DNA from: Nitrososphaerota archaeon
Lineage (GTDB): Archaea; Thermoproteota; Nitrososphaeria; Nitrososphaerales; Nitrosopumilaceae
Direction of reading: 5' to 3'
NCBI GenBank assembly: GCA_021325595.1
Contig: JAJPGX010000015.1
Location: forward strand, 20,824 to 52,823
Length of the DNA: 32,000 nucleotides
Shown here piece by piece: positions 1 through 32,000 of the stretch. How positions within the stretch are numbered: position 1 is the first letter of the stretch; every line of letters starts with the position of its first letter. The notes beneath the pieces are model-generated. The model did no database searches. It worked only from the letters and a program-made list of their open reading frames with translations, and was not told the origin of the DNA. The position numbers and the translations under genes are program-made.

Positions 1-459
1 AAATGCATAATTTTCCAGTACAACTTGATGAATGATTCCTGCTCCTGGTTTCCAAAATCCTAATCCGTATTTTCTTGAAGATGATTCAAGAAATTTGTAG
101 ACTTCACTATTCTCATCTAGTGCAACTTTGATGTCCACATCACCACTCACTTTAGCACGAATTAGGTGATCGCAATGAACAGTTGTTGGAAGTTTGGCTT
201 GTTTAAGGCCAGATTGCATAAATTGTAAAATTACCATTTGTCCAGTAACATCTTGGAGTGCAACCCTATCAGGTAGAAAAAATGAATAGCTTTTACCTGG
301 CACTAGATCTTTTGCACTTTCTATATCATCAAGATGACCAATTAGGATCTTTTCAGTTAGGGTAAGTGGTCTATTAACGACTTTACGGTATTTAGCAATA
401 TTTTCTTCAATTTTATTGTAAACCTTGGATACTAGCTCAGGAGTTGTCTCAATTTCCAT
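1..459 (-). CDS. Aconitate hydratase (aconitase family), N-terminal part; the ORF runs off the window start
   Basis: Not in the ORF track. My translation from the ATG at 459 reads MEIETTPELVSKVYNKIEENIAKYRKVVNRPLTLTEKILIGHLDD...PDRVALQDVTGQMVILQFMQSG...TVHCDHLIRAK...PGAGIIHQVVLENYAF. These blocks match conserved N-terminal aconitase motifs as I remember them. Confidence 0.8.
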   Translation of the reverse strand, partial: MEIETTPELVSKVYNKIEENIAKYRKVVNRPLTLTEKILIGHLDDIESAKDLVPGKSYSFFLPDRVALQDVTGQMVILQFMQSGLKQAKLPTTVHCDHLIRAKVSGDVDIKVALDENSEVYKFLESSSRKYGLGFWKPGAGIIHQVVLENYAF

Positions 460-528
460 TACTGCAACAATAGAATGTTAATCTAAATTTAATATAAACG
501 GTATTTTCTAGAAGATAATATAAAAAAT

Positions 529-1146
529 CTAGTGTTTTGTTTTAACAAGATTTACAAAATATTTGTGTAGAGAAAGGTCTCCTGTTAATTCTGGGTGAAA
601 CGATGTTCCTACTATATTACCTTGTTTTACTGCTACAATTTTTTCATTGAATTTAGATAGAACTTCCACGTTCTTTCCAGATTCTATTATTGATGGGGCT
701 CTTATGAATACACCCGGAAACTTGGAAATACCTATTTTTTCCAGCGAAATTTCCGATTCAAATGAATCTTGCTGCCTTCCAAATGCATTTCGTTCTATTT
801 TTACATCAAGAAAATCAAGAAGTGGTTGATCCATTTCACCCACTACCCTGTCCTTAGCCTTTTTAGATAACAAAATCATTCCTGCACAGATACCAAATAC
901 AGGCATCCCATTTGCAATTTTTTCTTTTATTTTTTTGAGTGCACCATTAACCATAGAAAGTGTACCTATTACAGTACTTTCACCCCCAGGAATTATTAGA
1001 CCATCAATATCAGAGATTTGTTCTGGTGTTTTTACTTCATTTACTGTCCCTATTATTCCCAGATCTTCAAGAGCCATTTGTGTTGCTAAAACATTCTCTG
1101 CAACATCGCCTTGTACTGCTAGCACACCAATATTAACGCCATTCAT
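529..1146 (-). CDS. pdxT: Pyridoxal 5'-phosphate synthase, glutaminase subunit PdxT
   Basis: 205 aa. The N-terminus [14 protein letters not shown], the GICAGMILL nucleophile-Cys context and FHPELT near the C-terminus are typical of PdxT/SNO. The start overlaps the pdxS stop in an ATGA arrangement (1143-1146). Confidence 0.9.
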
Positions 1147-2111
1147 GCTGTACTTCCTCGTTCCTGCATTCTAAGTTCCAGATTTTTAGTGTCAAGTCCC
1201 AACATGGATTGTCTCTCATCAATCATTTTTTGTGCTTCTTTTACTTTGTTTGGATCCTCCCAGAAAGTAGTAGCTAGAACTATTGCTTGAGCACGTTCTT
1301 TTGCATCATCAGATTTGAATATCCCAGAACCAACAAAGATTCCATCACATCCTAATTTCATTAGATATGCAGCATCAGCTGGAGTGGATATACCACCTGC
1401 AGCAAAATTGACAACAGGCAATCTACCTAAGCTTGCTGTTTGTTCTACTAATGTATAAGAAACTTTAAGGTCTCTTGCAATTGAAATTAGATCCTGATGA
1501 TCACCATCATCATAAATTGATTTTATGCGACGTAGTTCATTGTTTACATTTTTAATATGAATTACCGCTTCTGCAACATTTCCAGTACCAGGTTCACCTT
1601 TAGTTCTTATCATTGCTGCGCCTTCTTCGATTCTTCTCAAAGCCTCACCAAGATTTCTTGCCCCATTTACAAATGGAGTAGTAAAATCCCATTTCCAAAC
1701 ATGTCTAGTTTCATCTGCAGGAGTTAAAACTTCAGATTCATCAATCATGTCAACATTTGTTTCTTGTAAAACCATTGCTTCGTAGACATGACCAATTCTA
1801 CATTTTGCCATAACAGGAATTGTAACAGAATCCATTATTTCTTGAATTATTCTAATGCTTGCAGTTCTAGCTACTCCTCCTGCCTTTCTAACATCAGATG
1901 GGAGTTTGTCTAGAACCATCACTGCAACTGAACCTGCATCCTCAGCAATTTGGGCTTGTTCTACAGTAGTTACATCCATTACAACTCCATTTTTTAACAT
2001 ATGAGCAAAACCTCGCTTTAGAGTAGATGTACCACGTTTTGTTCCAAAGGAACCTATGTTCTCTTTTATTATGCCTTTAGCATCATTCAAATCTCCAGCG
2101 AGCGGTATCAT
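1143..2111 (-). CDS. pdxS: Pyridoxal 5'-phosphate synthase, lyase subunit PdxS
   Basis: 322 aa. [36 protein letters not shown]...[16 protein letters not shown]...[13 protein letters not shown] matches the highly conserved PdxS/SNZ core. The gene is adjacent to pdxT. Confidence 0.93.
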
Positions 2112-2136
2112 AAGTTCTGAACGCTTCCGACTCTAT

Positions 2137-2670
2137 TTATTTTATTATTTCTGTGATAATATCATCCAAGTTGTTTTGCATGTGTATTATTAACGGAGGA
2201 ACAAATTCTTGAGTAGAATTTGGATCTGACCACTGTATACTAGTTGATTTTCCATTTAATGTTACGTCAAGTTTATACTTCTCATATTCATTGAGGTCAT
2301 TTTTTACCTGAAATGATGTTTGTGGAATTTCCATAAACCCAGTCTCTTTTATGAACGCAGTTAATTTTGTGACTTCATCTTTTGAGAGTTGATATTTTTT
2401 GTCAGGTTCTGAATAGCCATCTTTAGTCAAACTGTAAGTAGATTTACCATCATTGTTAATAGTTAAAACTTCACTTGTATCAGATCCAATACTTTGTGTC
2501 AGACCAAATGATATTTTCTTGAGATGTTGTTTACTATATTCTATCGATATGACATCATCAGGTGTAACCGCAACTGTTGGAACAGTTGGACGTGTAAGTG
2601 TTGGAACAACTATGAAAATTGCTGCCAAAACAGGAATTGCACCTAGAATTATGATTAAAGGTCGTACCAC
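2137..2670 (-). CDS. Hypothetical membrane-anchored protein
   Basis: 177 aa with one N-terminal hydrophobic helix (IIILGAIPVLAAIFIVV) and a hydrophilic remainder. I recognise no family. Confidence 0.6.
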   Translation of the reverse strand: MVRPLIIILGAIPVLAAIFIVVPTLTRPTVPTVAVTPDDVISIEYSKQHLKKISFGLTQSIGSDTSEVLTINNDGKSTYSLTKDGYSEPDKKYQLSKDEVTKLTAFIKETGFMEIPQTSFQVKNDLNEYEKYKLDVTLNGKSTSIQWSDPNSTQEFVPPLIIHMQNNLDDIITEIIK

Positions 2671-2831
2671 ATTATTTCACTTTTGTAACATGAGATGCTA
2701 ATGGATTTAAATTCAGTACAACACGACATTCTTTCTGATTTTTCGACATTGTTTCATGATATCAGATTGTCATCAATAAAGCTTCAGGATCTAAGTAAAT
2801 TAAAATTCAAGTGCATTTATGTCCATTACGT

Positions 2832-2985
2832 GGGGTCGTAGCCTAGCCAGGCATGGCGACAGGATAGATCACATGATCACCGCTAAGGGCTCCAGTGGTT
2901 TCACAAGCTTCACTGACGTAAGGATGATGTACAGTTTGGAGCTGTAGTGACCCGTGTGTCGCCGGTTCAACTCCGGTCGGCCCCA
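2832..2985 (+). tRNA. Intron-containing tRNA, best read as tRNA-Trp(CCA) with two introns (about 2861-2886 and 2896-2949)
   Basis: Acceptor GGGGTCG/CGGCCCC, discriminator A, genomic CCA follows. T-arm GCCGG-TTCAACT-CCGGT; D-arm GCCT-AGCCAGGCA-TGGC. Removing 26 nt and 54 nt gives anticodon stem ACGGG/CCCGT and loop CTCCAGA (74 nt mature). Intron 2 segment TGGAGC (2937-2942) pairs with GCTCCA (2889-2894), as in a bulge-helix-bulge substrate. Confidence 0.6.
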
Positions 2986-3096
2986 CCATTTTTTGATCGA
3001 GGTTCTAGCGAACAGTTATAAGGAAAAAGCGACTTAGAAAGTGAAGAGCAAAATGGGGGTTCATTTTAGTAATTTAAAAAATAGAGGTTATGTTTC

Positions 3097-3729
3097 ATGA
3101 GTCGTGGTAATTTTCCAACCTTTGGTGCTTCAAAAACAGGAACGTTTGTTTCTACTCTGAAAAACTACAATCTGCCTCCTTTCATATTAGAAAAGATTGC
3201 AACAGATTGCAAATCTGATCTGGTAAAAAAGGGCAGAATTGAAGAAAGGCTACAGAGCATGAATGATGAGGCTCTAGAAATACTCCACAAAGTTTTTGTC
3301 AATTGTGAAGAGGATTCCAATGGTGTTTATGCAGATTACAGATTTTTTGCATATATCTCAAGTATGTTCCACAAGTGTGAGATTTTATTAAATGAAAAGA
3401 TCCCTGGGGCTTCAGGTAAAAGTCACAAGGTACCAATAGCCGTTAAAAATAACGGCATGTACATTGCTGTTGGCATCAACAAATCAAGTGGTGGGCCAAT
3501 ATCAAAAAGAGAAGCGGTAAAATTCTATGAAATGGTTGATGATATTAAAAAAGGTGAACACGGCAATCAACTTGCAGAAGGAATCTTTGGCTCATCAGTT
3601 GGATTTGATGGAGAGGCACTAGTTACCCTCGAAAAGCTAAGCAAATCCAGAAAGAAGGATCCTCAAAATAAGATAGAATTTAAGACAGCAAGTTTTGAAA
3701 ATAGAATTTATTCTGTTACCAAGTGCTAG
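3097..3729 (+). CDS. Hypothetical protein with weak restriction-endonuclease-like (Mrr_cat-like) C-terminal similarity
   Basis: 210 aa. MYIAVGINKSSGGPISKREAVKFYEMV...GIFGSSVGFDGEALVTL loosely parallels the Mrr catalytic-domain pattern (hhhQxK...VG..ev..F.g......G.fhTts.Ft..A). The upstream acidic residue is not evident. Confidence 0.55.
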   Translation: MSRGNFPTFGASKTGTFVSTLKNYNLPPFILEKIATDCKSDLVKKGRIEERLQSMNDEALEILHKVFVNCEEDSNGVYADYRFFAYISSMFHKCEILLNEKIPGASGKSHKVPIAVKNNGMYIAVGINKSSGGPISKREAVKFYEMVDDIKKGEHGNQLAEGIFGSSVGFDGEALVTLEKLSKSRKKDPQNKIEFKTASFENRIYSVTKC

Positions 3730-3842
3730 TGTTTTTTCTTAGCAGGACAGAATTTTGTATGTACTTGTTTTTCAACAGTTAGCGTAGTTTCATTTTCGTG
3801 AAAGAGTTTTGTTCCACAGTCTGGACAAATAAATTCTGGCAT
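3726..3842 (-). CDS. Possible small zinc-ribbon-like protein (38 aa)
   Basis: Below the ORF-track cutoff. My translation is MPEFICPDCGTKLFHENETTLTVEKQVHTKFCPAKKKH, with CxxC plus a distal Cys/His. It is convergent with 3097..3729 and overlaps its stop. Confidence 0.3.
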   Translation of the reverse strand: MPEFICPDCGTKLFHENETTLTVEKQVHTKFCPAKKKH

Positions 3843-4133
3843 AAGAAGTCTCGACATTACTCATTTATAGTCTTTTAGAGCCATTTCGTTTTGTCTATCT
3901 GATAGTATTTTTTAGTTTTAGAATGTCTGGGCCGTACATGAAGTATGGCATTACAACATGGACATTTTGTTCCATCCTATTTGTACATAGTATAAACATT
4001 AATCACTTTTGTCCACATAGGTAATGTACCGAGATTCCAAGCGATGATCTAAATTTTGTTTTACATGCGCCTTTACAGATTAACATTTGTCAGAGTTTTT
4101 GAAAATCATAGTTAAAAGAGATGGTGATTTTTG

Positions 4134-4700
4134 CTATAACCGTATACTTGAAGTGTCAAGTGTGGCAAAAAGTCCATCATTATCAGTTCTTTCATAATTT
4201 TCATCATAATATTCGAAAGGCAGAGAAGCAAAGAGATGTTTGTCCCATATATCATGTACTACTTCTTTGTAATTTTTAAATCCAGATTGTCTTAGAAACT
4301 CATGCGCAAGTTCATGTGAGACCTTGGAACAATTTTTTTCCATGAGAAACTGAATGTCGCCAAGTTGCGGGCTTTTATCCCATTTTACCATAGCAAAATT
4401 ATCTGCAAAATAACCCTCACATGTGCAATCAGTCCAGATAGGTCTAAAATAGGTAAGATAGAAATGAAAAATGTCTATCCCTCTACTTCTGTGATCTTCA
4501 AGTATGGTGGGCACGTCAATAATGCTAAATTTTCTGCCTGAATGAACAATCATCTCATCTGCTTGAATTTCTATGTCTTTTGAGAATGTTTTTCTTATCC
4601 AAGATTGGTAGAACTTGGCCATTTTTTCCACATAGTTAAATTCCCATTTTCTTTGTTCTAATTCCTCTTCTTTGACTAGAAATATGAAATGTAGTAGCAT
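4134..4700 (-). CDS. Hypothetical protein with an HExxH motif (possible zinc metallopeptidase-like)
   Basis: 188 aa containing SHELAHEF (HExxH). No other family signature recognised. Confidence 0.55.
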   Translation of the reverse strand: MLLHFIFLVKEEELEQRKWEFNYVEKMAKFYQSWIRKTFSKDIEIQADEMIVHSGRKFSIIDVPTILEDHRSRGIDIFHFYLTYFRPIWTDCTCEGYFADNFAMVKWDKSPQLGDIQFLMEKNCSKVSHELAHEFLRQSGFKNYKEVVHDIWDKHLFASLPFEYYDENYERTDNDGLFATLDTSSIRL

Positions 4701-4807
4701 TAGCTGCAGAAATCATCATACAATTAAAAGGTCTTTGCATCAAAATAAAAAATAAAACCCCATGGGTTGTATTTGAAAAATATGTGTGGTTTATACCACA
4801 GGGAATT

Positions 4808-5113
4808 TTAGCTTTGACCTTCTATTCCCATCAGAGTTAGAGTAGATCTTATCTTCTCTATTTTACGGATTTTCCAAGTAATTATCTCTCTTAATGCTTC
4901 TACTGTTGGAGATTCTATCTTGGCTAAAATATCATAGGCGCCAAAGGTACCATGAACTTCTTTCACTCCACTAATTGCTTTCAGTTGTGAAATTATTGAT
5001 TCCTCTGAACCTAATTCACAATTTATCAGCACATATGCTGTTGCCATATAATACCTATACAATGCAAATATATCAATAGATCTGTTCTTTCTTTTTGAAT
5101 CAAAAATATTCAT
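4808..5113 (-). CDS. Stand-alone Lrp/AsnC-type ligand-binding (RAM) domain protein
   Basis: MATAYVLINCELGSEESIISQLKAISGVKEVHGTFGAYDILAKIE fits the AsnC/Lrp C-terminal domain pattern, and no HTH is present. The likely true start is the internal ATG at 5047 (about 79 aa). Confidence 0.72.
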   Translation of the reverse strand: MNIFDSKRKNRSIDIFALYRYYMATAYVLINCELGSEESIISQLKAISGVKEVHGTFGAYDILAKIESPTVEALREIITWKIRKIEKIRSTLTLMGIEGQS

Positions 5114-5194
5114 AATTCAAGTTCCTGTTGATTTTATACATAAAATCCCAAAAATTTGATTCATTGTAAGTATTTTTAGAAAAATTAAGTGAAA

Positions 5195-5340
5195 TGTTCC
5201 CCGGTTCTGACTCGCATAGAATCATTGGAATATTAGCCTAAACCCTCATCTTGCTCTCATACCGGGGTGCCCATGTCGCACGGCTGGGTGGACCAAAAAT
5301 CATATTTTATCATCACAGTCCGTCTGCGTGCATTTGGGGC
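5195..5340 (-). ncRNA. Candidate structured small RNA; the 3' hairpin has H/ACA-guide-like features. Class unproven.
   Basis: A GC-rich island in an AT-rich spacer directly after the pheT stop. On the minus strand, stem CCCCGGT/ACCGGGG (7 bp) encloses an internal loop. Inside are an upper stem GCA-AGA/TCT-A-TGC and a consensus K-turn (non-bulged UGA-GG; bulged CC-AAU-GA-U). The lower stem is followed by A-ACA. Confidence 0.35.
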
Positions 5341-5354
5341 GATATAATTATCAT

Positions 5355-7010
5355 CTAGTCAAATATTAATCCAGTGAGGTTTAATTCAAACCCTGCAATT
5401 GGAATTCTTAGTTTGAAGTTCTCAATTACCTCAGGATTGATCTCTCCTACTATCCCTGCCTGTTTTCCATTAACAACTACGCTTGCAATCCTCCCATCAG
5501 CAAATATGGAATCTTTACTTGCAATTGTTTTACATTCTAGATTAAACCCAGTTTTAAGAAGAGATTGTAGAACTGATTTAATCTCAGTAAATCCAGCACC
5601 ATTATGAGCACTTACACAAGAGAGATGAATTTCTTCTTTAAGTGGCAGATCTTTTTCGTAAACAGTGCCTATTTCGAAGATTCGTTGAGGGTATGATTCG
5701 TGTATATTTCTTGATAATACATCCATCAAACCAGAAAGTAATATATCTCGTAGTATAGCATGTTCTTGGCTTTTTGAGTCCAATACGGAAATCATTTTAG
5801 AATAGTCTCTTCCAGTTTTTTCGTATAAGATCTCTTTGCTGATTAATTCGAAATTCATTACTTCAGTGTAGCCAAGACCATTCATAAGAAGCCTTATTGC
5901 TTCTAATTTTTTTGTTACATTGTGTCTTTCACCAACAGAAACTGATTCTGGAATTGTTGGAGTAAGATTTTGTATTCCATAACCAAGTGCAACTTCTTCT
6001 ACTAGATCCATTGAACCAAAGATATCAGTCCTATATCGTGGTATTGTACAAACAATCTTTCTACCTTTCATCTTGGCATCAAGTCTGCTTTTTCTCAATG
6101 ATTTTATGATAACTGAATTTGATAATTCAAGTCCTAATGTCTGGTTAACTATTTCAGATCCTAGCAGTAGATCTCTTGGTTTTAATTTTAGAGTAGAGTT
6201 ATTTGCACCACTTATTCTAACCGAATAGATCTGAAATCCAGCCGTCTGCAAGGTGTTAGCAATTACTGCAAGAATATCTTCTGCGGAATTTTTGTCAGTG
6301 GCAGTAACTTCAACCAGAATATTTTTTGTGGTACTCTTTATCTCAGTAAATTTTGCATTAGTTATCGGTGGCAAAGAGATAGTCTTACCGGTTGAATCCA
6401 TGATTACTGGTACTTTTTGTCCGTGTAGGATATTTCCATATTTTATTCCTGTTTCTGTTTTTTCCAGGATTTCTGTAACAGTCATTTCTACATCAGAATC
6501 AAGAGGAATGAATCTATGATCCGTACCGATGGATTTGTAATATAGTGGAAACTTGATTTTATCAAGATCATGTATGCCAATGGATGCTTTCTTTCTACGT
6601 CTACCTATTCCATTATGAAGATCTTCTTGCATTGTGATGATTTGCCTTATACTTTCGTCATCTAATGTGCCGTTTTTTGCCTCAATTGCAGTAACATATG
6701 GCCGTATTTTTGAGACTGAAGAATCTGCTTTTATCATGTCTTTGCCAACTTTGATGTGTAATTGTTGCATTCCGAGTTTGATTCCCAAAAGACCCTGTAA
6801 TCCTGTAATTATACCATAATCAGTTGAATAGTCAGGTCTGTTTGGACTGTACTCAACGTTGATATGATCAGACGCCTCTTCTTCAATATCTAATCCAATA
6901 AAGGGTAGAGTAGAAGTAATCTTTTCTTTTGATATTTTCTTTCCTAGAATTTTTTGAATTCTATCAAAATACAATGTAACTACTGGCATTTCGGTACGCT
7001 CCTTAACCAA
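5355..7010 (-). CDS. pheT: Phenylalanyl-tRNA synthetase beta subunit (archaeal type)
   Basis: 551 aa. The N-terminus MPVVTLYFDRIQKILG... with the B3/4 and B5-like regions resembles archaeal PheT, and it lies immediately downstream of pheS, overlapping it. The start may be the second Met (6989). Confidence 0.92.
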   Translation of the reverse strand: MVKERTEMPVVTLYFDRIQKILGKKISKEKITSTLPFIGLDIEEEASDHINVEYSPNRPDYSTDYGIITGLQGLLGIKLGMQQLHIKVGKDMIKADSSVSKIRPYVTAIEAKNGTLDDESIRQIITMQEDLHNGIGRRRKKASIGIHDLDKIKFPLYYKSIGTDHRFIPLDSDVEMTVTEILEKTETGIKYGNILHGQKVPVIMDSTGKTISLPPITNAKFTEIKSTTKNILVEVTATDKNSAEDILAVIANTLQTAGFQIYSVRISGANNSTLKLKPRDLLLGSEIVNQTLGLELSNSVIIKSLRKSRLDAKMKGRKIVCTIPRYRTDIFGSMDLVEEVALGYGIQNLTPTIPESVSVGERHNVTKKLEAIRLLMNGLGYTEVMNFELISKEILYEKTGRDYSKMISVLDSKSQEHAILRDILLSGLMDVLSRNIHESYPQRIFEIGTVYEKDLPLKEEIHLSCVSAHNGAGFTEIKSVLQSLLKTGFNLECKTIASKDSIFADGRIASVVVNGKQAGIVGEINPEVIENFKLRIPIAGFELNLTGLIFD

Positions 7011-8407
7011 CCAAATTTATTTTCATAAAGCTCACGAACATCCTCAAGGCCAAATCGTAGCATTGCGATGCGTTCTATTCCCCCACCCCAAGCAAGAACT
7101 GGATTTTTAATTCCAAGCGGTTTTGTGACTTCAGGTCGGAAAATTCCCATTCCAAATAGTTCTACCCATTTTGCAAGTTTATCATTATATATCATTGATT
7201 GCAAAGAGGGTTCGGTGTACGGGAAAAATGTGGGCCAAAACTTGATTTTTTTAATTCCCATTTTGTGATAAAATTCCGTTTGTAGGCCCATTAAGTCTCT
7301 TAGTGTTACTTTTTTTCCTACAACAACCCCTTCAACCTGATGAAATTCTGCAAGATGTTTGTAGCTTACTTTTTCATTTCTGAAAACCTTTCCAATTGAG
7401 AATAGTCTGGCTTCATCATAATCATGGTCTGCAAGAGTCCTGATTGTAATAGCTGTGGTATGTGTTCTTAGAACCATTTTCCTTGCTTCTTCACTTTGCC
7501 ACTGATAATTCCAGCCCTTTTTGTGAGCTTCGGATACTTTTCTTATCTGATCTGGTTTTGCAAATTTCATAGCCTTGGCATTTTCTATGTAAAATGTATC
7601 TTGCATTTCTCGCGCAGGATGATCTTGGGGTGTGAAAAGAGCATCAAAATTCCAAAAGCATGATTGTACGTTATTGCCTATGATCTCTGAAAATCCCAGA
7701 CTGACAAAAATTTCTCTTACTTCATCTATAACATCTTGTAAAGGATGAGATTTTGCGGCAAAAACTACAGGTGCTGGAGCTTCAACATCAATTGCTCTAG
7801 AGTATGGATCAGATACATTTTCAGAAACACTTTTTGCTGATTCTGCTCCTTTTTCAGTAAGAAGTATAGTCATCTGTTTTGATGAAGAAAATGAAAGAAA
7901 GTCAGGTCTTTTTTTTAGTAAATCAATTGCTTCTTTTTCATTTATTTCTTCTACAGATGTTGGTGATGTACTCTTTGCAATTTGTTTAATGACTTTTTCT
8001 TCTGGGGTGGTATCATGATATCCTTTGAGATGGATTCTGTTTTCATGAATTTCTATCCAGTTATTTTTCTTTGCATTTGCTATAGCAGGACTAAAATCAT
8101 TTTTGAATTCATCTTTTACTTCATTCATCTCACAAGAAGCACCGAATTTGGATTTGAGAAAATTTACCAGGTTACGTTCTGGTAGCCCTTTCTCAAACGC
8201 TTCATGTCCTCTTTTTCCTAATATAACAAAATTTTTCTGCGATTCATTAACGTGAACTAGTTCTTTGAATTTTAGCCATTCAATACCTCGTCTTACTTGA
8301 TCTATTGATAACTTTGTTTTTTCTACCAGTTCCTCTACAGTCATGTTTTCTTTCGCAAGTAAAGATTTGAGAATTTGCTGTTCAATTGGATGAAGAACTT
8401 GTGGCAT
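6980..8407 (-). CDS. pheS: Phenylalanyl-tRNA synthetase alpha subunit
   Basis: 475 aa. Class II core motifs are present: HPAREMQDTFY, LRTHTTAITIR, FRNEKVSYKHLAEFHQVEG, and GMGIFRPEV...AWGGGIERIAM. Confidence 0.93.
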   Translation of the reverse strand: MPQVLHPIEQQILKSLLAKENMTVEELVEKTKLSIDQVRRGIEWLKFKELVHVNESQKNFVILGKRGHEAFEKGLPERNLVNFLKSKFGASCEMNEVKDEFKNDFSPAIANAKKNNWIEIHENRIHLKGYHDTTPEEKVIKQIAKSTSPTSVEEINEKEAIDLLKKRPDFLSFSSSKQMTILLTEKGAESAKSVSENVSDPYSRAIDVEAPAPVVFAAKSHPLQDVIDEVREIFVSLGFSEIIGNNVQSCFWNFDALFTPQDHPAREMQDTFYIENAKAMKFAKPDQIRKVSEAHKKGWNYQWQSEEARKMVLRTHTTAITIRTLADHDYDEARLFSIGKVFRNEKVSYKHLAEFHQVEGVVVGKKVTLRDLMGLQTEFYHKMGIKKIKFWPTFFPYTEPSLQSMIYNDKLAKWVELFGMGIFRPEVTKPLGIKNPVLAWGGGIERIAMLRFGLEDVRELYENKFGWLRSVPKCQ

Positions 8408-8459
8408 TATGACAAACAGCCATAAAGACTTTTTAAACCTTAACCTAACTGAATCATGA

Positions 8460-9575
8460 ATGTCATCTGAAGAGTTTACTGTAACTCCTTGGAGCGTAGA
8501 AGGTGAAATTGATTATGATAAACTCATTCAAAAGTTTGGAACAGAAAAAATTTCACCTGAATTACAATCACGCGTAGAAAAAATAACTGGAGAAATTCAT
8601 CCCATGTTAAAGCTTGGATATTTTTTCAGCCATAGAGATTTTGACAAGGTATTAACTGAATATGAAAAAGGCAACAAGTTCTATTTGTATACAGGAAGAG
8701 GCCCTTCAGGCCAAGTCCACATGGGACATATTCTACCTTGGATTTTTACAAAATATTTACAGGATAAATTCGATGTTAATCTTATTTTTCAGCTTACAGA
8801 TGATGAAAAATTCCTCTACAATGATTCAAAAACCTTTGAGGATGTTACAAAATTCACTAATGATAACATTTTGGATATAATTGCAATCGGTTTTGATCCA
8901 AAGAAAACAAAGATACTGATTGATACAAAGGATATCAAGAGAATTTATCCAATATCACTTGAGATAGCAAAGAGAATTACTTATTCTACTGTAAAAGCAG
9001 TTTTTGGATTCCAAAATTCTACCAACATAGGAATGATTGGATTTCCACCAATTCAGGCAGCACCTTGTTTTCTTCCCTCCATAATAGAAAGCAAACCAAC
9101 ACCAGTATTGATTCCAGCTGCAATAGATCAAGATCCATATTGGAGAGTGACAAGAGATATTGCAGAAAAAATTGGATATCCCAAACCAACACAAATTCAT
9201 TCTAAATTTTTACCAGGACTTGGCATGCAAGGTAAAATGTCATCATCAATACCTGAGACTGCAATATTTACAACAGATGATGAAGAAGCAATAGACAAAA
9301 AAATTTCAAATACATTTACTGGAGGACAGCCAACCGTAGATCTACAGCGAAAACTTGGAGCCAATTTTAACATTTGTCCAGTTTTTTGGTATCTGAGATA
9401 CTTTTTTGATACTGAGAAAGAATCAGATGAGCGTGCAAGAAAATGTAGAAGCGGCGAGTTACTCTGTGGAGAATGTAAGTGTAACCTAAAGGACTCTACA
9501 AAACCATTTATTGTAGAATTCAAAAAACGTAGAGAAAAAGCAAAAGAGCAGATAGATAAATTTCTTTTTGATTAG
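8460..9575 (+). CDS. trpS: Tryptophanyl-tRNA synthetase (archaeal/eukaryotic type)
   Basis: 371 aa. TPWSVEGEIDYDKLIQKFGT, a HIGH-like GRGPSGQVHMGHILPW and a KMSKS-like KMSSS. Divergent from pheS with a 52-nt spacer. Confidence 0.92.
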   Translation: MSSEEFTVTPWSVEGEIDYDKLIQKFGTEKISPELQSRVEKITGEIHPMLKLGYFFSHRDFDKVLTEYEKGNKFYLYTGRGPSGQVHMGHILPWIFTKYLQDKFDVNLIFQLTDDEKFLYNDSKTFEDVTKFTNDNILDIIAIGFDPKKTKILIDTKDIKRIYPISLEIAKRITYSTVKAVFGFQNSTNIGMIGFPPIQAAPCFLPSIIESKPTPVLIPAAIDQDPYWRVTRDIAEKIGYPKPTQIHSKFLPGLGMQGKMSSSIPETAIFTTDDEEAIDKKISNTFTGGQPTVDLQRKLGANFNICPVFWYLRYFFDTEKESDERARKCRSGELLCGECKCNLKDSTKPFIVEFKKRREKAKEQIDKFLFD

Positions 9576-9861
9576 AACAATGAAAAAAACGATAATCTGT
9601 GAAGATAGTTATGAAGCGGAGAAACTTTCTAGTTTAATCTTTGTTAGAGATGAAAATGAAACCTTCATAACAGGAATTCTTGAAATTATCGAAAACGAGA
9701 TCATAATAACAATAAAAGACAAGTCTGCACACAGCGTCCTCTTCAGGGATAAGACACAAGCAGAGACATTTGCAGATTTCATTCAATCAGTAATAGAAAA
9801 CAATCACAGAATAATCAGTACTAAAGTATTAGAGAATGTTGTTGAAATCACTAAAGAATAA
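9568..9861 (+). CDS. Hypothetical protein
   Basis: The track ORF starts at a TTG overlapping the trpS end. An ATG at 9580 (MKKTIICEDSYEAEK...) is the more likely start. No family recognised. Confidence 0.5.
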   Translation: MIRTMKKTIICEDSYEAEKLSSLIFVRDENETFITGILEIIENEIIITIKDKSAHSVLFRDKTQAETFADFIQSVIENNHRIISTKVLENVVEITKE

Positions 9862-10194
9862 CTAGATAAGTGACTTGTCCATTTCATGGCTAACGATTTC
9901 TTGTACTTTTAAAAAATACAACCTTGTAGCATATGGCATATCATCTAAATTACTTTCAATTGCCATCATAAGATATCTTACTGCTCTTTTTGATATATCC
10001 AAATTAAACTTGAGATATAAAATTGGATCCTGTTTTACATTTATTTTGTCCACTAACCACGGTGGTGCCATCTCTTTTGCTTCTCGTATTACTTTTTTGT
10101 ACCAAAAGGCAATGTTTTCAGGATCAAGTCCTTCCTTAATATTAGCAATATCATCTGCCATTCTGCCTAGCATTCTATCAGTGATTTCTTTCAA
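9862..10194 (-). CDS. Hypothetical protein
   Basis: 110-aa ORF with ordinary amino-acid composition. The overlapping plus-strand ORF 9875..10222 is low-complexity and looks like a shadow. Confidence 0.55.
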   Translation of the reverse strand: MKEITDRMLGRMADDIANIKEGLDPENIAFWYKKVIREAKEMAPPWLVDKINVKQDPILYLKFNLDISKRAVRYLMMAIESNLDDMPYATRLYFLKVQEIVSHEMDKSLI

Positions 10195-10246
10195 TGACTT
10201 ACAACTTGTTCTATGGCTTTAGGGAAATTACTCAAAGATAGAGGAT

Positions 10247-10723
10247 CTATTTGTCAACTTCGAGAATATTGCCATCCAAATCAATCTCAGAGTTTTTTAT
10301 CCTAGTAGTAGATATTCTAGTACCATCTTTTGCCAATATCATTGGTACTGTGATTATTTCAACTGGGAGTGATCCTTTCTCTTTTCGTAAGCGGTTTAGT
10401 TCTTTTCCCTTAAATGCTGTTTCTTCACTTACCACTAAAGCTTCCACTTTGCTTTCGAATACTGCAGGGCCAAAATCATTATCAAGTTTACTTATTTCAT
10501 AACTACTTTCTGGAAAATTCTTTTTTATTATATCTTCCAAAGTTTGTTTTCGTTGAGAATAATCGTGTAAAAGTTCCTTTCCTTTTTTTCTTGCAAATTC
10601 GTCACTGGTCAATCCAATTATTACCATTGATGAAATTGAAAATCCTTTTTTTAATAATTCAAGATGGCCTCTATGAAGTATGTCAAATGTACCACCTAGG
10701 GCTACGGTTTTGAATCTAGTCAT
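10247..10723 (-). CDS. coaD: Phosphopantetheine adenylyltransferase, archaeal cytidylyltransferase-family type
   Basis: 158 aa. VALGGTFDILHRGHLELL is the (T/H)xGH nucleotidyltransferase motif, and RISTTRIKN near the C-terminus fits the family. Size and layout match archaeal PPAT. Confidence 0.78.
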   Translation of the reverse strand: MTRFKTVALGGTFDILHRGHLELLKKGFSISSMVIIGLTSDEFARKKGKELLHDYSQRKQTLEDIIKKNFPESSYEISKLDNDFGPAVFESKVEALVVSEETAFKGKELNRLRKEKGSLPVEIITVPMILAKDGTRISTTRIKNSEIDLDGNILEVDK

Positions 10724-10739
10724 AACATTACGTGATCAA

Positions 10740-11762
10740 CTATTGTACAAGTGCTAGATTAATTCTTGTTCCTGCAGACGATAGAGGTATATCATCTGGG
10801 GTCCACACATAGGTTTCTATATAATAAGAACCACTTGATTGAGGTGTCCATATTACAGAAACACTTTGTGCGTTAGTATCAAGAAATACTCCTTCATATT
10901 TTCCTATAAAGTCAACCTGTCCACCAAACTGTTTTACTTCAACATAATAAACAAATGGTTGTGTAGAATTACCTATTGCATATCTTATGTTGCTTGTTAT
11001 CTTTACTTGAGAACCAACAGGTATTGAAGAATATGCGTTACCTTGAACGTCAGTAGCAACTGTATTACTTACCATTACTGGTAAGGTGATCTGAATATTT
11101 GTAATCCCGGAAATTTTTGATTGATAAGAATCAGATTCTGCTACTACAGCATAGGATCTTGCTTTGGGATTTAATGTATCAGATATACTTACTTGAGCTT
11201 GTTTTCCGGAATCAATGTTGATTGGTTCAGACACTCCAATGCCTACAACTCTTTGAAAAGCGTCATATGATATGAAATACAGCTTTGTATTGGCAGATGT
11301 TAAAGCTCCATTGTTTTTTATGTTAACAGAGAAAAGAAGACCGTCTGATACCTTTACTATTCCGTTTGAGATGCTTAGTACTTGGGGCTTGTCAGGTGAC
11401 GATCTAAATCCAGCAAGTTTTACGCTCACCTGTGTAATTGAAGAATCCGCTTTTGAAGATATCATGAATTGTCCTTTCCCTCCAGCAGGTATTACTTGAA
11501 GAAGTGTGGTTCCCGTCTTGTATTCTATCACATTGTTGTTATCATCCTCAAAAGAGACACCAATTGATACATTATTCACTGGGGAGGCCATATCATTTTC
11601 AACCTCTCCTAGTACTACAGTAGTACCATCATCTGCTTTGTAGCTATATGCTGGAAGAACTTTGACATCGATACTTGTAGATGGAGGAAGGTTTTGAGCA
11701 GATGCTAAATTTGTTGTCAGTAGCATCATAGCAAATACAAATGCCAAAACTATCGATTTCAC
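10740..11762 (-). CDS. Secreted/cell-surface hypothetical protein
   Basis: 340 aa, GTG start, signal-peptide-like N-terminus (MKSIVLAFVFAMMLLTTNLASAQN), and a Ser/Thr/Val-rich beta-type composition. Confidence 0.68.
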   Translation of the reverse strand: MKSIVLAFVFAMMLLTTNLASAQNLPPSTSIDVKVLPAYSYKADDGTTVVLGEVENDMASPVNNVSIGVSFEDDNNNVIEYKTGTTLLQVIPAGGKGQFMISSKADSSITQVSVKLAGFRSSPDKPQVLSISNGIVKVSDGLLFSVNIKNNGALTSANTKLYFISYDAFQRVVGIGVSEPINIDSGKQAQVSISDTLNPKARSYAVVAESDSYQSKISGITNIQITLPVMVSNTVATDVQGNAYSSIPVGSQVKITSNIRYAIGNSTQPFVYYVEVKQFGGQVDFIGKYEGVFLDTNAQSVSVIWTPQSSGSYYIETYVWTPDDIPLSSAGTRINLALVQ

Positions 11763-11882
11763 AATTCAATCTTCCAAGTAGTGATTAATCTTGTACTGCA
11801 TATCATAATCTATACAAGGTAGTTTAGAAGCTTGTACAAAACTACGATTAGAAGAGAACAAAAAGAAGATAAATGTGGTAAT

Positions 11883-11987
11883 TTACTTGTGTTTTTTCAT
11901 TGCGGTAATTACACACCAGTATACGAATCCTGGAATTAATCCAACTGCTAATGGTATGTAAACGCCTGCTTGACTCCAATCTTGCAT
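11883..11987 (-). CDS. Possible small membrane protein (34 aa)
   Basis: Below the track cutoff. My translation is MQDWSQAGVYIPLAVGLIPGFVYWCVITAMKKHK, one hydrophobic helix with a basic tail. Confidence 0.3.
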   Translation of the reverse strand: MQDWSQAGVYIPLAVGLIPGFVYWCVITAMKKHK

Positions 11988-12122
11988 ATCTTAATTACCT
12001 AGCTATCCACAAACGGATATAGTATTTAAATCCATCTTTCAAGACTGCCTTTTTTGGAAACGGTCCAACAGATCGATATATCCCCTTTAAATAAAACGAT
12101 GCATTCCAAATTTTGAAAGTAC

Positions 12123-12488
12123 TTGGAAATAATATTTGAGCCATGGAAACAGCTAGTCATACATGAAGTCTTGGAATTAAAATTCGAAGAATGGATTACA
12201 CAGATAATTGCAAGTGCGAGATCTGCCGGTGGTGGAATTCCTACCATATTCTGGTCTGACGGCATAGCCTTTCACTTTGCAACATTCCCAGATACTGAGA
12301 CAATAGTACAAGAGAAACTCAAAGGTAGAATACACTATTCTTCAGTCACATTTGCAATAAAGGACAAGTTTGAAAAGCAGGTAGTTCGAGAATCAGGCGC
12401 AGTTAACTTTACAGACGTAAGCCATAATGAAATATTCAACGAGCTAACTAAGAAACTTAAAGTACAGTCAAAGTTTAAAACGTCTTAG
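12123..12488 (+). CDS. Hypothetical protein
   Basis: 121 aa with a TTG start, so the start is uncertain. Preferred over the antisense ORF 12026..12265, which is Cys/Ser-rich and odd in composition. Confidence 0.5.
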   Translation: MEIIFEPWKQLVIHEVLELKFEEWITQIIASARSAGGGIPTIFWSDGIAFHFATFPDTETIVQEKLKGRIHYSSVTFAIKDKFEKQVVRESGAVNFTDVSHNEIFNELTKKLKVQSKFKTS

Positions 12489-12679
12489 TTACTTTTTTTC
12501 GATTTGCGGTATGCTAAAGCTGCACCTACACCTATTAGACCAAAACCTATAATTTGATAATAATATGGAGATTGCCAGTCTATTGGAAAAAGGTAAACTC
12601 CTGCTGTTATTATAGCAAGATATAGAAACATTCTCATATCAATATCAAAGGCCATATAGAAGAATGAGCTATTTTCCAT
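12485..12679 (-). CDS. Small membrane protein (two predicted helices)
   Basis: 64 aa with two hydrophobic stretches and a basic C-terminus (YRKSKKSN). Confidence 0.5.
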   Translation of the reverse strand: MENSSFFYMAFDIDMRMFLYLAIITAGVYLFPIDWQSPYYYQIIGFGLIGVGAALAYRKSKKSN

Positions 12680-12767
12680 ACTATAAAGAATGCTACAAAA
12701 TTCAGAAGATTAAAACCACAGATACTTGTTTTTTACTATTTTATATGACATAAGACATCAACTATTA

Positions 12768-13403
12768 ATGTCTGAAAATGAGATACAGGTAAAGATACGA
12801 AATATGTCTTTTGAGGACATACCTAAAATAGTTGAGTTACAAAAAGCATCTTTTCCGCATATGGCAATAGAGGGTATGATCTGGAAGCCTCAGTCACTTA
12901 AAAACCACATACGTGTTTTCCCAGAGGGTCAATTTTGTGCAGAATCAGATGGAAACATAGTGGGTTCCGCAAGTAGTCTAATAGTGAAATTAGAACCAGA
13001 ATACAAAGAGCACACGTGGATGGAGATCTGTGGCGGTCCAGAGTTTAAGAATCACAATCCAAAAGGCGATAGCCTTTACGGAGCTGATGTATCAACACAT
13101 CCTGATTACCGAAGATTTGGGATTGCAACAAAACTTTATGATGCAAGAAGAAACCTTTGCATTAGATTAAATCTTAGGAGAATAATTGCAGGTGGAAGAT
13201 TGTTCAATTATTGTGAATTTCCAAATATAACACCAGATGAATATGTCAAGAAAGTGTTGACAGGTCAAATAAGTGAACCGGTTCTTCTCTTTCAGATAAA
13301 AAATGAATTTAAATTCATTAAAATTTTGCCAAATTATCTAAAAGATGGCAGATCATTAAATTATGCCACTTTTATAGAATGGAAAAATCCAGAATACAAG
13401 TGA
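12768..13403 (+). CDS. GNAT-family N-acetyltransferase
   Basis: IRNMSFEDIPKIVELQ... and HPDYRRFGIATKLYDA (the acetyl-CoA-binding R/Q-x-x-G-x-A/G type) fit GNAT. The track start at 12726 is a TTG; I prefer the ATG at 12768. Confidence 0.78.
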   Translation: MSENEIQVKIRNMSFEDIPKIVELQKASFPHMAIEGMIWKPQSLKNHIRVFPEGQFCAESDGNIVGSASSLIVKLEPEYKEHTWMEICGGPEFKNHNPKGDSLYGADVSTHPDYRRFGIATKLYDARRNLCIRLNLRRIIAGGRLFNYCEFPNITPDEYVKKVLTGQISEPVLLFQIKNEFKFIKILPNYLKDGRSLNYATFIEWKNPEYK

Positions 13404-14206
13404 TTTTGATGATAATTGATTGTCATACACACTTGAACCAATACGAATCTCTTGAAAAGATTTCTTCACTTGAAGAAAGAGTTAAGAAGTTGATTTTAGA
13501 GATGTCAAGTCACAATGTAGATCATTCTGTCATCCTATCATCATACAAAGTAAATGAACAGAGACCATCAACATTACAATTAATAGAAGCAATAAAAAAA
13601 TATGATAATCTTAGTCTTGTCGCAGGATATAGCATAGATAATCATACTGAAGACGATTTAAAACAATATAGAAAATGGATAAAGGATGGATTAGTTAAGG
13701 GACTTAAGATTTACTGTGGTTATGAGCATTATTATCCATATGATAAAAAATATCAAAAAGCGTATGACGTTTGTGTTGAGTTTGGCGTTCCTGTTATGGT
13801 TCATACTGGAGACACCTTTTCTGAAAAAGGAAAACTAAAGTTCTCACATCCACTCAATCTAGATGAGGTTGCAGTAGATAATCCAGAACTAAAAATAGTC
13901 ATGTGCCATCTTGGCAATCCATGGATTGAAGACTGTCAAGAAGTGGTCTACAAGAATGATAATGTTTATGCAGACATGTCTGGATTGGCAGTGGGAAAGT
14001 TTGACCATTTTTTTGAAAAGATAATGATGGAAAAGGTAGCAGAATTGATAAACTATGCAGGTGAGCCTCGTTACCTCTTATATGGTACTGATTGGCCAAT
14101 ATCAGATATGGATTCATACCTAAATTTTGTTGCGAAATTAAAATTAAAGAGAGAATATCGCGATAAATTGATGTATAAAAACGCTAAAGAACTCTTTAAA
14201 ATTTAA
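13379..14206 (+). CDS. Metal-dependent amidohydrolase-family hydrolase
   Basis: MIIDCHTHLN (HxH metal motif at the N-terminus), later VMVHTGD and MCHLGNPW, and a YGTDWP aspartate near the end. The true start is probably the ATG at 13409. Confidence 0.78.
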   Translation: MEKSRIQVILMIIDCHTHLNQYESLEKISSLEERVKKLILEMSSHNVDHSVILSSYKVNEQRPSTLQLIEAIKKYDNLSLVAGYSIDNHTEDDLKQYRKWIKDGLVKGLKIYCGYEHYYPYDKKYQKAYDVCVEFGVPVMVHTGDTFSEKGKLKFSHPLNLDEVAVDNPELKIVMCHLGNPWIEDCQEVVYKNDNVYADMSGLAVGKFDHFFEKIMMEKVAELINYAGEPRYLLYGTDWPISDMDSYLNFVAKLKLKREYRDKLMYKNAKELFKI

Positions 14207-14474
14207 AATTGTTTAGGTTTACAAAGTAGATTAACTAAAATCCAATACAAGCGATTTTAGAACAATTTCTATTCCTTTTAGGAATATTTTTTGAGGTTTT
14301 GACAAGTTTTTAATTAACAATTTTTACACCTCCTAATTGTTGTTTGGTTATTTTCCATTGGAGTCATTATCACCATAAGTGTACTTGAAAATTATATATC
14401 AATTCAAGATGTTTTTGCAACAAAAATGTTACAATAGATAAGAATTAGATTATAATTTCATGCATGAACAGGAA

Positions 14475-14546
14475 TGGACTGGTGGGGATTTGAACCCCAG
14501 ACCCCTCGCGTGCAAGGCGAGTATTCTACCGCTGAACTACCAGCCC
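14475..14546 (-). tRNA. tRNA-Ala(UGC)
   Basis: The reverse complement reads GGGCTGG-TA-GTTC-AGCGGT-AGAAT-A-CTCGC-CTTGCAC-GCGAG-GGGTC-TGGGG-TTCAAAT-CCCCA-CCAGTCC-A. The G3:U70 Ala identity pair is present, and there is no intron. Confidence 0.93.
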
Positions 14547-14631
14547 GTTGTATGGACTGAAAATTGTGTAGATTTTAATTGTTGCCTTTACAGTGGCAAA
14601 GATTTTATTGATATTACTATTCAAAAATTCC

Positions 14632-15192
14632 ATGGTATTGCTAAAATCAGAAGTTGTTCTAAAAAAGGGAGACAAAGCTCCAGAATTCAATCTCTTAGGA
14701 ATAGATGATAAAAAACACTCCTTGGCAGAATATAATCAAAAATCAGCAATGTTAGTTATTTTCATGTGTAATCATTGTCCCTATGTACAAGCAAAAATTG
14801 ATGCCATGAATGAGATTTATGAAAAATTCAGAGATAAGATAGCCATGATAGGAATTAATAGCAATGATCCTACCAATTACCCAGATGATAGTTTTGATAA
14901 CATGAAAAAATTTGCCAAAGAAAAAGGCATTAAGTTTCCTTACCTTGTAGATGAGTCTCAAGAAATTGCTAAAAAATATGGTGCGGTATGTACTCCAGAT
15001 CCATTTCTTTTTGATAAAGAAAGGAAATTAGTGTTTCATGGAAAAATAGACAACGCATTGAAACCAGAAGACAAACCTACAGAAAAAACAATGATATTAA
15101 ACATAGAGAAATTGCTTTCTGGCAACAAAATTGAAAAAGATTTTGATCCTTCCATGGGTTGCTCAATCAAGTGGAAAAGCCAGCAGACTTAA
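14632..15192 (+). CDS. Thioredoxin-fold redoxin (AhpC/TSA-like thiol-disulfide oxidoreductase)
   Basis: KKGDKAPEFNLLGIDDKKHSLAEY...LVIFMCNHCPYV carries a CxxC in the usual redoxin context. The track start at 14593 is a GTG lying close to the tRNA; the ATG at 14632 is preferred. Confidence 0.78.
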   Translation: MVLLKSEVVLKKGDKAPEFNLLGIDDKKHSLAEYNQKSAMLVIFMCNHCPYVQAKIDAMNEIYEKFRDKIAMIGINSNDPTNYPDDSFDNMKKFAKEKGIKFPYLVDESQEIAKKYGAVCTPDPFLFDKERKLVFHGKIDNALKPEDKPTEKTMILNIEKLLSGNKIEKDFDPSMGCSIKWKSQQT

Positions 15193-15217
15193 ATGACAGT
15201 TGGATAGGAAAATTTCT

Positions 15218-15305
15218 GGGCCGATAGATCAGCTTGGCTGGAGCGTTCGACTGATAAACTTATTCAGATATCGAAAGGTCGTGGGTTCGAATCCCATTCG
15301 GCCCA
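15218..15305 (+). tRNA. tRNA-Ile(GAU) with a 13-nt intron at the canonical 37/38 position (about 15257-15269)
   Basis: GGGCCGA-TA-GATC-AGCTTGGCTG-GAGC-G-TTCGA-CTGATA[AACTTATTCAGAT]A-TCGAA-AGGTC-GTGGG-TTCGAAT-CCCAT-TCGGCCC-A. The intron TTATTCAG can pair with the CTGATAA anticodon-loop region. Confidence 0.8.
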
Positions 15306-15420
15306 TTAAAATTTCACTTGTGATAAGCATAGATCTCAATAAATAGGAATATTTGTTATCATGTTTGTTGTCAAGATTTCATCACATGACATATTTCCCA
15401 AATATGAGGAATGAATAGAG

Positions 15421-15771
15421 ATGGATTATGACGAGATATGTAAGAAGGTTGCAAGTTTAGATCCAAATATAAGATTTGCAGGAATAATAAATGAAAATGG
15501 AAGATTAGTAGCAGGCGGTATGAGACAGGGAATTAGTTCACTAGAAGATTCCAGAGATGATGAAATGTTATACATGGAATTAGTTTTGAGAGCAAAGATG
15601 AGAAGAGAGTTCGACAAGGTATTAGGACCGGTAGAATTTGCCATGTCATATAGAGAAAAACTAACCATCATGAGTTTTCCCATTAAAGAACATATTTTGT
15701 TAGTTTCAGGTGAAAAAGGAATTGATTTTGCTACCCTACCATTTAAAATTCTAAAGATAATCAGAAGTTAA
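15421..15771 (+). CDS. Hypothetical protein (possibly Roadblock/LC7-like fold)
   Basis: 116 aa. IRFAGIINENGRLVAGG and later blocks resemble Roadblock-type small regulatory domains. This is a weak inference. Confidence 0.55.
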   Translation: MDYDEICKKVASLDPNIRFAGIINENGRLVAGGMRQGISSLEDSRDDEMLYMELVLRAKMRREFDKVLGPVEFAMSYREKLTIMSFPIKEHILLVSGEKGIDFATLPFKILKIIRS

Positions 15772-16664
15772 GACTGTGAGCTTTCAAAGGTAGTTTGGCA
15801 CCACTGTAGTAATTTTTCTATATCATCAGATATAAAATCCGCATCTGTTTTTGTCTTTTTAGCAATTTTTGTGCATAAAACCACACGAAGATTCTTTCCA
15901 AATTTTGTTTTGCTTGAATCAATTGCCCGCCTAAAGAATTTGATTTCTCCTTCTTTTGAAGAAAATATAGCAATAACCATAAGACCATCGCGTTTGGACC
16001 AGATCTTACTTAGAAATCTTTGCAGATCAATATCAAATAGAACGTCAATTGCAGACGACATGTCTCCAAGAAAGGATGTTTTCCATTTTTCTGAATGAAA
16101 TGCTGCTGATGCGGCTTTTGCAAGAAGATCATTCTGAGAATCAGTAGCCAAAATAACCATATTCTTTTTTGAATTGATTTCTTCGCTAGCCGTTTCTATT
16201 AGGTATATAGAGTTCGATACAATTACGTCAAGGAATTTTTTTTCAGATTTACCTATCTTACCACTAGCATAAGAATTCTCTACAGATTCTATAGTTGGTA
16301 CTATTACTTCGGTGATTAGTTTGGAAGGTTTGGCTCCAGAATGAAGTGATGTTTTAATCAGATTATGGGCTTGGGGTGCAGACAACGATAAAACATATTC
16401 AGAATACTTGTTTTTTACCTGAAAAAAGTCAGCAGGAAAGTTGAATGAATCCACTCCCTCTTCGACTAGCCATAAGTTAACACTGCCAATCTGTTTTTGT
16501 CGTAACAAGCCTTCAGCAGCAAAGATTTTTAGATATTTAGACATGGTAGCACGATTAATCTTTAGTTTTTCAGCAACTTCCATTCCTGTTAGCCCAGTCT
16601 TGGATTCTCGAAGAAGTTCAATCAATTTTTCCCTCATCTTTTCATTTCCGTAACCCTTTGTCAC
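15768..16664 (-). CDS. Transcriptional regulator: N-terminal winged-helix HTH plus C-terminal B12-binding_2/B12-binding-like module
   Basis: 298 aa. The HTH is LTGMEVAEKLKINRATMSKYLKIFAAEGLL. The middle, EVIVPTIESVENSYASGKIGKSEKKFLDVI, resembles the helical cap of cobalamin-binding domains. MVILATDSQNDLLAKAASAAFHSEKWKTSFLG resembles the Rossmann B12-binding domain, with SQNDLL in place of DxHxxG. Confidence 0.68.
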   Translation of the reverse strand: MTKGYGNEKMREKLIELLRESKTGLTGMEVAEKLKINRATMSKYLKIFAAEGLLRQKQIGSVNLWLVEEGVDSFNFPADFFQVKNKYSEYVLSLSAPQAHNLIKTSLHSGAKPSKLITEVIVPTIESVENSYASGKIGKSEKKFLDVIVSNSIYLIETASEEINSKKNMVILATDSQNDLLAKAASAAFHSEKWKTSFLGDMSSAIDVLFDIDLQRFLSKIWSKRDGLMVIAIFSSKEGEIKFFRRAIDSSKTKFGKNLRVVLCTKIAKKTKTDADFISDDIEKLLQWCQTTFESSQS

Positions 16665-17021
16665 AATTTTTCATTTGTGTGTCTAGTATATAGAATTAAT
16701 AAAATCAGCAGGGACCAAATGTCCCTACTGACCGGTACTTGGTATGGTCTGGTAGATCCCAGAACGTGGTGTGGTATGCAGTATGCTACGAGCGCACTAT
16801 TGGTACTGTGATAAAAAAGTAAATAAAAAACACTCAGGATTTATACTAAAAATTTAAAAGCTTGATTTATACTCATAGCAAATTTGTTGAAAAACATCTT
16901 GCAATCAAACCAATCATTAACAAGTTAACTCAAGATAGATTTCAAATTAACCAAAAGTTGATTATTTGAATCAAGAAACGTTAAATACTTGTACTTTAAA
17001 GTACGGTATAGGTAGGTAATA

Positions 17022-17408
17022 ATGCCAAAAGCAGGTTTCAAATCAATTACGGTTTCAGAAGAGGTGTATAATAGATTCCATGACACATACAAGAAAAACA
17101 AACACGATCTTGCAATGAAGGGAATCAACAGTTTTGCAGGATACATAACATACATGATGGAAGACCTAATGCAAAAAGACGAAACATTTGCAAGATATGC
17201 CCCCAAGTTAGAAAAAATATCTGCGGATGATGACAGAGTAATTGTTAAAGACAATATCAAAAATAGAATTGCCGAAGTAGCAGTACAAAATGGTGAGCTT
17301 TATTGTTTATTATGTGAAGAGAAAGATTGCGTTCATGTTGGATTTGTATTCTCCCTCCCAGAAGTTTATGAAGTTCTAAATGTAAAAGGAATAAAGCATC
17401 AAAGATAA
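17022..17408 (+). CDS. Ribbon-helix-helix (CopG-like) DNA-binding protein with a C-terminal Cys/His cluster
   Basis: 128 aa. MPKAGFKSITVSEEVYNRF is a typical RHH N-terminus, and the C-terminus has CLLCEEKDCVH (C-x2-C-x4-C-x-H). The antisense ORF 16925..17260 is rejected. Confidence 0.62.
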   Translation: MPKAGFKSITVSEEVYNRFHDTYKKNKHDLAMKGINSFAGYITYMMEDLMQKDETFARYAPKLEKISADDDRVIVKDNIKNRIAEVAVQNGELYCLLCEEKDCVHVGFVFSLPEVYEVLNVKGIKHQR

Positions 17409-17410
17409 AG

Positions 17411-17533
17411 TGCAGGAGGTGGGATTTGAACCCACGAACCCCTAAGAGACGGGATCACCCATTGTAATGATCTTAAGTCCCGCGCGTCCAAAGGCCAATA
17501 AAACCTTCTTTGGCCAGGCTCGGCGACTCCTGC
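17411..17533 (-). tRNA. tRNA-Leu(UAA) with two introns (a 22-nt intron in the D-arm and a 16-nt intron at 37/38)
   Basis: The reverse complement reads GCAGGAG-TC-GCCG-AGCCTGGCCAAAG[AAGGTTTTATTGGCCTTTGGAC]GCG-CGGGA-CTTAAG[ATCATTACAATGGGTG]A-TCCCG-TCTCTTAGGGGTTC-GTGGG-TTCAAAT-CCCAC-CTCCTGC-A. It has the long variable arm typical of Leu, and the D-stem closes only after removing the first insert. Confidence 0.75.
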
Positions 17534-17631
17534 GTTTTATTAGCGTGAAGTTGGAGAAATTAAACGTTTTATGAAAAAAAATTTCAAAACCAAGTAAGAT
17601 TAATAAGGATTCAGAAGGGCGAGCTTGTCAT

Positions 17632-17705
17632 GCTTCGATAGCTCAGCCTGGTAGAGCGTTACCTTGGTAAGGTAAAGGTCGCGGGATCGAATCCCGCTCG
17701 GAGCT
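17632..17705 (+). tRNA. tRNA-Thr(GGU)
   Basis: GCTTCGA-TA-GCTC-AGCCTGGTA-GAGC-G-TTACC-TTGGTAA-GGTAA-AGGTC-GCGGG-ATCGAAT-CCCGC-TCGGAGC-T. No intron. Confidence 0.93.
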
Positions 17706-17724
17706 TTTAGTGTTTTCAAGATAA

Positions 17725-19050
17725 TTATTTTGGGATTGAGAAATAAAAGGTAGTACCATTACCCTCTTGGCTTTCAAACCAGATCTTTCCCCCTAAATTT
17801 TCTACAATACCCTTACAAATAACAAGACCAAAACCACTTCCACCATATTTTCTTTTTAGTGAAACATCAACCTGATAGAATTTTTTGAAGATAGAATCTT
17901 TTCTGTTTTCTGATATTCCTATCCCATTATCTTTTACATAAAATAGAACAGATGTACCGTCGTCACTAGCACCTATCTCAATTTTTCCTTCATCTTGTGG
18001 CACAAAGTCAATTGCATTTTGCACCAGATTATAAAAAACCTGTTCAAGTCTTTTTTTATCACTATTTAATGATGAATTTGTAGTTAAATCATTAACAAAC
18101 TCAATTTTTTTTTCAATCATCATTGGAGAACATGAATTAACCACATCGTTTATGAGGTCAGTAACATTGAATTGTTGTCTTTCAAATTCCATTTTATTAT
18201 TATATAATTTTTGGACGTCCACAATGTCATTGATTAGTTGTTCTAGTCGTAACGTATTATCTTGTATCTCACTAATTGCTTCTTTCTGCTTTTTAGTTAA
18301 TTTTGAAGATTCATTTAAGATCTGAACATTCTTTTTAATAGGTTCAAGTGGAATTTGACATTCTTTTGATATCATCATATAGAATCCTTCTTTTGATGAA
18401 TTCATCTTTTGTAGTTCCTCAAGCTGAATTTTTTGTCGCTCATGTTCTTCTAGAACTTTTCGTGCTTTGTAAATATCGGATATATCACGTATAACGCTGT
18501 TACTTCCAATCAATTTACCACTATCATCGTAGATGTTATTTGCGCTTATTATTCCTGGAAATGTTGTCCCGTCCTTTCGTTTAAACCAAATTTCTTTATT
18601 CTCAACATGACCTGCTCGTTTCCACGTATCAAAACTATCACGCATGTCTTTTTGACTTTGTTCTGCTGCATGTTCAAAAAGCGATTTTCCAATTATCTCA
18701 TTTTTTTCATATCCAAAAGTTTTTGCATATTTTTCATTACATGCAAGAATTATACCATCAGTATTTACAGTGCGTTGTGGTACTGGAGAGTTTTCATATA
18801 AATTTCTATATTTGATACTATCGGTTGCTGATATTGATTTTGTACCTTCAACTTGATATGATTTTACTAATAGGGGATTTTTCTGACCTTTACTGCTTGC
18901 CCAGATAATTACTCCCCCTATCACAATTCCTGCAAGACCCAGATAAAATGCATGGTATGCATTTGGAACATTTGGATCAAGACCATAGTCCATTACTGCT
19001 ATTCCCAGTATTATGATTAGAATGCCACTGGTAATACCGAATGTGTTCAT
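17725..19050 (-). CDS. Membrane-bound PAS-domain sensor histidine kinase-like protein with an atypical H-box
   Basis: 441 aa. It has two N-terminal TM helices, a PAS region (NLYENSPVPQRTVNTDGIILACNEKYAKTFGYEKNEIIGKSLFEH...), and N (LVQNAIDF), G1 (VKDNGIGI), F and G2 (GGSGFGLVICKGIV) boxes. The H-box position reads MMISKECQIPLEPI. Confidence 0.85.
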   Translation of the reverse strand: MNTFGITSGILIIILGIAVMDYGLDPNVPNAYHAFYLGLAGIVIGGVIIWASSKGQKNPLLVKSYQVEGTKSISATDSIKYRNLYENSPVPQRTVNTDGIILACNEKYAKTFGYEKNEIIGKSLFEHAAEQSQKDMRDSFDTWKRAGHVENKEIWFKRKDGTTFPGIISANNIYDDSGKLIGSNSVIRDISDIYKARKVLEEHERQKIQLEELQKMNSSKEGFYMMISKECQIPLEPIKKNVQILNESSKLTKKQKEAISEIQDNTLRLEQLINDIVDVQKLYNNKMEFERQQFNVTDLINDVVNSCSPMMIEKKIEFVNDLTTNSSLNSDKKRLEQVFYNLVQNAIDFVPQDEGKIEIGASDDGTSVLFYVKDNGIGISENRKDSIFKKFYQVDVSLKRKYGGSGFGLVICKGIVENLGGKIWFESQEGNGTTFYFSIPK

Positions 19051-19235
19051 TTTATGAATAAAAGATCCTTTACATAACTGAATTGAAAGGTTGATTTTGT
19101 ATAGACTGAATTATGAAATAAACAATATTGATTCATATGAAAAACCCCCATCCCCAAATCAATACACATATAGTGTAAAACTAGAAGATTAACTTTTCAT
19201 TTTGGTTTAATAATCAATACAGATCTGCGGTACAA

Positions 19236-19775
19236 TCAATATTCTAGGATAGAAATGATAGTATCAAGTAATTCCTGAATTCTTGCCTTTATACCACTTA
19301 TTACTTGAGAAATTTCCATCTTTGTTATCCTTGCTTCATGAATACGTGCATTCTTTGATGCATAATCCATTCCATGATTAGTGATAAAATTATTGAATTT
19401 ATCTAAAAATTGACTTCCAATTATTATTTGGTCCTTATTTTCAAGGTCATTTACTGAATGATATACAGTAGATTTACCAAAAAGATTTACTATATCAGGT
19501 GGTAATGATATTGGATTGCCATAAAGATCATAAAACTTCCAATCAGTTTTTCTATAAGATGGTAAGTTTTGATATAGCTCATCTCTTGTCTTATACTTTA
19601 TAAGATATCCATTAATTTCAAGATCCAACCAAGTGTTCTTATCAGAAATTTGGAGAGTTTTGCATATGTTTTTACAAACTAATAAGATGTCATGAATTGA
19701 TTTTCTTTCATCCAATAGATCCACACTAGTATTTTTAACAATCTGGAGAATTTCCTCTTTTTTATTTGAGCTCAA
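19236..19775 (-). CDS. Hypothetical protein with an AbiTii-like N-terminal pattern
   Basis: 179 aa with a TTG start. ILLVCKNICKTLQISDKNTWLDLEINGY resembles the AbiTii N-terminal signature (..a..la..L....l..W...ELnGY) as I remember it. A PD...ENK string (PPDIV...DLENKD) is also present. The ORF is co-directional with, and 54 nt downstream of, the Dam gene. Confidence 0.55.
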   Translation of the reverse strand: MSSNKKEEILQIVKNTSVDLLDERKSIHDILLVCKNICKTLQISDKNTWLDLEINGYLIKYKTRDELYQNLPSYRKTDWKFYDLYGNPISLPPDIVNLFGKSTVYHSVNDLENKDQIIIGSQFLDKFNNFITNHGMDYASKNARIHEARITKMEISQVISGIKARIQELLDTIISILEY

Positions 19776-19829
19776 ATATACCTAACACTCGATTTATCTT
19801 TGATTTCTACTTTACTTCCATACCTAAAA

Positions 19830-20690
19830 TTAATAATTTTTAATCAGTAATTCGATATGGCCAGTACGCTTTCCTGAAACAGAATTTATAAATCTGTTTG
19901 CATTTATTTCGATTATTCCTTTTGAAAATTCTTGATATAGATGCATAATTTCCTTTGATTTTGAATTAGATAGTAGGATCTTTGCTCCTTTTTTATCAAG
20001 GGATTTGAATTTTCCAAATAATCTTTCTTGGTCTTTATAGTTAAAATCGCTGTCTGTATAGCTTGTAAAATTAGCGGTGTTGCTAACTGGTTGATAGGGA
20101 GGATCAAGATAGACAAAATCACCTTTCTCTACATTCTTTAGTGCGTCTTCGAAATCATGATGCTTGATGGATATATCTTTTGATTGAAGCGTATAATGAA
20201 CAGCTAGAAGGTTTTCTTTATTCACAATGTTTGGATTGACATATTTGCCTAATGGTACATTGAATTTTCCTTTGCTATTTACTCGATAAAGACCATTAAA
20301 ACAAGTTTTATTGAGAAATAACAATCTAGATACCTTATCAACTTGATTTTTTGGATTGGTATCTCTTACCTTATAATAATAGACACTAGGATTTTTGAAG
20401 TAACTTGTAGAATGTGATTCTAGTGATTCGATGAGTTCTTTTATTTTATCTCTAATTGTGATATAGGATAAAACTAGTTCTGAGTTAAGATCTGAAACAA
20501 ACCACTTTACTTGTTTTTTTTGTATCACTAAATGGAAAAATACAGCTCCGCCACCTAGAAATGGTTCAAAATATCTATTGAATTCATCAGGAATATGCTT
20601 TTCAATTATTGGTAGTAGTTGTCTTTTTCCGCCAGCCCATTTGACAAATGGTTTTGGTACAACTGACAATATCTGATATTGTTGCTTCAA
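19830..20690 (-). CDS. dam: DNA adenine methyltransferase (Dam/MethyltransfD12 family, N6-adenine)
   Basis: 286 aa. FVKWAGGKRQLLPII, the SAM-binding FEPFLGGGAVFF and the catalytic VYLDPPY are present. TTG start. Confidence 0.9.
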   Translation of the reverse strand: MKQQYQILSVVPKPFVKWAGGKRQLLPIIEKHIPDEFNRYFEPFLGGGAVFFHLVIQKKQVKWFVSDLNSELVLSYITIRDKIKELIESLESHSTSYFKNPSVYYYKVRDTNPKNQVDKVSRLLFLNKTCFNGLYRVNSKGKFNVPLGKYVNPNIVNKENLLAVHYTLQSKDISIKHHDFEDALKNVEKGDFVYLDPPYQPVSNTANFTSYTDSDFNYKDQERLFGKFKSLDKKGAKILLSNSKSKEIMHLYQEFSKGIIEINANRFINSVSGKRTGHIELLIKNY

Positions 20691-20795
20691 TAAAGAATAA
20701 TGTCATAATCTTATTTTGTGCAATATGGCAACAAAAGATCACACATTGTATAGCTTTTTTTAATCAAGTAGGCACTCAAGGTAGCTTACTCGTGA

Positions 20796-20826
20796 TAGAA
20801 TAAAGAAAGTAAAAGGAAAGGGGTTT
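20796..20826 (-). terminator. Pyrimidine-rich putative terminator after amoA
   Basis: The minus strand directly after the stop reads AAAACCCCTTTCCTTTTACTTTCTTTATTCT. T/C tracts of this kind act as archaeal termination signals. Confidence 0.45.
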
Positions 20827-21477
20827 TTAATCCCACTTACTCCAAGCTGCCATCCATCTGTAGGTCCATGTTGTTAGTTTGCAACCTAATGCAGTCATTG
20901 TTACTGTCAAAACTGCAGAGGCGCCTGAACCTAATGCGACCGGACTATCGTAGAACTTTCCTACTTGAGGTTCTATCGGAGTCATGTATGGAGGCAATGT
21001 AGTTCTTGGGTATTTGAAAGCCATCTCAAGCGGATCATCAATTGTGATCAAGTTGATCATGTTGAACAATCCCATTGACATTCCACAAAGCACACCGCCC
21101 ATTAGGATCAAAGAGTGTTTGTTCTTCTTTGTTGCCCAATATACCAAGTCCATCAATATTGCAGATGGGATCCACATTGGTACTACGATGAAGCTATATG
21201 GATATCCTAGAGAGAACCACGCACCTTTTGCAATCCATGTATACACTGTCATTATCAGCGCATAGTATGTTGCTGTTCCTGGAACACCAGTGAACGTTAG
21301 GTAATATGCTGCACCGACTGCGAGCATTAATGATTGTGATAAAGTGAATATCACAAACGATGTCCATGCCCAGTCTGTGTAGAATATGTAGTCTCCTGCG
21401 TTGATTGTCAACAAGGTTGAGTTGACTGCGACCACTACTATAAACAAGTAGTGAGTACATCGTCTTAGCCAGACCAT
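20827..21477 (-). CDS. amoA: Ammonia monooxygenase subunit A (archaeal)
   Basis: 216 aa. MVWLRRCTHYLFIVVVAVNSTLLTINAGDYIFYTDWAWTSF...TWTYRWMAAWSKWD is nearly identical in long stretches to Nitrosopumilus-type AmoA as I remember it. Confidence 0.98.
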   Translation of the reverse strand: MVWLRRCTHYLFIVVVAVNSTLLTINAGDYIFYTDWAWTSFVIFTLSQSLMLAVGAAYYLTFTGVPGTATYYALIMTVYTWIAKGAWFSLGYPYSFIVVPMWIPSAILMDLVYWATKKNKHSLILMGGVLCGMSMGLFNMINLITIDDPLEMAFKYPRTTLPPYMTPIEPQVGKFYDSPVALGSGASAVLTVTMTALGCKLTTWTYRWMAAWSKWD

Positions 21478-21499
21478 TGGCTTCTATGGAGAAAGTGAT

Positions 21500-21510
21500 G
21501 TATATAAAAT
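21500..21510 (-). promoter_or_regulatory. TATA-like box of amoA
   Basis: The minus strand reads TTTTATATA followed by 23 nt and then the amoA ATG. This spacing fits a leaderless or very short-leader archaeal transcript. Confidence 0.4.
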
Positions 21511-21563
21511 TTTATGATGTACGAGATCAGTACTTAATGAATACCATATGGTAAAGGTCAAAT

Positions 21564-21592
21564 CAATAAAAGAAAAGATGAAAAGGGGGTTT
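21564..21592 (-). terminator. Pyrimidine-rich putative terminator after amoX
   Basis: The minus strand after the stop reads AAACCCCCTTTTCATCTTTTCTTTTATTG. Confidence 0.45.
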
Positions 21593-21955
21593 CTATCCGA
21601 AGAAGAAGCTATCAGTCACAATTGTTGCAACAGCGATTGCTGCGATCACACCAGCCACTAGACCGTTGTATGTCTTTGCTTTATCAGTGCCTTCGGTTAC
21701 TACTTTGACACTAAACAAGTAGCCGATAGCCTCAATGATTGTAAGTACAGTTAAAGCAAAGTGTGCGCTTGGCGGTGGATATGCCCATGGATAGTATACC
21801 ACTGCAACGGCAACTCCTGCCCATGTTCCTACCCAGAGTGCAATAAATGCACCTGTGATGATTCCTATCATGTTTTCAGCACGTCTACCTATCATCTTGG
21901 AAACATCGGAACTAGAAGCTCCGCCACCTGTACCGAATCCTTTTGGTAAGGTCAT
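21593..21955 (-). CDS. amoX: AmoX, the small membrane protein conserved between amoA and amoC in ammonia-oxidising archaea
   Basis: 120 aa, Gly/Ala-rich with hydrophobic helices. Its position between amoA and amoC is the canonical place of amoX in Nitrosopumilus-type clusters. Confidence 0.82.
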   Translation of the reverse strand: MTLPKGFGTGGGASSSDVSKMIGRRAENMIGIITGAFIALWVGTWAGVAVAVVYYPWAYPPPSAHFALTVLTIIEAIGYLFSVKVVTEGTDKAKTYNGLVAGVIAAIAVATIVTDSFFFG

Positions 21956-22026
21956 TTGGTTTTATAACATAGATGTATGCTTTTAAATCTTTTCTTGAGA
22001 TGAGATACGATTTCCGTCAGATTGAT

Positions 22027-22062
22027 CGAAGAAAAATAAGAAAAAGATGCGCTAGTGCGCGT
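22027..22062 (-). terminator. Hairpin plus T-tract putative terminator after amoC
   Basis: The minus strand reads ACGCGCACTAGCGCATCTTTTTCTTATTTTTCTTCG. A 6-bp GC-rich stem (22047-22062, including one G-U pair) is followed by T-rich tracts. Confidence 0.5.
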
Positions 22063-22626
22063 CTATGGGATTGATCTACTGTACAATTTGCCTTCTAGAG
22101 CCATCTTGTACATTTCTGCAACGTATGGATTCTCACCTGGTGTTTCTGCTCCAAGTTCGACAAGTCGTGCATATACTCTTACTACATAGGCAAGTGCACC
22201 CATGAAAGCAACGACGACACCCATGTTAAACATCCAGTGGTTTGGAACTGCGAAGATCTCCTCTACATACCAAAAGTGCCACATTTCATTGACACCAATT
22301 GTGAACATGGTTGCTAGATAACCAAGGATGGTCATCTTAAGACCGGTGTTCATTGAATTGTTTGGACCTCTCAGAATTGGTACCTTTCTGTCATAGATAG
22401 CAACTGAAGCCCAACCTAATGGGAGTGCTATAAAGTGACTGTAAAGCCACCAGTGTGCTGGTGTGAAGGCACTATCTCTGATTGATGTTTGGTGTAGTGA
22501 TCCATCTACGAAGTTATCGACCTCTACTGATGCAGCGATTGATCCCAATGCGATGATGATTAGCCAGATCTTTTTCAATCTCTGGATCTCAACTTCTTTT
22601 GGAATAAGTGCCGGCATTTGTGCCAT
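22063..22626 (-). CDS. amoC: Ammonia monooxygenase subunit C (archaeal)
   Basis: 187 aa. MAQMPALIPKEVEIQRLKKIW...SLHQTSIRDSAFTPAHWWLYSHF...EMWHFWYVEE matches archaeal AmoC. Confidence 0.97.
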   Translation of the reverse strand: MAQMPALIPKEVEIQRLKKIWLIIIALGSIAASVEVDNFVDGSLHQTSIRDSAFTPAHWWLYSHFIALPLGWASVAIYDRKVPILRGPNNSMNTGLKMTILGYLATMFTIGVNEMWHFWYVEEIFAVPNHWMFNMGVVVAFMGALAYVVRVYARLVELGAETPGENPYVAEMYKMALEGKLYSRSIP

Positions 22627-22780
22627 GTATTGACGAACGAGTTTTAAATATTTAAACCATGAGTTTTGAAAAACATATTATTTAATAAAAAATTTACATA
22701 TTAATAAAAGAAAATCATAACTTCTGTAATTAATTCTCATATATCATGTATTAAATATCATAGGGAAAAAATTACTCCAT

Positions 22781-22808
22781 ATGTTCAACATTGATGTTCA
22801 ACAGTGAT
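22781..22808. repeat. Tandem 13-nt repeat (2.2 copies), each unit holding the palindrome TGTT-C-AACA, in the amoC-amoB divergent intergenic region
   Basis: ATGTTCAACATTG ATGTTCAACAGTG AT is read directly from the sequence, with 12 of 13 positions identical between units. Confidence 0.8.
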
Positions 22809-22891
22809 CCACTCATGTTTTAACAAGATCTAATCCCACAAAGGGTAAAACATATATCGTTGTAGTTTATCAGTTGGAATAGTTAAGCGAT

Positions 22892-23458
22892 ATGGTCGAT
22901 AAGAAGTTTATTGTAGCTGCGATAGGTGTAATCGTTGCACTTGGAGCAGTTGGACCATCATTTGCACAAATGTTCCAACAAGCAGAAGCCCACGGTGTTC
23001 AGGCGCAACTTCAGAGTCGTTTCGTTAGGATAGATGATGAGACTTGGTCAAAACAATCTGTTCAGACAGGCGATACACTGACGGTGTCTGGTAAATTCGT
23101 AAGTCTCGTCAACAGAGACTTGAGAGGATGGTACACCGTGTATGGTGACTCTCCAAACGCTGGTAACAGATGGGAGATTGTAGCAAGGGATCCACCTGGT
23201 AACGTAATCGATATACCAGCAAACTCAGTGATTCCATACAAACTAACAATCAGAGCATTAGAACCATCAGTATACCACATGCACACACAGCTTAACGTAG
23301 CAAGCATCGGCCCAGGTCTAGGTCCAGGACAAACAGTCGTGGTAACAGGCAATCCAATTGTAAAGCCAATTCCATATACAAACGTGATGTATCAATCAAT
23401 TGTAATTGGAGTAGGATATGCAATTACTTTTGCAACAAGACCTTGGCAAGTGATTTAA
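22892..23458 (+). CDS. amoB: Ammonia monooxygenase subunit B (archaeal short form)
   Basis: 188 aa. A signal peptide ending AEA is followed by HGVQAQLQSRF, so a mature N-terminal His is expected, as at the copper site of the pMMO/AMO family. There is a single cupredoxin-like domain plus a C-terminal TM helix. Confidence 0.97.
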   Translation: MVDKKFIVAAIGVIVALGAVGPSFAQMFQQAEAHGVQAQLQSRFVRIDDETWSKQSVQTGDTLTVSGKFVSLVNRDLRGWYTVYGDSPNAGNRWEIVARDPPGNVIDIPANSVIPYKLTIRALEPSVYHMHTQLNVASIGPGLGPGQTVVVTGNPIVKPIPYTNVMYQSIVIGVGYAITFATRPWQVI

Positions 23459-23490
23459 AAAATCACCCCCTCTCTTTTCATTTTCTAAAT
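23459..23490 (+). terminator. Pyrimidine-rich putative terminator after amoB
   Basis: AAAATCACCCCCTCTCTTTTCATTTTCTAAATC follows the stop directly. Its core is nearly identical to the sequence after amt. Confidence 0.5.
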
Positions 23491-23504
23491 CACATACTGC
23501 AAAG

Positions 23505-23786
23505 TCAGGACATTCCTTTTTTTGTTTCAATAAATTCCAAAGTCCACTTTCGAACATAATAGACAGGAATTCCAATTGTAATTGGCAATGATAAAATCAT
23601 ACCATAGGGCCATGATATGCTCATTTGGATGACCAAGTCAATTAAAAAAATAGCAACTTCAAGAAAAATGCCTTGTATTAATTTGTGAATTCTATAGAAT
23701 GCGATTAATTGAGTCACAAAAGTAGGTATAATTGCAAGTATCATCTGAGTCCTGAGAAATTTTTTTGTGTTATCTTGTGTATCCAT
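23505..23786 (-). CDS. Small membrane protein (about 3 helices), hypothetical
   Basis: 93 aa, hydrophobic throughout, convergent with amoB. Confidence 0.55.
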   Translation of the reverse strand: MDTQDNTKKFLRTQMILAIIPTFVTQLIAFYRIHKLIQGIFLEVAIFLIDLVIQMSISWPYGMILSLPITIGIPVYYVRKWTLEFIETKKGMS

Positions 23787-23900
23787 GTCATTTCAACCCA
23801 GAGTTCTTGTGCAAGTCTATTATTCAAGTATTCTGAAATTCACTTCTGGAAATTTAATGAGGTTTGATATTGAATAATTATCTCTGTGCAAAATCGGGGT

Positions 23901-24425
23901 TTAGAGAGTTTTCTCTGTTTTTTTGATTTGTTCTATCAGTTTTTCAATTCCAATCTTACTGTATACATAGTGACCAACACCATTGATTGTTTCTCCTCGT
24001 ACTTCGTTAAAAGTTAAAATTTGATTATAGGTCTGTTCTACATAAAATAAATTATTATCAAATGCTATTGCTTTTGTTTCGACTGTCAATTTAGGATAAT
24101 TATTTGGATTGTGTCTATTCCCATACATGTCTGGCATCATTTCTCTCAATCTGCCTGCCATATCTGAACCATAAGGAATACAAACTAGAGTTTTATCGTT
24201 AGGATGTATGACACCTTTAGTAATTATATCTTCAAGGAATTTGCGGTAAAATATTAATTCATTTTTAACTAATCGTTTCACATTATTCTTAAATCTTCTA
24301 TTCTTTAGAAACTCGGTAAGCCAATAACTACCAAACGTTGCTCCTATGCCAACTAGCACTCCTATGGTAATATCGTATTTCCCAAGTTCAGCGATAGGCT
24401 GACTCGTAGCTGTTGCATTAATCAA
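23901..24425 (-). CDS. Hypothetical protein with an N-terminal TM helix
   Basis: 174 aa with a TTG start, so the start is uncertain. One helix (ITIGVLVGIGATFGSYWL) is followed by a soluble domain. Confidence 0.55.
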   Translation of the reverse strand: MINATATSQPIAELGKYDITIGVLVGIGATFGSYWLTEFLKNRRFKNNVKRLVKNELIFYRKFLEDIITKGVIHPNDKTLVCIPYGSDMAGRLREMMPDMYGNRHNPNNYPKLTVETKAIAFDNNLFYVEQTYNQILTFNEVRGETINGVGHYVYSKIGIEKLIEQIKKTEKTL

Positions 24426-24530
24426 ATTACAATTTCTTAGATGCTAACTTAATCAGGTTTTCTACTTGTTTTGACCTAAATCCAATTTAATCCCTGCTTG
24501 TTAATCTGACTGATTTTAATTTCTAGAAAA

Positions 24531-25220
24531 TCAATATTGTATTTTAAAGTCATCAAAATAGGCTTCAGTGTCTGCTTTGGTCCATAATCCCATTTGACCT
24601 GATACGTAATTATGATCATTTGCTCGAATTAGAAGATGATTGTCAAGCGTAGCGGCAATTCCTTGTGATGAAACTATAGCTTTCAGAGAATGCCACTCTC
24701 CAGGCGCAATGGAGATCTGTTTATCGTAGCTACAGATAAGAAATTCCGGTGTTTGCTTGCATAAAGATAATCTGTTTGCCATGGAATCTGCCATTAAAAC
24801 AAAATAATGTTGGTCATCGATAAATCTAACGATCATGCCGACTGATCTTGCTTTTTCACCTGATACGATTTTGAATTTCATCGTTATGTTTGCATTATCG
24901 GTACTAGGTGAGTTAGGAAGTATTTGCAGATGAGTATTAGTAACATTATCAATGATGGGTAATTTTACTAGTACGTTAGGTTTTGATGGTGAGTCCGAAA
25001 CAGTTTGTACTACCCAAGAGGGCGTCTTATCAGTTGACATTGAAGCAAATCCTTGTGGCGATGTTCCGTTTTGATATGAATCAAAGTCCCAAGTTACTGT
25101 ATGCTTGTATGGAAAAGCGATTTGTGTGTTGTAAAATGCTATAATTATCCCTATTACAGTAATACCAGCATAGATAGCTAGACGTTTTTTTCTATTTAGT
25201 CGTGGTTTTTCTGTTGACAA
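24531..25220 (-). CDS. Membrane-anchored protein with a concanavalin-A/LamG-like (DUF1080-like) jelly-roll domain
   Basis: 229 aa with an N-terminal TM helix. The pattern PQGF...WVVQ...VGMIVRFIDDQHYFVL...GEWHSLKAIVSSQGIAATLDNHLL...GQMGLWTKADTEAYFDDFKI follows the LamG/DUF1080 layout as I remember it. Confidence 0.62.
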   Translation of the reverse strand: MSTEKPRLNRKKRLAIYAGITVIGIIIAFYNTQIAFPYKHTVTWDFDSYQNGTSPQGFASMSTDKTPSWVVQTVSDSPSKPNVLVKLPIIDNVTNTHLQILPNSPSTDNANITMKFKIVSGEKARSVGMIVRFIDDQHYFVLMADSMANRLSLCKQTPEFLICSYDKQISIAPGEWHSLKAIVSSQGIAATLDNHLLIRANDHNYVSGQMGLWTKADTEAYFDDFKIQY

Positions 25221-25282
25221 GAATATCTACAGGTCTTGCAATCCATGATCGATATAAAAGTACGATTTTGAAAAAACATTCA

Positions 25283-25483
25283 TTATTTTTTTTCACGTTT
25301 TCGCGGTTTTTGTTTGCTACGCCACTTATCAAATCCCCAACGAGTTGCACTAAAAGCACCAACTGCAAAGAAAAAAAATCCAACCATGATGAAGAGCCAA
25401 CTTTTTACATAAAGTCCAAAGAGAAAACCAATTATTGCACTAACAAATTGTAACACTACAAATACTGCCCATCTATCTACCAT
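25283..25483 (-). CDS. Small membrane protein (two helices, basic tail)
   Basis: 66 aa with an ATG start: MVDRWAVFVVLQFVSAIIGFLFGLYVKSWLFIMVGFFFFAVGAF...KQKPRKREKK. Preferred over the overlapping ORFs 25192..25383 and 25202..25453. Confidence 0.5.
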   Translation of the reverse strand: MVDRWAVFVVLQFVSAIIGFLFGLYVKSWLFIMVGFFFFAVGAFSATRWGFDKWRSKQKPRKREKK

Positions 25484-25551
25484 TCCTAAGTCTCAGATCC
25501 ACATACTATTTACCGTTTCTTAAATTATACAAAATACTAATTTGCTGTCAA

Positions 25552-25580
25552 CATAAAAATGAAAAAGAGAGGGGATTAAA
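25552..25580 (-). terminator. Pyrimidine-rich putative terminator after amt
   Basis: The minus strand after the stop reads TTTAATCCCCTCTCTTTTTCATTTTTATG. It shares CCCCTCTCTTTT(T)CATTTT with the amoB 3' region. Confidence 0.5.
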
Positions 25581-27068
25581 CTACTCTGCAAATTGAGAGT
25601 ATGCTCTTTCGCCTACTTGCGACAAGTCAAGTCCTATTTCTTCTTCTTTTGGTGTAACTCTAACACCACCTGGCCAAATCGCATCTTGTATTCTCCAGAT
25701 AATGTATGTTATACCAAATGACCAAGCTGCACCAAATCCTGCACCTGCAGCATTGATTGCTTCTTGCATTGGATTTCCAAAGAAGAGACCGTCGTGTCCA
25801 AATGGATTGATCCTAGTTTCACTGAATGCACCTGTTAGAAGAGCACCTACAACTCCTCCCATTCCGTGCACACCCCAAGTATCCAAAGCATCATCTATTC
25901 TTGCTCTGTTCTTGATAAGTACACAGTAGAAGCATATTGTTGCACATGCAAATCCTACTATTATTGATGCCCATGTTCCGATGAAACCAGAAGCTGGTGT
26001 AATTGCTACAAGTCCAGCTACCGCACCGTTTGCAGCTCCAATAGCACTAGTTTTTCCTGTATGTGCCCAGCTTAAGAACATCCACCACATTGCTGCAACC
26101 GCAGTTGCGATGTTTGTATTCTGGAATGCTTGTGTTTCAAGGAAACCTGCTGAACCAGCACTTCCTGGGTTGAAACCAAACCAACCAAACCATAGTAGTA
26201 TTGCGCCTAGCATTACAAGCGGAATTGAATGTGGCTCAAATGGTGCTTTACCATATCCTATTCTCCTTCCTAAGAACATCGCAGTCGCTAATCCTGCAAA
26301 TCCTGATGTGATATGAATTACAGTTCCACCCGCAAAGTCTTCCGCACCCATGTTTGCTAACCAACCTAACGCAGTTCCTTGACTTCCAAGGGACCAGTTT
26401 GCATGACCTACAACATCATAGATGAATGTGGTCCAGAGTACAATATGTATTAAGAATGCACTCATCTTCAACCTATCAGCATAACCAGCTATAGCTAGTG
26501 ATGGAGTGATTGCAGCGAACATGAGCTGGAACATCACAAAGGCGATATGAGGAATGGTTACAGCATACACATCAGCCGGTGCTATGTGTGACACGTTGTT
26601 TAGACCTGTCCACTCAAAGGTTCCGATAAATCCAACTGAATCGGCAGATGGACCAAACATAATAGAGTATCCAAAGACCACCCACTGAATACTAACAATT
26701 GCATATGTCAAGAATGCTTGTAGTATAACAGTTAGAGCGTGTTTTCTTCGTGTAAGACCTCCATACAAAAATCCTACACCGCCGGGAGTCATGATCATGA
26801 CGAAGACTGCTGCTGCGTACATGAATGTGGTATCTCCCGTATCAATACATGGACCACTCTTGTTGACGTCTGTCATTACTTGTGTACAATGGATTTCAGA
26901 TACGTCCTTGTCTGCAGGAAGTTTGTTTAGGTCACCAAATTGTGCCTGGGCATCTTGAATTGCTGTAAATCCAGATAACCCTACCAATAATCCCGCTAGT
27001 ACAAAAACTACCGGCCATTTGTGTTTCTTTACTATCTGCAATGGCGTTTGAGAAATTGTTTCCAGCAT
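25581..27068 (-). CDS. amt: Ammonium transporter (Amt/MEP/Rh family)
   Basis: About 495 aa. Typical Amt blocks are present: DFAGGTVIHITSGFAGLA, FGWFGFNPGSAG and DTWGVHGMGGVVGALLTG. The track start at 27080 is a TTG; the ATG at 27068 lies 24 nt downstream of a TATA-like box. Confidence 0.95.
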   Translation of the reverse strand: MLETISQTPLQIVKKHKWPVVFVLAGLLVGLSGFTAIQDAQAQFGDLNKLPADKDVSEIHCTQVMTDVNKSGPCIDTGDTTFMYAAAVFVMIMTPGGVGFLYGGLTRRKHALTVILQAFLTYAIVSIQWVVFGYSIMFGPSADSVGFIGTFEWTGLNNVSHIAPADVYAVTIPHIAFVMFQLMFAAITPSLAIAGYADRLKMSAFLIHIVLWTTFIYDVVGHANWSLGSQGTALGWLANMGAEDFAGGTVIHITSGFAGLATAMFLGRRIGYGKAPFEPHSIPLVMLGAILLWFGWFGFNPGSAGSAGFLETQAFQNTNIATAVAAMWWMFLSWAHTGKTSAIGAANGAVAGLVAITPASGFIGTWASIIVGFACATICFYCVLIKNRARIDDALDTWGVHGMGGVVGALLTGAFSETRINPFGHDGLFFGNPMQEAINAAGAGFGAAWSFGITYIIWRIQDAIWPGGVRVTPKEEEIGLDLSQVGERAYSQFAE

Positions 27069-27088
27069 CTTTTCGTACAAGTGCTTCG

Positions 27089-27116
27089 CATCTATAAAAG
27101 GTATTTTATCCTAAAA
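27089..27116 (-). promoter_or_regulatory. amt promoter core; copy 1 of a perfect 28-nt direct repeat
   Basis: The plus strand reads CATCTATAAAAGGTATTTTATCCTAAAA and the minus strand TTTTAGGATAAAATACCTTTTATAGATG. The TTTATA element sits 24 nt upstream of the amt ATG at 27068. The sequence is identical to 29588-29615. Confidence 0.6.
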
Positions 27117-27122
27117 TTATTT

Positions 27123-27180
27123 TTTTATGATATTATAATAGATCTTTGATCTGTAAACAAAAAATCTCGATATCATAAAA
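27123..27180. repeat. Nested palindromes upstream of amt: an 11-bp perfect inverted repeat flanking AGATC-TTT-GATCT
   Basis: TTTTATGATAT (27123-27133) and ATATCATAAAA (27170-27180) are exact reverse complements. AGATCTTTGATCT lies at 27140-27152. Confidence 0.8.
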
Positions 27181-27232
27181 TTATAAAAAATTCTAAAAAA
27201 AATTATTATACAAGCTAAATGACACCTGATAT

Positions 27233-27394
27233 ATGGCAGAAGCAGGAATAAACATTTTCATTGCAACAGGCGTAGCTCTAGCAATGACAGTTGCAATTTA
27301 TTTTGGAGAAAGAGCCCATAGAAAGAACTTAGAAAAGAAAGGAAAGACATGGGGTACCTATGGCATGAAGTACGAAGGCCATCACAACCTCTAG
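27233..27394 (+). CDS. Possible small membrane protein (53 aa), divergent from amt
   Basis: Below the track cutoff. My translation is MAEAGINIFIATGVALAMTVAIYFGERAHRKNLEKKGKTWGTYGMKYEGHHNL, one TM helix with a basic tail, and the region is richer in GC than the surrounding spacer. Confidence 0.45.
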   Translation: MAEAGINIFIATGVALAMTVAIYFGERAHRKNLEKKGKTWGTYGMKYEGHHNL

Positions 27395-27473
27395 AAGAAA
27401 AATTTCCTTAACCATCTTTTTGTAATAACAGCATCAGATAGATTGATTTAATCACTTGCGGCGAATTATATCA

Positions 27474-27965
27474 ATGAGAAAGAATTTAGAAGAAGGAGAA
27501 CATATTGTGGCTTCATTGCCTCAGGTCTGGGGAATTGCATTAGGATTTAGAGGCTTTTTTCACAAAAATAAAGAAGGAGTTTTAGCGTTAACAGACAGGA
27601 ATTTAATTTTCACACCTCGTTTCTTGTATATTACTCCAAAAGAAAAAGGAAAATATTTTGAAGACGATAAAGCAAAAATTGCTAAAATTTCCAATTACAC
27701 AGAAGATGATCTAGATGAAGATATCTCTGAGAATTCAAAATCATCTTGGGTGATACCCCTTGAATCAATAAGAGATGTGGAAATAACAATATCACGTAAA
27801 GTAAGTTTTCTAAGGGTAACCTATACAGAAGATGGAAAAACAAGGAAATGTGATTTTGGAATTGCTAAAACCGTTGCAAGTTATCCTCAACGTCAACCAC
27901 TAGTATTCAAAAATTTAGATTGGACGTTATGGCTTGGTTTAATCAAATCAATGATAAAACTATAA
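27474..27965 (+). CDS. Hypothetical protein (possibly PH/GRAM-like fold)
   Basis: The track ORF starts at a TTG (27456); the ATG at 27474 gives MRKNLEEGEHIV... GVLALTDRNLIFTP is reminiscent of bacterial PH-like domains. This is weak. Confidence 0.55.
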   Translation: MRKNLEEGEHIVASLPQVWGIALGFRGFFHKNKEGVLALTDRNLIFTPRFLYITPKEKGKYFEDDKAKIAKISNYTEDDLDEDISENSKSSWVIPLESIRDVEITISRKVSFLRVTYTEDGKTRKCDFGIAKTVASYPQRQPLVFKNLDWTLWLGLIKSMIKL

Positions 27966-27976
27966 ATATTTAAAAA

Positions 27977-28456
27977 TCACGGATTTTGCCGAGTATTTTG
28001 TTGTAATATTTTTCTAGCTTGTGATGAAATAATATCGTCATCATGATCTTGACCTTGTAGAAATTTTACATCAGTTATCTTTTTTTTATACTTGAATATT
28101 TCCAATTCATATTTACCATCTTTCTTTGGTTGGTACAATGCTAGCTTTAGTAATGCAGATCCATTGTATTCCTCTTTAAATTGTAAATAGTGTTCAGAAA
28201 TTTTTAGAGATTTTAAAAAAACCCAGGTTGTCATTAATATACGCGATGGGCTATACAAAACAAGTTCATAGTTAGGATCTTCTTCAAAAAACCTTATTTT
28301 TATTTCATCATCTGGCCAATATTTGATAATTTCGCTCCATGTGTTTACAAGTTTTTTTCGATCATCAAATAAGAGATAGACGGTTGGGCGAACATCATAT
28401 ACATGGTAACCCATACCTATAAAATCATGATACCACTCAATCTTAGATTCAGACAT
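27977..28456 (-). CDS. Hypothetical protein
   Basis: 159 aa with an ATG start. No recognisable family. About 31% GC by hand count of 28101-28200. Confidence 0.55.
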   Translation of the reverse strand: MSESKIEWYHDFIGMGYHVYDVRPTVYLLFDDRKKLVNTWSEIIKYWPDDEIKIRFFEEDPNYELVLYSPSRILMTTWVFLKSLKISEHYLQFKEEYNGSALLKLALYQPKKDGKYELEIFKYKKKITDVKFLQGQDHDDDIISSQARKILQQNTRQNP

Positions 28457-28530
28457 TCAATTCCACATTGCATGTATTATATTTAATAATTAAACTTGGA
28501 AAAACACCACAATTAAGATATTAATGCCCA

Positions 28531-28764
28531 ATGGTTTTTCAAGTTGTGTCAAATCGAAAACGAATAGAAGAGATAATGAAAATGAGTAAAGAGGAACTAT
28601 ATCAATATCTACGAAGAGAGGACAACACCATTCAAGAATCAGACAAAATAGAGATGAAACCATTTGAACATGGAATTAAAATATTTTATTTCCATAAAGA
28701 TTCAGAAAAACCATTCAAAACAAGAGTATATCTGAATCAGGATGAGAGTGAATCATTAAAGTAA
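28531..28764 (+). CDS. Hypothetical small protein
   Basis: 77 aa, ATG start, charged composition, divergent from 27977..28456. Confidence 0.45.
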   Translation: MVFQVVSNRKRIEEIMKMSKEELYQYLRREDNTIQESDKIEMKPFEHGIKIFYFHKDSEKPFKTRVYLNQDESESLK

Positions 28765-28813
28765 ATACAACTGATGTTAACAAAATAGAAATTAAAATTA
28801 AAAAAGTGTGTGG

Positions 28814-29590
28814 TTATAGCAAGGATGTTTTTGGTTTTAGTTCACGCCACTTGCCACGAGCCCAGAAACCCCACTTTTGTTTGTCTTCGTTTGGATAGTA
28901 ACATTTTTCGTTGTGAGGGCAACTCATACATCTTTCAGATGGTTCAATGGCTGGTGCAATATTGTTTTTCAACAGTGTATTGAGAATTTTTGCTCTTCGT
29001 TTTGTTTCGTGTAGTAGCTTTTCACTTTTTGGAACAATGAATTCCATCTCATTTCCTTCTTTGTCAAAGTAAATGATCACACCTTCGGGTTTGTCAAACA
29101 TGTATAGATATGAATTCAGTTGTATGAAATGCTCTGGATGTGGCATTTCTGGCAATGTTTCTGAACTTCTAAAGAGCATCACTGTTTCGTCTTCAACTCT
29201 GTCAGCTCTACCGACAATTTTTACGTTAGAGCCTGCATCGAGTTGACCTTCTAATGGTTTTTCCATTATACTCAGCGCACTCTTTTCCATTATCTTTGAC
29301 ACCATCTGTTTGTGTGTACTTTCTGATGGATCCTTACGGTCAAGGTATGCGTTCCTTAGACAACCGCTTAGCTCGTCTACAGAGATTTTTCCCTCGTCAG
29401 CTATTGTAGGATTAATTGCAGCAAAAACTTGCTCAATCACATCATACACATCTACCCTAGCTGGGGTATCAGTTGCTGAACGATAGTTTTCAATTCCTTC
29501 CTTAATTTTTTCTTGAACTTTTCCAACAATCTTTGCTTTTTTGTAGCTAGCTTTGGATTCTGTCATTCTTTTGAAAAGGGAGTTTTTCAT
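28814..29590 (-). CDS. Cas4/RecB-like PD-(D/E)xK-fold protein with a four-Cys (Fe-S type) pattern; stand-alone
   Basis: The N-terminal Cys context is ELSGCLRNAYL. GRADRV is motif II-like, HFIQLNSYLYM is QhxxY-like, and CMSCPHNEKC is the C-terminal C-x2-C-x5-C. The likely start is the internal ATG at 29566 (MTESKASYKK), 25 nt downstream of the repeated TATA-like box. Confidence 0.68.
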   Translation of the reverse strand: MKNSLFKRMTESKASYKKAKIVGKVQEKIKEGIENYRSATDTPARVDVYDVIEQVFAAINPTIADEGKISVDELSGCLRNAYLDRKDPSESTHKQMVSKIMEKSALSIMEKPLEGQLDAGSNVKIVGRADRVEDETVMLFRSSETLPEMPHPEHFIQLNSYLYMFDKPEGVIIYFDKEGNEMEFIVPKSEKLLHETKRRAKILNTLLKNNIAPAIEPSERCMSCPHNEKCYYPNEDKQKWGFWARGKWRELKPKTSLL

Positions 29591-29615
29591 CTATAAAAGG
29601 TATTTTATCCTAAAA
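29588..29615 (-). promoter_or_regulatory. Copy 2 of the perfect 28-nt direct repeat (an amt-type promoter core) at the 5' end of the Cas4-like gene
   Basis: The plus strand CATCTATAAAAGGTATTTTATCCTAAAA is identical to 27089-27116. In both copies, 9 diverged nt are followed by a shared TTTATGATA. Confidence 0.6.
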
Positions 29616-29691
29616 AAAAGAATTTATGATAATATTTCTTATTTTATAATATTTTAAACAATGATTTTAATAAAAGCATTTCATAGGTGCA

Positions 29692-30045
29692 ATGGATCCA
29701 ACTATGAAAAAAATAGAAGCAGTAATCCCAGAAGAAAGATTGGAGAACGTGTTTGAAGCATTGTTAGACTCTGGTGCCTCAGGCTTCAGTTATTTTACTG
29801 TAAAAGGTAGAGGAAGCAGGGCAAGACCAGTTGTTTCATCCGGAAGGGGCGGTCGATTTGAATCGGCATATAATGTCAACTCTTGCATCATGGTTGTTGT
29901 AGCAGACAACATGGTAAACAAGGTGGTTGATACGATAACCTCTCATGCAAGTACCGGAATGGCAGGTGAAGGTAAGATATTCGTCTACAATGTAGAAGAT
30001 GCTATAGATGTAGGAACAAAGAAACACGGCGACGCTTCAATTTAA
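29692..30045 (+). CDS. PII-family nitrogen regulatory protein (GlnB/GlnK-like) with a divergent T-loop
   Basis: MKKIEAVIPEERLENVFEAL... and the B-loop-like TGMAGEGKIFVYNVEDAIDV fit PII. The probable start is the ATG at 29704. The T-loop region reads GRGSRARPVVSSGRGGRFESAYNV. Confidence 0.88.
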   Translation: MDPTMKKIEAVIPEERLENVFEALLDSGASGFSYFTVKGRGSRARPVVSSGRGGRFESAYNVNSCIMVVVADNMVNKVVDTITSHASTGMAGEGKIFVYNVEDAIDVGTKKHGDASI

Positions 30046-30122
30046 ATTTCTTTTACATATTTTCTATTTTCACATATTATTGAAAGATATCAACTATATA
30101 GCTCGCCATATACAGCAAAATC

Positions 30123-30641
30123 ATGTTCTGGCCTGGGATGGGAGATCCTACAAAACGTAAAAAGGCACTCAGATTTCTTGCAATATCAGCTGCTGTAGGC
30201 GTAGCCGTTGTACTATTAAGTACAACAATCATTGCACAGGTAAAGGATAAAGATCCTCTATATCACAAGTGCCTTAATGGATTAGATATTCAATACCAAG
30301 TGTCTGCAACATTAGAAGTTCAAGTCGATGGCAAACCGTGGGTAAAACCAGCTCCCACCACTACAGACGTTCCAAAAGATTGTGAAAGATCCATGATTTT
30401 CTCAGATGATGGAACTATTCATGGAGCCTGGGTAAAGAAGTACCCGTTTGAAGTAGGCCAATTCCTATGGATGGCAAACTTTCCTATCCGTGATATGGAT
30501 GAAACAAAATCAAGAATCTATGCAAACGGAATAGAATCAACTGACTTTATTCATACTGTAGTACAGGACGGCGTACATTACAAAGCTGAATTTGTATCCA
30601 AGAATGAAGGTGCGCCTAGCTTTACACCTCCAAAGAACTAG
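30123..30641 (+). CDS. Membrane-anchored extracytoplasmic hypothetical protein
   Basis: 172 aa with an N-terminal helix (FLAISAAVGVAVVLLSTTII) and a soluble domain with two Cys. About 40% GC by hand count. Confidence 0.62.
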   Translation: MFWPGMGDPTKRKKALRFLAISAAVGVAVVLLSTTIIAQVKDKDPLYHKCLNGLDIQYQVSATLEVQVDGKPWVKPAPTTTDVPKDCERSMIFSDDGTIHGAWVKKYPFEVGQFLWMANFPIRDMDETKSRIYANGIESTDFIHTVVQDGVHYKAEFVSKNEGAPSFTPPKN

Positions 30642-30666
30642 TCTTTAGATTTACCTCGATAGTATC

Positions 30667-30698
30667 AAAATTAAAAATAAGGAAAAAGGGTTTGGAGT
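30667..30698 (-). terminator. Pyrimidine-rich putative terminator after ORF 30699..30968
   Basis: The minus strand reads ACTCCAAACCCTTTTTCCTTATTTTTAATTTT, the same style as the amo and amt 3' regions. Confidence 0.4.
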
Positions 30699-30968
30699 TT
30701 ACCAGTACTTTCCGTTATCTGGTATCAGACCAATGCCTTCTCTCTCAAAGTGTTTCTCGAGTTCGGAAACCCATCTTTCTCTAGTGTCTCCACCAAGACC
30801 GTGTACTCTGAGCCAGAATGCAATTACTCCGAGAAGGAATACTGCAAACATGATGGTTGCAAATATGTATACCATCACGTCGTAAAATAGCGGGTCGTAG
30901 TTTGGACCTATCTGACCTGCAAAGTTGGACAGCATACCTACGAGCATAGCGAATAACGCGCTCATCAT
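30699..30968 (-). CDS. Small two-helix membrane protein with amo-like base composition (candidate AMO-associated subunit)
   Basis: 89 aa: MMSALFAMLVGMLSNFAG...VMVYIFATIMFAVFLLGVIAFWL, followed by a charged tail. About 48% GC by hand count of 30721-30820, like the amo genes. Confidence 0.7.
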   Translation of the reverse strand: MMSALFAMLVGMLSNFAGQIGPNYDPLFYDVMVYIFATIMFAVFLLGVIAFWLRVHGLGGDTRERWVSELEKHFEREGIGLIPDNGKYW

Positions 30969-31038
30969 TATTCAAAACGAATTAGGTGCGATATATACAT
31001 TTCTGCGTGTAACGAAAAACGTAGATCAGAGTAGATAT

Positions 31039-31064
31039 GGAATAAAATAAGAAAAAGAGAAGAA
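31039..31064 (-). terminator. Pyrimidine-rich putative terminator after ORF 31065..31376
   Basis: The minus strand reads TTCTTCTCTTTTTCTTATTTTATTCC. It shares the 15-mer TCTTTTTCTTATTTT with the amoC 3' region. Confidence 0.4.
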
Positions 31065-31376
31065 TTAACGAGCTCTCTTTGCTTTTTCAGCTTGTTTGGC
31101 CCTTACTACGAATGCAACAAAGATTCCGCCGAATACTGCTCCTGCGATGATTGTTGCACCGATGACACCGTTTGCATCAAGATATGGCGTACCAGAACCA
31201 GCGTGTGGATTGTTTTGTACAGCTGCAATTCTTGCACGCGCCAGTTTTAACTGCTCTTCAAGTGTAGTTGTACCACCACCGCCCACACCTGCATATTGTG
31301 CTGCAGCTAGCGGGGCAAATGATGAGGCCACGAAGAGAGCCAAAAGTACGGTTCCAATAATTATTGGTTTTTTCAT
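31065..31376 (-). CDS. Small secreted, C-terminally anchored membrane protein with amo-like base composition (candidate AMO-associated subunit)
   Basis: 103 aa. Signal peptide MKKPIIIGTVLLALFVASSFAPLAAA, a Gly-rich linker, an amphipathic segment, a C-terminal TM helix and a basic tail. About 47% GC by hand count of 31081-31180. The antisense ORF 31096..31398 is low-complexity. Confidence 0.7.
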   Translation of the reverse strand: MKKPIIIGTVLLALFVASSFAPLAAAQYAGVGGGGTTTLEEQLKLARARIAAVQNNPHAGSGTPYLDANGVIGATIIAGAVFGGIFVAFVVRAKQAEKAKRAR

Positions 31377-31483
31377 ATTAGTACCTACTTGTGGATGACG
31401 CCTGTAGATATTTAACTTTTATGTAAAGTATCAGATGCGATCTCCCAAGTAACATTTATGTTTGCTCAAATAACAATCGGCTC

Positions 31484-31933
31484 GTGGGACGACTTCATTC
31501 ACATAGACATGGCAAATCACATTCGGTAAGGCCAGTTACTCCAAATACACCTACATGGGTAAAACAGAGTCCTTCTGAAATCGAGGAACTCATAGTAAAA
31601 TATTCTAAAGATGGCTTGAGTTCAAGTGAAATAGGAATAAAGCTTCGCGATCAACATGCTATACCCTTAACAAAACAGATGGTCAAAAAATCCGTAACTG
31701 AGATACTTGAAGAAAAGGGAGTCAAGCCAGAAATGCCAGAAGATTTGAATAATTTAGTGGTAAAAGCACTTGGTTTACAAAAACATCTAAAGGCAAACAA
31801 GTCAGATAGAAGAAACGTCAGATCACTTGAGCTTTTAGAGGCAAAAGTTCACAGGTTATCTACACACTACAAAAAGATCGGCCGCATACCCAAAACTTGG
31901 AAATATAAGGCAGTCATAGCTCAACTTGAGTAA
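31484..31933 (+). CDS. rps15: 30S ribosomal protein S15 (uS15; archaeal S15P/S13e type)
   Basis: 149 aa with a GTG start. MGRLHSHRHGKSHSVRP...PSEIEELIVKYSKDGLSSSEIGIKLRDQHAIP...RLSTHYKK matches archaeal uS15. Confidence 0.92.
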   Translation: MGRLHSHRHGKSHSVRPVTPNTPTWVKQSPSEIEELIVKYSKDGLSSSEIGIKLRDQHAIPLTKQMVKKSVTEILEEKGVKPEMPEDLNNLVVKALGLQKHLKANKSDRRNVRSLELLEAKVHRLSTHYKKIGRIPKTWKYKAVIAQLE

Positions 31934-32000
31934 TGACGAAACTGGATCAGGCATTATCTTATTTTCATGATAGAGTTTCAGATTGTATCAAAACTGGAAA
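31933..32000 (+). CDS. Start of an unidentified ORF overlapping the rps15 stop (TAATG); truncated by the window end
   Basis: My translation is MTKLDQALSYFHDRVSDCIKTG... Only 22 codons are visible. Archaeal rps15 is often followed by a DHH/RecJ-like gene, which cannot be confirmed here. Confidence 0.3.
   Translation, partial: MTKLDQALSYFHDRVSDCIKTG

Follow-up and report, generated by a model that had tools for sequence, protein, structure and literature searches.

A candidate promoter module common to amt2 and a Cas4-like gene in a Nitrososphaerota archaeon

In archaea, a binding site placed just upstream of BRE/TATA is typical of factors that help to recruit TFB and TBP. Dyad sites in this position are known for Ptr2 of Methanocaldococcus and for TrmBL1/Tgr, whose glycolytic motif in Thermococcales reads TATCAC-N5-GTGATA. 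In the case of nitrogen control in methanogens, the NrpR operator GGAA-N6-TTCC overlaps or follows the TATA box or transcription start site (TSS) and acts by repression. For ammonia-oxidising archaea (AOA), ammonia is at once the fuel and the nitrogen source. Recent reviews describe the regulation of ammonium uptake in AOA as unknown (PMC10432482; PMC7490402), and our literature search returned no described AOA transcription factor site or nitrogen regulator, nor anything usable on the promoter, the operator or a TSS map of an amt gene in AOA, or on the expression of the Cas4-like gene treated here. The pairing of glnK with amtB, i.e. a PII gene adjoining an Amt gene, is described for bacteria and archaea (PMC3831643).

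The locus analyzed here lies in a stretch of 32,000 nucleotides, in the following called the window. Its ammonium transporter gene, amt2, and a gene for a Cas4-like protein share a promoter module that resembles the Ptr2 and TrmBL1/Tgr sites, as it is an inverted repeat directly upstream of BRE/TATA and is repeated at several promoters. The half-site TATCAT is one base apart from the Thermococcales TATCAC. Unlike in the Thermococcales motif, the half-sites are separated by 14 nt and not by 5, the phylum is a different one and the targets belong to ammonium uptake. The pattern TATCAC-N5-GTGATA itself is absent from these promoters, with two chance-level matches elsewhere in the window. With the NrpR operator, the module would share its purpose, namely one element common to nitrogen-acquisition genes near amt and PII, but it sits upstream of BRE, and GGAA-N6-TTCC gave 0 matches in the window. 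As in the glnK-amtB pairing, a PII gene is found in the immediate neighbourhood of the Amt gene. However, it is not co-transcribed with amt: five other genes and a distance of 2.6 kb separate the two, which are on opposite strands, and the divergent neighbour of PII is the Cas4-fold gene equipped with the amt promoter module.

The repeated 28-mer and its surroundings

The 28-mer CATCTATAAAAGGTATTTTATCCTAAAA occurs in the whole window as two exact copies on the minus strand (Table 1). No third site was found even when 3 mismatches were allowed, and 100 dinucleotide-preserving shuffles gave 0 matches. The perfect 28-nt direct repeat, from which the sequence-only reading had started, is thus exact at both positions and none would be expected by chance. 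Without gaps, the similarity of the two promoters extends over 69 nt at 75% identity (27068-27136 against 29567-29635). The 28-mer forms the core of a module of about 42 nt which, on the minus strand, consists of TATCAT-N14-AGGATA, AAATACC and TTTTATA, in that order. The first of these elements is a near-palindromic dyad, and its extended arms at amt2, ATAATATCATAAAA and TTTTAGGATAAAAT, match palindromically at 11/14 positions. One detail of the initial description had to be corrected: 9 diverged nucleotides had been placed before a shared TTTATGATA, where in fact 7 follow the 28-mer, the 9 nt being those that precede TATGATA.

The TTTTATA of amt2 (27099..27093) ends 24 nt before the ATG, and that of the Cas4-like gene (29598..29592) ends 25 nt before ATG 29566, the same spacings as initially given. 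Both promoters thereby show an A/T-rich TATA box whose centre lies about 26-28 nt ahead of the start, as is characteristic of archaeal BRE/TATA promoters. No GGAGG-like Shine-Dalgarno sequence is visible before either ATG, and the TATA-to-ATG geometry at both genes fits leaderless transcripts. In addition, a third copy of the box faces the gene of a 53-aa membrane protein. It lies 32 nt upstream of the TATA-like TTATTATA of this gene (27203-27210) and is kept as ATGATAYC in all amt-upstream sequences compared. The motif scan covered the 32 kb of the window and, in the relatives, flanks of up to 10 kb; further sites of at least 12 bits were found neither in the window, amoA/B/C promoters included, nor in the loci of relatives scanned (about 14-21 kb).

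The five ORFs that had been placed between the two repeat copies are all present. In the case of Amt2, the 90% cluster of the protein includes the Amt of Ca. Nitrosotalea sinensis, and the gene is located about 2 kb from amoB and about 4 kb from amoA. A comparable layout is that of amt2 NDEV_1784 near amoA NDEV_1777 (PMC4836417). The 163-aa ORF, initially labelled PH-like, had no significant match in Pfam, NCBIfam, PHROGs or PADLOC. As for the Cas4-like gene, an upstream ATG at 29590, within TATAGATG, is not kept in relatives (TATAGAAC, TATAGACC) and the homologues comprise 241-252 aa, so that 29566 is taken as the true start. The PII gene most likely starts at 29704 (113 aa), which matches the calls in relatives, and it has its own conserved promoter block at about 29660-29700. 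The only known RNA families in the window are tRNAs.

Table 1. Coordinates of the genes and promoter elements at the amt2 locus (window positions)
Feature	Position	Strand	Remarks
amt2-type ammonium transporter gene	25581..27068	-	495 aa; start ATG 27068; Pfam Ammonium_transp E = 2e-108
28-mer copy 1, core of amt2 promoter module	27089..27116	-	exact match
amt2 AAATACC (BRE position) and TTTTATA TATA box	27093..27106	-	read from sequence
amt2 upstream dyad TATCAT-N14-AGGATA	27107..27132	-	PWM score 44.4 bits
Third box copy ATATCATAAAA	27170..27180	+	faces 53-aa gene; PWM match TATCATAAAA at 27171
53-aa membrane ORF	27233..27394	+	divergent from amt2; conserved across AOA
163-aa ORF	27474..27965	+	conserved
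159-aa ORF	27977..28456	-	conserved
77-aa ORF	28531..28764	+	conserved
Cas4-like gene (Cas4-fold 4-Cys protein)	28814..29566	-	250 aa; ExK Glu replaced by hydrophobic residue
28-mer copy 2, core of Cas4-like gene promoter module	29588..29615	-	exact match
Cas4-like gene AAATACC and TTTTATA TATA box	29592..29605	-	
Cas4-like gene upstream dyad TATCAT-N14-AGGATA	29606..29631	-	PWM 29.8 bits
PII (GlnK/GlnB-type) gene	29704..30045	+	divergent from Cas4-like gene; Pfam P-II E = 3e-20

Conservation of the module in relatives, metagenomes and other AOA

Nitrosotalea-like relatives were chosen by protein identity only (L081, L083, L084-87 and L088), their Cas4-like proteins being 71-97% identical. In all of them, both promoters carry TATCAT-N14-AGGATA-AAATACC-TTTTATAGA. 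In alignments of the two spacers from five lineages, 35/42 and 36/42 of the module columns are invariant, as compared to 58/96 and 51/136 of the remaining spacer columns, i.e. 38-60%. The variable module columns fall in the central spacer of the dyad, of which the central 6-8 nt vary among the relatives; the half-sites and the N14 spacing are fixed in all of them. In the variant of L087, a perfect ATGATA arm turns the dyad into a perfect palindrome. The module hence shows what is expected of an operator, namely inverted half-sites at fixed spacing with a free centre, conservation above that of the surrounding non-coding DNA, and presence at several promoters (two, plus the half-box at the 53-aa gene) with absence from unrelated ones in the window, the loci of relatives and, but for the one stray match, the metagenome contigs scanned. 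The box is also absent from the amt1 paralogues of AOA (L001-L003, L035) among the matches listed in a genome-contig search with the Amt pattern WFGWFGFN, which were mostly bacterial Amt. No candidate for a transcription factor gene consistently linked to the locus was found.

A metagenome scan looked for exact matches to a 23-nt core, degenerate sites falling outside its reach. It gave 61 matches on 58 contigs, of which 17 precede amt, 43 precede the Cas4-like gene and 1 is a stray, so that 60/61 belong to these two genes and no third target promoter appeared. An ATG follows 24-25 nt downstream in all 60 instances. The left half-site TATCAT, which was outside the search pattern, keeps the same distance throughout about 95 instances, TATCAC being the sole variant. 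For an unbiased test, we considered the 18 contigs with a copy that had not been needed for retrieval of the contig. This copy deviates by at most 1 nt in 23: ATACC is changed to ATGCC in 11, and AGGATA to AAGATA in 3 and to GGGATA in 1. Since these changes are copy-specific, they indicate that the conservation is due to selection and not to ongoing conversion.

Related patterns could be detected in further AOA lineages. In the case of L152, both promoters lie within an 88-nt inverted repeat of 99% identity and read TACCAT-N14-ATGATA-AAATAGT-ATTTATAG. In the case of L158, amt and the Cas4-like gene both carry ACTATCATAAAAAA-N8-N6-AAAAxGx-TTTTATA. Related versions of the module are found in L092 and L153, and L155 has a single box common to the divergent pair. 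In L158 the box precedes genes without a divergent neighbour, and thus it is not simply the TATA of an opposite promoter. The right half-site is not conserved in L157, L092 and L158, which have kept only the left box, its spacing and an A-rich BRE/TATA. Because of this loss in distant lineages, the element may be a single box with a core promoter rather than a true dyad. The promoter of the Cas4-like gene does not carry the module in L090, L154 and L157, and the coupling of amt and the Cas4-like gene is consequently not universal in AOA.

Altogether, the near-invariance of the module at both genes in Nitrosotalea-like lineages with protein differences of 12-29%, its exclusivity in the metagenome scan and its lineage-specific recurrence at the same two genes lend support, at the level of comparative sequence data, to the earlier idea of a conserved operator that ties the Cas4-like gene to ammonium uptake.

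Proposed shared control and rival explanations

From these comparisons, we consider it probable that the 28-mers represent a single compact promoter module of archaeal type, present as two paralogous copies, and that it gives amt2 and the Cas4-like gene shared control. In this proposal, a dimeric transcription factor would bind the dyad TATCATAAAA-N6-TTTTAGGATA at about -65 to -40, just upstream of AAATACC in the BRE position and of TTTTATA centred about 28 nt before the ATG. Each copy would start a leaderless or near-leaderless mRNA, one for the putative high-affinity ammonium transporter Amt2 and the other for a conserved Cas4-fold iron-sulfur protein. With the factor at both copies, the two genes would come under one control, which could extend to the divergent 53-aa gene with its own box copy and perhaps also to the divergent PII gene. 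The controlling signal would presumably be ammonium or nitrogen status, and the direction either activation or repression. As Amt2 is the AOA transporter with high transcription that is sustained at low ammonia (PMC4836417; PMC7490402), a dedicated control element for its gene is plausible.

A specialised core promoter is a clearly less likely explanation. Here, an extended BRE/TATA with an upstream A-tract would be read by one of several TFB/TBP paralogues of Nitrososphaerota, and what amt2 and the Cas4-like gene have in common would be their promoter class, in the sense of strength or paralogue specificity, and not an operator. This agrees with the observations that the most invariant part of the module, GATAAAATACCTTTTATAGA, abuts and includes BRE/TATA and that in distant lineages the right half-site drifts, the A-rich BRE/TATA and the box upstream of it alone being kept; moreover, AOA encode many TFB paralogues. 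However, the left box is equally conserved, and at about 33 nt upstream of TATA it is beyond the usual footprint of TFB/TBP. Palindromic arms (11/14) with a fixed centre-to-centre distance of 20 bp and a free centre are the signature of a dimeric DNA-binding protein, the L087 variant even perfects the palindrome, and the strong amoA/B/C promoters of the window do without the module.

Concerted evolution without function, in which gene conversion keeps two neutral duplicates identical, appears very improbable. Copying or conversion does occur, as can be seen in L152, where the 99% identity of the copies over 88 nt includes the first codons of both genes. In the Nitrosotalea-like lineages, on the other hand, the flanks, the dyad centre and the TATA-to-ATG segment are copy-specific and stable across lineages. 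Single substitutions are confined to one copy, so recent conversion cannot account for the conservation. Furthermore, conversion homogenises within a genome and leaves unexplained why lineages with proteins of 71-97% identity have this sequence in common.

An insertion scar is the explanation to which we give almost no credence. It would imply that a mobile or horizontally acquired insert of 2.5 kb had entered an originally divergent amt<>PII pair, the 28-mers being its att sites or a duplicated target site. The block is indeed bracketed by direct repeats and, by arithmetic, removing it together with one copy would put amt and PII about 120 nt apart. There is also a likeness to the att sites or direct repeats of integrated elements in Thaumarchaeota, where two identical short repeats bracket a few kb of small ORFs, here with a Cas4-like one among them. 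Unlike in such elements, the repeats of the window coincide with promoters that are conserved in their own right, and an integrase, a tRNA target, a presence/absence polymorphism and a compositional shift are all missing. Firstly, the amt-PII comparison in relatives gave no empty site: each clade relative examined has the five genes in unchanged order, together with the two copies of the repeat. Secondly, by tblastn the block genes are linked to amt2 in 6/7 further AOA lineages, homologues of all five clustering with it in L090, L092, L152, L154, L155 and L157 (local GC of these loci 38 to 52%), which makes the neighbourhood an ancient one. Thirdly, searches of the block in Pfam, NCBIfam, PHROGs and PADLOC returned no integrase, transposase or phage-like protein, only the Cas4-like similarity, and no tRNA lies within 9 kb. 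Finally, GC is 32.9% in the five-gene block against 35.4% in the whole window, so that the block described at first as AT-rich is no anomaly. The GC-rich outlier, like amoA/B/C, is amt itself, at 43.4% and not the 48% or so estimated before.

The gene order of the window equals that of L152 with the five-gene block inverted, and the data are compatible with an inversion of this block rather than with an insertion. In the simplest case, the ancestral layout would have been a divergent amt<>Cas4-like pair, each gene with its own promoter copy as in L152, and an inversion with one breakpoint between the two promoter copies would have led to the present direct repeat. Of the sequence-only reading, in which an insertion or duplication with an att-like scar had copied the promoter, the copying therefore probably survives (69 nt here, 88 nt at 99% in L152) and the insertion does not.

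A generic strong promoter was rejected, as the module is missing from the amoA/B/C promoters and from every other spacer of the window and the loci, and the metagenome scan gave no third target.

The Cas4-like protein and implications for AOA

The best sequence match of the Cas4-like protein was Cas4 SSO0001 (PDB 4IC1; E = 2e-4), a CRISPR-associated PD-(D/E)XK 4Fe-4S nuclease. Cas4 was also the best Foldseek match (E = 1e-8), with an AlphaFold model of mean pLDDT 55 that is poor outside residues 100-200 and was used for fold assignment only. The scores are below the cut-offs of Pfam Cas_Cas4 (18.7 vs 22.7), PDDEXK_1 (20 vs 22) and TIGR00372 (29.9 vs 65). With Cas4, the protein shares the fold, the four cysteines and the first catalytic Asp. 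C69, C213, C216 and C222 are invariant and form the Fe-S motif of an N-terminal Cys plus C-x2-C-x5-C, the catalytic D is kept (D/E122, aligned to 4IC1), and a QxxxY-like helix is present. Unlike in Cas4, the Glu of ExK is lost, position 131 being L/I/V/M/A in 26/26 homologues and position 133 R or K, mostly Arg, which leaves the catalytic D...ExK triad incomplete; the more distant relatives P0189, P0190, P0195 and P0200 keep ExK. Further differences are extra conserved N- and C-terminal segments and the lack of a CRISPR/cas context: a scan of window ORFs (mainly those of at least 110 aa and those around amt) and of the flanks of relatives gave no cas genes, and no CRISPR-like repeat family was found in the window. 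Also unlike Cas4, the window protein belongs to a single tight family fixed beside amt2 in AOA.

A more far-reaching interpretation, which we regard as doubtful, is that the Cas4-fold protein, apparently nuclease-dead, is part of the control circuit and that the module is the first cis-regulatory element of an ammonium-uptake regulon in AOA. Within this interpretation, the protein could be the dyad-binding factor, combining autoregulation with control of amt2, or a partner of PII and Amt2 that responds to redox state or NO. Both possibilities, if true, would account for the retention of the Cas4-like gene next to amt2 in almost every AOA lineage sampled and for its repeated gain of the amt2 promoter.

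As a whole, the module of about 42 nt upstream of the putative high-affinity transporter gene provides a bait for its regulator and a motif for the prediction of a regulon in complete genomes. Being common to amt2 and the Cas4-like gene, with a box at the gene of the 53-aa membrane protein, it also flags a neighbourhood of nine genes (p229, p66, Amt2, 53-aa, 163-aa, 159-aa, 77-aa, Cas4-like and PII) that is conserved in most AOA lineages sampled. The uncharacterised proteins of this neighbourhood are probably tied to the transport or sensing of ammonium.

The promoters of amt and the Cas4-like gene

The window derives from a Nitrosotalea-like ammonia-oxidising archaeon (AOA), and its Amt shares a 90% cluster with proteins of Ca. 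Nitrosotalea sinensis and Nitrosotalea sp. Like amt2 of Ca. N. devanaterra, NDEV_1784, which is reported to be the putative high-affinity transporter with >10-fold more transcript than amt1 (PMC4836417), the amt gene adjoins the amo cluster.

Features in and around the amt-PII region (window positions)
Feature	Position	Strand	Remark
Third tRNA	15218-15305	plus	88 nt, 49.5 bits (Rfam)
PAS histidine kinase	17725-19050
AbiTii-family ORF and methyltransferase	19236-20690	minus	179 and 286 aa
amoA	20827-21477
amoC	22063-22626
amoB	22892-23458
p229 and p66			conserved ORFs, 229 and 66 aa, between amoB and amt
Nine-gene set	24531-30045		p229, p66, Amt2, 53-aa, 163-aa, 159-aa, 77-aa, Cas4-like, PII
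amt	25581-27068	minus
amt, 69-nt similar region	27068-27136
amt, TATA-to-ATG segment	27069-27092	minus
28-mer, amt copy	27089-27116
Third box ATATCATAAAA	27170-27180	plus	TATA-like element of the 53-aa gene lies 32 nt downstream
53-, 163-, 159- and 77-aa ORFs			in this order, between amt and Cas4-like gene
Cas4-like gene	28814-29566	minus
Cas4-like, 69-nt similar region	29567-29635
Cas4-like, TATA-to-ATG segment	29567-29591	minus
28-mer, Cas4-like copy	29588-29615
PII	29704-30045	plus

Comparative evidence supports a promoter-operator that amt and the Cas4-like gene would share, one of two explanations that the sequence-only reading had offered for the 28-nt repeat. The repeat CATCTATAAAAGGTATTTTATCCTAAAA is perfect and occurs exactly twice, as had been claimed; no third site was found in the window at up to three mismatches, with 0 expected from dinucleotide-preserving shuffles. 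The two copies are alike over 69 ungapped nucleotides (75% identity), and on the minus strand both read TTTTAGGATAAAATACC-TTTTATA-G. The TATA-like heptamer was correctly placed, ending 24 nt before the ATG of amt (27068) and 25 nt before that of the Cas4-like gene (29566); the diverged stretch between the 28-mer and the shared TTTATGATA had been counted as nine nucleotides and is in fact seven.

Extended, the 28-mer forms a 42-nt module, TATCAT-N14-AGGATA-AAATACC-TTTTATA. Its arms ATAATATCATAAAA and TTTTAGGATAAAAT form an 11/14 palindrome with a 6-nt free centre between them, and in one natural variant, the amt copy of L087 (L-numbers are loci from other AOA), the core half-sites are perfectly symmetric. 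This dyad lies at about -65 to -40, immediately upstream of the BRE position. With the A of the ATG as reference, the centre of the TATA box falls at about -28. This is the canonical archaeal promoter geometry and implies that the mRNAs of both genes would be leaderless; no Shine-Dalgarno-like sequence was found before either ATG. The third box, beside the divergent 53-aa gene, is kept in all relatives. In addition, each gene class has its own TATA-to-ATG segment, conserved from lineage to lineage (amt ...ATCTCTACGAAAAG-ATG; Cas4-like ...TTTTCAAAAGA-ATG). If the mRNAs are leaderless, these segments lie outside the transcript, and their conservation may reflect a proximal promoter element or a further protein site.

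The module belongs to a kind already known, archaeal promoters that carry a dyad site upstream. Archaeal factors bound just upstream of the BRE usually aid TFB/TBP recruitment; repressors mostly bind over the TATA box or transcription start site. Because the dyad occupies the former position, we propose a putative dimeric factor that would jointly control amt2, the Cas4-like gene and the 53-aa gene, possibly also the adjacent PII gene, the signal likely being nitrogen or ammonium status. As the main rival to this dimeric factor, a specific TFB/TBP paralogue would recognise the two genes as one class of promoter. The window has no NrpR-type operator and these promoters no TGM-type one, and no described nitrogen operator or regulator of AOA was found in the literature searched.

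Conservation and exclusivity of the module

In five protein-selected lineages, 35 of 42 module columns are invariant in the Cas4-like spacers and 36 of 42 in the amt spacers, every variable column lying in the dyad centre; elsewhere in these spacers the counts are 58/96 and 51/136.

A generic promoter, a possibility raised by the sequence-only reading, would be expected before many unrelated genes. A scan with the 23-nt core as pattern covered 241 million metagenome records. The core was confined to the two promoters save for 1 of 61 matches on 58 contigs (17 before amt, 43 before the Cas4-like gene, one stray on an unrelated AT-rich contig), and the TATA box lies 24-25 nt from the ATG at every amt or Cas4-like instance. 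Since the pattern forces an identical core, the unbiased read-outs are the left half-site and the second promoter copy. The left half-site TATCAT, outside the pattern, keeps its distance in practically every instance, with TATCAC as the sole variant. In the case of the 18 contigs with both promoters, no second copy shows more than one base change (AAATACC to AAATGCC in 11, AGGATA to AAGATA in three, AGGATA to GGGATA in one). Because these substitutions are limited to one copy, and the dyad centre and TATA-to-ATG segment are likewise copy-specific across lineages, the identity is owed to selection acting on each copy and not to ongoing gene conversion. When the window, with its amoA/B/C promoters, and the loci of the relatives were searched with a PWM of the dyad, no further site reached 12 bits, and the box was absent from amt1-type paralogues among the matches listed.

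Coupling and gene order in other lineages

In L152, where the Cas4-like protein is 73% identical, amt is directly divergent from the Cas4-like gene, and a lineage-specific module, TACCAT-N14-ATGATA-AAATAGT-ATTTATAG, precedes each of them. These copies form an 88-nt inverted repeat of 99% identity (6662-6749 / 6933-7020) which covers both promoters and the first ~20 coding nucleotides; both proteins begin with MSSG. This repeat shows that the promoter has been copied between the two genes on more than one occasion, or recently. In the case of L158, ACTATCATAAAAAA precedes both genes at equal distance to an A-rich BRE and TTTTATA, and as these genes have no divergent neighbour, the box is more than the TATA box of a promoter facing the other way. 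Related versions occur in L092 and L153, L155 (GC 52%) carries a single TATCATAAAAAAA box within the 181-nt spacer of the divergent pair, and L090, L154 and L157 have a recognisable module at amt only.

Further repeats were seen in two of these loci. In L092, a 49-nt stretch upstream of amt is duplicated in tandem (90% identity), which doubles the AACATAAAAAAT box, and a perfect tandem repeat of 21 nt sits in the spacer from amt to the next gene (5482-5580 and 7363-7404). In L155 (6819-7000), a perfect 9-bp palindrome, ATTGGAGTT-N7-AACTCCAAT, adjoins the single box in the amt<>Cas4-like spacer.

Cas4-like homologues (64-97% identity, 115 clusters) are distributed across Nitrososphaerota. On contigs recovered through these proteins, the order PII<>Cas4-like, ~75, ~157, ~161, ~54 aa<>Amt is unchanged at 97, 83, 79 and 72% Cas4-like identity. 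By tblastn, p229, p66, Amt, the four small ORFs, the Cas4-like gene and usually PII are clustered in six further lineages (local GC 38-52%), only the gene order differing; L158 has a similar layout of gene sizes, and L153, with no Amt within 7 kb, is the sole exception to clustering. The other explanation first offered, that the five genes between the repeats are an insertion with an att-like scar, is rejected, since these genes are conserved in relatives, where the block was found and not absent from amt-PII synteny, and the block has no mobility gene, no tRNA neighbour, no phage or defence match beyond Cas4 similarity and no compositional anomaly (32.9% GC vs 35.4% for the window). The GC of amt, estimated at about 48%, was computed as 43.4%.

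By inspection of the tblastn comparison, the window order is that of L152 and L155 with the segment Cas4-like, 77-aa, 159-aa, 163-aa, 53-aa inverted. The first breakpoint separates the two promoter copies, the second separates the 53-aa gene from PII. Promoters that form an inverted repeat become direct repeats, as in the window, through an inversion of this kind. As amt and the Cas4-like gene are divergent in five of the eight lineages that were sampled beyond the clade (L090, L152, L154, L155, L157), we infer that the Nitrosotalea-type order is derived.

The Cas4-like protein and its neighbourhood

Public annotation of this genome starts the Cas4-like protein (258 aa) and PII (117 aa) at upstream ATGs (29590 and 29692) which are not conserved in relatives, one of them within the TATA region. 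As ATG 29590 falls within the promoter and relatives do not share it, the Cas4-like protein is read as 250 aa, as in its homologues of 241-252 aa; this product and a 113-aa PII are likely the true ones.

A Cas4 fold is indicated by a profile match to SSO0001 (4IC1, E = 2e-4) and by Foldseek, with 4IC1 as best match (E = 1e-8) for a model confident in its core only. Scores fall under the Pfam and TIGRFAM Cas4 cut-offs, and the family is single and tight (one 50% cluster at 335 bits; next match 179 bits). All four cysteines are kept, as is the first catalytic Asp; in 26/26 aligned homologues a hydrophobic residue replaces the Glu of ExK, and Arg mostly takes the place of the Lys. The nearest relatives of ~210 aa likewise have no ExK, and more distant ones retain it. 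No CRISPR or cas context was seen among the window ORFs scanned or in the flanks of the relatives' loci. Altogether, it is taken as a Cas4-fold Fe-S protein, probably without nuclease activity, that is tied to amt2. The protein, like its homologues (P0001-P0115), also has two additional conserved segments, one of ~60 aa at the N-terminus and a basic one (WGFWARGKWRELKPK) at the C-terminus.

Most genes of the nine-gene set are without assigned function, p229 giving a weak 3keto-disac_hyd/DUF1080 match, and the set is kept in most AOA lineages sampled despite internal inversions (L090, L092, L152, L154, L155, L157, L158). On the other side of the amo cluster, the AbiTii-family ORF and a D12-class N6-adenine DNA methyltransferase (type II or orphan MTase in PADLOC), flanked by the histidine kinase and amoA at a local GC of 29-33%, may be a small inserted defence islet. 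The third tRNA, unreported by ARAGORN, is probably an intron-containing archaeal tRNA.

Reviews describe the regulation of ammonium uptake in AOA as unresolved (PMC10432482, PMC7490402). The module is a first concrete handle on its transcriptional control, and points to a conserved, uncharacterised gene neighbourhood.

Follow-up and report, generated by a model that had tools for sequence, protein, structure and literature searches.

Which proteins are encoded by two small membrane-protein genes that share 32,000 nucleotides of DNA with the ammonia monooxygenase (AMO) genes of a Nitrososphaerota archaeon? We analysed the whole of this 32 kb stretch (hereafter the window), in which a first-pass annotation had placed two ORFs of 89 and 103 aa (ORF89 and ORF103), at coordinates that proved exact (Table 1), and had guessed that they encode the AMO subunits AmoY and AmoZ. 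Our results indicate with high confidence that the product of ORF89 is AmoY and that of ORF103 is AmoZ, which with AmoX make up the complete archaeal AMO (AmoABCXYZ). Both are already known, having been described as AMO accessory subunits in 2023; the copies in the window are of the Nitrosotalea type, and the host is a Nitrosotalea-like ammonia-oxidizing archaeon of the Nitrosotalea clade. Orthology, synteny, topology, the reality of both genes and the conservation of non-coding blocks beside them were demonstrated in this analysis. Scans of both ORFs against Pfam and NCBIfam, which hold no model for AmoX, AmoY or AmoZ, gave sub-threshold noise alone. A PDB sequence search, with amoB and amoX as controls, found no family linking ORF89 or ORF103 to CuMMO enzymes, a null result that is uninformative because the searched set did not include the Nitrosopumilus maritimus AMO entry 9XJ2.

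Table 1. Positions of the amo genes, amoY, amoZ and neighbouring elements in the window
Feature	Position	Strand	Description
Primary amo cluster	20827..23458		amoA 20827-21477 (-), amoX 21593-21955 (-), amoC 22063-22626 (-), amoB 22892-23458 (+)
amoC 3′ end	22033..22062	-	GCGC-ACTA-GCGC mini-hairpin, then TCTTTTTCTTATTTT (15-mer, second copy)
orf172	30123..30641	+	Convergent with amoY; N-terminal TM anchor, C-terminal domain of ~130 aa
amoY 3′ tract CCCTTTTTCCTTATTTTTAATTTT	30667..30690	-	Probable terminator
amoY (AmoF in the 2026 cryo-EM naming)	30699..30968	-	ORF89; 89 aa, 10.2 kDa, pI 5.1
Invariant block CAGAAATGTATATAT	30991..31005	-	23-37 nt 5′ of the amoY start codon (ATG)
amoZ 3′ pyrimidine/T tract TTCTTCTCTTTTTCTTATTTTATT	31041..31064	-	Holds the 15-mer in common with the amoC 3′ end
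amoZ (AmoG)	31065..31376	-	ORF103; 103-aa precursor, signal peptide, C-terminal TM helix, basic cytoplasmic tail
Conserved AGGT	31383-31386	-	Shine-Dalgarno-like, upstream of amoZ
BRE/TATA-like block ACATAAAAGTTAAATAT	31408..31424	-	32-48 nt 5′ of the amoZ start codon (ATG)
Ribosomal protein S15/S13e (rps15)	31484..31933	+	Pfam Ribosomal_S13_N and Ribosomal_S15; syntenic anchor beside amoZ across AOA

The identity of the two ORFs was traced through the gene order of related genomes. The primary amo cluster of the window, recognized by Archaeal_AmoA (E 7e-106) and by the match of AmoB to 4O65, has the same gene order as NDEV_1777-1780 of Ca. Nitrosotalea devanaterra, for which amoB is listed as NDEV_1780, amoY as NDEV_1792 and amoZ as NDEV_1793 (Table S16, Hodgskiss et al. 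2023, PMC10030591). In the corresponding N. devanaterra locus, exactly 11 ORFs separate amoB from the orthologue of ORF89 (93% identity), and this is followed by the orthologue of ORF103 (74% identity) and then by rps15; the assignment to NDEV_1792 and NDEV_1793 is positional and equates our own ORF count with the gene calls of the annotators. The order ORF89-ORF103-rpS15 in the window is also that of amoY, amoZ and rps15p in N. viennensis (NVIE_004540, NVIE_004550 and NVIE_004560; Hodgskiss et al. 2023, PMC10030591). The N. maritimus genes are Nmar_1506 (amoY) and Nmar_1507 (amoZ), and in a Nitrosopumilus-type locus the amoY homologue lies two ORFs from amoB, like Nmar_1506; in one further locus it lies one ORF away. 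On Nitrososphaeraceae contigs the homologue of ORF89 (60-61% identity) adjoins amoB, and the gene between amoY and rps15 matched ORF103 both directly (33% identity, E 1e-13) and at the level of the family profile (hhalign 99.5%, E 1.6e-22). The N. viennensis entries themselves, A0A060HGB8 (AmoY) and A0A060HD33 (AmoZ), were not among the clusters of ten homologues, nor in a search seeded with Nitrososphaeraceae AmoZ. Four independent lines, namely the N. devanaterra position, the gene order, the His positions given below and the unity of the families across AOA, bear out the AmoY/AmoZ guess.

The distance of the two genes from amoB depends on the lineage. In the window amoY and amoZ lie ~7 kb and ~12 genes from amoB, nearer to PII, amt and rps15, whereas this distance is 0-2 genes in the loci of other Nitrosopumilaceae and of Nitrososphaeraceae. 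A block of 11-12 genes was described as parting amoYZ from amoABCX in the Nitrosotalea clade (Hodgskiss et al. 2023, PMC10030591), and the intervening block of ~12 genes, which includes amt and PII, is clade-specific. The linkage to amo genes that the first-pass annotation gave for streamlined marine AOA does not hold for the Nitrosotalea clade. Its lesser candidates for AmoY and AmoZ, the ORFs at 23505..23786 and 25283..25483, were rejected as amo subunits: they occur in Nitrosotalea-clade loci only (44-72% identity), have a low GC content (31-35%) and match no family.

In AmoY a short N-terminal helix precedes the single TM helix (~residues 26-56), and the C-terminal part is a cytoplasmic helix with a GIGLIPD tail. 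Three helices (residues 2-17, 26-56 and 62-77) were predicted by AF2, the models of ORF89 and ORF103 being of moderate confidence (pLDDT 69 and 63, respectively), and the Kyte-Doolittle profile gave a single TM window, at residues 26-60. Of the two helices initially assigned to ORF89, only one thus reaches TM level, the other being an N-terminal amphipathic or short helix. The family (76G-FAM007700; members of 82-93 aa) has the invariant core GQ.GP.YDPLFYDVM.YIF and a range of identity to ORF89 of 60-99%, with 99% to a soil MAG. We confirmed 322 relatives of ORF89 in GTDB species genomes. The relatives of AmoY among the matches listed carried Nitrosopumilaceae, Nitrosotalea, Cenarchaeum or Nitrososphaerota titles only, and within the GTDB and protein searches made AmoY appears to be confined to ammonia-oxidizing archaea. 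More generally, matches of ORF89 and ORF103 with an organism name were all from Nitrososphaerota/Thaumarchaeota or labelled just Thermoproteota.

Compared with published AmoY (NVIE_004540/Nmar_1506/NDEV_1792), ORF89 differs in nothing substantive: it has the same single TM helix, adjoins amoZ near rps15 and is found in AOA only, and the core (GQIGPxYDPLFYDVMxYIF) and the GIGLIPD tail are invariant. Its distance from amoB is ~12 genes, against 1-2 in other Nitrosopumilaceae. The His pattern also corresponds to that of NmAmoF (AmoY), for which His55 and His73 are listed in the N. maritimus cryo-EM preprint (bioRxiv 10.64898/2026.08.31.748207). The 89-aa Nitrosopumilus homologues have His at 55 and 73 only; the window AmoY has them at 56 and 73, because it carries one extra N-terminal residue and a loop one residue shorter than the Nitrosopumilus type. 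The nearest and sole PDB sequence to ORF89 was the FXYD/Na,K-ATPase gamma subunit (7E1Z chain C), a eukaryotic protein that is likewise an accessory subunit spanning the membrane once and has a PFxYD-like motif ahead of its TM helix; at E 0.47, which is chance level, we regard the resemblance as coincidental and rejected homology.

AmoZ begins with a signal-peptide-like hydrophobic segment (~3-28) ending at AAA/QY, probably cleaved after AAA26, and ends with a C-terminal TM segment (~70-94) and a basic tail, in agreement with the signal peptide and C-terminal anchor that had been noticed in ORF103. After the signal peptide come a short helix in the periplasm (LEEQLKLARARIAAV), the loop GSGTPYLD and the TM helix (GAVFGGIFVAFVV), and the mature protein would be ~7.8 kDa; the AF2 helices span residues 3-29, 39-55 and 71-102. 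The family (76G-FAM007699) comprises 469 homologues, of which those with an organism name are all from AOA, and its conserved motifs are AQY, LEEQL.LA, GSGTP and FGG. Published AmoZ (NVIE_004550/Nmar_1507/NDEV_1793) has the same signal peptide, short helical periplasmic part, C-terminal TM helix and basic tail, and the same placement with amoY on one side and rps15 on the other. It differs in size (103 aa in the window, 123 aa in N. viennensis) and in the number of predicted periplasmic helices (one in the window, two in N. viennensis). AmoZ evolves faster than AmoY, as seen in the identity to Nitrososphaeraceae (33% versus 61%). A disulfide was predicted in the soluble domain of N. viennensis AmoZ (Hodgskiss et al. 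2023, PMC10030591). ORF103 contains no cysteine, which makes such a disulfide impossible in the window AmoZ, and none was visible in the aligned Nitrosotalea-type and Nitrososphaeraceae-type homologues save in one divergent C-terminus, indicating that the disulfide is a feature of the N. viennensis lineage rather than one that defines the family.

We recalculated the base composition that had been taken as amo-like. The exact GC content was 44.8% for ORF89 (47-48% by hand count in the first-pass annotation), 46.8% for ORF103, 42.9% for amoA (~47% by hand), 43.3% for amt (~48%), 30.7% for dam at 19830-20690 (~28%) and 30.6% for the 159-aa ORF (~31%). The hand counts were thus 0-5 points off, but the contrast is real: the two ORFs, the amo genes (42.9-45.7% for amoA, amoX, amoC and amoB) and amt all lie above the window mean of 35.4%, and the neighbours at 30-33%. 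The GC3 of amoY (0.478) is like that of amoA (0.447) and amoC (0.410). That of amoZ is 0.288, indicating that its high GC content stems from an Ala/Gly-rich composition and not from codon choice. As a separate observation, the amoA-like GC3 of amoY and the conserved promoter-like and terminator-like blocks give an indirect hint at high expression.

Both genes are flanked by short conserved non-coding blocks. When 10 Nitrosotalea-clade loci were aligned, the ACATAAAAGTTAAATAT block upstream of amoZ stood out as an invariant footprint amid diverging bases; it may be the amoZ promoter. Upstream of amoY, none of the 15 columns of CAGAAATGTATATAT varies across 10 loci, and the remaining amoZ-amoY spacer is unalignable; this block is probably a separate amoY promoter (TATA box), and its spacing to the ATG points to an mRNA with a very short leader or none. 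Downstream, the TTCTTCTCTTTTTCTTATTTTATT tract follows directly after the amoZ stop and is kept in Nitrosotalea, Nitrosotenuis-like and Nitrosopumilus-like loci, probably as an oligo-T archaeal terminator. The core CTTTTTCCTT(A/C)TTTTT follows the amoY stop in ~65 loci, and the loci of Nitrosopumilus and Cenarchaeum have T-tracts related to it. With a TATA-like block upstream and an oligo-T tract right after the stop, amoY and amoZ each appear to form a transcription unit of their own, the promoter and terminator functions being proposed from sequence footprints. A separate amoY unit agrees with the different transcript levels of amoY and amoZ in N. maritimus (Hodgskiss et al. 2023, PMC10030591). 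Scans for bacterial sigma-70 promoters and hairpin terminators gave counts at the level of shuffled sequence, as expected for an archaeon, and an Rfam search of the whole window found three tRNAs only, none near amoY or amoZ.

The 3′ motifs reported in the first-pass annotation are genuine. The 15-mer TCTTTTTCTTATTTT is present in exactly two copies, at 22033-22047 and 31044-31058, both on the minus strand, 15 nt past the amoC stop and 6 nt past the ORF103 stop, and the hairpin and T tract of amoC are conserved in related loci. The CCC-T tracts, searched as CCC[CT]{9,} on both strands, occur four times in the 32 kb, against ~1.0 expected from first-order Markov simulations, each copy ~10 nt or less after the stop of amoA, amoB, amt or ORF89, and the 3′ end of amoX carries an interrupted version of the C-rich pyrimidine motif. 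Dozens of related genomes retain these motifs while their flanks diverge, so the motifs are not due to chance.

Could these elements be a dedicated cis-regulatory signal, acting at the 3′ end or on the mRNA stability of an ammonia-oxidation regulon that links amoY and amoZ to amoABCX and amt, and not generic terminators? Such a role would fit the confinement of CCC[CT]{9,} to amoA, amoB, amt and amoY within the window, the sharing of a 21-nt 3′ motif by amoB and amt and of the exact 15-mer by amoC and amoZ, the retention of the motifs in many genomes, and the lack of the C-rich prefix after the low-GC neighbouring genes. Oligo-T tracts are, however, the general intrinsic termination signal of archaea, T-rich runs are also found 3′ of PII, orf258 and orf159, and very highly expressed genes of any kind are expected to carry strong terminators. 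Moreover, the seven genes have no single motif in common, and the three occurrences of the 15-mer in the window at two mismatches are equalled in 3 of 100 shuffles. We consider a regulon signal unlikely; both the 15-mer and the CCC-T tracts are conserved across Nitrosopumilaceae and resemble archaeal terminators of the oligo-T type. On the promoter side, no motif common to the six amo genes was reported (Hodgskiss et al. 2023, PMC10030591).

Orthologues of the two proteins were identified as AMO subunits by co-migration in BN-PAGE, cross-links and co-expression (Hodgskiss et al. 2023, PMC10030591), and the cryo-EM structure of N. maritimus AMO includes AmoF (AmoY) and AmoG (AmoZ) (bioRxiv 10.64898/2026.08.31.748207). 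From this published work we infer that the proteins encoded in the window assemble into AMO and have a scaffold role. If they behave like their N. maritimus orthologues, both would be inserted with the N-terminus out and the C-terminus in, an orientation that AmoZ would reach after cleavage of its signal peptide and that the positive-inside rule would set for AmoY. The two would form a heterodimer, placed like a clamp between neighbouring AMO protomers and stabilizing the trimer, in which the AmoZ TM helix would stand in for the second TM helix that AmoB has in bacteria. In the N. maritimus structure as described, the AmoG TM helix sits at the TM2 position of bacterial AmoB and the AmoF/G pair takes over the inter-protomer contacts of the bacterial C-terminal cupredoxin domain (bioRxiv 10.64898/2026.08.31.748207). 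The likeness to these two parts of bacterial AmoB/PmoB, TM2 and the C-terminal cupredoxin region, is one of functional analogy: AmoZ is a separate polypeptide with no cupredoxin fold, and no homology to the bacterial AmoB/PmoB chains was detected in the PDB sequence search.

The same two genes might instead encode conserved AOA-specific small membrane proteins of another complex, for example that of Amt, the S-layer or the respiratory chain, and lie beside rps15 for reasons that have nothing to do with AMO. Their distance from amoB in the window and proximity to PII, amt and rps15, the lack of a Pfam, NCBIfam or PDB family (in the set without 9XJ2) tying them to CuMMO and the finding that AmoZ was uncorrelated with AmoABC in N. 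viennensis BN-PAGE (Hodgskiss et al. 2023, PMC10030591) could be read in this way. This is nevertheless very improbable, given that cross-links connect the orthologues with AmoABCX (Hodgskiss et al. 2023, PMC10030591), that the cryo-EM map of N. maritimus AMO contains both, modelled as AmoF and AmoG (bioRxiv 10.64898/2026.08.31.748207), that the same genes lie within two genes of amoB in other Nitrosopumilaceae and Nitrososphaeraceae, and that conservation is very high (60-99% for AmoY).

Both ORFs are genuine genes, kept by strong purifying selection, with dN/dS of 0.02-0.16 overall (0.02-0.13 for amoY and 0.10-0.16 within the clade for amoZ) at a synonymous divergence of 0.4 to >2. That one or both are open merely by chance, in DNA of higher GC content, and yield no protein product, as their shortness, the lack of a family match and overlapping antisense ORFs of similar length might suggest, is effectively refuted by this substitution pattern and is extremely improbable also in view of hundreds of full-length homologues, the conserved start and stop positions and flanking promoter/terminator blocks, and the detection of orthologues by proteomics (Hodgskiss et al. 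2023, PMC10030591).

The gene facing amoY, orf172, is its neighbour in nearly all Nitrosopumilaceae loci that cover this flank (39-80% identity), was absent from Nitrososphaeraceae (0 of 4 loci), and matched nothing in Pfam or NCBIfam. With 44% identity to the Nitrosopumilus-type neighbour of amoY, orf172 is probably a homologue of the N. maritimus gene at that place (Nmar_1505 by position), and we tentatively equate it with AmoE of the 2026 preprint. Its topology and position fit AmoE as described; the preprint text, however, provides neither a locus tag nor a sequence for AmoE, and its His list (bioRxiv 10.64898/2026.08.31.748207) names none in NmAmoE, whereas homologues of orf172 contain His. 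The combined proposal, in which the C-rich 3′ motif, with the related CTCTTTTTCTTATTTT of amoC and amoZ, is a regulon signal and orf172 is the Nitrosotalea orthologue of AmoE, seems to us possible but doubtful. If orf172 is AmoE, this subunit would be present throughout Nitrosopumilaceae, including acidophilic soil lineages, and would not be marine-specific.

The recognition of amoY and amoZ in a Nitrosotalea-type genome confirms published comparative genomics, in which the N. devanaterra orthologues were already so named, and the practical gain is the annotation of AmoY and AmoZ. Among the matches returned, homologues of both bore the name ‘hypothetical protein’ or spurious labels throughout, and with such names and no Pfam or NCBIfam model the subunits will go on being missed. 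The promoter-like and terminator-like blocks of each gene, together with the 3′ motif of amo and amt, could help to define the transcription signals of AOA. AmoY and AmoZ are necessary for describing the true subunit make-up of archaeal AMO, the first enzyme of nitrification in most soils and oceans.

The two ORFs that the first-pass annotation had placed, exactly, as candidate additional AMO subunits, ORF89 and ORF103, are identified here as amoY and amoZ. This link to the AmoY and AmoZ proteins defined by Hodgskiss et al. 2023 (PMC10030591) is supported by position and by three cross-checks. Table S16 of that study lists amoA, amoX, amoC and amoB of Nitrosotalea devanaterra as NDEV_1777–1780, amoY as NDEV_1792 and amoZ as NDEV_1793. 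In the N. devanaterra locus, exactly 11 ORFs separate amoB from the ORF89 orthologue, which is followed by the ORF103 orthologue (74%) and then rps15. The amoY–amoZ–rps15 order in the window is also that of N. viennensis (amoY–amoZ–rps15p; PMC10030591). Three checks were independent of the 11-ORF count. First, a homologue of ORF89 (61% identical) adjoins amoB in Nitrososphaeraceae contigs. Second, the 106-aa gene between this homologue and rps15 is 33% identical to ORF103, and the two families matched over their full length in a profile-to-profile comparison (99.5% probability, E 1.6e-22). Third, the 89-aa Nitrosopumilus homologues of ORF89 carry His at 55 and 73, with no other His in 10 of the 12 checked, and His55 and His73 are given for NmAmoF (= AmoY) in a 2026 preprint describing N. 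maritimus AMO by cryo-EM (bioRxiv 10.64898/2026.08.31.748207).

Both ORFs are real genes. ORF89 has 322 confirmed relatives in GTDB species genomes and 184 protein clusters, and ORF103 matched 469 protein clusters. The nearest relatives belong to the Nitrosotalea clade, namely a soil MAG (99%) and Ca. Nitrosotalea devanaterra (93%). In codon-level comparison of related loci, dN/dS was 0.02–0.13 for ORF89 and, within the clade, 0.10–0.16 for ORF103, over synonymous divergences from 0.4 to more than 2. Nearly all database homologues are named 'hypothetical protein', and stray labels ('PDGLE domain-containing protein', 'Cu/Ag efflux pump CusA', 'precorrin-4 methylase') are clearly spurious. Neither Pfam nor NCBIfam holds a model for AmoX, AmoY or AmoZ.

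AmoY (89 aa, 10.2 kDa, pI 5.1) begins with a short helix, and the invariant segment GQIGPxYDPLFYDVMxYIF leads into a single TM helix (~26–56), beyond which come a charged helix in the cytoplasm and the tail GIGLIPD. In AmoZ (103 aa), a signal peptide ending at AAA|QY precedes one short helix (LEEQLKLARARIAAV); a conserved GSGTPYLD loop then leads to a TM helix with many small residues (GAVFGGIFVAFVV), and the tail is basic. AmoZ contains no cysteine, so the disulfide modelled for its N. viennensis counterpart does not characterize the family. From charge distribution, both proteins are predicted to be N-out, C-in, in agreement with N. maritimus AmoF/G (AmoY/AmoZ), whose N-termini face the pseudo-periplasm and C-termini the cytoplasm (bioRxiv 10.64898/2026.08.31.748207). 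Orthologues co-migrate and cross-link with AmoABCX, suggesting a corresponding role here. As in the N. maritimus map, AmoY and AmoZ would pair into a clamp-like heterodimer that sits between neighbouring protomers and stabilizes the trimer, with the AmoZ helix in place of bacterial AmoB TM2. Nothing in the window contradicts this role.

Features of the window and their coordinates
Feature	Position	Strand	Remark
AbiTii-domain gene	19236–19775	-	
Dam methyltransferase gene	19830–20690	-	D12 class
CCC-led run	20811–20823		amoA 3' end
amoA	20827–21477	-	
Interrupted CCC-led run	21560–21590		after amoX
amoX	21593–21955	-	
Mini-hairpin	22049–22060	-	3' of amoC
amoC	22063–22626	-	
amoB	22892–23458	+	
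CCC-led run	23466–23479		amoB 3' end
amoB-to-orf172 block	23505–30045		
Lesser candidate	23505–23786		
orf174	23901–24425		
Lesser candidate	25283–25483		
CCC-led run	25561–25574		amt 3' end
amt	25581–27080		Amt transporter
69-nt repeat	27068–27136		
25-nt element	27092–27116	-	5' of amt
orf53	27233–27394	+	divergent from amt
69-nt repeat	29567–29635		
25-nt element	29591–29615	-	5' of orf258
P-II protein gene	29692–30045		
orf172	30123–30641	+	convergent with amoY
CCC-led run	30679–30690		amoY 3' end
ORF89 (amoY)	30699–30968	-	
ORF103 (amoZ)	31065–31376	-	
Ribosomal protein S15 gene	31484–31933	+	

The archaeal amo cluster is followed by a block of ~12 genes, including orf93, orf229, orf66, amt, orf53, the P-II gene and a Cas4-like nuclease gene. 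This block is specific to the Nitrosotalea clade; other Nitrosopumilaceae loci have only one or two genes between amoB and amoY. A counterpart of orf174 was found in none of 84 related loci. Directly past amoA lie a Dam methyltransferase gene (Pfam E 1e-62) and, on the same side, an AbiTii-domain gene; the low GC content of both (28–31%) suggests a defence or mobile insert beside the amo cluster. A Dam-like gene also adjoins amoA in a Nitrosopumilales locus.

The exact GC content was 44.8% for ORF89 and 46.8% for ORF103, compared with 42.9–45.7% for amoA/X/C/B, 43.3% for amt, 30.6–30.7% for dam and the 159-aa ORF, and 35.4% for the whole window. The contrast with neighbours on which the candidates had been proposed is thus real, but the hand-counted values were wrong by up to five points. 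GC3 of amoY (0.478) is near that of amoA (0.447), but that of amoZ is only 0.288, indicating that its high GC reflects an Ala/Gly-rich protein, not codon choice. The 53-aa, single-TM orf53 is also unusually high for the window (GC 41.4%, GC3 0.389), with 55–86% identity across Nitrosotalea-clade loci; its product may likewise be a small membrane protein with high expression, perhaps one associated with Amt.

Non-coding footprints were taken from an alignment of ten Nitrosotalea-clade loci. The amoZ–amoY spacer was unalignable but for two blocks, a T tract directly after the amoZ stop and the invariant CAGAAATGTATATAT, 23–37 nt 5' of the amoY ATG. The invariant block (A)AAAGTTAAATA lies 32–48 nt 5' of the amoZ ATG and is followed by a conserved AGGT. 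These blocks probably represent separate TATA-type promoters and oligo-T terminators, making amoY and amoZ two putative monocistronic units, which fits the unequal transcript levels reported for N. maritimus (PMC10030591).

A 25-nt element, TTTTAGGATAAAATACCTTTTATAG, occurs 5' of amt and of orf258 (PD-(D/E)XK/Cas4-like protein), each copy within a 69-nt repeat. In 46 Nitrosotalea-clade loci, one or both copies are nearly unchanged; every locus whose flank extends far enough has both. The element holds a TATA-like box, and in both genes an in-frame ATG follows 23–24 nt downstream. Translation may therefore begin later than annotated, on leaderless mRNAs, and the element could be a promoter or operator common to the two genes and regulated by nitrogen.

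At the 3' ends, the 15-mer TCTTTTTCTTATTTT, noticed earlier after amoC and ORF103, was confirmed in exactly two copies in the window, both sense strand, just past these stops. The CCC-T-tract style described after ORF89 also proved real, this tract being one of only four CCC-led pyrimidine-only runs of at least 12 nt in the whole window (~1 expected by chance), all directly 3' of stop codons; an interrupted version follows amoX. A near-identical 21-nt motif, CCCCTCTCTTTT(T)CATTTT, is common to amoB and amt. These motifs are kept across Nitrosopumilaceae, and conservation of the amoY, amoZ, amoB and amoC 3' tracts reaches well past the Nitrosotalea clade. The C-rich prefix may be peculiar to the amo and amt genes, or may simply go with very high expression. 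A mini-hairpin, GCGC-ACTA-GCGC, directly precedes the T tract 3' of amoC; related loci have a GCGC...GCGC stem at the equivalent place, with a loop that varies. The arrangement looks like an intrinsic terminator of the bacterial type, an unusual feature in archaea.

Since amoY and amoZ have already been described, N. devanaterra orthologues included, their novelty is low; what remains of value is their annotation and the conserved signals for transcription. Two further ORFs suggested as lesser subunit candidates were discarded, being confined to Nitrosotalea-clade loci, low in GC and devoid of family matches. The product of orf172, anchored by one N-terminal TM helix and ending in a domain of ~130 aa, matches the description and implied position of AmoE, a newly reported N. 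maritimus AMO subunit. The gene adjoins amoY in almost every Nitrosopumilaceae locus covering that flank (39–80% identity) and is absent from four Nitrososphaeraceae loci. We tentatively regard orf172 as an AmoE homologue; if so, AmoE would not be marine-specific.
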